A stretch of DNA of 63,765 nucleotides, counting the filler, from Salisapilia sapeloensis CBS 127946 (taxonomy: Eukaryota > Protista > Oomycota): the NCBI GenBank assembly GCA_023334545.1. It is 5 parts of 5 records of this genome, joined end to end, with 100 filler letters (N's around TTAATTAATTAA, not from the genome) between each part and the next. Parts side by side here need not be neighbours in the genome. Positions count along the whole stretch, not along the records: positions 15,285 to 30,527 come from JAADVB010000372.1; 4 more parts are not named here. One strand, written 5' to 3'. Every line of letters begins with the position of its first letter. Within the stretch, counting starts at the first letter, position 1. Shown here piece by piece: positions 1 through 63,765 of this stretch. The notes beneath the pieces were generated by a model. The model saw nothing but the letters and a program-made list of their open reading frames with translations. It was not told the origin of the DNA and did not search any database. Position numbers and translations under genes: made by a program.

Positions 1-404
1 CGTCTCAGCTACCATTCCGACTCCCATCGAGCCATACACCGGACGCGAACCGTGTCTAGGTAGGAAAGAGAACGGAACATGCACGCACTGGATTCAACTA
101 GAGTCCAGATATATTTTCGATACTTTCTGGGTGTGGCATTTTCGTTCCTTCGTTCTATCGTCAAATGGCCAGTTTCAGTCTCGCAGGAGACACTTCTGCT
201 TAATCTTCACTCCTAAGATCGAATAAGCTTTTCAGATGCTGCTACTGTCAAATCGTAACCTCGAGTCCTGGCCGCACTTTTGGCGCTTGGTGTCTCGATA
301 TAACCACATCTTTAACTGTTCATTTGTATATCTATGTAGATAATATAAACGGACAAGCTCTTATTCCCGCCTTTTTGCCATCCATAGACCAAACAACAGT
401 CAAA

Positions 405-1540
405 ATGGAGACTCGAACGAGCCACTCATTAGATGCCGTTGGGAAGGAAGAGATCGATGCGTTGCTAGATTTTGACATTCCAGAGTCTATCGCCAAGATC
501 TATGAGCTTCCTTCTGGCCCATTCAGCGGTCCAGTCGAACGAGATCCGTGGTTTAACCACGTCCATGACATCAGCAAGCCGACTTGGCAAATGGAAGATG
601 AGGAAAAAGCCTTAATCAAACGCATCCGGCGGCGCCGATCTTCATCAAGTGCTTCGGCAAAGTCTCACCGAAAAAGCAGCTTGTCTAGACACTCTAATTC
701 CTCCGCCAATACGCCAGGTGAAAGCGCGAAAGCCAAACGTGTCTCCTTCCCGACCCAAAAGACCATCTCCCACGCCATTGCCGATACAAAGTATGTATTC
801 AATGGTCTATGTCAACTATTGCATGGAAATTTACTGTTTGAATGGTAGATCTCGTCGTGTGCGTCGTCAAGTGAACAAGGAAGAGGAAAAGGAAGCTGTA
901 TCGGAAACTCGAGAATCGAGTACAAGTCGTCCGATGAAAAGGACACGAGGTGGTTTGACTGCTCCTACATTCTCTTTCCGGCAAAAACAATTGTCCTTAT
1001 CTCAATCGTCCAAACCGGAGTGGAATGCATCTACACATCGTCAACCATTAAAAGAGATCAAGTCTTCAGCTTTAAACAAGTCGACGGAAAAGAAAACCAA
1101 AGTTTTGTCACAGTCCCATAAGAAGCGGCCATTTCAACCGATGAAGAACAGCATTTTTGACGAAAGTGCCATTGGTGCAAAGAAGCAAAAAGTTAAACAC
1201 AAAAGTGTGCATGAGAAAATGTCAATGACCGTTCGAAGTACCAAGACGACTGCTACCAAGAAAAAGGACGCAAAGCCAAGTCTGGAGCAGAAAGTCATGG
1301 AGCACAACAAAAAGTGCAAGTCTGTTGCCAAGTACGAACCTCCACATCACTCCGTTCGGGACGTCAAACAGGTATGTCGCATACTTTTTTATCCTCTAAA
1401 ACAAGTAACTAATTCAAGTGGGCTAGTGGGAACGAGAGACTAATCAGTCGTATTATAAATTGTCCGTGGCAGAACGAACTCAGGCGAATGAAGAAATATC
1501 GAGGTGGAAACGGAATCGTCAAACCGCCTCCACCAGATAG
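405..1540 (+). CDS. Hypothetical Lys/Ser-rich protein, 3 exons (405-790, 849-1371, 1427-1540)
   Basis: ORFs 324-848 and 649-1443 join in frame through a GTATGT..TAG intron (791-848). A second GTATGT..TAG intron (1372-1426) leads to a final exon WERETNQSYYKLSVAERTQANEEISRWKRNRQTASTR*. First plausible ATG at 405. Confidence 0.7.
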
Positions 1541-1610
1541 TCTTCTAGTGTCGCCAATAGCAAATAGTCCAGTCCCGCTTTAACCTTATAAAACCTACTT
1601 TTATTTTCAT

Positions 1611-4600
1611 CTACGTATCGAGCATACATAGCATCGCACAGCCGCGACGGATCCAGTGATCTGGGTCCTTCTCCGTCGGCACGTCCAGGACGACGACAAA
1701 GTTGGTCGAATGGCCAGTTGTCGACAGCGTACCGGCACGAGTAGATGTCTTATAAAGAGGACATTCGTACACGTCCTTTGGATTGTATTCCGCACGTTGC
1801 ATCGGTTTCAGCCAAATGACTGGCATGCGATCAAAAAGTTCATTTGGGATCGATTCAGCCATCATCAGCGCGTCTCGATCGAATCGAGCACCTTCCATGA
1901 ACAGTCCGTATATGTATACACCGAACGGTGGTGGCGTGCTGTACCCTTCCTTGTCCTTCGCAAGCACTTCGGATGCAACAACAAGCGTATCGATAGCATG
2001 AGCCTTTTCACGTGCAAATGACTGCTTCACGGCTGTCATGAAGCCTTGTGGAAAGAAGAAACCAGAGAGCCAGAAGGCGATGGGAGGTCCGTTCGTCAAC
2101 CAATCTTGGATGAAAGCGATACGAGCAAAGAAATCGTCGATCCAGGACGCAAGTGGCTTCAGACACGGGTATCCAGCATTCTCCCATTCCTGTGGAATCT
2201 TTTGGATTAAGAAACCATTATACATCTTCTCCAGTGGTCCAGACATGACAACAAGACCTTTAATTGCTCTTTTCAAGTTCTCTAGCGTTGCTTTCATGAC
2301 TTGGATTAATGCGTTAAAACGGATCATCTCTTGAGAGAGGAAGACACCGAGGGAATTGCGACTTCCACCAGGTCCAGTCGCAAATGTAGATTCATGCGCT
2401 TGGTTTTCAGAAAAGAGACCTGGCATACGGTTTTGGATGGCAACGACCATATCCATCACGACTTCATCCGTCGACTTTTCGCTGTCACCACCCTCCGAGC
2501 CACCACCACTACTGCCCGACATCTTGAGTATCGTATGCAGCATCGACCCAGTCTCTTTCTGCTGGAACGTAATGTCTGCATTGGCATGTAAACCGAAGAT
2601 CTCTGGTGTATCGACTGCTGGAAGGTTGTTCACATACTCTCGTACACCGTCTAATGTACTGCTTTTCGGAGCATAATAAGTACCGCTAGGTGTGAATCGA
2701 TAATCATCGTCCATAATATTTGGGCAGAAAAGCTTGCGCATGATACTCGAGTTGGTCCGTTTGTCCCATCGATCGGTAATCCGGCCGCCGTACGATATAT
2801 CAGCGACCATCACGTTCAATGTCACATACGGCACTTGCTCCTGCTCTTCGAGATACAGTCGCACCTGTTGCATGCCAGTCTTCAAGTCACTGTTCATCCA
2901 TTCGTACGGGATATTCCATCCTACAGCACCAAACTTTCGACGTTCTAGACATACAGCATTATAAAAAGCCAACGCGAACAAGAGTTTTTTGAATTGTCGA
3001 GGCTTGGAGATACAGGCTTCAAAGTCGCTGTCTTTCATATCCAAAAACGTTCGTTTGAGGTTCGCACGAATACCTTTCGGTGGTTCATTCGTAATTTTAA
3101 TGCCGTTTTGGAGTATCGGGACAGGGAACCGAGGGCTTGGCATACTTGTGAGCCAAAGTCGGAACTCTGGATGCAACTCTTCACTTCCAAAGCCTTCTAG
3201 AAGTTGTTCCAGTCGACCAAGCCACGAAACAGCCAAGTGACAGTTCTGGAGACATACCCAATCGCCACTTTGTTTGGCTTGAGCCATCAAAGCTTCAGCG
3301 ATCGGGCCTTGACCTTGTCCGAGGGAGATGATTTTGAGTCCAGGGCCGTCCTTACCCTCTATCTTGGCTAGTTCTAGTAAATAGTCGTTGATGTCAGCAC
3401 CAGGAGATAGCACAAAGATGAGTGGTGTCTCTGGATTGGAATCCTTGTAGCAGCCAGCGAGGTCGAACGGTGGAGACTCTGTGAAGAACGATCCGACTTC
3501 ACGACCGACAAATTCACGTGTGCCAAAAAGCAGCATTTCTTCTCGGAAGACGCGTAGGACGAGCAGACGTTGGAAGTTTGTGAGCTTCGTATCCCAAGGA
3601 TCGGGCAGTTTCTCTGCATGTGGAAGCTCCGACTCCATCATGACCTTCCTCCAAGCTTCTTGATGCTTCACAACTGCTGCAGGGAGCTCATCAAACACAG
3701 TCGAGATATCAGGAAGACCTGTGAGTCCCTTCCACACTCGATCCGCAACCCACGTAGGTCTTGGCAATCCGGAGGCATCAGCTGCGGCAGCTTGTACGTC
3801 TGAAGTACGCTTATCACCAACAAGATAATAGTTCCATTCGCTACTAGAAATAGCACCAGCCTGTCTTAAGATGCTGCTAGCGATTATGAATGCATACACG
3901 AGTTTATCTTTTTCAAACAACCCTCGACAGACATTCACAAACATGGATTTTGTAATATCTTCCATCAAGATGTCCAATCTTTCAGACAAAACATCGGACT
4001 GAGTGGATGATTCAAGTCGCATTACAAACAACTTCTGGTAGAATTGAAGTGAGTACTGGTACATTGGATCAACCATCGCCAAACTCGCGATAGCAAAGTA
4101 GATGATGGAGCCTCGGACGGCAACGCAACGGTAGCCTTCGCGTGTTTGATCGATTTCCAAAGACGTTGTCTCCGCTTCGGCCATGCGTACCTTGATCGCT
4201 GATGAAGTGACTTTACTATGCGCAAGAGTTTCGATCAGCTCTTCATCATCCAAAATGTTGCCTTGGGAGTTTTCTAGCATGTAAAGGATCTTATCTTCCA
4301 ATTCCTTTAGCTGCTTCTTATCAGCGGCAATATTGATCGTTAACTCGTTCTTCTTTTGCTCCAAATCCGGACGTTCATTGCGTACAACGTCGACGAGAAG
4401 CTGATCTTCAAGACCTGTGAGCGTAACGGTGAAATTAATAATGGTAACTTTAATGCAAATCTCTGGCATGTAGTGTGGATTCGCTAGTTTCGTCGTGATG
4501 TAAAAGCGGAAGTTGTCGCTGTACGGGACGTCACTATCACCAAGACGTAGCAACATCTGCCCTCCACGCTTGAACACTTGCTTCAAAAGCACAGGCTCGA

Positions 4601-7600
4601 GAGATGGATCTAGTTCCTCTTCTACATTCTCTAGTAACACAGGAGCACCGTACCTTACAGCATTCTCGAGTGTCCGAAGAAAGTCTTTTTGGGTGAGTTT
4701 GATCATCTGAAGTGAGTTATCGCTCTTGTACATGTTCTTAATCCACTTATTCGCTTGTCCTTGTGGATCGATCATCAATGGCCAACGACGACCCATTGTT
4801 GTAAAGAGACCGTTTTCAATTGAAAACGTATCTGCTGGAAGTCCCATTAGTGTCCACTCTCTAACGACAACTGGGTCGGCTAGTACCCGTTGGAAAGAGA
4901 AGCTACCATCGACAGGTAACTGACTGTTATGACAGTAGGAAACCCACTTTTCTTGTAGCTTATGACGATACTCTGCGGTGAACGGTCCCAAGTACGCAAT
5001 GCACCCAGCCGATAGGATCATGTTGCCCACTAAGTTGACCATATCAATCGCTAAAGCTTCCGCACATTCTTTCCATCTACCCTGTTCTTCTCCGAGAGAA
5101 TCAATAAGCGTCTCCGCCCGTACTAATTGTGCCTGTGTCTTTAAAGCTTGGTTTTCCAAGTCCACTTTCTTCTGCTGCGCTTCTTCCAGCGTGCGTTTAA
5201 GCTGTGCTACTTTATCCAAGATTTCTTTTAAACCTGCTTGCTTGACAGCCAAGTCTGCTTGTTCTTTTTCAAGCCGCTCTTCAGCTGTACGTAGGTTCTC
5301 TTTCTTCGGCGCAATGTTCTTCGCAACGGTATCATACGTATACATTGCTCTTGCCCACATACATAGTGACATGGCTGCTGTGGAAATACTGCTTAGTGTT
5401 TCAGGTGTAAATTCTTCATCTGCCATGAATTTGGCCAACTGTTTGATCGTTTTCGGAGGAATATTATCCTTGTCATAGTCTTTTAACTTATCTAGAAACT
5501 TCATGTCATTCAGCAGTTTCTTTGCTTCATTCCATTCTTGCTTTACGCCAAAGAGTAGACACACGGCGTTCATCGTGACACCGACCATACGCGGTGGGTT
5601 TGTGAACGACTTTAAGACAGTGATATCATCCTTCTTTAGCTGAGATAAAGCTTTAATGGATGCATAGTACGCAGGCATGGCCTCATCTAAATCCTTTTGA
5701 CAGTCGTCTTTAATCGCTTTCACTTCTGCTGCAATCTTACTCGCAGCTTCTACATCCGCTTGGACAAATTGCTGCTGTTTATCTGCTTCTTTCTGATCAA
5801 TTTCCACTTGTACAAGCAACGCTGACGTCTCTTCCTGAGCTTTAACTAGCGTAGGCTGCATCTCTGTGAGTTGAATCTTTAGATTTCCTACAATATCCTC
5901 TGTCTCGGCAAGTTTCTTTAATCCACCACGATATCTCGCTTCTTTGCTACGTACAAGTTGTCGATGCGTTCGAAGCATATCGACATACAGCTTAATCAGC
6001 TCTAAGTAACTTGTTGGCGTAGTGTAATTGCGTCGATGCAGCTCCTTATAAAAGCTTTCCGTTGCGTCTTCCACGCTACGGTGAATAGTCACTGCCATTT
6101 TACACAGGGTTCCTACATGCGCTTCAATCCCAAGTTCCTCTGCGCTCGCAGCAAAGAACCTTTCCGCAACAGAGTTTAGAGCATCTTCAGGCCATGCATT
6201 GAACCAGTCGATCGTACAGCAGTTGACGAGAGATGGGAACATTCGACATCGGTTTCGGAATCCATCTCCGATCGGAGACATAGCTAACACGACATGAAGA
6301 TTCTCTCGAACGAGCGTAATATAATGCTGGAGAATATCTTCTCGAGTCACTTTGCCCACTTTCTCAGCAATCGGTCGAACCATACTGACAATCTTCTCCA
6401 ATTCGTCTGAAGCATACAAGTTGGGGACGTCACCAGTGTTCAAGATATTGTTAATGTCTTCCAAGAAAGACTCTTGGACGATCTGGGCATCAGAAAAGAG
6501 AAACACAACAGGCTTGTTCTCTGCTCCTGCTGTCATAAGTACCTTTTTCAAGTCTTCATGAAACTCATTCGAGCCATAACCACGTGTGATTTCAATCGAA
6601 AAGCATTTAAAGTCAGCCATGAACGCTGCGAGGCGTGTGAGACTCTGTCGACCAGACCCACCAACGCCAACCAAGAGAGCATTTCCTCGTGGTTGACGAA
6701 GTACACGGCATATGCGAGAAATATGATGGATGGCGTCGTTGAAAAAGACTAAATGCATCTGACTAGGAAACGTGATGTTGTACTCTTCCAAGTACTCTGC
6801 CAGCAAAGCACTCATTTGCCCAATGTCATCCACCGCTTTGTACGACTTGTTCTCTCGTGTCAAGTAATCACCATACAATACGTTCTCAAACTTTTCCACT
6901 GGCCAGTTCGTATGTACGTACGTTTCCATTAGCTCTGCACATGCTTGATTAAACCATTGTCTGTCCTCTGCGTTCGTTAATCGATCTCGAAATACGCGGG
7001 CTTCTTCGTGAAGCCAAAGCTTAAGCAACGTTTCTTCGTTCGGGACATTCTCCTTACTTACCATGAGTACACCTTGGAACACTTTGCTCAAGTCTCGCAG
7101 ATTAAAAGTGTAATGGGACTTTGAAGGCGTCGGTAGCATCTCTTCTTCTACACGTTGGTATAGCGCAACGGATGCATCGACGATTGGTCCGGCCATCTGA
7201 GCCAGCATTGGCGCTTCGGCATTTAAGAAGCCACCTAGAATGGATGCAAAGATTGTTTTCATCACGTCTGGAGACAGATTCGGTAGCCAGACCATGTGGA
7301 AGTGACGGAGAAGACGAGGTGTAACTTCGCTGCGTCCACCGCCAGGAGGTGCGCAAGCCGCTGCAAAGATGACGTCGCTTACGTTTTTAAAAAACATCTT
7401 ACTAGTATCATAGAAACCTCCTTGATCAATCACTTGTCTTAGTAGCTCATTTGGAGGCTGTGCACCATACTCTTCCAATGCTGGCATATTCAAGTCGTCC
7501 ACAAAGAAAAGCATGGTCTTACCGACTGGAGGACCCAGCAGATTCTTCCGCTTCTTTTCCAATCGAATCTCAAACTGCTCATTCAAATTCCGTGGCTTGG

Positions 7601-10600
7601 TCTGAGCAGAGTATCCCATCGTATTCGTAATTGACGTCTCCTCCTTCAACATATCGTCAAGAAAGGATTGAATGATGACAGATTTGCCAACACCAGTCTC
7701 GCCACTGTATAGCACATGATGTTTGGTTAGAAGCAGTTTCTCCAACAAGTGTCGGAAGCGAGTGGTATTTTTCGTTGGAACGATCATGTTGAAATACGAA
7801 GTGCCAGGGACATAGTTAAAGTTCGGCGTCTTGTGAGTCCATGATACCCATTGATTCGTCAATTCATCCACAACGACGTCATACACGTCGGTTACAGGTT
7901 GTAAACTATTGCTTCCGTCTCCAACAATCAGCTCTTCAAAGTTGGTTAAACAGAACTGATTAAACTTCGGACGAGATGCGTCGTCAATATTCGCACCGAC
8001 AGACCACGTCATGGAGAAGACAAAGTACATTTTAAGCAGCGCTGCCAGGTCGACGACAGTCCCAGATCCGGATCGAGTCGGATTGCCACCTTCTGCTGTT
8101 TCAGCGGCACTTTTTAAGCATGAAGCTAGGAGATTAAGACAGCTCTGCATCAAATTCGCATTATTACTCGGGATCTTCTCCCTGCAATTGTCACGTACAA
8201 ACTGAATGGCAATGGGAACGTGGCGTTCAATGAGCCCCAGCAGCATATCACCAAGTTCCACAGCGTTTAAAATTGAATCCAAGACTAAACTTCGCCATGA
8301 ACGAGCCAACGACGTTAGACCAATGTGTACTTGCTCCATGTAGACCATGCCACATCGACTGACCGTTGCAGGTGATGCGACGCGCAAGTCTTGTACTTCA
8401 AACATCATGTGAAGCGTTGATGGGAGTTTAATCCGCTCACTATTTGACAGGCATAACGTCTTGTTATCATCGAGGACGGTGTTCATGTTCTCAATCCACA
8501 CCGCGTCCACGGGTCCATCGAATACAACCCACTGCCGAGCATCGTTCTCAGCTGCAGACTGTACGCATTGACGCACGAGCTTTGGGACTAAACCATCCGT
8601 CCATTCGTTCGTCAACAAATTGAATTCACCGTACAACTGCCCAGCAGAGATCGACTTTGGATTCAACGTCATGCGCGTAACTTCCTTGTAGAACCCATCG
8701 CGATCGACGACGCCATCATGGAAGAGCTGTGTCAACGCTCTTGCCAACACGTCAGAGTTCGTCGTCTTTCCACTTCCGGCTTCACCCACGAGCATCATAC
8801 CGTGACGGACAAGCTGTGTCTCATGGACTTGGATGGCCTTCGCGATAAAAGAAGGGACTAGCTGCAGTTGTAGCAGGTTCATTTGATTCTCAATAGCCTG
8901 TTGGAGCACACCATAGTCCACAAACGGCACCACCACACCTGGAAATAAGTCTGCAATGATACCACGAAACAACGGTAGATCTTGTTCGAGAAACTTGGGT
9001 ACGTTAGAGTCTCGCATTGCTCGAATCAGTAGCAAGTCCTCGTGCATCTCTGGTTCCTTTCGTTTCAGCTGTCCAGCAGCTACAAGTACCGACTTGACGG
9101 CGCGCATACCAAAGTCATAATGATCCTGCTTGGACAGTTGTTCACTCGATAGTGAGTATAGCTGTGTCATCTTATGCGACAGTGGTAATGCATTGGCAAA
9201 CCCTTCGGAGAAGAGGACGATCTCAGCGATAAGACGGTAGTCAGGTACCATCATCGCGACAGGGCGGAAGAGCGCTTTCAGATTATCTGGAAGCTCGGTA
9301 CGACCAGCGTAGCCTGGGTTCATGGTAATAAACACGCCAAAGCCCTTGTTCAACGGGATCATTGTGCCTTCAAAGTCAAACGTACTCACGTCGGCTATGA
9401 TGGCTTGCTGGATGCACAACACTTGCTGCGCTATGACCGAAAGTACTTCAATGTCGATGCGATTAAACTCATCAAAACACGCCCAAGCACCAGCTTGAGC
9501 CAGACCGGAGAAGAATCGCCCCATGATCTTATAATCCAGTCCGTCGGAGCAATTGAACACGACACATTGAACCGCCAAAGCTTTGGCAAGGTCCTTGGTA
9601 GTCTCCGTCTTGCCTGTGCCTGCTGGACCTGCAGGCGCTCCACCGAGACGAAGATGGAGTGCTCCAGTTAGTGTCATGTAACAAATGTCTGTCAAAGGAG
9701 TAATGACCAGACGAGGCGAGTTGCCTAGGTACTCGTAGCCGTAGATAAACCGCGTGTTTGTTTGTCTAGCGACAAAGTTTTGAACATCATCTTCCCAATA
9801 GTAGCGCAACTGACGCGTCCACTCAAAATCGCTAAGTGATGACACACCAGTTTCATCCAGAGTACGCACAACGTCTCGAGCATGGACGTCGATGGTGATA
9901 ATAGCACCCATGAGAATGCGCTGGAGCTTAGTCAACGGACCACGCACGAGCTGAACCATACCATCGATCTGCTTTAAGCTAAACTGCAGGAAGCCATCAA
10001 TAGCACGAGGATCGTTGCCATTCTCTACTTGCATGATGGCTTGTGTCACATTTCTCGTCCAGAACACTTGGTCGACGAGGATCACATCCTGCGCTGCAAA
10101 GCCAAAGAGCCAATCCTTTCGGTCGAGTGCGTCTTCAATCGGATACTCCTTCAACGCCCGAACAGCGTCTTCGTACAGCCCAGCACGCATTGCCTTTTCC
10201 ACATCCACCAACCACATTTCCACCGGCCCTTGCGCCGTCACATGATTGGGAAACGCCACCACTTCTCCTTCCCCACTGACCATCGCATCCACCATTGGAG
10301 CACCTGACCCACTAGCATCCGTCTCCATGAAGCGAATGCTCTTGATCGCATCAAAGCATTTCATTAAATGTGGTTGGACAGCACGCGGATCTCTTGTCTG
10401 CGAAAGGATTTCCAAAAGCTCATCGTTGGATAAAAAGTAGAAACGTGGAAAGCCCATACGCTTCGTTTCTAAGTAGTCTTCCAAGGACTTTTGTATCTCT
10501 TCCAACACTTCATTCGATAGTTTGAACTGATCCAAGAGTTCAGGCCCAGCACTGACAGAACGAATGACGCTAGGCTCTGTACTTGTACGCATCATGACTG

Positions 10601-13600
10601 CTTTCCAGTTCTTATCGACCATGGCAAACTTTTGTGCTTCCACTGGGAGTTGCTTTTGAATATCTTCAGCACAAAAGATCGTTTCCAAGTACATCCAACC
10701 GCGTTGACAGGCAATCCATTCATCCAGTGTTTCTGACAGCAGCGCTAATTTCTTACTCCAAAGCTCCACTTCGTCCTTCACGCCCATGATGAAGCGGGAC
10801 CCCATCATGGTTTGTAGTGTCACTTGGTTGTCTTCGAGTAACGTCAAAATGTCTTCTAGACTGCCAAGAATGAACACGTCGCTCTGGTCGCGATGGTTTA
10901 AGCAAGTGAACTCCATCTCATCCCACCCCTGTCGAATCTTCAGCAACGATGCCTCGATCTGTGCTTCTCCTGACGCCGCAGCAGACACTTCTGATACGAG
11001 GTCTTTCATATCCAAGACTTCATACGCAATGAGATTTTCAAGCGTAAAGTGGATGCCTGGGTACCATGGTTGGCGTAGTGCTTTGAAGATCTTTTCCCAG
11101 TGTCGATCTTTCATTGCAGGGTTTCCTAATTCCAAGAACACTGGCGTCTTCAATTTAAAGTCTGCCGTCCGGTCCTTCAGTATGGCTGTGACATCATTGC
11201 TAAGTTTCTTATGCATAGAGTACGCGTCTTTAAACGCGACAGCTACTTCCTTGGCTAGTTCCTCGACATTGACTTCAATAAAGGAACTTGTCATCGAGCC
11301 ACTGTACAAGTCATTCCAATTATCTACATTCGTCCAAAGCGTTTCCACTGTTGTATAGTAATCTTGAGCAGATTGAAGGTTTTCATATTTGAATGGTGCA
11401 ATGTTGAATAGACCCTGATACTCTGTGTACTGCTTGGAGAGTTCATCCAGCTGTACCAGGCGCTGCTTCACATTATCCAACTCGAGCTTAACAGGGGTCG
11501 AGTCTTCGAACTTGTCTCCGTCGATAAAGATACCTGTTTGGAGCTGAGAATGGAGCTGCAAAGCTTGCTCATCCAGCCGCTGGATGTTTGCATCCAACTG
11601 CTGTGTCATATCATCCATCCGGCTCTGGATAAACGTATCGACAGCATCCACTTCTTCCTTATACCTATCCTGTACACTTCTCAAGTCGTCTAGCTGGACC
11701 ATATCCTCGGATGGGATTCGAACACCGTAGCTACCCAGTAGTCGGTACAATTCATCCACAACATTTGTGTTTTTCGTTAAGGACTTTTGCTTTCCTTTCA
11801 ATGTTTGCACACGTTCGACATGACTAGCAAACTCCTTAAGATGCTGAGGACGCTGCAACAAGGTCTGAATGCGTTGCTTGTACTCTCCAAGCTGACCTTT
11901 GCATTTGGATCGAGCAAGATCTTTAATTAATGCTTTCATCGAATCTAACTTGGCTGTCGTCATAGGTATCAACGCTTGCTTGAGCTTTCGACTTTCAACG
12001 TGCAAGATTCCGATCGTCTGACCAGCTCGCATCTTCTCCAACTCTTTCTCCCACGTACTGATCTGTGCCATATCTGCTTTTAACGAGATTACAGTGTGTG
12101 TCCGCTGCGAGTATTCGTCCAAATTCCAGCTTTTGTCGTACTCGAATATCGGACGCACCGTATCGAAGACTTTAACATACTCCTCTGCCTCCATGTAGTC
12201 CGCAGCAACTTTGATAATTAACTCTTTGCGTATTTGATGGAAAGCAGGACTGGATATGATAGTCGATCCGACATGCGGTGGGTCCACAACACAGTTCGCA
12301 ATGTACTGAGCTAATGGACGCAAGTACAAGACGCGAGACACGACGTTGACTGTCGTCACCATATCGTCCGTCATGGTCATGAGTAGATGCTGGATTTGAT
12401 CGGACGTCGGAGAAAATGTTGTGCCTTCATCACTAAAGAAGATGGTCGTTTCGAACAGTCCAGTCTTCCGTGGAGACTTGTTCAGTTCAATGAGAAAGTT
12501 ACGACAGCTTTGAACTGTCAGAGCAACTAAGCTTTCCGCCGTGATGTAGTCTAGCAATCGAATGAATTGAGAGATCATCGACGCTTCTTCCGCCGCTCGT
12601 TTAACCAGGTTCTTTCGATGCTGTTGCTCCGACTTGATTGCCACGATTGACTTCGTCTTATCATTCCGAACAAACCCTTTACTCTCAGCAATCATCTCGA
12701 GGTTCAAATCCGGTTGCTTGGATAGATTCTGAACATCCACACAAACCTTTTGAACGATTGCTTGCAGCTTTTCAATACATGATTCAAACTGTTTCGCAGC
12801 ATCCGCTCGACGTGCAGCCTGGAACTCTACAAAAGCCGAACTTTCGTATGTCTTTTGAGCTCTCAAATCTAGCAATATGACGTTGCTCAACTCGGCACTT
12901 GTGACCTTCTTTGCCTGTAGCAATGGTCCACTAAAGCTCTGCCTCGCGAGAAACAGTCGTGACTGGAGCTTGGCACGTTGTCGAGTAAACAACTTGTAGC
13001 GTACACCTGCTCGCCAACGCGTAAGGCTCTTCAGGACAAGATAGTGCTTAAAGAAACGTAGTGACGTAAGGAGATTAAACAGTGTTGACTGACGCATCCA
13101 CTCTGCCAAAGCAATGAACTCGGATGGCTGACCTGGCTGCACATGCACTAGGCCACTCGCTGACATAGTGAAGTGCTCTTTATTCACATCGTCAGGTGAA
13201 ACGACCGTGAGGTCATACGGACGGAAACGTGTGCCAGTATCAGCTGCATTTAAATGCACGAATTTAATTTCCGAATCGGAACCGTTTCGAGCAAAGAAAG
13301 CAATCGCGTCTTCTCCTGTTTGAAGAAAATCGGTCGCTGAATCCGTAGCCGCGATATTTTTTTCACTAGAAGACTCGAGTAAGGCACTGTTACGAGACGA
13401 GAGTCGCCGGTTGGTCGTTTCACTAGCCGCAGAAGTGTTTACGCCCAATATCTCTCGCACGAACTTTCGTGGTGATTTGTTCTTCACAAACGACGCGTCA
13501 CCAATCTCGTGCACTCCGCTAGTGTCTGACTGATGGATACTAACATCGGAACTTGGTCGAGCCCCTTTAGTCGACTGGGATTGGCGAGATATACTTCGCC

Positions 13601-13892
13601 TCGTTTGATGCTTCTTCTCTGGACTATGGGCACTTCCTGGAAACACTGGTATCTTCTTTGGTGGGCGATATGTTGTGTCTGTCGTGAACGTGTATAATCT
13701 AGCACCTTCCTCATCATTAGCTCGATTCGCCGCCATCGCAAGTGGCGAGACTGCTGCCATGGGTCTGTTTGTGGGCAAGGTACGCCCAAAGCCCGTACCA
13801 CCATTAAATTCATAGGTTTCATCTAGCTCCAGATCATACACGCCTGGCTTTGCAGTAGGGGGCTGCTTCCTTTCGCCACTCATGGATACCAC
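1611..13892 (-). CDS. DNAH6: Axonemal dynein heavy chain, single-headed inner-arm type (DNAH6-like), 4093 aa, uninterrupted ORF
   Basis: P-loops GPAGTGKTETTKDL, GEAGSGKTT, GETGVGKS and GVGGSGRQSL; stalk/MTBD region; C-terminal HWIRRGCAMLC. Short N-terminal tail (EHFTMSASGLVHV..EWMRQSTLFN) resembles DNAH6-type inner-arm dyneins; the subtype is from recall. Confidence 0.95.
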   Translation of the reverse strand: MVSMSGERKQPPTAKPGVYDLELDETYEFNGGTGFGRTLPTNRPMAAVSPLAMAANRANDEEGARLYTFTTDTTYRPPKKIPVFPGSAHSPEKKHQTRRSISRQSQSTKGARPSSDVSIHQSDTSGVHEIGDASFVKNKSPRKFVREILGVNTSAASETTNRRLSSRNSALLESSSEKNIAATDSATDFLQTGEDAIAFFARNGSDSEIKFVHLNAADTGTRFRPYDLTVVSPDDVNKEHFTMSASGLVHVQPGQPSEFIALAEWMRQSTLFNLLTSLRFFKHYLVLKSLTRWRAGVRYKLFTRQRAKLQSRLFLARQSFSGPLLQAKKVTSAELSNVILLDLRAQKTYESSAFVEFQAARRADAAKQFESCIEKLQAIVQKVCVDVQNLSKQPDLNLEMIAESKGFVRNDKTKSIVAIKSEQQHRKNLVKRAAEEASMISQFIRLLDYITAESLVALTVQSCRNFLIELNKSPRKTGLFETTIFFSDEGTTFSPTSDQIQHLLMTMTDDMVTTVNVVSRVLYLRPLAQYIANCVVDPPHVGSTIISSPAFHQIRKELIIKVAADYMEAEEYVKVFDTVRPIFEYDKSWNLDEYSQRTHTVISLKADMAQISTWEKELEKMRAGQTIGILHVESRKLKQALIPMTTAKLDSMKALIKDLARSKCKGQLGEYKQRIQTLLQRPQHLKEFASHVERVQTLKGKQKSLTKNTNVVDELYRLLGSYGVRIPSEDMVQLDDLRSVQDRYKEEVDAVDTFIQSRMDDMTQQLDANIQRLDEQALQLHSQLQTGIFIDGDKFEDSTPVKLELDNVKQRLVQLDELSKQYTEYQGLFNIAPFKYENLQSAQDYYTTVETLWTNVDNWNDLYSGSMTSSFIEVNVEELAKEVAVAFKDAYSMHKKLSNDVTAILKDRTADFKLKTPVFLELGNPAMKDRHWEKIFKALRQPWYPGIHFTLENLIAYEVLDMKDLVSEVSAAASGEAQIEASLLKIRQGWDEMEFTCLNHRDQSDVFILGSLEDILTLLEDNQVTLQTMMGSRFIMGVKDEVELWSKKLALLSETLDEWIACQRGWMYLETIFCAEDIQKQLPVEAQKFAMVDKNWKAVMMRTSTEPSVIRSVSAGPELLDQFKLSNEVLEEIQKSLEDYLETKRMGFPRFYFLSNDELLEILSQTRDPRAVQPHLMKCFDAIKSIRFMETDASGSGAPMVDAMVSGEGEVVAFPNHVTAQGPVEMWLVDVEKAMRAGLYEDAVRALKEYPIEDALDRKDWLFGFAAQDVILVDQVFWTRNVTQAIMQVENGNDPRAIDGFLQFSLKQIDGMVQLVRGPLTKLQRILMGAIITIDVHARDVVRTLDETGVSSLSDFEWTRQLRYYWEDDVQNFVARQTNTRFIYGYEYLGNSPRLVITPLTDICYMTLTGALHLRLGGAPAGPAGTGKTETTKDLAKALAVQCVVFNCSDGLDYKIMGRFFSGLAQAGAWACFDEFNRIDIEVLSVIAQQVLCIQQAIIADVSTFDFEGTMIPLNKGFGVFITMNPGYAGRTELPDNLKALFRPVAMMVPDYRLIAEIVLFSEGFANALPLSHKMTQLYSLSSEQLSKQDHYDFGMRAVKSVLVAAGQLKRKEPEMHEDLLLIRAMRDSNVPKFLEQDLPLFRGIIADLFPGVVVPFVDYGVLQQAIENQMNLLQLQLVPSFIAKAIQVHETQLVRHGMMLVGEAGSGKTTNSDVLARALTQLFHDGVVDRDGFYKEVTRMTLNPKSISAGQLYGEFNLLTNEWTDGLVPKLVRQCVQSAAENDARQWVVFDGPVDAVWIENMNTVLDDNKTLCLSNSERIKLPSTLHMMFEVQDLRVASPATVSRCGMVYMEQVHIGLTSLARSWRSLVLDSILNAVELGDMLLGLIERHVPIAIQFVRDNCREKIPSNNANLMQSCLNLLASCLKSAAETAEGGNPTRSGSGTVVDLAALLKMYFVFSMTWSVGANIDDASRPKFNQFCLTNFEELIVGDGSNSLQPVTDVYDVVVDELTNQWVSWTHKTPNFNYVPGTSYFNMIVPTKNTTRFRHLLEKLLLTKHHVLYSGETGVGKSVIIQSFLDDMLKEETSITNTMGYSAQTKPRNLNEQFEIRLEKKRKNLLGPPVGKTMLFFVDDLNMPALEEYGAQPPNELLRQVIDQGGFYDTSKMFFKNVSDVIFAAACAPPGGGRSEVTPRLLRHFHMVWLPNLSPDVMKTIFASILGGFLNAEAPMLAQMAGPIVDASVALYQRVEEEMLPTPSKSHYTFNLRDLSKVFQGVLMVSKENVPNEETLLKLWLHEEARVFRDRLTNAEDRQWFNQACAELMETYVHTNWPVEKFENVLYGDYLTRENKSYKAVDDIGQMSALLAEYLEEYNITFPSQMHLVFFNDAIHHISRICRVLRQPRGNALLVGVGGSGRQSLTRLAAFMADFKCFSIEITRGYGSNEFHEDLKKVLMTAGAENKPVVFLFSDAQIVQESFLEDINNILNTGDVPNLYASDELEKIVSMVRPIAEKVGKVTREDILQHYITLVRENLHVVLAMSPIGDGFRNRCRMFPSLVNCCTIDWFNAWPEDALNSVAERFFAASAEELGIEAHVGTLCKMAVTIHRSVEDATESFYKELHRRNYTTPTSYLELIKLYVDMLRTHRQLVRSKEARYRGGLKKLAETEDIVGNLKIQLTEMQPTLVKAQEETSALLVQVEIDQKEADKQQQFVQADVEAASKIAAEVKAIKDDCQKDLDEAMPAYYASIKALSQLKKDDITVLKSFTNPPRMVGVTMNAVCLLFGVKQEWNEAKKLLNDMKFLDKLKDYDKDNIPPKTIKQLAKFMADEEFTPETLSSISTAAMSLCMWARAMYTYDTVAKNIAPKKENLRTAEERLEKEQADLAVKQAGLKEILDKVAQLKRTLEEAQQKKVDLENQALKTQAQLVRAETLIDSLGEEQGRWKECAEALAIDMVNLVGNMILSAGCIAYLGPFTAEYRHKLQEKWVSYCHNSQLPVDGSFSFQRVLADPVVVREWTLMGLPADTFSIENGLFTTMGRRWPLMIDPQGQANKWIKNMYKSDNSLQMIKLTQKDFLRTLENAVRYGAPVLLENVEEELDPSLEPVLLKQVFKRGGQMLLRLGDSDVPYSDNFRFYITTKLANPHYMPEICIKVTIINFTVTLTGLEDQLLVDVVRNERPDLEQKKNELTINIAADKKQLKELEDKILYMLENSQGNILDDEELIETLAHSKVTSSAIKVRMAEAETTSLEIDQTREGYRCVAVRGSIIYFAIASLAMVDPMYQYSLQFYQKLFVMRLESSTQSDVLSERLDILMEDITKSMFVNVCRGLFEKDKLVYAFIIASSILRQAGAISSSEWNYYLVGDKRTSDVQAAAADASGLPRPTWVADRVWKGLTGLPDISTVFDELPAAVVKHQEAWRKVMMESELPHAEKLPDPWDTKLTNFQRLLVLRVFREEMLLFGTREFVGREVGSFFTESPPFDLAGCYKDSNPETPLIFVLSPGADINDYLLELAKIEGKDGPGLKIISLGQGQGPIAEALMAQAKQSGDWVCLQNCHLAVSWLGRLEQLLEGFGSEELHPEFRLWLTSMPSPRFPVPILQNGIKITNEPPKGIRANLKRTFLDMKDSDFEACISKPRQFKKLLFALAFYNAVCLERRKFGAVGWNIPYEWMNSDLKTGMQQVRLYLEEQEQVPYVTLNVMVADISYGGRITDRWDKRTNSSIMRKLFCPNIMDDDYRFTPSGTYYAPKSSTLDGVREYVNNLPAVDTPEIFGLHANADITFQQKETGSMLHTILKMSGSSGGGSEGGDSEKSTDEVVMDMVVAIQNRMPGLFSENQAHESTFATGPGGSRNSLGVFLSQEMIRFNALIQVMKATLENLKRAIKGLVVMSGPLEKMYNGFLIQKIPQEWENAGYPCLKPLASWIDDFFARIAFIQDWLTNGPPIAFWLSGFFFPQGFMTAVKQSFAREKAHAIDTLVVASEVLAKDKEGYSTPPPFGVYIYGLFMEGARFDRDALMMAESIPNELFDRMPVIWLKPMQRAEYNPKDVYECPLYKTSTRAGTLSTTGHSTNFVVVLDVPTEKDPDHWIRRGCAMLCMLDT

Positions 13893-14209
13893 ACGATGAC
13901 AAATGCTCCCGAGTAGTCTCTAGAACAGAAACTCTGGAGTATACCTTGATATATAAATAAATAATGAAACGGACCATCGAAAGAAAAGTATCTTTCTACT
14001 CCAAGACACTTCTTCCACCTTTTTTCGATGAATACGAAGTAGAGAGTCCGTTGGTGTGGTCTATACGCATGCCATACCTTTCGCAAATTTACGACTGGAT
14101 TTAAAGTAGAGCTTGGGCTATAGAATGAAGCAATTTAGTATTCGGCTTAGCCTAAATCGATACAAAAATCGTCGTCCGGGTGTGATATGTCATGTGCACA
14201 ATCTGAAGA

Positions 14210-15005
14210 CTAGGATGTTGTGTTGTCTGCGACTGCTGCTAACTGTTTCTCTCGTTTCTCCCGATTCATTCGTGCTACAAAGGAGTATTTTTTCCATCTA
14301 GGCACCATACGAGCATCTCGTGCTCTAGCGATCGTTCTCTCTCTAGCCTGTGCCTGCAAGACCCGACCCCAGTCCGGTGATTTTTCATCCTACCATTAAT
14401 ACGGAGTAATGTGACCACACGTCGTGCGTACGAATTGGAATGTATGGGAAACGTACTGTGCCAAAGAGCTTTTCATATTCATCCAGTCCAAAGTACAACA
14501 TACGTTTGGCCATCTCTCTGTTTAAATGCATAATTAGATATTTCTTTATAATAGTGGCGGTCAAATATATGTTCACCCGACTGAGTTTTCCCTTGTATCT
14601 CCTTCATTGAACTGTATCGCGTTCTGAAACATGAGCTGCATGTCGTATATATACTCTTTCGGAGACAAGTATGTTCTCGTGCACAACTTATTTCGCATCG
14701 TGTGTAAATCCATCGGGTCTGTGATGATCTCAAAGTAGTTTGGGACGCCTAAAGCTACGGGATCAACCGGTTCTTGGAACGGAGCAGCGAGTTCATGGCT
14801 TTCGAGCGCCGTCTGTAGCATCTCGCATCGTCGACACAGCTCGTCCTCCATTTGCAAACTTATCGATGACAACTATCAGTTCGACTTGTAAAATGTATGC
14901 TACAGTAGGGTATTTTATAATTAACCTTCTATCCTTACAATCTTCTAGGAACGCATTATCTATCCATTTCGACCCGCCACAAAGCATTTCATCAGCAAGA
15001 GGCAT
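14210..15005 (-). CDS. Small single-bromodomain protein, multi-exon
   Basis: APFQEPVDPVALGVPNYFEIITDPMDLHTMRNKL..DMQLMFQNAIQFN is a canonical bromodomain with the Kac-binding Asn. Probable intron 14859-14925 joins ORF 15005 to the domain; two further introns lead to a TAG at 14210-14212. The start could instead be 15162. Confidence 0.75.
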
Positions 15006-15184
15006 CCTACTCTACCGGCTCTCGACTACTACAAAGAGCCAGATCTTCGTCCGAACGGCCGGAAGAGTCGATGGGAGGCGCGAGACAGTAGTGGCGGTAG
15101 GTACCGGCGGAGTCGGTTGGATTGAGAAGAGAAGGAACGAGGTTTGCATTTTCTTTATTCATAAGTTTAGACGTAGCGGTTGGC

Positions 15185-15284
15185 NNNNNNNNNNNNNNNN
15201 NNNNNNNNNNNNNNNNNNNNNNNNNNNNTTAATTAATTAANNNNNNNNNNNNNNNNNNNNNNNNNNNNNNNNNNNNNNNNNNNN
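15185..15284. other. Artificial scaffold spacer (44 N + TTAATTAATTAA + 44 N)
   Basis: Fixed 100-nt N run with the six-frame stop linker at 15229-15240. Confidence 0.98.
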
Positions 15285-15507
15285 CGAGACAGATCGATGA
15301 CATCTTCTCTGCCTTGATCGAGTACGTCCACCTCCTTCCTCTATACCGACATCATGCTAATAAAGCACTCGCAGCTCCATGGCCAGTGTAGACGTCTGGT
15401 ACTTGCACAACGAGCAGACTCGACCTGTTGTCCTCCAAAGCTACGAGCGCTTCCTCTCTATAACAAGACTCTTCCTACGCACTACCTACGACCACCTCGA
15501 CGTCTAA
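15285..15507 (+). CDS. 3' end of an unidentified gene whose 5' part lies in the gap
   Basis: RQIDDIFSALI, then intron 15322-15374 (GTACGT..CTAAT..GCAG), then DSMASVDVWYLHNEQTRPVVLQSYERFLSITRLFLRTTYDHLDV*; frame is preserved across the splice. Confidence 0.6.
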
Positions 15508-15568
15508 CCTACGGAGATCCGTGTCTGGCATGCGTGGTAATTTACAGCTGAGCGCGTAAACTATTAAC

Positions 15569-15645
15569 TAAATCCACCCTGCTTTCATTTACCCCTGTGT
15601 CTATTTATAGCATACTTTGTATTGTATGTGGATAAATCCACCCTG
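15569..15645 (+). repeat. 13-bp direct repeat TAAATCCACCCTG, two copies 64 bp apart
   Basis: Identical copies at 15569-15581 and 15633-15645 in intergenic DNA about 250 bp upstream of the ATG at 15898. Confidence 0.8.
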
Positions 15646-15897
15646 TTCTCGCGACCAATAGCTCGGCGGTCCATTCGAGAATTCGTTGCTTTCCGCGCAT
15701 AGCTATATCCGTCTTGGTTGAGCTTTGTCTCTTTCCTTCTACCCACGCAACGCTAAAGCCGCAGAGGTAGTTCCATCCGTACAAACCCTGTAGTACGACC
15801 GTGTGCGATCATAGTAGACTCGTCCATCCACAAGTCGGTTCCCGCACTCCATTGCACTTCATCTCGGTACACTTTTACATACGAAACAACAAAAGCG

Positions 15898-16800
15898 ATG
15901 CCTCCGCAAGAAGTGTATGTGGATTCTATGCAGGACAAAGTAAGCTCTCCTGCCGCCATCTCCGACCTATCCAACAACCTGGAGCCGTGCACGAAACGCC
16001 GAAAGGTAACGTACCCCATTTTTGTCACCTGTTTCGAGAACAAGTTCTCACCAGTGATCTAGGTATCCGACACGTGTAAAGAAGCATCAACTTCTTCTAG
16101 CCTTGCAGGTGAACATAGTCCAGTCTCTTATGTGGATGAATCCGTGCGTAGCACGGTGCCGGACGATTGGTCCTTTGGCCAGGATATTAACGTGGCTCCA
16201 TCCGAATCTCATAGTCCCTCCACCCGCAAGCGCAAGTTAAGCACTGGCAATCTCTCTGTCAGCTCCCAGGGCTGTACTACCTCTAGCGCGGAGGACGAGT
16301 CTGAAAAAGACCAAGCGGAGGAGGATGGTGAGAAAGAGAATGAAGAGAGTGGTGACGAGTATGATAGTGAGCCAAAGAAAAAGAACCGTCGGACGCTGTA
16401 CCTCGAGTATTGGAGTCGGTCTGACGAGTGCAAGGAGCGCAAGTGGGATCATCTGGACGAGATTCGGGAACAGTATGAGTGTGCGGAAGACCATATCTTT
16501 GCTACGACGCTAAATGGTAGGACCGCATGTCTTGAACCGAATATGTTTCCATATGATACGCCCGCGGGCATTGAGCACTGGACGTTTTGGCACGTCGATG
16601 AGCTCAGTCACGAGCAGATTAAAGATTACGTGGAGAGGTGGATTGACACGAATGCTCCGCACGTGACTCAGTGGAATTACGATGATAATCCCGAACGGTC
16701 GATTGCTATCTTCCACGTCCACGTTTATTTCCAAGTACCGGAGGACACCTCGGTACTACAAGATCGTGATTTTGACGATTTTGTTCATGAGCTCGACTAA
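15898..16800 (+). CDS. DUF3605-family (HIT-like) protein with acidic/Ser-rich N-terminus, 2 exons
   Basis: ATG at 15898; intron 16006-16062 splices in frame to ORF 16132. Motifs EPNMFPYDTPAGIEHWTFW and NPERSIAIFHVHVYF match DUF3605 as recalled. Confidence 0.75.
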
Positions 16801-16848
16801 GTCAACTCAATTGCGTACGTGCATACAAATAAAAAAGTATTATTTCCA

Positions 16849-17297
16849 TCATACGCGTGTTTTATAAAAGTCGTTGGACTTCCCCCATTGGAATCTTGAT
16901 CGACAGTAGGCGCGTAGATCAAGTGGAGACTTACAGGTATCCTTTCGAGAGCACTCGAGTCACTGTAGAGTAGGTTGTTCGTTTCCATACGTACCAGGTC
17001 AAGTAGATGAGACTTTACCTTGATATCTGTCGATGGAGAAATCATACAAAAACATTTAACTACATGATGAGCAAAGCGATATACCTAGCTATGGAGTTCG
17101 TCACGCAAGTGTACCCTCCAAATGCTGTAAATAGGCGGTACTCGTTTCAACACGTGCCACGATGACTTGACGTTGACATACAACCATACAAGTACCAATG
17201 CCAAGACGCTCGACACTCGCCATCTATCTCCAATTTCCAAATACCCATAGACAATCTCCAACCGCATCATCGTAAAGCATACACAAGACCATCTCAT
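16849..17297 (-). CDS. Candidate small micro-exon gene, not in the ORF track
   Basis: GT-AG introns 17224-17282, 17125-17195, 17027-17084 and 16963-17018 (possibly also 16895-16934) splice into one open frame: MRWSCMASVERLGIAFGGYTCVTNSIARYQVTRVLSKGYL(FQWGKSNDFYKTRV)*. No family recognised. Confidence 0.35.
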
Positions 17298-17406
17298 CTG
17301 CACTGGACCCCCAGCCTCGAAACCCTAACAAAAGGTACGAAAATGTGGAAAGACGGACTTTGGGTTTCGATCGAACGTATAAGAAATTGTATTTGAATTC
17401 AAGACT

Positions 17407-20400
17407 ATGCGTCAAATGCATCAGGAGGATGAGCAGCGACGCGGCGTGCTCTCGTCCGTCCTGCGCACCTTTGCCTTCCACGTACTCTCCTTTGCCTTTG
17501 GCTGCGTCCTCCTCCTCCTGCTTGTGCTCACGGCAGGCTTTATCGGTCTCTTCCTCCTCTGTCTAGTCTCGCAGTCCTCTGCTTCGAGCCGAGTGCTCGT
17601 AGCGTACCTCTGGCACGCGGAACAGCGCATTAATGAGCTTGCCAAGGCTGCTGCAGAGCAGTGGCACAATGGACAACCGATACCGGGCTCTCGTCGCCCG
17701 TCGCTGCCTCCGTATCTGGAGCAACAAGTGACCTCTTTCGTCATGATCTTTTCATTGCTGTATTTCCTCCTCTTCCGAGGGCTCTTCGATATCATATTCT
17801 CCGCGATCCCTCTCATGCTCTACGCTCTATCGACGGCTCAAGTCGTGCAACTCGGCGACTCGGTGTTTCAGATCGCAGACACGACGTCCGGTAGGATATT
17901 CACGACTGTGGCACTCGCGTTTTTAGCACACCAAATCGGTGTCTCTGCTGCCTACTTTAGCGTCGCCCTCTCCGATCGAGTCGCCATCTACCTCTTTGAA
18001 TGCGATCGAAACGAAGCGCTTGTGCGCTCTTTCTACCCTCCTCTCAGCGACGCATCATACCAACCACGGCCGTACGAGTACGGGACGCACGCATATCGAG
18101 TACAGCAAAGCAGTGGAAACGATCGTCCGGAGCAGGTTCCAATGGCTGTGCCTCATTATGGCGATCGACCGCAGCGTCCTCGAGGCTGGCACTCATTTGA
18201 AGAACGAGAAGTGGAGATATGTGGCTTCAAGGTCAGCGTAAAGACGAATAGAAGGACGGGAAGTTCCAGAGATCCAGACCATGAGACGCAGGAGTTTGAT
18301 CGACCTCCGTCTGCTCCACCCATGCAGGAAAGCTTTCAACCGCTTATGGCGCCGATGGATCGGATTCCACAAGCTCAGAAGAGTTCGATGAAACGAGCTT
18401 CGAGCGTCGAGTCATTCGTGGATGCGAGTGGTGCAGCAAAAGTTTCCCATAGCGCCCACAAAAGCATTCATGAAGCTCTAGATCTCGACTCATACGTTCA
18501 TGACCGTCCATCAGGATCTCGAGCTACTACTCGATCCTACAGCACAAGTGATTTACCCATCCGACAGTCATACCTTGAAATGCAAAAGCTTCAGAAACTA
18601 TTGAATGAATGGAAGTCGTCCAAAGATAAGGCCATAGCTCCCGAGCTACTGACAGATGAAACGGTGGAGAGTACTCGAGGAGAGATGGACGTTGCATCCG
18701 ATATCAAGCCACCGGTCATTCATGAGACGCAGGAACCTGATGAACAAGCAGAGAGGAAGAGGCAGCAGTCAACGAAAGCGCAGGCGATTCCACAGGAAGA
18801 TTCTGGCAATGAACTCTTTTCTGACTCTCGATCCGTTGATTCCATCGCCATCTCTCCATCCCAACAGTCTGTCTCGACAGATGCACACTACCGAACGACG
18901 TACCAGGTATTAACTCCTCCAGCTTCACCTCGTGCATCCTCAGATCATGAATACACGCCTCTGTCTCCTACGCCAAGTCTCCAAGAGAGCGAACCAGAGT
19001 TTCCGTCCGAACAACTGCATCAAGTGTACCGTTCTATCCGGTACACTGGTCCCACGAGCCTCGCCCCAGGTCGAGAAGTCGAGCTACTAGATGTTCCTGG
19101 TCAACGAGACCGTGTGCACTTCAATTCCTTCGCTCCTCCGTACGTAACACCATCGCGTAAACCTTTTTCCTTCTCCGTCTGGGCATTCCTGTTGAATCAA
19201 AAGGCCGAGATGGAGGAACTGGCGAGTGAAAATGATCCGGAAGGTAGGGTTTTGCCGACGGAAACCAAGATGGATCTGCGTCGAGGTGCTCTTGTTCACG
19301 TGACGTTGGAGCCTCCGGAAGGGTTCAACGTCGTGAATGCCGCAACGCAAGGGTTTGAGTGGCAAGGAAAACTGTCCCACGTCTCGTTTGACGTTGAGTG
19401 CACGGACGACGCACCGTTCGGTCAGGTGCTGTTCAAGGCGCGTATCGTTGTTGGGTCCCACGTCGCTCTCTTGCGTGCCTACCTCTGCGTCGTCGAGTCT
19501 GCCGTGGATGCCCAGCCGACGGTCGTGAGCAGCGAGCTTGAGGTCATGGAGATGACGTACAACGAAATCGCGTACGAAGACTTGGAATTGCAAGAGCTCG
19601 TCGGCCAAGGTTTCTTCGGAGACGCCTACCGTGCTACGTATAAAGGCCAGCAGGTCGTTGTGAAGACCTTGCGTGCAGCCGAACTCGGTGACTCGATGGA
19701 TCAAGTGCAGAAGGAATTCCAACATGAAGCAGCAGCGCTAAGTATGTTTGGTCACCACCCTTGCATCGTGTCGCTCGTAGGCGCATCCACTGACACGCGA
19801 TACCCGTTGGCGCTCGTCACAGAGTTCGTCGAAGGTGGTAACTTGGAAGAGAACCTCAAGCATAAGTCGTCTGCCTTTTCCACCACGAGTAAGACAACTA
19901 TGATGCGAGAAGCTGCTGCTGGGTTTTTGAATATCCATGAAGGTGGGTTCATCCACCGAGACATTGCCGCGAGAAACTGTTTGCTCAGTCAAGATCAGCA
20001 CATTAAGATCTGTGACTTTGGACTATGCCGTCGTGTGCATGCAAACATCGGAGCCGTGGGTAAAGATGCGTTTGGGCCGGTCAAGTACATGGCGCCAGAG
20101 TCCCTTCAGCCGCCACACCACTTTTCCTTCAGCTCCGACGCGTACATGTTCGGAGTGCTCATGTGGGAGACGTACACTTCATCTCCTCCGTTTGCATCTG
20201 TGACGGCATCCGAAGCTGTACAGCGTGTTTTGCGTGGAGAACGTCTGGAGGTACCATCGAGTCTTCCGTCAAGTGTCCAGTCGCTCATGAAGGCTTGCTT
20301 CCACGACTGTCCAGTGCAGAGACCCAGTATGCAGAGCATCGTAACGGCCTTGGACGTGTCTCTCCAGTCGAGCGTGGAGACGCAGCAGGCGCAGCAGGAA

Positions 20401-20442
20401 GCAGACGTTGCTCTGCGAGCGAGTGGCATTCGTGTCGTATGA
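17407..20442 (+). CDS. Multi-pass membrane protein kinase (TKL/tyrosine-kinase-like), 1011 aa
   Basis: Several N-terminal hydrophobic segments, a Ser/Pro-rich linker, a beta-rich domain (~19108-19495) and a kinase domain (GQGFFG, VVVK, HRDIAARN, DFG, GPVKYMAPE, SDAYMFG). Confidence 0.88.
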   Translation: MRQMHQEDEQRRGVLSSVLRTFAFHVLSFAFGCVLLLLLVLTAGFIGLFLLCLVSQSSASSRVLVAYLWHAEQRINELAKAAAEQWHNGQPIPGSRRPSLPPYLEQQVTSFVMIFSLLYFLLFRGLFDIIFSAIPLMLYALSTAQVVQLGDSVFQIADTTSGRIFTTVALAFLAHQIGVSAAYFSVALSDRVAIYLFECDRNEALVRSFYPPLSDASYQPRPYEYGTHAYRVQQSSGNDRPEQVPMAVPHYGDRPQRPRGWHSFEEREVEICGFKVSVKTNRRTGSSRDPDHETQEFDRPPSAPPMQESFQPLMAPMDRIPQAQKSSMKRASSVESFVDASGAAKVSHSAHKSIHEALDLDSYVHDRPSGSRATTRSYSTSDLPIRQSYLEMQKLQKLLNEWKSSKDKAIAPELLTDETVESTRGEMDVASDIKPPVIHETQEPDEQAERKRQQSTKAQAIPQEDSGNELFSDSRSVDSIAISPSQQSVSTDAHYRTTYQVLTPPASPRASSDHEYTPLSPTPSLQESEPEFPSEQLHQVYRSIRYTGPTSLAPGREVELLDVPGQRDRVHFNSFAPPYVTPSRKPFSFSVWAFLLNQKAEMEELASENDPEGRVLPTETKMDLRRGALVHVTLEPPEGFNVVNAATQGFEWQGKLSHVSFDVECTDDAPFGQVLFKARIVVGSHVALLRAYLCVVESAVDAQPTVVSSELEVMEMTYNEIAYEDLELQELVGQGFFGDAYRATYKGQQVVVKTLRAAELGDSMDQVQKEFQHEAAALSMFGHHPCIVSLVGASTDTRYPLALVTEFVEGGNLEENLKHKSSAFSTTSKTTMMREAAAGFLNIHEGGFIHRDIAARNCLLSQDQHIKICDFGLCRRVHANIGAVGKDAFGPVKYMAPESLQPPHHFSFSSDAYMFGVLMWETYTSSPPFASVTASEAVQRVLRGERLEVPSSLPSSVQSLMKACFHDCPVQRPSMQSIVTALDVSLQSSVETQQAQQEADVALRASGIRVV

Positions 20443-20557
20443 AAAAGCATGGGATGGAACCTCTGTTATTCTTTCATTTGTGTTTCTTGTTGCTTGCGTT
20501 TAGATCCCGAACGAAGAAAAATAAAAAGACAACCACGAACTTTCTAACACGAGTGCC

Positions 20558-23344
20558 CTAAATCCAGACGCCGTCATCCTCCTCCTCTTCCGAGCCGTCC
20601 GAGTCCGAGTCCGAGTCGTCGTCCGCCGGATGGAGCTTGTCCACCATGGACGCACGCTCGTCCTGCTGCGTCGTTAGCTTCTTGAACAAGTTGATCTGGT
20701 CCATGCTCAACCCGTCGTCTTCGTCCTCTTCTTCATCGTCGCCCGTCATCAGCATCGACATACGCGCGCGTTCGATCACGTTGTGCGCCTGGTCCAGCTG
20801 CTTGGCCATCATAAAGTTCTTTTCCTCCAAATCGCGCAAAGTCTTCTCGTCCGTATCGCTGTACTCGACGCTGTCTTCGGCCTCCGCCTCTTCGTCTACG
20901 TCGTCATACTCGTTCGCCTGACTATTTGTCTCATTCGGATGACTTGAAGGAGACACAACGTCCTTATCACTCGTAGGCGACAAGACAGGCTCCTCTTCGC
21001 TATCCTTGGACAGGTCGTCTTCCGAAGGCAGTTCCACCTCCATCTTGCTCTCGTCCAGCGCCAAGGCCTTTGGAGACGGCGACCCTCGGTCCGACATGGT
21101 CGGAGAGCTACTGCTGACTGCACTCGGGGAGCTCTGCAACGTCCGTTCCCGATGCGCACTCAGTTTCTGCGCCAAAGTTGCCCTGCCTTCGGCACGTGCC
21201 AACTCCTCTTCATTCCGCAGCGCTTCGAGGAACTGCTCATCTCCCAGTCTCGCACGCCGCCTCCTCTCGGTCGTGGACGATCCGCTCTTCTGGGACGACG
21301 ACAGCGCCGCCATCGTCCGCATCCGTTCCAGCTCCTGCACCTTTTTCTCCGCTTCCTTCTCCTCTTTCTCTTCCTTCTCTTCCATCGTCTCTACTTCTGG
21401 TGTCTCGTGCACTTCCGGCACGTCTTGCACCTCCACTGGAACTTCTTCCACTACAATAGGAGGCTCATCCTCCGCTGCTGCTGGTTCCTCCACCGCTGGT
21501 ACTTCTTCCTCCATCGCTGGTGCTTCTTCCTCCACCGCTGGTGACTCTGGCTCCACCGCTGGTGCTTCTTCCTGGACTGGTGCTTCCTCCTCAATCGTCT
21601 CTGGCGCCTGGTACGAAGCATTCAAAAAGTCGTCCCAGCAGTCTTCGCAGTAGAACTGTCCGTCGCTCGGGTCCTTCTCCAGCTTGGACTCCTTCTCCGT
21701 CGCGCCACACCCGGCGCAGTACTTGGTCGTCGGGACCACAACGTCAATGTTCCCGACGCTCTTCAAGTCATCCAGCAGCTCCTGCTGATCCGCCGGTACG
21801 TCAAAGTTCATCGGAATGACCTCCAAGTCGCTATAACTCTTCCGCAAATCCGAGATCTTGTCGCTCAGCTCCGCGATCAGACTGTTCTGCTTGTTCACGA
21901 CCGTGTCCTCCTTGCCGTTGAGCGCAGGCGCGAGCACGCGCTCCTTCTCCTGCCCAGCCAGCTTCTGCTCGTACTTAGCTGCCTGCAGCTTCATGTTCTT
22001 CAGCGCCTCTTCCAGCACCTTTGCCTCCGCCTCAATACGTGCCTTTTCTTCCTTGGCGTTCATACCTTCCTGCTTCGTGTCGGCTTGAGAGGAGATCGTG
22101 CGCTTCGCCTCCACACGTAATAAATGCGCCTCCTTGGTCCCATCTTCAATGTCCGCCACTGCGACACCAGCAAACGTCGCTTCTTCTAATGGAAGACCTT
22201 GAGACGCTGCCACGAGCTGCTTGGCGACCTTTAGCGGGATACGCGTCCTCCGCTTCTTCTTGTCTGTCGATCGATCCTTCCCGCTTTTACTTTCTCCAGA
22301 CGACGGACGAGACCGAGACCGACGCTCCGGGTCTCGTCCAGACGTCCGATCGCTCGACACTGCTGTACTCGCCTTGCGCCGACTGCGACCAGGCTGAAAG
22401 CGTAGGACGGCTGGCTTTGGAGCGTGCTTGAGCGTCCGCAGCGTGTCCTGATACGCCTCGCCTTCTACCGGACTCCCATTGACGCTCAAGAGCTCGTCAC
22501 CAATGTTCGCATACTGCAGCCCCGAAGCGTTGCCTTTACCCGTAAGCTTCGAGAGGACCGGCACATCCTTTGGACCTGGCTTGAGCTTGAGCCCCAAGTC
22601 TCCTTCTCGCCACACAATGTCGTAGGCGCCAGAAGATTTTTTCTCGTCACCTGATCGACTGCTCATGGTCGACTCGTTCGTCCTCCGACGAGACGGACGG
22701 CGGAACATGCGCTTAAACTTGAGCACGGCTGGCTTTCGAATGCTTTTTAAAAGCGAGATGGTGCCTCGGAAACCCAGGCTCTTCGTCTCCTGTCCATTCA
22801 CAGCGACTAGAATGTCACCCACGCGAGCGTTGTCGATGCCTGTGCCGCCTCCTTTGCCCGTGATCTTTCGAATGCACGGGACATGACAGTCTTCGTCATC
22901 TGGCCGGAGGATCATGCCCAATGGTCCATCGACCCAGACAATCTGATACTGCTCCTTTCGACTCGACCGAGACGACGCACTGGCTGTGCTGGCCGTCTCT
23001 GACACGGACGAGGAGGATGCACCGAACTTTGTGGAGTTGGTGGAGCTCCGCATCGAGTCCTTGCGACTTAATAGACTCGACGACGAGCCTGCTCGCGGGA
23101 CTCGGAAGCGAAGGATAGCCGGTCGAGAGACCGTCTGCAGTGTCTTGACGACCTGGTCATACCCGAGTCGAGTAGTACTGCGGTTATTGATACTGACAAG
23201 CATGTGGCCGACGGCGACGTTGGCGACGGCGGCGGCCGAGTCCTGTCGAGTGATTCGGCCGACGACGGGCGGCATGTCTTCGCCCAGGTCGGGCCTCAAG
23301 GTCACACCTAGAGGTCCGTCTCCCCATTCGACCTCATACTCCAT
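20558..23344 (-). CDS. Triple-PDZ scaffold protein with coiled coil, C4 zinc finger and acidic C-terminus, 928 aa
   Basis: Three PDZ repeats (GPLGVTL, GPLGMIL, GDLGLKL, each followed by G[HD]xLxxxNG/NN and RP/KPAxLxF); CAGC-x17-CEDC; acidic tail ending DDGVWI*. Confidence 0.88.
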   Translation of the reverse strand: MEYEVEWGDGPLGVTLRPDLGEDMPPVVGRITRQDSAAAVANVAVGHMLVSINNRSTTRLGYDQVVKTLQTVSRPAILRFRVPRAGSSSSLLSRKDSMRSSTNSTKFGASSSSVSETASTASASSRSSRKEQYQIVWVDGPLGMILRPDDEDCHVPCIRKITGKGGGTGIDNARVGDILVAVNGQETKSLGFRGTISLLKSIRKPAVLKFKRMFRRPSRRRTNESTMSSRSGDEKKSSGAYDIVWREGDLGLKLKPGPKDVPVLSKLTGKGNASGLQYANIGDELLSVNGSPVEGEAYQDTLRTLKHAPKPAVLRFQPGRSRRKASTAVSSDRTSGRDPERRSRSRPSSGESKSGKDRSTDKKKRRTRIPLKVAKQLVAASQGLPLEEATFAGVAVADIEDGTKEAHLLRVEAKRTISSQADTKQEGMNAKEEKARIEAEAKVLEEALKNMKLQAAKYEQKLAGQEKERVLAPALNGKEDTVVNKQNSLIAELSDKISDLRKSYSDLEVIPMNFDVPADQQELLDDLKSVGNIDVVVPTTKYCAGCGATEKESKLEKDPSDGQFYCEDCWDDFLNASYQAPETIEEEAPVQEEAPAVEPESPAVEEEAPAMEEEVPAVEEPAAAEDEPPIVVEEVPVEVQDVPEVHETPEVETMEEKEEKEEKEAEKKVQELERMRTMAALSSSQKSGSSTTERRRRARLGDEQFLEALRNEEELARAEGRATLAQKLSAHRERTLQSSPSAVSSSSPTMSDRGSPSPKALALDESKMEVELPSEDDLSKDSEEEPVLSPTSDKDVVSPSSHPNETNSQANEYDDVDEEAEAEDSVEYSDTDEKTLRDLEEKNFMMAKQLDQAHNVIERARMSMLMTGDDEEEDEDDGLSMDQINLFKKLTTQQDERASMVDKLHPADDDSDSDSDGSEEEEDDGVWI
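21464..21592. repeat. Degenerate 21-bp coding tandem repeat (EEAPAVE-like heptads)
   Basis: Units such as ttcctccaccgctggtacttc, ttcctccatcgctggtgcttc and ttcctccaccgctggtgactc start at 21485, 21506, 21527 and 21548. Confidence 0.85.
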
Positions 23345-23849
23345 GACTAGCTAGTATAGAACGAACGAGATGGAGGAAGGAGGGAGCTCGCTTTATTCCT
23401 TCTTGAGTTGTCTCCTCTTGCACGCCGGACTTGCTTGGGGTAACGGCGGACGTCTCGTTGGCGGAAAATAGAGACACGCAGGACGCCAATTGGTGGAAAC
23501 GAGGGAGAGTCGGTCCCGTTACGAACTGCGATCGAGCTACCAGTTACGATCACGTACGTTGACAGACCTGGCGGCCGATCCGAGGGTTCATCTGAGAGTG
23601 CAACTAGCTACTCGCATGCATTGCTACTTTATTAAACGTCCATCACGACAGTAATGAGAGATAGGGCATTGCATACTTTCGATCTTATGAATCTTGTCAG
23701 CCATCACATCCTGTAAGTTAGCACTCCTGTATGATCTCCTCCGCCATACAAACCAAGTCAGATTCGACCTGCCGTGTTTACTAGACGCACATCCCCTTCC
23801 CACCCTCCCACTCTCCATCCGACAAGCATCACATCCGAAACGTGGCAGC

Positions 23850-25097
23850 ATGCGACTCCTTTCGCAGCCTCTCCTGCTGCTCTCACTCGCGCTCACGGTC
23901 CTAACGGCCCACGCAGTGCGACTGGACCATCGGTCGTTTGGGCCTCCCTTCAATCGAGTCGACGACAAGGACCGACGCATATTAAATGACTCGTGGATCT
24001 ACGGTGGCAACACCAATGTCAAACAGAACTTTGCGCGTCTTACGACCGATCGGCAAAGTAAACGCGGGTTTATCTGGTCGCGTGAACGAGTCGAGTCCGA
24101 TACACTCACGGCCATCCTCACCTTTCGTATCTCTGGCCAGGGCAAGTCGTGGTTCGGAGATGGCCTGGCACTGTGGCTCATCGACCGCAAGACGTACGTC
24201 CGAGGTCCCAACCATGGACTATCCGACAAGTACACTGGCATGGGTGTTATTGTCGACACCTTCCGCAACCAGGAGCATAAAGGTGGCCATAAAGACGTGA
24301 GCGTCCAGTGGAACGACGGCACCAAGGTCATGGACGACCTCACGGCGGAGCAAAAGGAAGGATGTGACGCTGCCATGCGATACCACGAACGCAGTGCGTC
24401 CTTCGATCCGGTCTTTAGCATGTCTAGACTCAAGCTCAAGATCGACGGGACGCGCGTGAGCGTCGAAGTGGACCCCGACGCCTCTGGCAAGTGGGTCCAG
24501 TGTGTCGACACGATAATCCCCTTACCAACCGACTGGTTGCAGTCTAGTACCATGGGCCTCACTGCCTCCACAGGGGCTTTGGCAGACAACCACGACGTCA
24601 TTAGCCTCGACCTATTCTCAGAATATGACGATCCGGACGTGAAAAAGCTCCGGAACGAAGTTTACAAGGACGTGAGTCCGAGAGGACTGACCCAGTGGTT
24701 GGAGCTGCCCAACTGCGGGACGTCCTGTATGATTGACATTTTGAAGAAAGAGATGAATAGCTTCCGGATTAGTGCCGAGCATCGGTTCACGGACTTGCAG
24801 GAGAAGACGGGGAACATGGTCGAGAAGCTCAAACGACGGGAGAATGAGAACGAACGGAGGGTGCGTTCGATCGAAAATAAGCTGAACAAGAAGGTCGATG
24901 CGGTCTTGGACGAAAGCGACAGTGACCTGGAAGTTGAAGTCGGCGCTCGTATCGCGAAGCAGTTGGAGGAGAACCCCGACATTACCGGAGGTGGCGGATG
25001 GAAGATGCCGTTCTTCTTTCTCTTTGCTATCCTCGCTGGCGTCGCATTCTTTGTCTACCGCAAGTACACGGCGTTAATGAAGTCGCATCTGCTCTAA
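23850..25097 (+). CDS. L-type lectin cargo receptor (ERGIC-53/VIP36/Emp47 family), paralog 1
   Basis: Signal peptide MRLLSQPLLLLSLALTVLTAHA from ATG 23850; FGDGLALW, VIVDTFRN and ASTGALADNHDV; CxxxC plus coiled-coil stalk; TM helix; tail KSHLL*. Confidence 0.92.
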   Translation: MRLLSQPLLLLSLALTVLTAHAVRLDHRSFGPPFNRVDDKDRRILNDSWIYGGNTNVKQNFARLTTDRQSKRGFIWSRERVESDTLTAILTFRISGQGKSWFGDGLALWLIDRKTYVRGPNHGLSDKYTGMGVIVDTFRNQEHKGGHKDVSVQWNDGTKVMDDLTAEQKEGCDAAMRYHERSASFDPVFSMSRLKLKIDGTRVSVEVDPDASGKWVQCVDTIIPLPTDWLQSSTMGLTASTGALADNHDVISLDLFSEYDDPDVKKLRNEVYKDVSPRGLTQWLELPNCGTSCMIDILKKEMNSFRISAEHRFTDLQEKTGNMVEKLKRRENENERRVRSIENKLNKKVDAVLDESDSDLEVEVGARIAKQLEENPDITGGGGWKMPFFFLFAILAGVAFFVYRKYTALMKSHLL

Positions 25098-25266
25098 GCG
25101 CTTCAAAAGAATTTTCGGTCCCAAAATCTTTTCTTTTGACTATATATCGTATGATTGGTGGATTCGGTTTGAGTCTATTGGTGATTGGTGCAGCGTGTGC
25201 ATACTTTGTTGAAGTGCTCATCGACATGACCGTCGTCCATACTAATAATCGGCACGTGGCAGATCC

Positions 25267-26502
25267 ATGACTCGGCTAGTACTCGTGCTGCTAGCGTTGC
25301 TGGCTTTTACGAATGCCTTTGCTCGAGAGATGCCGCATTTGACGTTCCGAGAAACGTATGATGAAGTAGACAATAAGGGCAATCGGATGGTCAATAGTGC
25401 ATTCACGTACGGCGGATCGACCGAAGTCAAGCGGAATTTCATTCGACTGACGCCAGATCGTCAGAGCAAAAGTGGATATGTGTGGAGCAAAGACCGTGTG
25501 GGTCGTCGAGAGCTCGTCATCGACCTTGCGTTCCGCATCTCTGGTCAGGGCAAGCGCTGGTTTGGCGACGGACTCGCCTTGTGGCTGACGCACGCAGACA
25601 AGTATCAGGAAGGTGGGAACCACGGCTTTGCTGAAAAGTACTATGGCATCGGCGTCATCCTCGATACGTTCAAGAACACGAATCACAAGGGAGGTCACAA
25701 GGACGTGACGCTGCAAATCAATGACGGCACCAAGACCTTGGACGTTATTAACGAAGAGGAGAAGATCGGATGCGACGCTGCCTTCCGCTTCCACGCTAAC
25801 TCAGCGTCATTCGATCCAGCCTATAGCTCCAGTCGTCTTCGATTAAAAATCAACGGCAAGGAATTGAGTCTAGAAATCGATCCAAAGAGCCAAGGTTCGT
25901 GGGAAAAGTGCTACATGGGCACGCTTCCGTTCCCTCCGAACTGGCTGAACAAGGCCACTGTCGGTGTGACTGCATCCACGGGCTCCTTGGCCGACAACCA
26001 TGATGTCATCAAGATGGTGGCGTACGAAAACGCCGTGGCGCAGGGACTTCGGGAAGACGATGCAAGCGTCTGGACACACGTTGCGTCCAAAGACTTTACA
26101 GAGATCATGGACCGACCTGGATGTAACGACGTGTGCATGGTGGAGGCGTTGGAGACGTTTGTCAAGAACTTCCAAGTCACAACGGAGCACTGGTTGGAAG
26201 ACTTGAAAGAGAAGACGAAGACGGCGGTGGCGAAACTAAAGGAAAAGGAAGAGATGAACCAGGAAAAGATCAACCAGCTCATGGACCGCATTGGGAAGAA
26301 GGTGGACACAAAGGTCGGGAAGAAAATGGCCGATGTCCAGAGCAAAGTGGACTCGAAGATCGCAGAGGATGTCGAAGGCGAAGTCCGATCAGCACAAAGT
26401 AGCTGGCGACTACCCTTCTTCTTCCTGTTGCTGGCGTTAGGTGGTGCCGGTACGTTTGCCTACCGCAAGTACCAGCGCCTTGTTAAGAGCCATCTCTTCT
26501 AA
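25267..26502 (+). CDS. L-type lectin cargo receptor (ERGIC-53/VIP36/Emp47 family), paralog 2
   Basis: Signal peptide; FGDGLALW, VILDTFKN and ASTGSLADNHDV; CxxxC plus coiled coil; TM helix; tail KSHLF*. Confidence 0.92.
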   Translation: MTRLVLVLLALLAFTNAFAREMPHLTFRETYDEVDNKGNRMVNSAFTYGGSTEVKRNFIRLTPDRQSKSGYVWSKDRVGRRELVIDLAFRISGQGKRWFGDGLALWLTHADKYQEGGNHGFAEKYYGIGVILDTFKNTNHKGGHKDVTLQINDGTKTLDVINEEEKIGCDAAFRFHANSASFDPAYSSSRLRLKINGKELSLEIDPKSQGSWEKCYMGTLPFPPNWLNKATVGVTASTGSLADNHDVIKMVAYENAVAQGLREDDASVWTHVASKDFTEIMDRPGCNDVCMVEALETFVKNFQVTTEHWLEDLKEKTKTAVAKLKEKEEMNQEKINQLMDRIGKKVDTKVGKKMADVQSKVDSKIAEDVEGEVRSAQSSWRLPFFFLLLALGGAGTFAYRKYQRLVKSHLF

Positions 26503-26643
26503 CTTCAATGAAATGACCTTCATCCTGATCTTTATTCCATCCCGTTGATGACGCAATATAGGTGATCTGTAGGAAGGTTATAGGTAGGACAGGACGTCAA
26601 CTTGTCGGACAAGAGACAGAGGATCGAAGCTACCAAAATAAGA

Positions 26644-28077
26644 ATGGGCAAAGGCGTCGCGCTGACCTTGCTCGTGGCGCTCGTGGCGCTCTACTTTGGC
26701 TTGTGGGGAGACTTGGACGCATCCACGAGTCTCACGTATACCCATCGGTCCTTGTCAGACCTCGCGACGGGCGCTAAACACGTGACAATATATAAAAATG
26801 GGTTTTCCACGGGCGGCGTCGAGATAGAGCTCAACCCGAAGTTGTCCGGGAAGGACGGCGAGGAGTTAGCCAAGTACCTTTCGCAGTTCGTTCAGGTCGA
26901 AACGCTCAAGACGAATGCGACCAACCCTATGGCTGACCGCGTCTTTAACGGTGCTGGTCGACGCATCGATTCGTTCGACTCGATCCAGTCCAACGACAAG
27001 CTGTACCTGGTTGCGCCCGGTCTTCACTTTGTCTATCCGTTCATTCATCTTGGCCACAAAGTGTATCTGCATCCAGAGGACAGTCCGACGGACCAACCGG
27101 TCGTTCTTGAATCTCTCTCCGAGTCCCCACGTACGTTCAAAGTGCATCATTTTCTATCGGAAGAAGAAGCAGATAGGCTCGTGAAGCGCATTTTGGAGAT
27201 TGACGATGACGACAATAAGTTACAACGGTCTCGGGTTGGCCATGGCAAGGGAGATCGTCGAGAATCCAACATTCGTACGAGCGAGAACGCCTTTGACACG
27301 ACCTCTCCGGCCGCCGTAGCTATTCGGAAGCGTGTGTTTGATGTCCTTGGTCTTGGAGACTACAAGCCAGACATGTGCGACGGCCTCCAACTCCTTCGTT
27401 ACCAACAGCGGCAAGCATATATCGCACATAATGACTACTTTGGTGTGAATTCGAGTAAAGACAATTGGAATTTTGACCCGTCTACAGGTGGCTCCAACCG
27501 CTTCGCAACTGTCTTCCTCTACCTTTCGGACGTGGACAAGGGTGGTCAGACAGTCTTCCCATACGCGGAAATGCCGGAAGGGCATGCGCATCCGGTGGAG
27601 GCAACTGCATATGAAGAGACCGCCAAGGAGCTGTTCGAGAGCTCCAGTTGGGAGTACGACATGGTCCAGAAATGCTACTCCAAGCTAGCGTCCTACCCGA
27701 AGAAGGCGAACGCCATCCTATTCTACAGCCAGAAGCCGAATGGAGAGCTCGACCCTCGCTCATTCCATGGCGGATGCCCTGTCCTGGAAGGCACCAAGTG
27801 GGCTGCCAACCTCTGGGTGTGGAACAAGCGGCGCTATGGCCTGGACCAGAACAAGAAAGACAAATTTGAACTGGTCTTTAAGAACACCAGTCCCCGCCCA
27901 GTCGATCTGTTCTGGTCGTCTACGAAAATGATCACACTCAATGCTGGAGAGGACATCCAATACACGACGTACCACGGTCACAAGTGGAGAATCATGGATG
28001 GCGACAAGGAGTTAATGACGTATGTTGGTGATTTCAACAAAGGAGACCATCAGGAGATACTTGTACCACTCGAGTAA
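26644..28077 (+). CDS. Prolyl 4-hydroxylase (2OG-Fe(II) dioxygenase) with signal anchor, DCX-like N-domain and VHL-like C-domain
   Basis: Hydrophobic N-terminus from ATG 26644; HFLSEEEA, IRTS, LQLLRYQ, HND (HxD), RFATVFLYLSDVDKGGQTVFP and HGGCPVLEGTKWAANLW are P4H motifs. Confidence 0.9.
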   Translation: MGKGVALTLLVALVALYFGLWGDLDASTSLTYTHRSLSDLATGAKHVTIYKNGFSTGGVEIELNPKLSGKDGEELAKYLSQFVQVETLKTNATNPMADRVFNGAGRRIDSFDSIQSNDKLYLVAPGLHFVYPFIHLGHKVYLHPEDSPTDQPVVLESLSESPRTFKVHHFLSEEEADRLVKRILEIDDDDNKLQRSRVGHGKGDRRESNIRTSENAFDTTSPAAVAIRKRVFDVLGLGDYKPDMCDGLQLLRYQQRQAYIAHNDYFGVNSSKDNWNFDPSTGGSNRFATVFLYLSDVDKGGQTVFPYAEMPEGHAHPVEATAYEETAKELFESSSWEYDMVQKCYSKLASYPKKANAILFYSQKPNGELDPRSFHGGCPVLEGTKWAANLWVWNKRRYGLDQNKKDKFELVFKNTSPRPVDLFWSSTKMITLNAGEDIQYTTYHGHKWRIMDGDKELMTYVGDFNKGDHQEILVPLE

Positions 28078-28084
28078 GACAAAA

Positions 28085-28842
28085 TCAATTCGTTTTCTGC
28101 TTTTTACGACCAGAAAAAACGTTGGATAAAAGCGTGTGTTCCGTTGTAGACGTCTTCGAGGCAGGTTCTTTCTGGGCAAAACTGCGCCGGACGACAGGAC
28201 TGTCCGACGGTTCCTTTCGCTTCCGTTCGTCCATCTTGGAAAACTGTTTGGATTGCTGCACCCGGTCTAAATATGCCTCGTTCTCTTTCTTCGTCTGAGC
28301 GATCTCCATTCTCAACTTTTGCGATCGAATGCGCTGCTCGTAAGCTACAAAACATGATGAATGACGCACAAGAGAGCTGGTGGTACAAAATGACGTACCG
28401 ATCTTTTCTGTCAGGTGGTCCCACTTGAATCCACTGAGGTACTTGAGGTTCCACAGGTCTTCCCGATACCTGTCTTTCTTCTTGCCACCAATCGGCCGGG
28501 CGTTTAGCATCTTGGCAACGCGTTTCGCCACCTTTTTGTCAGCAAATTCAATCCAACCTTCCGTGAAATTCGTCCGACGGTTGCCTCCAGCCGCCACTCG
28601 CTTCTTGTGCTGCGCTTTGTCTTCCGGGACGAGGTAAATGCGCTCTACCTCGCCGTAAGCCGACAATAAGCTCCTCACCTTTTCAGGCTTCATGAACGGA
28701 GGCACACGACTTAAATAGACCTGGAATTATACATAATTATTTAGCTACTAGACCGAACTATCTGCTAAAGAGCAGTGCATACTACACCACGCCGCTGTGC
28801 CTGCTTCTCCAATGCCTCGAGCTTGTCCTTATTCACGTCCAT
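28085..28842 (-). CDS. ESF2: Pre-rRNA-processing RRM protein Esf2/ABT1, 3 exons
   Basis: [52 protein letters not shown]; introns 28721-28782 and 28345-28398. Confidence 0.92.
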
Positions 28843-28986
28843 TTCTTTTTCTAGTTGCTCGTATCACTGCCAATTGAACCACTTATGTGCCATGAACCAA
28901 TAATGTACCAATGAGTGCAAATATGCTTGATTGAAAATCCTAAATAACGCCTCGTCTCATTTGTCTACATACAAATGCAAAGCTTT

Positions 28987-29690
28987 TCATGTGAACATTT
29001 GCACAAAGTAGTTCGGATCGCTCGGTAGCTCTACCGAGATGCTGCTTGCCGACAAGGCGTTCGGAGTCTCTAGTGAATGGGTGCTCCATAACTCTGGTAT
29101 TTGCATGTCGGACGGGTCAAATGCAGCAAATAATTCGTCCAAATTGGAGGAAAGCTCCTTGATAGGCTCCGTCTCTTCATTCTTTATTGACGCGAAGTCG
29201 GAAGTAGTAGACCACGCCGAAATGGTCTCATCTGTGTCTGAAGGTGCAGAAGATTTAGACGTGGCCTCATCCGAGTCATTTTTATCATCCTCTTCGTCCT
29301 CTTCATCCGTACTGTGCGTCTTGTGGGTCTTTGCACCGTGACGGAGACCACGCATGTGCCTCTCGTGCTTTTGGCGGTACTTTTGTGCATGTGTCTACAT
29401 GATAAGGTTAGAACATTTCTCATCGGAGTTATTGACATAAAAGTTCGTACCATCGATTGTCTCGCGTTCTTCGTTCCAATGTATGCAGCAACTCGTTTCC
29501 ACGGTCCAGAGGGAAACAGCTCCATGGCCTCCAGAAACTTTGCATGCTCGGATGCTGTCCACTGCTGCCCCTTGTTGAATTTGCTGTTGCCACTTGCTTT
29601 CTTCACACGCCGACGTCGGATTTTAGGAGCCGTAGCATGGGTTGGCACTGCCTCAATAATCTCACTGTATACGCGAGACGTGATTGTCAT
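28987..29690 (-). CDS. Single-repeat Myb transcription factor (SHAQKYF class, THAQKYRQK variant), 2 exons
   Basis: WTASEHAKFLEAMELFPSGPWKRVAAYIGTKNARQSM, intron 29395-29450, then THAQKYRQK and an acidic Ser-rich C-terminus. Confidence 0.9.
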
Positions 29691-30299
29691 TTCCGATTTA
29701 GCAGTGTGTGTCTGCGCCCTTCGCGGCAAATAGGAGAATGAAGACAAACACACGGAGATGCCCATCTAAGCGTCAGTCACGGGTGCATCTCACTTCATTT
29801 AACTTGACTATAGATAGACCATCACTCTACGAATCCTAATGACGTCAGTACAGTAGATGGCAAGTAGCTTGGCAATCCAATTTCCAGCGTATCTGCTATC
29901 TTCTCTGCACGGAGACTACTTGATTTTATGGATGCGTTGATCCGCGAGCAGTCTTTCTGATAAAAGCAGGAAAAACTTGAGCAAAAACGGGGAATGGCTT
30001 GCTACTTGTAGCCATCGACTGTCGCCAGCAACCATGGCTTGTCTCATGTCGAAGTCAATGGCTACTGACTGTGTAGGATCGCTTACAGGTCATTCTTAAT
30101 CATAGCGTCTATCCCACGACTGGAATCTCGTGAAACCCAGAATCCTGGACATCCATTCACCGAAATTTGGTCAGTTCAACTATGGCTTGATCGATGATGC
30201 TATTATGCACATCTTCCCTCCGGCTGCCCCTCGTCACCTCTAGGTCAACAACAAAAGCCAAACGCAATTGCTGTTTCTACCCGTACGGCACATGACTAG

Positions 30300-30527
30300 T
30301 TGTCCTATGATTGCGAGCGGCAACACAACGAGATCGGACCTAACTATCATACTTCTTCCACTCTTTTACTATCCATCCTGGCAGGGATCAGTCTCGATCC
30401 CGAGCCCGCGTCGGATGATGACTTGTTCGTGTCCAGAGTCGAGTGTTGGATGCCGACGGCGGAGGGCCAGAAAAGCTCCGGACGACGGTCGAGTGCGAGT
30501 GCGCAAGGCGTCGGCACGCGGAGGCCG
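30300..30527 (+). CDS. Possible gene fragment running into the gap
   Basis: GC-richer open frame after a CTAAC branch/pyrimidine tract/CAG acceptor-like site near 30384; no family recognised. Confidence 0.2.
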
Positions 30528-30627
30528 NNNNNNNNNNNNNNNNNNNNNNNNNNNNNNNNNNNNNNNNNNNNTTAATTAATTAANNNNNNNNNNNNNNNNN
30601 NNNNNNNNNNNNNNNNNNNNNNNNNNN
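30528..30627. other. Artificial scaffold spacer
   Basis: N run with TTAATTAATTAA at 30572-30583. Confidence 0.98.
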
Positions 30628-30979
30628 CGTGTCGTGTAGAGAGTGAGGATAGAAGGCACTAGATGGAGGTCTGCGTCTGCTTGGGCCGTCGGCGGGCGAA
30701 AGCTCGATTCGAATGCCACTTGGATACACTTCTCTATACAATGCCATCAGCATGGAGATGATCGGAATTATGTAACTTGGAAATTGACGGTATCCCGCAT
30801 GAGTTGTGTAGATAATAAACTGTTACCATCTTCTTTCATCAGGATAGGACAGTAGTCAGTAGACAGTAGATATACCGTCCATACCGTTGAGCGAGTACGA
30901 CGTATAAAACCTGTGGAAAGTAATATCACAGCTCCGAGTCTCGAATGAGGAGCATCTTGGCATTCGCAGCTCTTCTAGG

Positions 30980-32107
30980 ATGCCGAAACGAAAGCCTACG
31001 TACATCGCTCGGAAGGTACTATCTCTATGCTTCTTCCTTTTTTCATTTAATCATCTAATTATAACATATAAACTGTAGGAAGAGAAGGAGAAACTCGAAC
31101 AGGAAGCTGCCATTCTAGAGCAAGAGCTAAGCTCACTCAAACGCCGAATGGGAGTGGTGGATACGGAGGAGTTTGCTCATAAAAAGCAGCGAAATGAAGA
31201 GTATAACAAGATGGTAGATCAAAACATTCGAGTCCTTCATGACTTACGAGACGCATTAGGCCAGTTTAACGTACTTGTACTTCTTAATGTCTACTTTCAA
31301 TCGCATTTAATTCGTCTCTAGGGACCTCGAGAAAACGTTCCAACCAGGTCTAACATCCGCCTTAGCAGTGATCCTGCTAAGCGTAAGCGAGAGATAGCAC
31401 AAGCTCGTCTTCAAGCGCTGACTGCGGGTCGAGACTTCATGGACCGTCGATTTGGGCCTCTCGGTCAAGACACAGCGTTCTCTCATACGCAGACGGATGA
31501 TCTACCGGACGGTACGTACAGCGCCACCCATTCCAGCGTCATTCTGTCGAAAGGTCATGGAAGTGCCAAGAGCGTATTGGACATAATGGCGTACAATTTA
31601 AAGAATTTAGAGATCGTTCTCGCAGATAACGTTGGCATCATGGCGATTCGAGTGAATGAAGAAGGAGACGGAAAAGATACTTTTCAGAACGTCATTACGA
31701 TGTCTGCTCCGGATGGAGCGATGGCAGAATCCAACGTTCTTATCTTTTGTGATCATAAGCAAGAAGATTATGAACGTGCGAATGGACACGAGTACGCTAT
31801 TTTAACGACGGAAGTCGTGGAGGAAGATGAGTTGTATCCATACGAACCAACGCAACGTCTACGACGTAATGTTTGGGTCGTTTGCGAAATGACATGTGCA
31901 CCTGTATCGAATGCAATAGGCGACGAAGAGAAAGTTTTCATCGCACGAGTGTGGAAGCACGAGACAGGAGCTAAGGCCCATGATAATATTTCAACTGAAA
32001 CCTGGGAGTTCTTTAAAACTGCTTGGAAGGACATGGGCAAGCTGCTAAGCAATGCTTTGCAAAAGGCATTTACGACGAAAGGGTTCCTACCAGCGTCGTC
32101 CTCCTAA
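30980..32107 (+). CDS. Oomycete basic-zipper + putative START-like protein (M96-like), subfamily A copy 1
   Basis: MPKRKPTYIARK, intron 31016-31078, EEKEKLEQEAAILEQEL zipper, intron 31271-31321, then ORF 31439 with EYAILTTEVVEEDELYPYEPTQRLRRNV. The 5' end may extend further upstream. Confidence 0.8.
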
Positions 32108-32243
32108 CAAAGTTTTACTCTGTTTTGCCATTTACCATTAAGTTACTTGTACTAGACAATGCCCTGTTGTATGCTATATAGAAATGATGCAAGGTGTTAG
32201 CATGAGATGAGCTTCACCTGGTAGTCTTCCTCGTTTAAATGTT

Positions 32244-34100
32244 TAGTCTTTGAGTAGGATCCATCTACTTCATAACTCGTAGGATGACTTAGAGGTGAAA
32301 CTAGATAAATTGTGTACAGATATGATAGAGGTGTGTTTACATAGAGAGTATCTAGCATCTTGTAGGTAGTATTTGATGAACACATGTTCAGTGCTTCTTC
32401 GAAAACGTTTAACGTCTTTCGAGCATGAAATATACTTTGCTTTGGAATGCTTGAACGGATTTACTGATGGCAAGCTAAAAGTGCATTGACGCGTGGAGGC
32501 ATTGCTGCTAGTTCTAGAGTACGCTCGTCTGATACAAGACGTAGCTTCATACAAGGACGAGCACGGTAACATGGTACTTACCACCAATGTAGGTAAGGAT
32601 AAAAAAAGGGATGGAGAGCTAATAATAAGTAAGGACTGAGTGGTAATCCAAGATCTGGTTGAAAAGGTCTATGAAAAAGTAGACTCATCTGTGTTTGTGC
32701 TAAATAAGTATAGTCTTTCTTTAGTCACTTGTTCCGTACGCTCTACTGAGCCATTTCATCGCCAAAAGCAGCGTGTACTTCGTGACAAGTGCCATGGAAA
32801 GAGAGAGGAAAGTAAAAAGATTGTACTTTCCTATGCTCATCCTAATTAAACACGCACACTCTGCTTCAAGGCTAGTGTGCTTACATTTCAAACGAGGTAT
32901 GACGATAGTTTACGGGCACTTGAGACCAGCAGCGACCGGTAAAGTATCCACAAAATTCTCAAGAAATCACGTCTTGGACTCTAGTACTGTCTATTGTCCA
33001 AGTTACCATCCCCTATAATGTCTTGAGTAGTTCATGAATTTGTCTATTGTAAGGTTATTGTAAAGTAGCCGCTGTATAGGCAGTGAAGCTAGGAGACAAA
33101 GAAAATCCGTGCGATCTGAAAGTAAGAGTTTTGGTTGTCGATAGAGCCTTGGCATTAGCTTTCACTTGCTGTCCAAAATATAATTATGATGTGCGAAACA
33201 AATGTGGAAACCAGACCGCGAGAACAAGCACACCTTCCCTACACATACTAGAGTTAATCTGTTTGTGTATTTTTGGAGTTGAAAGTATAGTTTAATCCGG
33301 AGATTTACAAGTATTTGCTCATGGATACCTCGTTTGTGAATCCTTCAATAAATGCCTATTGCATAAACTGCCTTGCTGCGATAGTTTCTCCTTTTGAGTG
33401 AGCTATAAGTGGAATCAGCTTCATTTGGAGTGGATAGGAGGCTGTTGTCTCAGTGTCAAATTTGTGCCGGTAGAACGTATCAATAGCGAAGTCCATGTAG
33501 CGCTTCTAATCAAGTGGTAACTTCAAATTGATTCAAAGCAGTAGGCAGTCTAAATCTCTCTCGACATTGCAATTACCCTGCTCCGGACGAGTGGCTTCTT
33601 CCATCTAATCCGCAGTGTTCTCGTAGAACTGATCAGATGCCATACGCACCCGAAAAGAATTTAACTAAAGATTTTTATGGCTAGCATGAAGGTATCCATC
33701 ATCTTATAAGCCGCTGCCTCGACCAAGGTGGCTTGTGAGCATATGATAAGTATGCCTTTACCACAGCATCTATCAATTGAGCCAGCGATTAACGTTGTTC
33801 GATTAAAGAAATATGAGGATAGCGATAGTAACGCAAGATTCTAAGACCAGATCGTCGCTAAAGTTTCAAGAGAGAACGTTTTCATTCCACGGACGTTTGA
33901 CTTAAAAGTATATCACTCGTACGGCTTCGATTGTTCCTACGTAGATGACTGTAGCACTTGGACAATCAAAGCAGTGCTTACCGAGGAGCTACACATCAAC
34001 AAACAAGTGAAACCGTTTGTTCAGATACGCGGGAGATCCACTATCTTGGATTAGAATTGCAACGTCTAGACGAGGTGCTAGCAGACACACCGACGTTTCA
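32244..34100 (+). pseudogene. Possible decayed coding remnants in an AT-rich spacer
   Basis: Long + frames broken by scattered stops (about 32283-32849 and 33742-34054) read like protein but match no recognised family. Confidence 0.2.
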
Positions 34101-34550
34101 AACGCCCAGTTGCTACGACTAGGGATACATTTTATCAATGTACTATCGTGTAGTAGTCAGAGAAGGTGTACTGGGTGAAGCTTGTCTACTAGCACAATAT
34201 TTAAAGCTTAATCAGGCAAGAACTAGACATGCTTACAAGCTTCTATCTCCTTTTGTACTACCTATCTAGTACAGTAAAAACCCGATTTCATTCGCGTTTC
34301 TATGGTCGACACGACGATTTGAAAGTCGATTCCATCTTTTCAAGATCCATGCCCATCAGCTTTAGTTGATTATTCTACATGTCAAGACGTGCAGTATCCA
34401 GTGACCCCATTCCATCTTTTTCATCTCAAGAGCTGATCCTTATCTCCAATATTTGGTTGGAAATGCTTCGTCGTGATGCATGGTCATGACGTCTGCTGTC
34501 TGTATCTCTATACCAGAAGCCAGTAATTCAAAATACGTCGAGCAGAGAAA

Positions 34551-35838
34551 ATGGACGAAAGGCTTCTTGAGACTCGACTGCCTGTCATCGGCTTGGACGA
34601 CGGCCGCGTCGGTACTTCCTGGAACTCGATGCACTTTACGAGTGAACCAGCAGCATCAGAGAATGTGGCTCCTCCGCAACCGAATGTCCAAAGTATCAGA
34701 GACACTGGCGGCGACACGAGCGAAGACTCGTCGCATTCGAGTGAAGTGCAGCAATTGCCTCCTAAACGTCGGAAACCGACGTATACCGTTCGGAAGGAAG
34801 AGAAGGAACGGCTTGAAGAGGAAGTGAATAAACTGCAGGCTCAAATTGACTATTGGCGCCAACGAGCGGTGGCAGGCGACATGCCGGCGGAGCAATCGCT
34901 CGCTCAGAAACAACTTTCGAACGGTCTCTTCCAAGACGCGATTCAGCACAATCGGAACCAAATGACCCAAGTCCAAGCTGTCATGTCCGAATACAACGTA
35001 CGCCTACTTTATATTGCTAACGCATGAACGAAAACTCATTTTGCATCAATAGCGGACACAGGACTCAAGTCCGATCGCAATGTACTTGCACTTGACGACT
35101 GACTGGCAAGAACGCCGAGCGACGTTGGCACGTATGAAGGACCGTAAGATCGCTATGGCGTATGAATACTTGAAAACTCGATGTGGCGGACTCGAAAACA
35201 ATCGCGAGTTCTTCGATCAGCAGAACTTTGAGACCGAGTCGGGGGGATATTGCCACATCGGTGTCATGATCCAACAGATTGAAGGTGCACCCAACGTCAA
35301 GGTCGTCTTTGACATGATGCTGTACCACTTCAATAACCTCGAGATTACATTGTCGGACAAGGGCGAGATGCTGACACTTCGGGAGAATGATGACCCTGGA
35401 GAAACGACGACGTTCCAGAACCGACTGACAAGCAACGTCGGGAACAATGTGCAACTTGAATTCAATTCCGCCGTGTTTGCCGAGTACAAGGCAGAGGATG
35501 TGGAACGAGCAGATGGGGGTGAATATGGTATTATCACGACGGAGCATGTCGACCAAGACGATTTGTATCCTTATAAGCCAGAGTCTCGTATCCGTCGAGA
35601 TGTGACGACGACGCTGCAGCTCACGTCGTATAAGAAACGAAGTCGACAAGGTCGAGCTGGTGGCAAAGGACAGGAGTCCACTGTCGTCGTTTTGAAGCGT
35701 TGGACGCATTCAAAGTTACACAAACCACGTACCCACGTACCGTACGAAACGTGGGAGCACTTGAAGGCACATATGGACTCAATCGGGCAAGCCATGAAGG
35801 CTTCGTTACAAGAACAAATACATGGTCGAAAGATGTAA
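34551..35838 (+). CDS. Basic-zipper + putative START-like protein, subfamily A copy 2
   Basis: KRRKPTYTVRKEEKERLEEEVNKLQAQI; intron 34998-35052 joins ORFs 34551 and 35080; EYGIITTEHVDQDDLYPYKPESRIRRDV. Confidence 0.85.
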
Positions 35839-36615
35839 TCGTTTGTATCTCGTTTCGTGGTAGTTTCCATCATGTGCAATGGCAGACTAGGTAGAATGTA
35901 TTGACTGGTAGCAAGTTCGGGTTGGTATGCAGCTCAGAGGTGATATCGACCGCTGCTGTAGTCCATGTGCTGGAGTCGGATGGAGTGATTGGAAGAGGCT
36001 ATGGGTACGACGTACGGAGCGATACACTTGGATGGTAAGATTCGTTCGCTGGACTCACATAATGGACTGTCGCGCGTACATGCGAGTTGCAGTGCCCACG
36101 AATAGGTGAACTACCACCTGCTGCATGCATACATAGTGGCCTCGACTACGTCGAAGTGACTGAATACTGATACGCCACACTAGGTCCTCGTTCGCTGTCT
36201 TCGCCAACGCGGCCAGGTCGTACACGACCGAATGCAGAGAGCCCGACCCTGATCCAATCATTCTAGCTACTCTTCCTACATGCACACTTCATTCTTTTCT
36301 TGTCTGAGTTTCCAGTACTTGGCTGAAGACTCTCCAGCACGTAGTGAGCTCTATATCCTGATACACCCATCTGTCTCTCCATCAAAACGGAAGCCGACAA
36401 GTACTACTATACAACCACAGACATGAAGGAAGAACGCTCTTGTATGAAATGTCACGATGCCCGCCTCTTCCATCGTTCCTAGTAATTGACTGATTACACG
36501 CGGCCTTCAAGTTCGAGGCAATCCGTTTCTACTCGCTCCATGATTATCATTGTTCAATCGTGGATTTGCCATCTCGAGCTAAAAACCTGTGGACCGTGCA
36601 AAGTTTGACACGAGC

Positions 36616-37952
36616 ATGAGATCGAGGCAAGGCATGATCAAGGATGGCACGACCGAAAGCGATGATCCGTTAGTGACGAGACGCATGCCCAATGGACAGC
36701 CGATCACCACCACGGTACAGTTATTTATAGATACAGTGTCAAGTCGATCGAGTACTGCGTAATGAATTGCATCTCATTCGTGCATCATAGTATGAACTCA
36801 AGTTGCTACGAGCTCAAGTTGCTCGACTTGAAAAATATGTCCAAGGGCTGGAAGCGTACTGGTCGTCCGAGCTAGTTGACACACGGACACTCGAGGCAGG
36901 TCGAAACGCCGCGAAAGAGAAATACTGGATGACGAAAGCTGAAGAGGAGAATCGTCAGCTAAAAAAGGACTTACTACAGCAACAATATGCCCACGCAACC
37001 TTACAGAGTGACATGCTACGAGCACCACTACGCAACTGCAGCATGGATGTCCACTGCGCAACGCACTTTAATACTTATCTAAGTAACGAGACAAGCGCTA
37101 GGGCACAACAGTTTTTGGATCATTGCAATCGGTCTCTGCGAACGATCCCAGACGTGGTCATGCACTACACGAGTGGCATCGATCCATCACTTGATGGTCA
37201 AGTGCATATTTCCGGTGGAGAAGATTATACTATTGCGACTGGACTTATCTGTGTCGAGTTTCCAGGAGCCACGGTCGAAGACTTGTTCGAGTGTGGCAAG
37301 GACTATGACGCGTTCCGACCACGTGACTTTCGCCACCATTTTAATATCCAAACGGACCACCGAGTACGTCTGCTTTTCATGTGCATGCGCTAGTGTTTGT
37401 ATTGACAGGAGATAGATATTGGAAGAGATACCGGCGGATTGTTCACGAGCGGTGTATGAAGAGATTAAGCTGAAAAAGTTGGATAGCGGCGTAGCGACGC
37501 ACTTGAATCAAATAGGTGTCTTCTTACTACAAGGTGACTTTGGGCTCTACCATTCCGATGCCGTCGCCCAAGATGACCGACATGGATATGCATGTGACCA
37601 GAACTTTACCTACTCGACCGTATCGTACGCATTTTGTATTTGGCATGATAGTCTTGGCACGTATAAAGCTGACTTGCAACGTAGCGTATTGGTGTACCCA
37701 GCCTCGGACTCGACACCGGAAGCTCCGAAAAGTATAATGCGCCGCATGCTCAGCATGCGCGTGCGCGGTCGTCCGAACGACGCTTTGACCCAAAAGTGTA
37801 TTTCAAACACCATGTCCGTGATCAACAACGATCTCTTTGTTGCCTTTGTCGTTCGACGTTTGCATGAACGTAAAGCTGAACGGCGGCAGGACGAGCACAA
37901 GATTTGCGACGGAGACGGTCGTACCATTAGTCCAACCGCAACATACATGTAG
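36616..37952 (+). CDS. Basic-zipper + putative START-like protein, subfamily B copy 1
   Basis: Introns 36715-36790 and 37364-37415 join the exons in frame; LKLLRAQVARLE zipper, QQQYAHATLQS, SVINNDLFVAFV. Start uncertain. Confidence 0.7.
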
Positions 37953-38546
37953 ATCCATTTATCAAGACACATTTACTTGTGGTAACTTTGCATGGAAATA
38001 TGGGATATATTGGTATTCACTTGGCATCTTGTTCATCCTACTTTACCTGTCAACGCAGTATGTCTTACCATGTCAATCATGATGCAGTCGATGGTTTAAA
38101 TCATGCGTAAAAGATCGGTTCAGGGCGTCCTTGAATGCATATTGAAGTACGCCGATGCGATGGGCAACGTGGTATACGCAGCTGTATATGGAGACGTTTC
38201 TCCACGTAAAAGTAGGTGAAATCAGGGGCTAGAGACAGGAGGCGTACGGACTCGCTTTCGTCGGTTGCAAGGTTTCTACTTACGTGTCTGTCGCTCACCG
38301 CATGGACGCTTATCTCAATCCTTCGTCGCATGGAGCAGTATGGCTTTCTTATGCAAGGATCCGGGGTGCCAACACTCGGCTTCGATGACGTGAAAAGGGT
38401 TTACGACGGCATGGTAAAAATACTTATAATCAGCTATCGACCAGCTGTGTATCGCCGCCATGTCCCTATCGTCCTCATTTTCGACTTAGTCCATCACCAT
38501 ACACGAGCAAGTGCGATTCTACTTTTCGACGTACGTCCAGTAGCAA

Positions 38547-39829
38547 ATGCCACATCCAATGGTCTGGAAAAAGACAAACGTGATGAAGGGAGACGCGTCG
38601 ACGACCATTACTTTCCCCAAGAAGAAGAAACGAAAGACACCATCTAATGCGGTACAAATAGACCTGCTCGAGCTACGTAGGACGATGCCCGACTAACTGT
38701 TAGTATATCAACAGCAAATTATACGTGAATTGCGCGCCGAAGCTGCTGGCTTAGAGTCCAAGCGAGATGAACTGAGCTCAGTTTGGCAGAGCGTGCTGCC
38801 GCTCGACCACATTCGGGATCAAGCGATACAGGCTGCTAGAGCTAAACGCGAGTTGGTCCAGTCGGAGAAACTATATCGAGACTTGGTCCATCTCTCGCTC
38901 AACCAACAGCTTATCCTGGCATCAGCTCAGCAACTAGTATCGCAATCACCAATCCAGAACGCGGTCTGTCCAAAGGAAATCTTTCATCGTCTCCACAGCT
39001 CTCTCCATTTGAAAGTCGAGTCGGATGACGCCAGTCGACAAGAAACACTTTCTATACAGTGCGAAGTCATGCTTCGTATTATAGCCTCTGGTACCGATCG
39101 GTTATCATCCGACCATATTCCGGAGACGACGTTCGATGCGCCGTACTCGAGCACAGAGCTCGTGCAGGATGGCAAGCATTCGATCGTGTCGAACATTTTG
39201 TTGTTTAAACTGCCGAACTACCCGATCGAAGATGTGTATCGTGCTGTCCATACGTACATTGAGTGCCTACCGAAGGAGCTAGATGAACGATTGGGTCTTC
39301 AGTTTATTGTTGAGGTACGTCGCGTCCTATCTCATGCGCGCGTATTTACAAAACCTGATGCTGTACATAGAGCGAAGAGGTCATGAGTCCGCACATGAAG
39401 TACTCGAATTGTTTGTACAAGCAGGATGGAGAAATTTCTGCACGAATGCTGCGGCTTGTCGCAGGAAGCATCCACCACGATAGTGCAGTCATCGCGGTGG
39501 ATTTTGCCGACAGTGACGAAATGCTCGGTATTGATAACGAAGACATTCCTCGACTCGAGCCGCTCTTTGGGTACGTTTGCATCGTATTTCTGTGCAAGAG
39601 ATGTATCAGCTCATCTATATTGCGTAGGTTGTTGATCACGAGAGAGTATGAAGGACAAGATCCGTACATTTTAATGCGTCGAGTGTCCGTGAAGCGGTAC
39701 AACATTCAGTTTAACGCAGTCAAGTTGCATCGAGAGGTCGAGGCGTTGAACCCAGTGATTAACGGCGACTTGCTCGTGGAAGTTGTGTGCAAGGAATTAG
39801 CCAAGACGAGTGGGCGGGAAGTGGAGTAA
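38547..39829 (+). CDS. Basic-zipper + putative START-like protein, subfamily B copy 2
   Basis: KKKKRKTPSNA, intron 38652-38714, QIIRELRAEAAGLE..NQQLILASAQ..FDAPYSSTEL, intron 39315-39370, then ..PVINGDLLVEVV. Start uncertain. Confidence 0.75.
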
Positions 39830-40611
39830 ATGTACATTGGATGTTGCTTTTGAAAATGAACTTGATTCTTCGTCTTTTATATCACCAGCCATGGACATCA
39901 ACTGGTGATAGGCTCAAGCTAGATCTTCGGAGAGAGGTAGCTAATGTCATGTTGCTTTTTTTGCGTCGTTTAACGGTCAGGCAACGTGCGTAGCAATCGC
40001 TGATGCGTGGATGGGATACGAGTAACAAAGACATTGGAAAGTGGAAGAAGCAGTCATTGGCCTCGGACAGCCCGTACATGGGTGTGGATCCGTCCGTTGT
40101 TCGAATTGGAATCTCGGACCGAGCAGAGAGTAGCTTTGGTAAAGATGATTTTCCATCCGTCACTTCCCACGTCGTTTTCTATCCATCCATCAATGATTGC
40201 TAGGCCACTGTTCTCCCTATTTGTCGATGGATTGCTTAGGCTCGCCTACTCGCGCTTCGAGTAATCACCTGCTGGTGACTCGACTGTGTCCTATGCAGGT
40301 GGATTAAGTGTAAACCGGATAGATTGGCGATCGATGCGTGGGCGGGAGAAAAAGGGCTTTGCAAGTAGCATCAGCTCTCGTGCGTTTACTTACTTGAAGC
40401 CTTTGTACCCTACCATGGACGTCGACCAGCATTTATTTCCCTGTCATCTTATCTCATGGATATTCTGGCCTTCGGAAGAGAACATCAGGCGAAGTGTATA
40501 GCAAGTAGGATAGGGATTCGAACTGTTGTACGTGAGTGCTTATTCTGCGCATCCTATCACTATCAGGTAATCGTCTTTAGGAGCAAATCAATTCAACACC
40601 ACGCAGGTGGG

Positions 40612-41847
40612 ATGCCATCTATCGTCCCATACGCCAGTCCAGCGCACTTTACAAACGACAAGCTACGTAGCATGGCAAATTGCTACCGTCAAACGAACGA
40701 AAGTAGTAGCCCATCCTCGAGTTACCATAGTGACCAGTCCGGGAGCCCAAACTCACGGAAGCGAGTGCGTGCCGTCGACGTGTACGATGACGAGAACATC
40801 TTTCGAAAGAAGACGGAACGACCGAAGAAGTCGCAGGCACAGAGTGCTGCGCATGAACTCAAGAAACTACGAAAGGAAGCAGAAGTCTTAGAAAAGCAAA
40901 TGCAGTTTCTTCGAGACAAGTGGCGGTATCATCTCCCGGATGACCAAGTTTTGTACACGGCATGTCAGGCAGCGAAATCCAAGTGGATCTCGCTCCAGGC
41001 TGAGCAACTGAATAAAGAGCTAAAGGAACGACATCTACAGCAACAGCTCTACCTCGCGTCCATCCAGACGCGTCTCACGAGCTCTCCCGTTCTCCAGCCA
41101 TCACGTAGTCGAGAGATCTTTGATAGTATCCACTCGCCCATTAAGCTCCGGCGACACACGAGTGAAAAGGACCGGTTGCAGGAACTAGGAGACCACATCG
41201 ATGCCGCTATACGCGTGGCTCCGGCCTTGATGACTCGACTGCTCGACGCACATGTCGCCCAAGCAACGTTCGCCGCGCCGTACTCGCACACGAGTATCAT
41301 GGCAGATGCGAACTATTCCTACGTCTCTAACGTCCTTGCATGGAAAATCTGTAATCGTACGTATGAATCAGTTTATAATGCCTCGGTCGACTACCTCCAG
41401 CACATGTCGGGAGCATTGCAACGGCACTTGGGTGTCACGTACGAAGGTCGGGAGATCCATGACTGGAGTGAAAACAAGTGGTATCGCCGCATGACGTACA
41501 CGAACGGGCCTCACCTCGTGTCTTGTAGCAACACATTCTTCGGTGTCGGCAAGCGAGGTCAGCACGGCGTCGTCATGGCCGACTTTGTCGATGAAGACGA
41601 GGACTTTCCGGTCGAAAAGTTCAGTGTCACGCGAGACACGACGTTCACGACGTGTGTTCGGCATGTACCAGCAATGGGAGAGGAGCAGGAGCATGTGCTT
41701 GTCCAGCGCGTGGTCGTCACGCGGTACAACTTGCACCCAAACTCCCAGCTTTTGCATCACGACTTGCATACAACGTTATCATGGCTGAATGGCGACTTGT
41801 TCATCGAAATGATGTGTCGTCAACTGGATAGTCCATCGACAGAGTAG
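40612..41847 (+). CDS. Basic-zipper + putative START-like protein, subfamily B copy 3 (intronless)
   Basis: RKKTERPKKS..ELKKLRKEAEVLE..QQQLYLASIQ..FAAPYSHTSI..SWLNGDLFIEMM; uninterrupted ORF, first good ATG at 40612. Confidence 0.85.
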   Translation: MPSIVPYASPAHFTNDKLRSMANCYRQTNESSSPSSSYHSDQSGSPNSRKRVRAVDVYDDENIFRKKTERPKKSQAQSAAHELKKLRKEAEVLEKQMQFLRDKWRYHLPDDQVLYTACQAAKSKWISLQAEQLNKELKERHLQQQLYLASIQTRLTSSPVLQPSRSREIFDSIHSPIKLRRHTSEKDRLQELGDHIDAAIRVAPALMTRLLDAHVAQATFAAPYSHTSIMADANYSYVSNVLAWKICNRTYESVYNASVDYLQHMSGALQRHLGVTYEGREIHDWSENKWYRRMTYTNGPHLVSCSNTFFGVGKRGQHGVVMADFVDEDEDFPVEKFSVTRDTTFTTCVRHVPAMGEEQEHVLVQRVVVTRYNLHPNSQLLHHDLHTTLSWLNGDLFIEMMCRQLDSPSTE

Positions 41848-41879
41848 ATAAAATGCAAGGAGTGGAGATTCGTACTTGA

Positions 41880-43314
41880 CTAGACGACATTATTGGCCAT
41901 TTCCGCCACATGATTATTCTCATCTACCGTCTTTTTCACTGCACGTAGAACCGAGTCGCCTACTTCACCTAGCATCTCCCGCATGTGATCCCACGTATCA
42001 CTTGAGACTTGAAAGGACGCAGGGTAGAGCTTTAATAACATCCATCTTGTGATCGTAATCACGCGCTCTTCTTTATTCCCTCGTTTCGGTAACGATTCGA
42101 TCGTTACGATGCCACTAACATCATGTCGAACCTTTTGACTCGGATCATACGGATGCAACTCATCATCTTCCACGACATCAAAGACAAAGACACTCTTGGA
42201 GTCGCTTAGTGTCTCGCTGAACACGACAAAATTTGTCTCCATCGATGCATCGTCGACGTCGACTGCCAAGAGGCGACGATGGAGGATTCCGTTGTCCGAA
42301 ATGTCCACACCTTTGCCTAACGTCGGCTTCATCTTGTGGACCATCTCGATGTTCCGAATGAGGAACGAGAAGGTATCAGTGGCTTGACGGACACTACGCC
42401 ATCCGGTCATAGGTGTCGAGTCGAAGCGGAGGAGACAGGACTCTTGTGCACTCGTGGTGAAGCGAGCGTTCTCTGAGTACTCTTCGGAGCAGTCGACGAA
42501 CTGAACGCGTTCGGCCATGAGTCGTAGAGCTGTTTGGATCTTTTCTGACTTCATATTCATAAGCGTCGCGTAGCGTTGGTTCCAGTCTTTTGTGAGGCGA
42601 ATGGTAGATGTCACGGGGTTGATCTGCTGACCGCTTTGGTTCAATCCGGAGATGAGGGACCGGAGACCAAAGAGCGAGTTCTGTTGAGCCGAAACTTGTT
42701 CACGGAGTTTTTTGTTGTCAATCTCCTTTTGGAGTAACGAAGCATCTTTACTCTGCCACTCCACGACGCCAGCGCGTTGCTGGAGGAATTCCAGCTGAGA
42801 TTGGAGCGCCTGCACCTGTTGACTCAGTGTCTCCTTCTCTTCCTACACATCTTGCTGTGAGACAAAGTCGAGAGGATAGTCGATATGTAAGAAAGAGTAC
42901 CTTTCGGATAAGATATGTTGGTTTCCGGCACTTGGCTTTATGCGATTTGGACGGACAGGGCTCGTGCTCTTGTGTCGAGTTGTCGGACACGGCCGCTGCC
43001 TGGGGTTCATCTAGCGACACAGCCCGTCGTTTTCGACGTGGCATGTCTTGTACGTCCCCTTTCGGTGGTGGATGATACTGGTTCTTCCGTACATCCCATT
43101 GCCGAGGCGCAATGTTTACTTTGGCGGACAAGTGTGCGAAACTCGCCGGTGGTGGTGACATGCGATCCGGTTGCGACGATGACGTTTGAGGCACGGACGG
43201 TATGTTGCCAGTGAGTGATGAGCATGGAGGTAGTTTGACTCGAGTCATTGGATTCGAACTATTGCGCGGTAACAGCGGCGGTGGCGCAGGAGCAGACGTC
43301 GATCGGTTCTCCAT
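41880..43314 (-). CDS. Basic-zipper + putative START-like protein, subfamily A copy 3
   Basis: KCRKPTYLIRK, intron 42843-42900, EEKETLSQQVQALQSQL..VFDVVEDDELHPYDPSQKVRHDV. Confidence 0.85.
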
Positions 43315-45696
43315 TCGGGCTGAAAATTACGTTTTTGAAGCTCCAGGCGCAAGTGTGTACTTTTGCAACCTAACGATTTTAGACCTCTAGTTTGTATGGC
43401 CACTGCGGTTCATGATGATGAGGGGAAGGAGGCTTTTTTCTACTCAAACGAATGATTACGGGGGGGAGACTCGGGGCTGCAAGCTGAGAAATGGGCGCTT
43501 CAATAGACGATCAAACCTTGTCGTGTCGGACCGGCGCGGCGTTCGTTTGGACGTCGCACGCGTCTGCTTCAAGCATATATACGTCGGGTGCATGGAACAG
43601 GATGCTTATGTCATACTGGCGTTATCTCGTATTTATGTGAGTATCCCACGCTCCGGGCCGTAATCGAAATATTTTCGAGGGCAGGGCAGGATGTCAAGGT
43701 AGACTGGCTTCTATGCCGCCGATGCATGCTAAGGATTCTGAAAAAGAATTCATGTAGTGGATTTATGCCGAGGTAACAGACGATGTGACAAGGCGATTCG
43801 AGTTGTCCAATCGGTCATAAAATGCTGTAGCAGAGAAGTCGATTGCACGGTCAATCAAAGACAGCTTTTCAGTTTCCACCCTTGCTCTTCGGTCACCCGA
43901 CTTGCATTTGTTCTGGAGGTCCAAAGCCAAATGTCGTTTGATTTTAGACTAGTTGCTGGTAAAGACATGATCTTGTGTATATGACAAGCGATAGAGTAAA
44001 GGCTCTTCTTACATTTAAACAAAGACTACTTGACGATAGAGCAATCTCCCATCTGGACTGTTGCATTGTATTTATTGTGCATGCTAGTAAAAATATATAC
44101 TCCGAACCATTTCTACCTGAGAAAGCTACAGTACTTGAGGTGAAATCGACAATGCATAACGTCACTGAAGCAAATTCTATATTTGACTTTAATGGCCATG
44201 TCAGTCATCTATTTCGTAGTAGAATGTCAAAAGCTTTACACGAAACACGACGATGAACACATTGGCACGAAGCACAAGAGCGAATTCCGACAAATCTTCC
44301 GGTGCTATATACACCGTCACCAGCAAAAATCTTTGTCTCGCCCGGCATTATCCTGAGTCGGACCAGAAAGTAACATTTGGGTTCAGTCAGTACGGTTCTA
44401 GCAACATGAGTCAATCCCTCCATCCAAGACTTTCTGTTCATTTACAGGAATATGGGTTCCAAGACACTGATCTGCGCTCAATGTCTTTCTCTGACACGGC
44501 CAAGATCACATTCAATTTCGTTGAACCTTGAAGGATCGATATGGTGTGGTCGAGAAGCAGAGTCAGATTTATTCAGAGCTATAGAACACCATTGGCATAG
44601 GAGGTACTCGTGCATATCTTCAACTCTACAAGACGAGCGTCGACCAGGTAGTACTGGGATTATTCTGGTTCTGGTTTGAAGACACCTGGGTCGGCGTGTT
44701 TGTCATGACATTCATTGACGAAAAGATATCCAATTACTTAATGGGTATGCTTCAAGAAGCGAGTGATCATCAGTCGAAAGTATTTGTTTATGACATCTGA
44801 GCGTTAACAGTAATTTTCTGCTACAAGACTACCAGATACTAAAGTTTAGGTTGACTTGGGTTAAAGGCAAAGAGCCAGCAACTGTAAAATAAGTTGCTGA
44901 CTAAAAAAGGAAAAGAGCACTCGATCATAATGTCGGCTAGTAAAAATTAGATGTATAACGCTTTCTTTCCACCCTTTTATTGGTAATATCCGATTCTTCG
45001 ATACCTTGCAGAAGCCCATTGCACGGGTTTTGGACCTGATCACTTTTATATTGGACACGGAAATGTCGATAAGTATACTTTAACTGGCAATGTTCTCTGC
45101 ATGACGCACCGCCATCGTGGGCAAACTAATAAAAGATCGATGAAAAAGTAGTTGGCATCGATTTCTGTTTAATATTACAGCAACACTGCCACTTCTTTGA
45201 CGAAGACCTATCGTTGATGGAGTGTGCATGATCATCGTCATTCCTCATTTTGTAAAGATATCCCTCAACTTATTATGAGATCAAGTTTCCATCGTACAAA
45301 CAGATACTTGGTACTAGCTGCTCCTGTCGAATCAACGTAAAATAATTGACGTATATAATCCACAGCAATCGACTGCGTGGGGAATGTCGAACAGTAGCTG
45401 TAACTCAGCATACAAAGATAATTTATTATCAAGCCTACCCGAGTTAAATATCACTGGTTGCTTCCTTCGATTATCTAGGCCGGCTTTAACTCATTCCTAG
45501 CATTGTATTTTATGCGGAATGCAAAACTAAATATGCTACCTACATCTCGATGTAATATATGCAAACCATATTCAACTCTATGTATTCCTCTTTGCAAACA
45601 CAAGAATACACTCCCAGCAGCCCAGACCTACTAACCAGACTCTCTTGTCATTCCAAGTCTTTCTTATTTAATCTTTTCTCCACAAGCAACACAAAA

Positions 45697-47802
45697 CTAC
45701 CGAACAGGGGCACTCGCTGCTTCCGTTTGCACTTGTGGGGCGACATTTGGTCGCATCGGTTCATTCGCTCCAGTCGACGCAGCGTTTTCTACAGTCGCTT
45801 GACTCTTCTCTCGAGCCTCCTTGTCCATTTCTTCCTGCATCTGAGCATAGTCATCAACCACTTCTGCCATGGAGGTTTGGAACGTCTCTGGTGTTGTGAA
45901 CCCTTTCGAGTACTTTTGCTTCCCTTCCTTCGACTCTAATTCCTTTTGAATCTTACTAGTCGTCGCCTGAAAGTCCTGTTCCACAACCCTGGTACTATCG
46001 TCCAAGAATGCTTCCCACCTCTTCATCGACTTAGTCTTCCCTTTCACCATCGCTTCCAACGAATTACTTGCTACATTACTCAAACTCGGCATATCTGCGT
46101 CGTCCTCTTCATGCTTTCCACGCAACGTCCTGAGCATCTTTTCCAGCTCCTCCCGCCCTTCATTCGACACTTCACTATCATCAATCATCCCATCCAACTC
46201 ACAATTCCAACACTTGTTCTCGTCCCCATACTCCTTGGCACACTTGGTGTGGTAGTAGCTATTACATAGGATACAGCGGGCCATGGTAGCAATCCACCTC
46301 GTACAATCGCACAGGACACATGTAGCCATCGGACGATTGCTTTTCAAAGCAGAGCTACCTGCTGCTTCCTCTTTTTCGGAGTCACTTAGAGCAGACAGAT
46401 CCACAACTGTGAGCAATTGTGATCTCAATCGCTTCGTCTCTTCTTCATCTCGACTGTCGCAACAAGTTTCCATCCAACGCAAGAAAGCGTCTGGACAGTC
46501 ACCAAGAGCCTTCGGTCGAGACGTCATGGGATGGTCTATCTTTTCATCATGCGACTTGCTACGAGGTGCCAGGACGTTCGTTTGGTCTGTGGGAGATTGG
46601 GAATTCGGTAAGACATCAGCGTTCTCTTTCGACCGTCTAGCTAGACGCATGCCGTCGTTCTCTGTTCGAAAGTCGGCTGCCTGATACTCCACGCGATCAA
46701 ACACACGTGAACGAATGAGTACGCCTTTTGTCGCTACGCCTTCCTCTCGTCTTCTTTTCTTTCCTATTGCGTCTGCTTTATGAGTTGCAGCTGGGTGCAT
46801 TTTCGTGTCAGGTGTTGCTGTCTCGTGTCTGCTCGTTAACTTCCGGATATTCATCCGAGTGGATGTATCTTGGTCCAAACGTGGTTTCGGATGAGTTTTG
46901 TCCTGTGGCTTCTCTTGTGTCTTTGAGACCTCTGGGATGCTTGTCGATGGATGTTCTGGTTCTTTTGGTTCCTGTGTCGTGGTTTGTGGTGTATTCTCAC
47001 CTTTAATCGTATCCACAGCATTCGAACATGACTCTTGGACAGTCGAAGTCGCTTTAGGATTTAAATTAAGAACACGAGGTGAACTGATCCGTGCATCTTT
47101 CATCGTTTCCTCTTCTTCTCCATTCTCGTCGGAAGACGAAACGAGGTCAATAATGTCATCCTGCTTACTCTTATCTTGCTGTTTCTCTGTCTGTTCTGAC
47201 TTCTTCCCATTGCCATTTGATGCTGGAGGTACTGTCTCTTGCTTTTCATTCGATTTGGGTTTGTGTGAAGGATGGGATGGTGTAAAAAAGTTTTGCCATG
47301 TCTCGAGTCGCTTGGGAGGAATCGAATAACGTTGACTAGATGATTGTGTATTATTCGGACAAGATGTTTGCTTCCCATGCGATGCAGTAGATGCATGTTG
47401 ATTTCCTTTATGAACATATCCAGCACTAGCTGTTCCTGCCTGAGTCTGCTTGCCTGAAGTTGGTTTCGACGACGGAAGACTCGCCTGTGATGTCTTCGAG
47501 CCACTTTTGTCCTGTACAGGACGACTCGATGGGTCTTGAGATCCATAGTTTGGGGCTATTTCTTTTTGCCCAGTATCCGTAAGAGTACGATGAGGATTAG
47601 GCTGCTTCTCGTTGGATGAGATGGAAGGTTGTGAAGGCTTCGATGGGGCAGACGAAGACGCTTTTGTCTTTTGTTGCGATTGTGTTGCTTTTTTAAGCTT
47701 TTCACGGCATTCATTGCATCGAGCTTTCGAGGAATAGTTGAGTCTACCACAACCAATGCAGGTAACACCTTGGCTTTTGCCCTTTTTCTTTTGACCGACC
47801 AT
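45697..47802 (-). CDS. RanBP2-type zinc finger + PHD finger protein, mostly low complexity, 701 aa
   Basis: CIGCGRLNYSSKARCNEC (C-x2-C-x3-N-x6-C-x2-C) and CVLC..CILC-x4-HTKC..CWNC (C4HC3). Confidence 0.8.
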   Translation of the reverse strand: MVGQKKKGKSQGVTCIGCGRLNYSSKARCNECREKLKKATQSQQKTKASSSAPSKPSQPSISSNEKQPNPHRTLTDTGQKEIAPNYGSQDPSSRPVQDKSGSKTSQASLPSSKPTSGKQTQAGTASAGYVHKGNQHASTASHGKQTSCPNNTQSSSQRYSIPPKRLETWQNFFTPSHPSHKPKSNEKQETVPPASNGNGKKSEQTEKQQDKSKQDDIIDLVSSSDENGEEEETMKDARISSPRVLNLNPKATSTVQESCSNAVDTIKGENTPQTTTQEPKEPEHPSTSIPEVSKTQEKPQDKTHPKPRLDQDTSTRMNIRKLTSRHETATPDTKMHPAATHKADAIGKKRRREEGVATKGVLIRSRVFDRVEYQAADFRTENDGMRLARRSKENADVLPNSQSPTDQTNVLAPRSKSHDEKIDHPMTSRPKALGDCPDAFLRWMETCCDSRDEEETKRLRSQLLTVVDLSALSDSEKEEAAGSSALKSNRPMATCVLCDCTRWIATMARCILCNSYYHTKCAKEYGDENKCWNCELDGMIDDSEVSNEGREELEKMLRTLRGKHEEDDADMPSLSNVASNSLEAMVKGKTKSMKRWEAFLDDSTRVVEQDFQATTSKIQKELESKEGKQKYSKGFTTPETFQTSMAEVVDDYAQMQEEMDKEAREKSQATVENAASTGANEPMRPNVAPQVQTEAASAPVR

Positions 47803-48188
47803 AACGGAGGGCAGGTCGAGTGGTGATGACGATATTAATGAACTCCTAGTAGATGCTGTCTAATACAGAGATATTCAGTTGCATCCAGAGCAAGACTTGC
47901 CGTGTGGAAGATGGAGAGCAATGGAAGTATGCAGAAGATGGTTGCAAGAGCGCCACAAGTGTGCACTAGACCACCGAGTACGAGCTCTTCCTATTCGGGT
48001 GAATTTATGTTTTCACGTGATGTCCCTAACGTTTCGCCAGGGAGATGTACAGTATTTGACATTCAGATTTTTATGTCTGACAAGAAATATATTTATCAAT
48101 CGGCCATTTTTGCACAATACTTTAAGCAAGCTTAAATGGCTTAAGACAAGTAAGAGGAAAACGCATGCACATGCGACATTTGCATAGA

Positions 48189-51100
48189 TTACAATCCATC
48201 GAAGAGAGCTGCACATTGGTCTTTGCTAGATACACCTGCGAGTTCTTTTTGGTCTTGCAAAATGTTGTATAAGAGTGCCAAGCAATTGGTGATCCTGCCA
48301 TTGGCCATGAATGTGCTCTCGTCTCCATTATCAAGCTCACCGAAGAGTTCAATAATGGCTCCATCCGGTGACTTTATAAATTGTCGATGCAATTCTTTCG
48401 TCCCGTCTATCATGACCGTATATATCGCGATATGTATATTAACTTCGAGAAACGTCCGATCGGTCGGGTCTCGGAGCTCGTATTCGCGTACAAAAACTTT
48501 TCGCTGAGCACCACTCGCACTCTTCCATCGTTTAGCTTCTTGGCATATAAGTCGAAGCTCTGGAAGTGAGACCTCTCCATCATGAGGAACAAAGAAAGCT
48601 TGTTCTTGCTTATGTAGTCGACCGTACAAGTCGAGTAAACGACCCCGATGGAGCATAAAAAGATACACTAGCAACAAGGAGAAACAACTTAGACCTACAT
48701 ACAAAACCACTGTGACTCCGATTCCAGTGACTCCGCTACCTTCTTCCACTAAAAATCGTGTGTATAACTTAAATGCATCGCCGTTGTTGCATGTACAGGC
48801 CGGATCAGTGAGTGACTGAGCACAAATATCGCTGTAGGTTTTGCAGTCGTAATTTTGAATAGCTATATCAACGATGAGGATGAGCCACGGATCCAAAACG
48901 CTACTGATACCTACATAGGATAGAACTTGATATCCTATGACAGGAAAGTGTCCAAGAAATCTCTTCGAAAATGCTGCAATTGCAGCTCCAGCGACGAAAA
49001 TGCATTGATTTCCAACAACGCCAGTGGAGATAACGCCAACTTCTATATGCGTCGCCACTGATCGCCAATTGTATTTGACTAAGACTGTCATCCATTCAAC
49101 TTGCAGATCGTACACAGCTATCTTCTTGTGCTTCAAGAACATCCATTGACTCAAGTAGTGAACGTAAAGTCGTAGCCACAACGTCAACACGAGAAATATT
49201 ATAGATCTCCAGAATTCGACGGTACGAATTTTGTGAGCAGAAATGTCTGACAGCAGCTCTTGACGTAGGAAGAATAGCTTTCGACGCGTGTGAAAGCGTC
49301 GGTGAGCTGCTGTTTCAACGTTGATAGCAGTGTTAACAGAATACATATAATTCTCTACATCTGTCAGTGTGTGTTCGTAACCAAATTGGAGAGTATCATC
49401 GTCGTCACCTTCTGTGTCATCCGTGATATCCGACTCACGCGGAAAAATACGATCGGTACTAATTGGTACTGGTTCTTCGTCATCGACGGTGAGTGCTTTA
49501 TTACTTGCAACATCATCAACACCATGTCTTCCCTGGACTTCGTGTCCAGGTGGAGATGCTGTAAATAAACCATTCAGTGATTTCGTCAAGGTACTTTCAG
49601 GCTCATTTAAAGATCCTCCTTGAGCTCCTTCATCGCCACTAAGCGCATGAGACTGTGGAAGGCTATTCTTAACTGTGCTATCTCCTTTTATGTTTAATTT
49701 AAATGAGATTCGCTTCCTTAACCCAAAGGTTTTGGACTTTACATGCTCATCAACTGATGTTAAATTTCCATCGACGTAGGACCTAATTTTCACTTCATTT
49801 TCATCTACTTCTACTTGTTTAACAGTAGAGTCTCCGACTAACGCCATCCTACGCTCACGTGGCAGGCTGCGCACTTCAAAATATAAATTACCAAGCCAGG
49901 ACGACAGGTCTTCATAGTACATTTTCTCAAAATCACCGTATTTGTCAAGCGTAGGATCTAGTTCCCCTTGCACTAGTGGTGTCTTAAATCTTCCTTCCAA
50001 CGGAACAATATCTGGTGTAACTAGAGGCATAATTCCCCATCCAACTACAGTGTCTTCAATCATTCGAAGCTTGCGACGATATGATAGTCCACTGTGCAAT
50101 GCTCCTCGTCTTCGTTGACTTCTAGAACTATCATCCTCATCATGATTTCGACTGCCAAGTCGAAAGAGCTCGAATACAAGGACATGGCATGGCTTTAAAG
50201 CGTTTTCTGGAGGCCCAACGACGACTATATTCTGATTAAAACGAATTTCAGTGTGGTAGAAACGTCCTCCATGGCGTGTCGGTTTGGTCAAATTGGGCAA
50301 GCTACCCTCTTGCTTTGACTGATGAAGATCCCACCTTGTCCACTGGAGAGCATGCCCGCCCAGTCGATCGTACAAGGTAACAACGAGTGAATAGAAACCT
50401 CGCGGAACTTTGTTCTTTACACCTCGCAACTCTCGAATTCGCATTTCCAACATAATCGGCACGCGTTTAGACTCGATACGAAAGCGTTTTCGACTCTCCG
50501 GGATTTTAGATGACTTCAAGTCACCACAAGCGCGTTTCACGGCTGCCTCTTGCCTTCGCAAATCATCTAATAAAGTCTGTTCTGCTCGATGAAATAGTTT
50601 TCGAAATATCTTTCGCTGTGCTTGCACCCAAGAAATAGCTTCTCTACGCTCGCGTTGTATGTTTTCACGCTGAGTGTGAGCTTCTTGTAACAGTCTTGTA
50701 CGAATTAGATCGCCTTGACGAGCTAACTGACGTTCTCGCTGAAGGTACGTCTGTGCTTCATGCTCTAATCGTCGGCGGTTGGCTTCCGCCACTTCTTCTT
50801 CTTGATTAATAACATCTTCATACGATACAGCACCTAGCACCAATTCCGAGTCTGGAATGTCAATTTCAAAGGCACTGGTATAGTTTGGTACATTTTGATC
50901 TTGCCATTGATCCGTAAGTATTTCAAGCAGTCTTGATGGTGCTTCATTTCCATCCGGTCCAAGTGTCGGCTGGGAAGGAGTTTCCAGTTCGTCGATCAAA
51001 GAATCGTAAAAGCTACTTTCGTGTTTCAATCTGCTTGAATTTGACATTTCTTCTGGGTAATTCAGGGTTTCAGTATCGTCACCTTCGCTATCTGGGCTAC

Positions 51101-51197
51101 TAGAGGTCGATAGCTGACCATCCATTTCGTTAATGTCAGTAAAGGAAGCTGTTGATCCATCGAACCGATCAACTTTTTGATCTCTATGGCTGTTCAT
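48189..51197 (-). CDS. OFCC1: OFCC1/ojoplano-like multi-pass membrane protein, 1002 aa
   Basis: Coiled coil; LRGVKNKVPRG..LYDRLGG; VGWGIMPL..EGRFKTPL..WLGNLYF; WLRLYVHYLSQW; DPWLILIVD; GDAFKLY..EGSG. Assignment from recall. Confidence 0.7.
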   Translation of the reverse strand: MNSHRDQKVDRFDGSTASFTDINEMDGQLSTSSSPDSEGDDTETLNYPEEMSNSSRLKHESSFYDSLIDELETPSQPTLGPDGNEAPSRLLEILTDQWQDQNVPNYTSAFEIDIPDSELVLGAVSYEDVINQEEEVAEANRRRLEHEAQTYLQRERQLARQGDLIRTRLLQEAHTQRENIQRERREAISWVQAQRKIFRKLFHRAEQTLLDDLRRQEAAVKRACGDLKSSKIPESRKRFRIESKRVPIMLEMRIRELRGVKNKVPRGFYSLVVTLYDRLGGHALQWTRWDLHQSKQEGSLPNLTKPTRHGGRFYHTEIRFNQNIVVVGPPENALKPCHVLVFELFRLGSRNHDEDDSSRSQRRRGALHSGLSYRRKLRMIEDTVVGWGIMPLVTPDIVPLEGRFKTPLVQGELDPTLDKYGDFEKMYYEDLSSWLGNLYFEVRSLPRERRMALVGDSTVKQVEVDENEVKIRSYVDGNLTSVDEHVKSKTFGLRKRISFKLNIKGDSTVKNSLPQSHALSGDEGAQGGSLNEPESTLTKSLNGLFTASPPGHEVQGRHGVDDVASNKALTVDDEEPVPISTDRIFPRESDITDDTEGDDDDTLQFGYEHTLTDVENYMYSVNTAINVETAAHRRFHTRRKLFFLRQELLSDISAHKIRTVEFWRSIIFLVLTLWLRLYVHYLSQWMFLKHKKIAVYDLQVEWMTVLVKYNWRSVATHIEVGVISTGVVGNQCIFVAGAAIAAFSKRFLGHFPVIGYQVLSYVGISSVLDPWLILIVDIAIQNYDCKTYSDICAQSLTDPACTCNNGDAFKLYTRFLVEEGSGVTGIGVTVVLYVGLSCFSLLLVYLFMLHRGRLLDLYGRLHKQEQAFFVPHDGEVSLPELRLICQEAKRWKSASGAQRKVFVREYELRDPTDRTFLEVNIHIAIYTVMIDGTKELHRQFIKSPDGAIIELFGELDNGDESTFMANGRITNCLALLYNILQDQKELAGVSSKDQCAALFDGL

Positions 51198-51457
51198 GCT
51201 AAAGTTACCAGTTTCAGCTTAGCTATCGACCCTTCACCTGTCCAGAAAGTTAGATTAGGAAACGTAGGCGGTTACGAAACATTTATACTCCTATACCGAA
51301 GCTATCTATCATGTCACGGTTGCCAAAACTTATGTTGCTGCCTGTCAATAAACGTTAAACGGATCGTACTAGAGCTTTTGTGTAAATTATCATCGCGCAA
51401 GTCCAGGACTTCCTTCGTCCTAGCCTTTGCGTTGTCGTGTTCAAAATGTATAATCTA

Positions 51458-52711
51458 TCAGGTCGAGACCTCGCGCGTTGCATCCTCTAGCTCATCCATT
51501 GCTTCATCACCATCACGGATAATCCAAGTGGAGTTTGCAAGGTCTCCTCGTCTCGCTCTTCTAGTTAAATCTGCTGGTTTCAGTTCATCCGGCTGACGGC
51601 GACTCTCCAAGAGGCAAGCCAGACACACACGAACCTTTGTCTTCGTCTGTTCCGACATTATCACTGGCATCTTGCGACTACAGCGTCCACAAGTGAGACC
51701 TCCACAAAGTCGGCAGTGGTGGCGTTTGCGTAAGAAGGAGAATCCGCCGTCACAGACAGTACAATGTCGCTGTTCCTTGCGCGTCGTCCAATAAGCTTTG
51801 TCCATAAGAACATGGTGTGCGAGACTCGTCTCCTCAGCATACTTGCGCAAGTTTGCAAGTCGAACGCCTACTTGGTCGAGCCAATTGGACCGTTTCGAAT
51901 GCGAAGTCTTGGTCTTGGGGTCCATGTGACTAGCATATACAACTTCGACGACACCTGGCTCGTCGGTCTCGTGGACAGTATACGCTTCGCATCGAATGGA
52001 TCCTCGAACGAGCTTGTCCTTCGGAGTAAAGCTTGGCACTCGAATGGATTCAATGACTCGGTACCCGATCAATTTGTCATCTTTCGTCGTGGAAACGTCG
52101 GTATAGTCTAAGAAAACGAGGTCTAGGTTCTGTCCTCCGAACGGGTTCTTCACCGCCAAGTACTTGAGACCGCAGTGGAAGAACTGAGAGGTCGACTCTT
52201 CTGGTACACAAGACGTAAGGACTCGTGCGTCCAAGACTTGGTCTGCGCCTATCAAAAGTTTCTGCGCATGCTCAAAGCTGGTGGAAGTTTCTGGCCCACC
52301 ACTTCCTGCTGCCAATAGACTCATGACATTCTTTACAGAGGCATTCACTTTCGTCTTACCACGTACTTCACATCGACTACGTTGAGACTTGTACATATCT
52401 ACGCCGTTTTTCGTTCGAACGTGCTCCCATTGGGGTCCATACGTATCAGCATCAGGGGCTTCGTCCAACGATGAGAAGGCGAGGGCAATGTGCTGGCGAC
52501 TAGAAATGTACTTGAAACAGCCTTCCTTTTGTGCTGTGGTCAATTCCGGTGTGTCCGTGTGGCGTCGCGGTGTGTGCTCACCAGAGCTCTCGCCAAACGA
52601 TCTCACTGGAGCATTGCTGTACGATCGTTGCGTTCGCTCGATAGCTTCATGCGGTCGACGCAACTCGGGTCCAAATGTCCGCGTACGAGCCGAGTTCACA
52701 ACAGTCGCCAT
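51458..52711 (-). CDS. START-like + FYVE zinc finger protein (oomycete-expanded family)
   Basis: WEHVRTKNGVDMY..DLVFLDYT..GYRVIES..VEVVYASHMDP, then CTVC..RKRHHCRLCGGLTCGRC..VRVCLAC. ATG 52711 is preferred over the ORF-track start. Confidence 0.88.
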   Translation of the reverse strand: MATVVNSARTRTFGPELRRPHEAIERTQRSYSNAPVRSFGESSGEHTPRRHTDTPELTTAQKEGCFKYISSRQHIALAFSSLDEAPDADTYGPQWEHVRTKNGVDMYKSQRSRCEVRGKTKVNASVKNVMSLLAAGSGGPETSTSFEHAQKLLIGADQVLDARVLTSCVPEESTSQFFHCGLKYLAVKNPFGGQNLDLVFLDYTDVSTTKDDKLIGYRVIESIRVPSFTPKDKLVRGSIRCEAYTVHETDEPGVVEVVYASHMDPKTKTSHSKRSNWLDQVGVRLANLRKYAEETSLAHHVLMDKAYWTTRKEQRHCTVCDGGFSFLRKRHHCRLCGGLTCGRCSRKMPVIMSEQTKTKVRVCLACLLESRRQPDELKPADLTRRARRGDLANSTWIIRDGDEAMDELEDATREVST

Positions 52712-52992
52712 GCTTGATTCGATGGTGGTATGCGAATAAATCGAAGAGTGCTCGAGCAGTCGCGAAGCATCGATGAGATCATGAAACGCCGATCGTGGCG
52801 TACCTATCACGTAAGACACCTTCCTATCCACATGTGTCATCCACTACACATGCGAAACTTTCTAGCCAGCCAGCCGCATACTCGGTAGAAGCCATCATCC
52901 ACACAAGTCGGTACAGTGGACACAATAAGACACTCCTATCATCTGTCAAGACAACGATACATGCACTTGTAGTAGAGAACAGGAAACTACAT

Positions 52993-54707
52993 TTATTCTT
53001 CCTCTTCCTCCCCCTCTTCGATCGTCTCTTCATAATCGACCTCATCGTCCTCAAACGTATGCTCTGGGACAGCGTACAATCGCACGATCGGCTTGTTCGG
53101 ATCTTTCATCAAGACATACTTACCCTCGTCTTGCTCTCGCAGCAACGTCGCAAGCATCTTGATAATTCCCCACATATTCGTCTGCGACAAGGCGATCTGG
53201 GTCGCAAAGCTAGGTGGCTGGTAGGACTGAACACCTAAGACAACGTGGTTGTACGGGTCCTTGTAATTAGCTCGAGACACGTATGCGAGCTTCATCTCGG
53301 TCGCACCGCTCACAAGCGCCTGGGCAGTCCATCGCGCCAGCTTGCACGAGTTATTCTTAAGCTCATTCGCCAAGATCGCACCACGCTGCGAATCGATCTT
53401 CTTACGCCACTCGATGCCACCCGCAACCTTCGGGTCGTACTCATTCAAAGCAAACGCGTTCATGTACTGCTCCTTGCCGTTCTTACGGACAACACCATGG
53501 AGCTCACATCGCGTCAAGAGCTTCATGTCGTTACCAAGATCGAACTGACGGTAGCGGTATCCGAACGTCGCAGGTTTCTCCTCTTCTGATGCGAAAGGAT
53601 GCGGATGGTCTAGGGATTTGGCGCCGTCGTTCTTGACGACTTGCTGCGTCAAGTTCTGATTAATCATGGTCGCTTCCAAGGCCAATCGGTCTGGGTGGTT
53701 GATCGACGTCTTGTCATCCTGATGCGGAGGCTCCGACGCGTTCTCGTTGACACTCACGAGGTCAAAGTTCGAGTTGTCACGCTTGTCAAAGAACAGCATG
53801 CCATTCACCTTCTGGACGACAATGTCCCACGGGTAGACAGATCGAGTACAGGCCATGAGGTGCGATAGAATCGCGTCTGTCGCGAACACGTTGCATTCGC
53901 CCTTGGATGCAGCCGCTTCGATCACCGGATCATCCGTCGTCGTGGCGTAGTAAAAGTCGCGATCATCAAAGCGCTGGAGCTTACGGTTGCTCTTGCTCGT
54001 GAGACGGTCATACCCGTTGTCGTACTCGTGGAGAGCATTGCACCACTGAGCGTCCTCGGCTTTGGGGACGTTGGCCTGGAGTTTCGTCAATTGAGACAGC
54101 TCGAACTGCTGCAGCATCGTCCAGTCGCCCTGGACCTTGACACTCGCGGCACGGTCGATCTTGACCTCGTCCGTCCGACGGTTGTTGAACATCCGACGGG
54201 CGTTGCTCAGTCGGTTCCAACGCTTGTTCAGCTTCTGCTGGCCCTTCATCTTGAACTGCTGCGACTGGTGACCAGACTGCTTGTCCTCTGGCTGGCCACG
54301 CGTAGCCATGCCACCACGACCACCACGGCCGCCACGACCACGCTGCTGGTTCCACGTCGGACGGAGGCGGTCCATGGTCCGAGGACGAGTGGATTTGGCT
54401 GAGTCGACGAGCTGGAAGCTCGCGTCTTCCGCTGAGTCGTGCTTGTACTGGAATTCGGCGTTTACACCAGACGGGTCTCTGCCATATCCTGTCGATACAT
54501 GCGATTAGAGCAGAATAGGAGAGATGGAGGAAAGAATCACGTACGGTTCGATCGGTTTTGATACGTCGACGTAAAGTCTGCGACTTTGCCGAGTTTATCA
54601 TTCTTGTTGAAAGGAGCATACGGGACGTTGAGGAACTGCTCTGGAAGAGTCGTAGGACCCCATCCACTTTCATTCACATCCACTTTGGGCGTCTCGTAGT
54701 TGGCCAT
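52993..54707 (-). CDS. EIF3D: Translation initiation factor 3 subunit D, 2 exons
   Basis: NESGWGP, YAPFNKNDKLGKVADF, intron 54489-54544, SFQLVD, TTDDPVI, VFATDAILSHLM, YPWDIVV, ELKNNSCKLARW. Confidence 0.96.
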
Positions 54708-55036
54708 ACTCGTCCAAGTGCTTAATGGCTTAGCAAGTCCTTTGACTGGTGTAGAACGCTTCGAACTATTTTGTCGCATACATGGATCATGTACTTTCTA
54801 CCTTTCTATCATCCCTACTTGTCTTGTATGGAAAGATGTAAGTACAAGAGGATGCCAATGAAAACATCTTCATCTATGTATGCACAGAATGGTTGGAAGA
54901 GATGTTGAACGAGTACTCGCCTGGGAAATGGTTCGTCCCATAGAAATGCACCCATTTAGTAGATTCACTGAGATAGAAACGGAGACACAACACGCGCGTA
55001 CGATTCACACTTCATTTGGAACGATAGCTCGAAGCG

Positions 55037-56127
55037 ATGCAAACGCTGGTGAAAGCGAACCGACGGACTCTCCGATCGGCAATATATCGGACATGCTCTC
55101 GGAGCTTCGGTGCTCGGCCACAAGAATTGAATGGCGTCGAGGCGGTGGAAAATGACAGGTCGACACAGTCTCATCCAGTTCAGACACAGTCGCAACCCAA
55201 GCAGCAGCATTTCCACGACTCTAATTTTCCCAAAGCAGTGCTGGAACAACATGCAGACGAATCGTTTCTCGTGAATAATTACACGGCTCCAGCGCTCGCG
55301 GCGGCGTATCAAGATCGGTAGGAAGTACTAATTATGCAGCTAAAAGTATGAATCTAATCGTTCGTAGCGAGTACACGCTACGACTGTGTGCTGATCTGCT
55401 AGAAGAAGGCAAGATTGAAGACCTACGCAGCGTACTCAAGCCTTATTATGGTAATTGACTCGCTGGCAGCTATTTCTACTTCTATTAACACGTCGAATTG
55501 ATAGACTTTACGCATGAAACACGCTCGAGGATGAAGACGCCATTATCAGACGCTCTCACCGACCAACATCTCGAGCGTATCCGCAAACGTCTCAATCGAT
55601 TACCGCGACAAATCACAAAAGCGTACAGTCGTCGAGCAGCTGTCGTGATCCCGCTATGCACTTTCAATGGCGAACCGTCCGTCCTGTTCACGGTGCGATC
55701 ACTCTCCGTCGGAAAGCACAAGGGTGAAGTGTGTTTTCCAGGCGGCATGGTCGATCCAACTGACACTTGCATTGAACACACGTGTCTTCGAGAGATGAAA
55801 GAAGAGGTCGGACTGTCGACAAAAGCTGTGGATGTCCTCGGCATCTTGCGATGCGACTGGAGTCGAGTGCTCAGTATCACCGGTATCGCCGTCACACCTG
55901 TCGTCGGGTACATTGGCGAACTCCAGGATCGCTCCGTCGTCATCAACGAAGACGAAGTCGACTCGCTCTTTACGGTGCCGCTCAAGGACCTTTTGGCAGT
56001 AGAAAACTGGACCAGGCGAGAGGATGCGACACCGGTATTTACAGGCGGCCCACACGCCATATGGGGTCTTACGGCGTACATCCTGGACATTTGTGTCAGC
56101 CAGGCGCTGCAACTGACATCGTCATAG
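55037..56127 (+). CDS. Nudix hydrolase, CoA-diphosphatase class (NUDT7/NUDT8-like), probably mitochondrial, 3 exons
   Basis: Arg/Ser-rich presequence MQTLVKANRRTLRSAIYRTCSRSF; introns 55318-55367 and 55451-55504; LFTVRS..HKGEVCFPGG, LREMKEEVGL and IWGLTA. Confidence 0.85.
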
Positions 56128-56500
56128 AGGCGAGTAGCGCGGTAGGAAGGACCTAGGTCGAAGGAAACGTTGTCTATTTTTTGATTTGACGTACTGGGTA
56201 ATTTTAGATTGGGTGTATCAGTACGTGCAGGAGGTGTGTAAATTTAGACAGCACGAGATGATGGCACTGCCAAGGCTATCCTCGCGTCTAGAGTCGTACG
56301 GACGAAATTTTCGGAATGACCTTTTGAACCCGGATATTGTGTGTAATTTCAAGGTTGTAAAGTTTGTAAAGTAACCTCCATTTCCCACAGTTCCGACTAA
56401 TACCCATCGTCTGGTCTTGCTCACCTTACTCGAGCTTCTCAGACCAGCGCATTGACATTCTCACCCAATTCATAATATTTCGCGTGCCACACAAGTCAAG

Positions 56501-57958
56501 ATGCAGCGTATCAAGTTAGAACAAGCTCGGACGTATAGAAATCAACGTCGACTCCAAGATGGTAAAGAAAGCTCGGAAATTACGCTGAGTAATCAGCAGG
56601 ACATGACGTACTTAGCGAGTATTAGCGTCAATAACAATGACTACAAAGTCATCATCGACACAGGCTCGTCGGACTTGTGGATCTCCTGTTCGTACTATAA
56701 AGGTGCAGATTGCGCCAACATTCCTTCGTCCTCCACGACGTGTCCAAGTGAATTCACGAGCATCCAGTACACTGGCGGTCTCGTCTGTGTTAAACCAAGT
56801 ACTGCCGACGTCAACCTCGGTCATTTAGACTTGAACGAATATGTCATTGGCATCGCTTCTGGGGGTAACGTGGAGAAGGATAGTAAGACCACGATCATCG
56901 GCGATGGTGTCGAAGGTCTCCTCGGACTCTCCTACGATCCTCTATCTGCCATCCCTCGTACCAAAGGGAAAATCGTCATCGATCGCGTCAACAGTTTCTC
57001 CATCTACATGAACTCGTACGAAGATAATGACGAGAAAGACTCTTTCCTTCTTTTTAATGGAGTCGATGAAGACTTGATCGAGCACGAGAACCTCACGCCA
57101 CATTCTCTCCCGATAGCTGAATCCTATCGTTGGTCCGTCGGGCTAACTGCATTCCAGGCCGATAACTCGGATGTGAAGAACATGCCATGTAACGGTGGTT
57201 CTATCGTCCAGGACCATGGATGCCTCGCCATCGTCGACACTGGCACCTCGGCCATCGTCATGCCTTCCGACATTTACAAAGAACTTCAGACAAACTACTT
57301 TAGCCAGTGCCAGTATCAAGGTAGTCCAAGTCAAGGCATTCCATACTGTCCTGCTTCAATCGATCTGCCTCGACTGGCATTCACGATGGGAGATAAGACT
57401 TTCTACCTCGAGCCAGAAGACTACTCTCTCAGCTACTCTGGCTTTAATGTCGTCCTCATCTCGCCTTCGACTTCTCCCTTGCCTTCGCAACAGCATTGGG
57501 TACTTGGTGCAGCGTTCATGCGTCGATTCTACTGGAACTTTGAGGTCGACAAGAGTGTCGTCATCTACTGTAACGAGGAGGATGGCGGGTCTTGTGGGAC
57601 GCCGACGAATGACACGACGACTGCTTCCGGTAGTGACTGGACACCTGGTATTGGCTCCGATAGTAACCCGTACGCGAATGGAAATGGCTACTCTCCCTTC
57701 GCTCCGATCATTCCGGATGGGTCTAATAGTCAAAGCGGATGGCCTTTCATCGATGGAACGAACGGCGTCAGCTCAAGTACCAAGATGTATATTATCATTG
57801 GAGCAGTCGCTGGCTTTGTGGCGTTGCTTGCGCTCTGTGGTATCTGTGGAGCCATTCGTAGACGTAGGAGAAGGAACCAGATGTCGCAGCAAGTGTACTA
57901 TGTCAACACTACGCCCCAGACAAGGAATCCTCCACCATACGCGAGGTACCAAGTGTAA
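56501..57958 (+). CDS. Pepsin-family (A1) aspartic protease with C-terminal TM anchor
   Basis: IIDTGSSDLW and IVDTGTS catalytic motifs; GLLGLSY; WVLGAAFMRRFY; TM IIIGAVAGFVALLALCGICGAI followed by RRRRR. No signal peptide in this ORF. Confidence 0.88.
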   Translation: MQRIKLEQARTYRNQRRLQDGKESSEITLSNQQDMTYLASISVNNNDYKVIIDTGSSDLWISCSYYKGADCANIPSSSTTCPSEFTSIQYTGGLVCVKPSTADVNLGHLDLNEYVIGIASGGNVEKDSKTTIIGDGVEGLLGLSYDPLSAIPRTKGKIVIDRVNSFSIYMNSYEDNDEKDSFLLFNGVDEDLIEHENLTPHSLPIAESYRWSVGLTAFQADNSDVKNMPCNGGSIVQDHGCLAIVDTGTSAIVMPSDIYKELQTNYFSQCQYQGSPSQGIPYCPASIDLPRLAFTMGDKTFYLEPEDYSLSYSGFNVVLISPSTSPLPSQQHWVLGAAFMRRFYWNFEVDKSVVIYCNEEDGGSCGTPTNDTTTASGSDWTPGIGSDSNPYANGNGYSPFAPIIPDGSNSQSGWPFIDGTNGVSSSTKMYIIIGAVAGFVALLALCGICGAIRRRRRRNQMSQQVYYVNTTPQTRNPPPYARYQV

Positions 57959-58169
57959 AAGACCTTTTGGACGAGATGACATTTATTACAAAAGAATAAG
58001 AAAAATTCTTATAGGAACGCATTATGCTATGTTTTCTTCTTTTGAGTCTTGTGCTTGGTGTACATGCACTCGTAGAGGACTTGTGGGCGAGAGCCGAGCA
58101 AGTGGCTAAACTTGGCCATTTGGGGCAATTCGGAGCTTTTCGTCGTTGAAGTGTCTTTAGGAAATGTAC

Positions 58170-58269
58170 NNNNNNNNNNNNNNNNNNNNNNNNNNNNNNN
58201 NNNNNNNNNNNNNTTAATTAATTAANNNNNNNNNNNNNNNNNNNNNNNNNNNNNNNNNNNNNNNNNNNN
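58170..58269. other. Artificial scaffold spacer
   Basis: N run with TTAATTAATTAA at 58214-58225. Confidence 0.98.
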
Positions 58270-58270
58270 G

Positions 58271-60345
58271 GCTCTGCAGCCTCCAAATGCGGAGAGAATA
58301 GCCCAGGAGCTTCTTAATTATGAAAGTCCTGTTAATCAGGCTGATACTGATGGTTTTACACCATTACATTTTGCGAGAACGGTATCAATTACCAATCTTC
58401 TGGTTCAGAAGGGGGCAGATGTGGAAGCTCAATCTGTCGATGGATTTACTCCTTTACTTTATGCAGCTCAGAAAGGATGGCAAGATGCTGTAGAAAGCCT
58501 GGTGCAGTTGAAGGCAAATATATACGCACAAGATGTAAATGGGGACAATGTACTGCATTGTGCTGTGAGAGGAAATCAGTTCACTCTAGTCAAGTTTCTT
58601 CTCGACCGCGGGATGTCTACAACGAGCAACAACAAACAGGGTTTTACTCCGTTGGACGTTGCTACAGATGAAGACATGAAGAAGCTTTTAGTTGCACCGA
58701 ATGAAATTAGTCGCGAAGCAGTTTTGAAATCTTGGATGCGCTGTACCAATCGTCTAAGGCAGCAAGGTGCACTCGAATACAAAAGTAACGCATTTGCAGC
58801 ACGAGATACAACGATACCGAAACGGCTAGAGGAGACACCACCATTTCTTGTGGAACACTTGAAAACCTTATCGTACATCAGAAACGACAGTCAGCGGCTA
58901 GCTTGCGCATTAGTTTTTGGTGATATTATTGCTGCTCGCTATCTAATGGAAAGAGGCGCAGAACTAGACCAAAACGACAGTTTGACAGATTCATTGATAC
59001 TCGTCGCCAATAAAAAAGGTAACCAGAGTATCGTGCAGTTTGCCCAAAGAGGTCGGAACTACCTCTTGGTTGATGCCGTCCAACGTCAAGACAAGAGAGC
59101 AGCTGAGCGACTTTTAATAAAGGGATGGAATCTAAACTACCCATCTACATCAAATGATCCTTTGGAAGGATCCGCCTTGCATGTAGCAGCAAGAAATGAA
59201 GACATTGACATCATCCGGCTTTTGCTGCAGGATCAACCAAATCAAAATTCAATTGCTTCTGACGCTCTGCAAGAAGCAATTGATGCACATGAAGACGTCA
59301 AAGTAACGGAAGCACTTATAATTGCTGGAGAAGATGGGCGATGGGGAGCTGAATTCATCGGAAAGGCTTTTCTGTACGTCGTCGAAGTTGGTTCAAATAC
59401 GATTGCAGAGAAATTTCTTCAACAGTACAAGCAAGACCTCATCAATCAGACAAGAAACAGCTTTCCTCGAGCGTTTATGTCAGTCTGTGAACGTGGGGAT
59501 TACACGGTGGCGACGAATCTATTGGAAAGTGAATTCAACATGTACGCACAAGGCAATATGAATATTACTTCCACACCTTTGATCGCTTCTGTGAAGAACG
59601 ATCATCGCGACGTGATGAACCTGCTTTTCCGTTTTCGTGGAGATGTAGAAGAAAGAGATGCAAAGTGGAGATCACCTTTGTTTTACGCCTGCGAAAATGG
59701 AAATGAAGAGATGGTGACCGAGCTAATTGATCGAGGTGCATGCACTAACCTCGAGGATGACGCTGGAAAAACGCCTTTAACATTGGCGCAGAGGAATGGA
59801 CACCGTGCTATTGTGCAGCTTCTTCGCGGTGAAAAAGCTTTTGCCAACGACTTTGACACCATAAGGAGGCCAAACTGGCTCTTAGATGGAGGTCGCGTAG
59901 AGTTCGAAAAAGTTCCTTTCTCTTATGGTGGCTTTGGCTCAGCTCACACAGGCAAGTGGAGTGGAAAAAATGTTGTTGTGAAATGCTTACTCTCCCAGAA
60001 AGATGACCAGAGGCAGTTCACTTCCTTTCACCAGGAAGTCCGTGTGTGGAGTAAGCTCCGCCACGAAAATGTCATTCGCTTATACGGATTCTGTGATCGA
60101 ACCCACGATCCGTTTTTTGTGTGCGAGTATGCCGAGCATGGGGATCTTTCGAGGTTCCTTTCTAAAGTACAAGCCCTGAATATGCGACTGATCTGGAAGC
60201 TATTAAAGGAAGCTGCGCAAGGCCTTCAGTTCTTGCACAGCAAGGAGATTGTTCATGGAGACCTCAAGTGTAACAACATTCTCGTATGTGGAAACGACTA
60301 CGTTGCTAAACTTACGGACTTTGGGCTCAGTATGACAAAGGACGA
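58271..60345 (+). CDS. Ankyrin-repeat TKL protein kinase, truncated at both ends by gaps
   Basis: Frame is open across the whole contig; ankyrin motifs DGFTPLH, GFTPLL, GDNVLH, GFTPLD, GSALH, TPLI, SPLF and GKTPL; kinase motifs GGFG, VVVK, HGDLKCNNILV and DFGLS. Confidence 0.88.
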
Positions 60346-60445
60346 NNNNNNNNNNNNNNNNNNNNNNNNNNNNNNNNNNNNNNNNNNNNTTAATTAATTA
60401 ANNNNNNNNNNNNNNNNNNNNNNNNNNNNNNNNNNNNNNNNNNNN
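60346..60445. other. Artificial scaffold spacer
   Basis: N run with TTAATTAATTAA at 60390-60401. Confidence 0.98.
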
Positions 60446-60586
60446 CGACGTAAAAGCTTGACATGCAGTCATCTTGGTGAGCTGCAAGAATGTTGGTAAA
60501 GATTATGCAATCGACAAAGTACCTACCCTAGTGACAACATGTGAGCACCTCAGCAAACGTTCGTCAGAATTTGGAAGCTTCCGCCA
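60446..60586 (+). repeat. Left arm of a perfect 141-bp terminal inverted repeat
   Basis: cgacgtaaaagcttgacatg...ggaagcttccgcca equals the reverse complement of 63625-63765 base for base. Confidence 0.97.
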
Positions 60587-61308
60587 CTTTGCATTCATTA
60601 GATACTAGTCTGAGTCTATCGCCTGACCGAGAAAATTTTTGGCCGAACAAAATTGATGTATCTTTTGATATTGAAGGGTGTTAATGAGGATAACCCCTCT
60701 ACGTGGGAAGCACACCTTACCGGCTGCGGATGTTCCTGCGTGTATTAGAGCTATGACTATGATCCTCATCCGCTATGTCGTTTTTTACGGTCTTGCTGGT
60801 AGGAGTACATTCACAAGGCGCATGTCGATTGAGAAAGGCAGTTTGGGCAGTTTGATATCGCTGCGAGCTACGTTGTCAGGGGATCGATCCCAATCTTATC
60901 GATCCTATTCCCTTGCAAGCTACAAAAACATTGGCAATTGAAGGACTGGAAGACGTAAGGCATCCATTGCAGTGTCTCTTCGTGTGCTTTTCATTTAGTT
61001 CCATCGTCTTAGCCATTTGCGCTCCAATTGTGAAGCATTAGGGCGACACCCATTACTCTGGTGGCATTGATGCATATGCTGAATGAGTGTGTTATCGGTT
61101 CGTCCCAGCTCTCCGAGTGTTCAACTATGTCGCTCAATTTTTGTCCGAGGGACATTACAATAGCTATCACAAGGCAAACGACACGCGACAGAGGTTGGTA
61201 TTTATAGCACGCAAGTAGTAATTCCCGCCGTATCGTCTCCACTTAAAGGATTGGCACTGCGTCTTCTTGCCAGTTCCAAATTAACACACAGGCAATAGCT
61301 TCGAACTC

Positions 61309-62600
61309 ATGGCTACGCATTGTACAGCAGACGCGTATGAAGGCTTTTCATTGTTGGAGGCAAAGAAGGTTGATTGCAAGCGCATCGCGATGATACTCGT
61401 TCATGAAGCGCTCAGGCATTACCAGAAGTTTGACCGGTCGCTACCTCGAGAACTAGATAGCAAACGTTGGAAATCAATTAAATCATCGAACAATGTGACC
61501 GTGTATTCTGAGCGAAATCCGCTTCCGCGTGTGGTGAAAGACTCTTACGCCGACAGTGCAGGCTGGCAAATGCCTCGTGTCATCGTGGGTAACAGGAAAA
61601 CATCAAGCAATATGGATGACCTCTTATTTGGCTCGCATACGGCGATGAGGCAGTAATTTTGCAAGGTATGAGGTACTCTGGATCACCAGTCATGAACTGT
61701 AAATTTTTTTCGACAATTGAGACGCCGACTCTGGGGCATCCATATCGCTCTACTTGTCTCCAATGACATTCTGGTAGTCCAAGTCCAGCACTCCGAGGGT
61801 TTGTCAAGGACCGAGATGGCGTTTACATCGGAGTGACTTGAATTCTTCAAGTCAATGCAGGGGAGTGCATAGGGTACAATCTCGTGCATTCAATCGATTT
61901 ACCGTCCACCCCACCTCTTGATGCAAGAGGTTTCATATGATCTCGTGGTTCTCCTTGTGTCCTTTTCAAGCCAGTTGGGAATCAATTGGTCGAAGTGTCC
62001 TCCAGATCATACTATGAAGTTTTTGGAAACAATCTCTGGACTCCATCGCTGTCGTAACGATTGCCAGTTTACTTATGGGTGATTGGGCTTCCACTCGCTG
62101 TGCAAAAATGAAGAAGCCTTCGTGGCTCCTTCAAAGGAAAACATGAATAAGGACGATGTCATGCGCTTTATTGGCAGCAATGAAACTCGAATCCAGTCGG
62201 AATGTCGTTCCTGCGGAAAGCTGTTAAGCATCTCACGCAAAGCTTATCCCTGCACCTTGTGTGATTCGTCATTGTGTGGGAAATGTACTTTCCCCCTGGA
62301 GCTGTTCGAGATCATTCCCGAATGAAAGCTGATGGCGAAGAAGGTTCGACTCTGTCCCACTTGCAATGAGTTCACCAACCGAGTCAGCTCCTATAAGGTA
62401 GCCCGACAAGAAATCCAAGCTGGACGGTGTGAAAAAGAAGGCAATGGGTCTACCATCGTTGAACCGTCCTGGATCTCCAAGCTGACAGAAAGGTCTAGGG
62501 ATTTGTTGGGCAAATAATCCTGCGCTGGCGAAGTATACGAATTTGGCTCCAACCAGCTTAGCGCTTCGACTCAAGCTTCACTGAGTGCGTTCGCCTAGTT
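61309..62600 (+). pseudogene. START-like + FYVE pseudogene
   Basis: WKSIKSSNNVTVYSER..DDLLFG / STIETPTLGHPYR..GYNLVHSIDLP..VEV / CAKMKKPSWLL / CRSC..CTLCDSSLCGKC..VRLCPTC..VARQEI. At least 3 frameshifts (~61645, ~62035, ~62140) and in-frame stops at 61764, 61839, 61938, 62323 and 62515. Confidence 0.85.
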
Positions 62601-63624
62601 GACGTCGTCTAGTGACGATGCGCAGGTCTTGAAGTCCAAGAAAAGTCCTCGGATAAAGGCTCAGCTGAACAAGGCGATGGAAACGAAGAAGAGGAGTTGG
62701 AGATTCTGGTTTAAAACATATGGAGAGGTAGCATTTCGGAACTTGACCTGAATGTTAAAGAGCGTGGGCGACAGCTTGCGTGGCTGAAGATGACTGAGCA
62801 GCGTCACTGACAGGATGACTAGCTCACTGGCGAATGGATGAAAGATGAGAAGAGCGATAATGAAGTTGCTGTAACGAGAAACTTAACAATGCCACATTCA
62901 TTTGCAGTGCGCTTAGCTCATCCGAATGTTAATGCATAGCAATCCCATCCGTGGTGCTTTCTGAACATGCCTTCTCTCACTGTTTTCGGTTGCGTCCTCG
63001 TCTTACTTCATACGGTTTTCGTCAAAAGTTTTTTACCGTCAACTGGCCGGTAGCACTATAGCTAAACTAGACTGCGCCGATGATATCCTATTCGCTAGTT
63101 TCCATCAGTTGAAAATTTTAAATAACCTTTAATCCGCTGTTTCCCAGCAAGCACAGCACAGCATCTTCAGTTTAATTTAAAAAGGGGTGATGGCAATCAA
63201 CCTATCATAATAGGCTTACTGTTATTCTCACAAGCGATCATTTGACCGGCGAATTACGCTCGAAATTGACCTGGGTCATATACCGAGCGCAGAGAGAAAG
63301 CAAGAGCCTAGAGTAGAACGCACAGCCATAGTTGATACGTGTTTATCAGACGGGTAAATTCCTACCTCGAAGATAAATGCAGGTGAGCTACCTTGTGATA
63401 ACGGCTAGTAATGAGTTTGAACCAAGTACTAGGCTCGAAGTTATTTTCTTATAGATGCAAAAGGGCTACGCTACCAATCGTCAAAATTCCTATACTCCTC
63501 CAAACTGCCGACTTCGATTCTATTCACACTTTGGTCTCATATTTCTGATGAACTGTAGCGCTGTCACTTGAAAGCTTCACTATATGGATTCGATATTCTT
63601 TATGCTAGATGGCCAATTGCATCC

Positions 63625-63765
63625 TGGCGGAAGCTTCCAAATTCTGACGAACGTTTGCTGAGGTGCTCACATGTTGTCACTAGGGTAGGTACTTTGTCGA
63701 TTGCATAATCTTTACCAACATTCTTGCAGCTCACCAAGATGACTGCATGTCAAGCTTTTACGTCG
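63625..63765 (-). repeat. Right arm of the perfect 141-bp terminal inverted repeat
   Basis: Exact reverse complement of 60446-60586, ending on the last base of the window. Confidence 0.97.

Follow-up and report, generated by a model that had tools for sequence, protein, structure and literature searches.

A predicted secretory prolyl 4-hydroxylase from an oomycete ends in a VHL beta-type domain that may read hydroxyproline

Here we describe a gene of the oomycete Salisapilia sapeloensis CBS 127946 in which a prolyl 4-hydroxylase (P4H) is joined, within one reading frame, to a C-terminal domain that belongs to the VHL beta family, with the possible consequence that a single protein of the secretory pathway forms hydroxyproline and also binds it. 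The gene lies in a window of 63,765 nucleotides (the whole stretch of DNA that was analysed, filler included), and every feature given below is on its plus strand. From N- to C-terminus, the 477-residue product comprises a transmembrane anchor, a DCX-like domain, the P4H catalytic domain and a 75-residue VHL-beta-like C-terminus. Judging from sequence comparison and predicted models, we hold it about equally probable as improbable that the protein is a type II, ER/Golgi-lumenal P4H whose VHL-beta domain binds hydroxyproline and promotes clustered or processive hydroxylation. The likeliest function of the added domain would be the binding of hydroxyproline-bearing products on proline-rich secreted or wall proteins.

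The coding sequence is complete and intronless (477 codons plus stop, 26,644..28,077); the continuous ORF to which it belongs has a TTG at 26,602, its first ATG at 26,644 and the stop codon at 28,075-28,077. The stretch 27,865-28,077, in which the fusion had been noticed, is the C-terminal end of this same continuous ORF. RNA-derived contigs (runs X3 and X4) span the gene from 26,547/26,574 to 28,344 with no internal joint, while splicing out the introns of neighbouring genes; the P4H-VHL gene is transcribed as one unspliced ORF.

The catalytic domain (residues ~157-393, 27,112..27,822) is a 2OG-Fe(II) oxygenase of the algal/plant (collagen/HRGP) type, recognised within the 477-residue protein by PF13640 (E 4.6e-11; 44 bits, the cut-off being 27) and by phmmer. 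Its closest solved counterpart is Chlamydomonas reinhardtii P4H-1 (2JIG/3GZE, E 2e-27; 2JIG at 1.9e-27), followed by the P4H of B. anthracis (3ITQ, E 4.6e-20), human C-P4H alpha-2 (7ZSC, E 5.4e-15) and P4H-TM (6TP5, E 3.1e-12); PHD/EGLN chains were absent from the phmmer matches of this domain. Alignment with the Cr-P4H-1 motifs places the Fe/2OG residues at H262 (27,427-27,429), D264 (27,433-27,435), H375 (27,766-27,768) and K385 (27,796-27,798), and these HxD, H and K motifs, common to both enzymes, are invariant in the orthologues. With the iron triad and the lysine for the 2OG C5-carboxylate complete, the protein is a P4H of the collagen/HRGP type with a predicted intact Fe/2OG site.

Ahead of the catalytic domain, a Kyte-Doolittle scan of the 477-residue protein finds a single hydrophobic segment and no other, a 19-residue span at residues 4-22 (26,653..26,709, maximum 2.08) that reads as an N-terminal signal anchor. 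Because a lysine precedes it and an aspartate follows, a type II topology is predicted, with the remainder of the protein in the lumen. Equivalent hydrophobic segments begin the orthologues P0001 and P0002, and relatives end in KDEL-like motifs (KEDL, HQEL, KEEL and ADEL); together, the anchor and these endings suggest placement in the ER/Golgi lumen. The signal-anchor topology is also that of plant type II membrane P4Hs, which hydroxylate HRGPs. Between anchor and catalytic domain lies a DCX-like (doublecortin/beta-grasp) domain (residues 41-134, 26,764..27,045), an addition relative to Cr-P4H-1 and the plant type II enzymes. In VIA-align it matches 2dnf at Z 10.8 and TgDCX (6b4a) at Z 10.0 (rmsd 2.3 Å over 83 residues), both from a shallow model with pLDDT of 60-83 in this region; Pfam offers a weak Ubiquitin_DCDC1 match (E 4e-4, under its cut-off). 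The first full-length AF2 model, built from three sequences, has pLDDT below 50 over residues 126-405 and was used for the two flanking domains only.

The C-terminal domain (residues 404-477, 27,853..28,074) corresponds to pVHL 64/67-154, and its relationship to VHL emerges with profiles. By itself it matches Pfam VHL (PF01847) at 19.0-19.3 bits (E 1.2e-3), under the gathering cut-off of 21 bits; a single-sequence phmmer search of the 85-residue tail against the PDB returned only a chance match to TBP, and a three-sequence profile reached a marginal E of 0.26. A word-index protein search with the tail alone recovered just two full-length relatives, the wider family being seen by an exhaustive search of representatives. 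If such marginal scores were all, one might suspect a chance resemblance to pVHL, a suspicion that we now consider exceedingly improbable, since the statistics of profile and profile-profile comparisons agree with both structure searches in pointing to VHL. PF01847 is the best Pfam family in all three orthologues (E 2.3e-4 to ~1e-3). A profile of the three orthologues (A2) found 184 proteins among 1.8 billion; it matched PF01847 repeat proteins at E 4e-31 to 1e-19 overall, and its best matches carry 9-10 tandem repeats (E 1e-29 to ~1e-31). With a 117-sequence profile (A3), pVHL was the only strong match in the PDB (E 7.4e-11), and hhalign of A4 with A5, against PF01847-positive domains, gave a probability of 99.4% and an E of 8.2e-22. 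The AF2 model of the domain (pLDDT 87) has seven strands; the best 50 Foldseek matches to it are all pVHL (probability 1.0, TM ~0.7), and a wide VIA search aligns it with pVHL at Z 10.2 (rmsd 2.7 Å, 75 residues, 27-28% identity, chain range 67-154), the next fold standing at Z 7.9. The same domain taken from the independent full-length model scores Z 9.8 against pVHL in VIA. Chance similarity was rejected on these profile, hhalign, Foldseek and VIA results, and the C-terminal domain can firmly be assigned, by sequence and predicted fold, to the true VHL beta-domain family. The fusion of a P4H to a pVHL-like domain proposed in the earlier note is thus borne out on both sides, as is its expectation that similar architectures already stand in domain databases: in the related P4H fragment P0113, both domains exceed their Pfam thresholds, VHL at 33.2 bits.

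The resemblance to human pVHL (beta domain 63-154; 1VCB, 1LM8, 1LQB), which reads the hydroxyproline of HIF-alpha, covers the family, the seven-stranded beta-sandwich and the equivalents of W88, S/T111, H115, W117, N78 and F76, and stops there. The ORF ends at residue 477, where the beta domain ends, and structural alignments to pVHL finish at residue 154; the alpha domain and the BC box that binds elongin C, both required for E3 function, are absent, as is the Cul2 box, and, unlike pVHL, this protein would not be an E3 substrate receptor and does not have the C-terminal helix that packs on the sandwich. pVHL is cytosolic and nuclear and acts downstream of a separate PHD, whereas the protein described here is predicted to be lumenal or secretory and is covalently fused to its hydroxylase. 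These differences bear on the suggestion, also made in the earlier note, of a HIF-independent oxygen-sensing module, taken here as a cytosolic sensing or degradation device in which the P4H and VHL domains of one chain would act like PHD and pVHL. The presence of both domain types in one protein is the sole point in its favour; against it stand the N-terminal signal anchor and the KDEL-like ends of relatives, a catalytic domain nearest to Chlamydomonas P4H-1 and collagen P4Hs with no PHD/EGLN chain matched, and a similarity limited to pVHL 64/67-154. The missing alpha domain and BC box, together with lumenal topology, make an E3-ligase or HIF-like oxygen-sensing role very unlikely, and with the non-PHD catalytic type added, we have dropped it as a candidate.

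What the domain might bind is best approached through its putative ligand pocket (27,913..27,987). In pVHL, the surface residues W88, Y98, S111, H115 and W117 make up the pocket for Hyp564. A HMMER alignment over pVHL 73-121, which independently reproduces the alignment first made by eye, pairs them with W424 (27,913-27,915), M429 (27,928-27,930), T442 (27,967-27,969), H446 (27,979-27,981) and W448 (27,985-27,987), respectively, and finds F76, N78, S80, P81, R82, V84, W88, T100, L101, G104, Y112, G114, H115, W117 and D121 identical. Four of the five pocket positions are therefore kept, counting the replacement of S111 by threonine that the earlier note reports; the fifth is not, Y98 being replaced by Met429, a change that the note leaves unstated. 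The loop before it, already noted as shortened, is five residues shorter than in pVHL (91-95 deleted), leaving a W88-Y98 gap of 4 residues as against 9 in pVHL and most family members. With this shorter loop and a methionine in place of Y98, the shape of the pocket may differ from that of pVHL.

Conservation among relatives supports a functional pocket. Two of the outcomes that the earlier note named as refuting its proposal, a fold unlike VHL and pocket residues that vary among orthologues, were looked for and neither was seen: all oomycete-type orthologues keep the equivalents of W88, S111 (as Thr), H115 and W117. Equivalents of W88, S/T111 and H115 are invariant in 12 of 12 P4H-type domains, and position 117 holds W in 10 of them and F in 2. 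Across the family (317-426 instances), N78 is kept in 96-97%, W88 in 81-89%, S/T111 in 89-93%, H115 in 76-83% and W/F117 in 97-99%, frequencies that are inflated by the use of profiles containing the pocket residues to gather the instances; these five are among the most informative columns, N78 being the most conserved. Positions 111 and 115, which bond the hydroxyl in pVHL, are lost together (phi 0.45, a coupling inflated by non-independent repeats and relatives), with an Ala/Gln variant in some repeats. Such a pattern can also be read as a structural signature, in which Trp, His and Thr would hold together a domain that reads no ligand and instead aids folding, oligomerisation, ER/Golgi retention or docking of a partner enzyme. 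The most conserved column is indeed N78, which in pVHL is structural and buried, and plant and diatom P4Hs carry a C-terminal ShK/toxin-like add-on where this protein has its VHL-beta domain, indicating a position that tolerates varied modules. Yet W88, H115 and W117 of pVHL are exposed pocket residues rather than core, and the coupled loss at 111 and 115, with Ala111/Gln115 in some repeats, looks like a switchable functional site; a purely structural role strikes us as improbable.

In the reading that we prefer, the VHL-beta domain would bind 4-hydroxyproline in peptides through the conserved pocket, whose walls would be Trp424 and Trp448 and in which Thr442 and His446 would bond to the hydroxyl. 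Bound product would then keep the enzyme on chains already partly hydroxylated, so that proline-rich secreted or cell-wall proteins would be hydroxylated in clusters or processively. Oomycete walls are classically reported as containing hydroxyproline.

The fusion partners of the domain elsewhere speak to its ligand in two directions. Several oomycetes (Thraustotheca, Hyaloperonospora) share the P4H-VHL fusion, as do other eukaryotic sequences, some of which carry a tandem pair of VHL-like domains. In bacteria, VHL-beta domains are joined to DPP-IV/S9 prolyl peptidases and to metallopeptidases, suggesting a proline-rich substrate context; others are found on sulfatases, SASA esterases, CBM5/12-bearing metalloproteases and LRR proteins, and the sulfatase, esterase and LRR fusions in particular admit another ligand, for example a sugar or unmodified polyproline. 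The domain could be a general binding module, either for unhydroxylated polyproline-II substrate, as is the peptide-substrate-binding (PSB) domain of animal collagen P4H, or, much like a CBM, for a glycan that is attached to Hyp or belongs to the wall. This would fit the bacterial partners just named, the absence of a conserved Y98 here, and the presence of CBM20/41 and other sugar-binding sandwiches (Z 5-7) below pVHL among the structural neighbours. Sugar binding, moreover, typically uses Trp-rich surface pockets. However, those CBM-like matches fall 2-4 Z units under pVHL at 6-14% identity, the residues behind the preference for the 4-hydroxyl in pVHL (S/T111 and H115) are kept and vary together, and the joining of the domain to a hydroxyproline-making enzyme and to prolyl peptidases favours ligands derived from proline. 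We regard a ligand other than hydroxyproline as rather unlikely, and hydroxyproline itself as the better candidate.

Comparison with better-known systems helps to place the proposed arrangement. Cr-P4H-1 is a catalytic domain alone, whereas a VHL-beta domain is added here. A likeness in working principle is offered by the animal collagen P4H alpha subunit, which likewise couples a P4H to a separate peptide-binding module, the PSB domain, that probably helps it to act on repetitive proline-rich chains. That domain is helical and TPR-like, precedes the catalytic domain and binds substrate polyproline; the module here, by contrast, is a beta-sandwich at the C-terminus, and its pocket is of a type that in pVHL prefers the product. 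Bacterial and protist PF01847 repeat proteins (for example P0003, P0006 and P0009) belong to the same family and share the conserved pocket columns. They differ in carrying 3 to 12 tandem copies, or fusions to peptidase, LRR, TIR, sulfatase or esterase domains, and in that the W88-Y98 loop of most is long, as in human pVHL, with tyrosine at 98. A literature search covering few subscription journals found neither a P4H-VHL fusion nor the function of a non-metazoan VHL-beta domain described, and no characterised PF01847 repeat protein. We tentatively extend our proposal, at somewhat less than an even chance, to the family as a whole: the VHL beta domain may be an ancient and widespread reader of 4-hydroxyproline, or of a close proline derivative, in secreted and lumenal proteins of bacteria and protists rather than a metazoan invention for HIF signalling. 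The P4H-VHL protein would then be the Rosetta stone that connects writer with reader, an enzyme by which hydroxylation would spread, in a feed-forward way and within the secretory pathway, along proline-rich wall proteins.

Oxygen sensing in animals centres on the recognition of hydroxyproline by pVHL, which most PROTAC drugs also use as their handle, and the pocket tends to be treated as a feature of animals. In oomycetes, this domain family and these pocket residues are joined to a predicted secretory P4H, and they occur, often as many tandem copies, in bacterial proteins, prolyl peptidases among them. If the pocket binds hydroxyproline, this protein would be a first case of one enzyme being both writer and reader of that modification, would suggest a route to clustered hydroxyproline blocks in wall glycoproteins, and would trace the pVHL reader back to a concrete and testable history before metazoans. 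The P4Hs of oomycetes are an expanded family that is thought to act on wall proteins, and they are mating-induced and linked to spore walls (PMC5999078); for this reason, the domain may matter for wall assembly in oomycetes, a group that includes important pathogens of plants and animals.

The plus-strand frame at 26602-28077 (first ATG 26644) is a single ORF encoding a 477-aa lumenal prolyl 4-hydroxylase (P4H) of the Pro-rich-wall-glycoprotein type, which carries at its 3' end a VHL-beta module (Pfam PF01847) with four of the five residues of the hydroxyproline (Hyp) pocket of human pVHL. The fusion proposed in an earlier note stands, with oxygenase and VHL-like domains in one ORF, the latter backed by profile and structure matches. 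The protein's sole hydrophobic segment, aa 4-22, has Lys on its N side and Asp on its C side and is therefore read as a type II signal anchor. The lumenal stretch that links this anchor to the catalytic domain (aa 41-134; 26764-27045, +) has a beta-grasp fold resembling that of doublecortin (DCX) domains (VIA Z 10.8 to 2dnf, Z 10.0 to Toxoplasma TgDCX 6b4a) and a weak Pfam match (E 4e-4, under its cut-off), an odd placement given that DCX domains are known as cytosolic microtubule binders. The 2OG-Fe(II) oxygenase domain (aa ~157-393; PF13640, E 4.6e-11) retains H262, D264, H375 and K385 of the active site, and among solved structures it lies nearest to Chlamydomonas P4H-1 (E 1.9e-27), followed in the comparison by the P4H of Bacillus anthracis, human collagen P4H alpha-2 and P4H-TM, which places it with the collagen/HRGP type rather than the HIF-PHDs. 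The lumenal topology follows from the N-terminal anchor and from the KEDL, HQEL, KEEL or ADEL tetrapeptides that end relatives (HQEL being the end of the homologue P0074). The protein stops at the end of its VHL-like domain (aa 404-477), with no alpha domain or BC box after the sandwich; together with the non-PHD catalytic domain and the lumenal topology, this makes an E3-ligase or HIF-like sensing role very unlikely, and the oxygen-sensing option raised beside the reader proposal is not upheld.

Taken alone, the window domain reaches 19 bits with the Pfam VHL model (E 1.2e-3), short of the cut-off of 21, and VHL is the top Pfam family for all three orthologues. A three-sequence profile searched against the PDB matches pVHL chains alone, though at E 0.26, and its alignment agrees with the one previously drawn by eye. 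Decisive for VHL homology is the exhaustive search of this profile against 1.84 billion representatives (E <= 1e-3), which returned 184 matches; the best are proteins of 1700-2000 aa with up to 12 matched stretches each, in which Pfam finds 9-10 tandem VHL beta domains (E 1e-97 to 1e-105), and single-domain matches such as P0088, P0105 and P0113 are significant in both directions. A 117-instance profile seeded by the window domain reaches human pVHL at E 7.4e-11, with no comparable match from any family other than VHL, and hhalign of twelve P4H-type tails against sixteen PF01847-positive domains gives a probability of 99.4% (E 8.2e-22).

Structure prediction points the same way. AlphaFold2, run on the 117-sequence alignment, yields a seven-stranded sandwich (mean pLDDT 87) for which all 50 top Foldseek matches in the PDB are pVHL (probability 1.0, query TM ~0.7, 22-25% identity). 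In a scan of 48,161 representative chains that does not depend on Foldseek, pVHL again ranks first (Z 10.2, with 75 residues of its chain range 67-154 superposed at rmsd 2.7 A and 28% identity), followed by a runner-up fold at Z 7.9 and CBM-like sandwiches at Z 5-7; a shallow full-length model repeats the match (Z 9.8). The predicted fold is therefore VHL-like, as had been suggested.

Residue correspondences from the HMMER alignment pair F412, N414, W424, M429, T442, Y443, H446, W448 and D452 with pVHL F76, N78, W88, Y98, S111, Y112, H115, W117 and D121; the W88-Y98 loop has 9 residues in pVHL as against 4 here. Among the twelve P4H-type tails the W88 and H115 positions are invariant, position 111 carries Ser or Thr without exception, ten tails have Trp and two have Phe at position 117, and Met or Leu predominates at position 98, Met98 with a short loop being essentially the form of the P4H-associated subfamily. 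Across collections of 317 and, gathered more permissively, 426 domain instances, the pocket-column residues occur at these frequencies: N78 (97% and 96%), W88 (89% and 81%), S/T111 (93% and 89%), H115 (83% and 76%) and W/F117 (99% and 97%), and Y98 (46% of the 317), values to be read knowing that the profiles used for gathering already contained pocket residues and that repeats and relatives are not independent. Sparsely filled end columns aside, N78, W88, 111, 115 and 117 rank among the most informative. With these caveats, the claimed conservation of the pocket in orthologues holds.

In the pVHL structures of Hon and of Min (both 2002), the Hyp hydroxyl is reportedly bonded by positions 111 and 115. 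These two are lost jointly across the family (phi 0.45, again over non-independent repeats and relatives), and Ala111 together with Gln115 is a recurring variant of some repeat proteins, where it may mark a second ligand specificity; instances in P0014, P0023 and P0075 retain W88 and W117. For the window domain itself, binding of another ligand, polyproline or glycan, is a possibility we entertain tentatively, and a structural or retention role, apart from any reading, seems unlikely; we put Hyp reading at about an even chance, which leaves little for the disfavoured readings.

P4H and VHL-beta are also fused in P0001, P0002 (Thraustotheca), P0013 (Hyaloperonospora), P0034, P0045 and P0051, and the fusion fragment P0113 exceeds Pfam thresholds for both domains. 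In the ESM Atlas, the closest structure cluster is a 69-member P4H family from Oomycota. P0066 and P0074 carry two tandem VHL-like domains C-terminal to the catalytic domain; they come from other eukaryotic, metagenomic sources and have Phe at the W117 position, and on its eukaryotic metagenome contig P0066 (L002:4001-5740) adjoins a PTEN-like gene. VHL-beta is widespread in bacteria, in 3 to 12 tandem copies in some proteins, one of them a 2000-aa protein with ten copies and an S8 peptidase gene alongside. Its fusion partners include reprolysin-type metalloproteases that bear T9SS tails, an M90-like peptidase, TIR with a Pro-rich linker, and UPF0489; structure search adds DPP-IV/S9 prolyl peptidases, LRR proteins, sulfatases and SASA esterases (Planctomycetota, Verrucomicrobiota). 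Examples of the family are P0003, P0006 (L001:6001-12003), P0009, P0026, P0129, P0055, P0119 and ESM Atlas clusters, and the pocket residues are conserved in bacterial VHL-beta domains too.

The best relatives of the window protein are oomycete sequences, among them Thraustotheca clavata THRCLA_04380 (55% identity), a JGI 'prolyl 4-hydroxylase' (58%), Hyaloperonospora M4BY24 and mainly Oomycota ESM Atlas clusters. This part of the sequence has the appearance of a compact eukaryotic genome, and genes around the P4H encode a protein kinase, a PDZ protein, two L-type lectins, and one RRM and one Myb protein. Neighbouring minus-strand genes are spliced in contigs from three public runs, which lack segments with minus-strand GT..AG ends at 28345-28398 (54 nt), 28719-28780 (62 nt) and 29395-29450 (56 nt), short introns in or beside the convergent RRM and Myb genes (28085-29765, -). 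Because these segments are removed there and a DNA run is without the three splices, we take the three runs to be RNA. Their contigs span 26547/26574 to 28344 with no joint inside, so the ORF is transcribed without splicing, in a single message; a contig gives neither strand nor expression level, and it continues into the convergent RRM gene. Only 8 nt separate the P4H stop codon (28075-28077) from the RRM ORF end (28085), and the 3' UTRs must therefore overlap. The P4H 5' leader holds a six-codon upstream ORF (ATG ACG CAA TAT AGG TGA; 26549-26566, +), inside the contig of run X3 (starts 26547) and outside that of X4 (starts 26574). Directly upstream on the same strand are two tandem L-type lectin genes (legume-like, ERGIC-53/VIP36-type; 23694-25097 and 25267-26502; PF03388, E 5e-34 and 9e-33), the second with a C-terminal TM segment; the early secretory pathway is common to both lectins and the P4H, which may be coincidence.

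As the earlier note had anticipated, the architecture can be seen in databases for some members, so that the discovery here is one of interpretation, not annotation. A literature search omitting most subscription journals found no account of a P4H-VHL fusion and no functional study of non-metazoan VHL-beta domains, bacterial included. P4Hs with an accessory binding module and VHL-beta readers are both known already; P4H-VHL combines the two kinds. Animal collagen P4H has a substrate-binding domain that is similar in principle, whereas the window protein would read product rather than substrate. Hydroxyproline is classically reported in oomycete walls. Oomycete P4Hs form an expanded, mating-induced family thought to modify spore-wall proteins (PMC5999078), and the substrates here are likely Pro-rich secreted or wall proteins. 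If the VHL-beta module is a Hyp reader, the scheme would be a writer-reader arrangement, in which the module would hold Hyp on products of its own enzyme, the catalytic domain would stay on partly modified chains, and contiguous Hyp blocks would be favoured.
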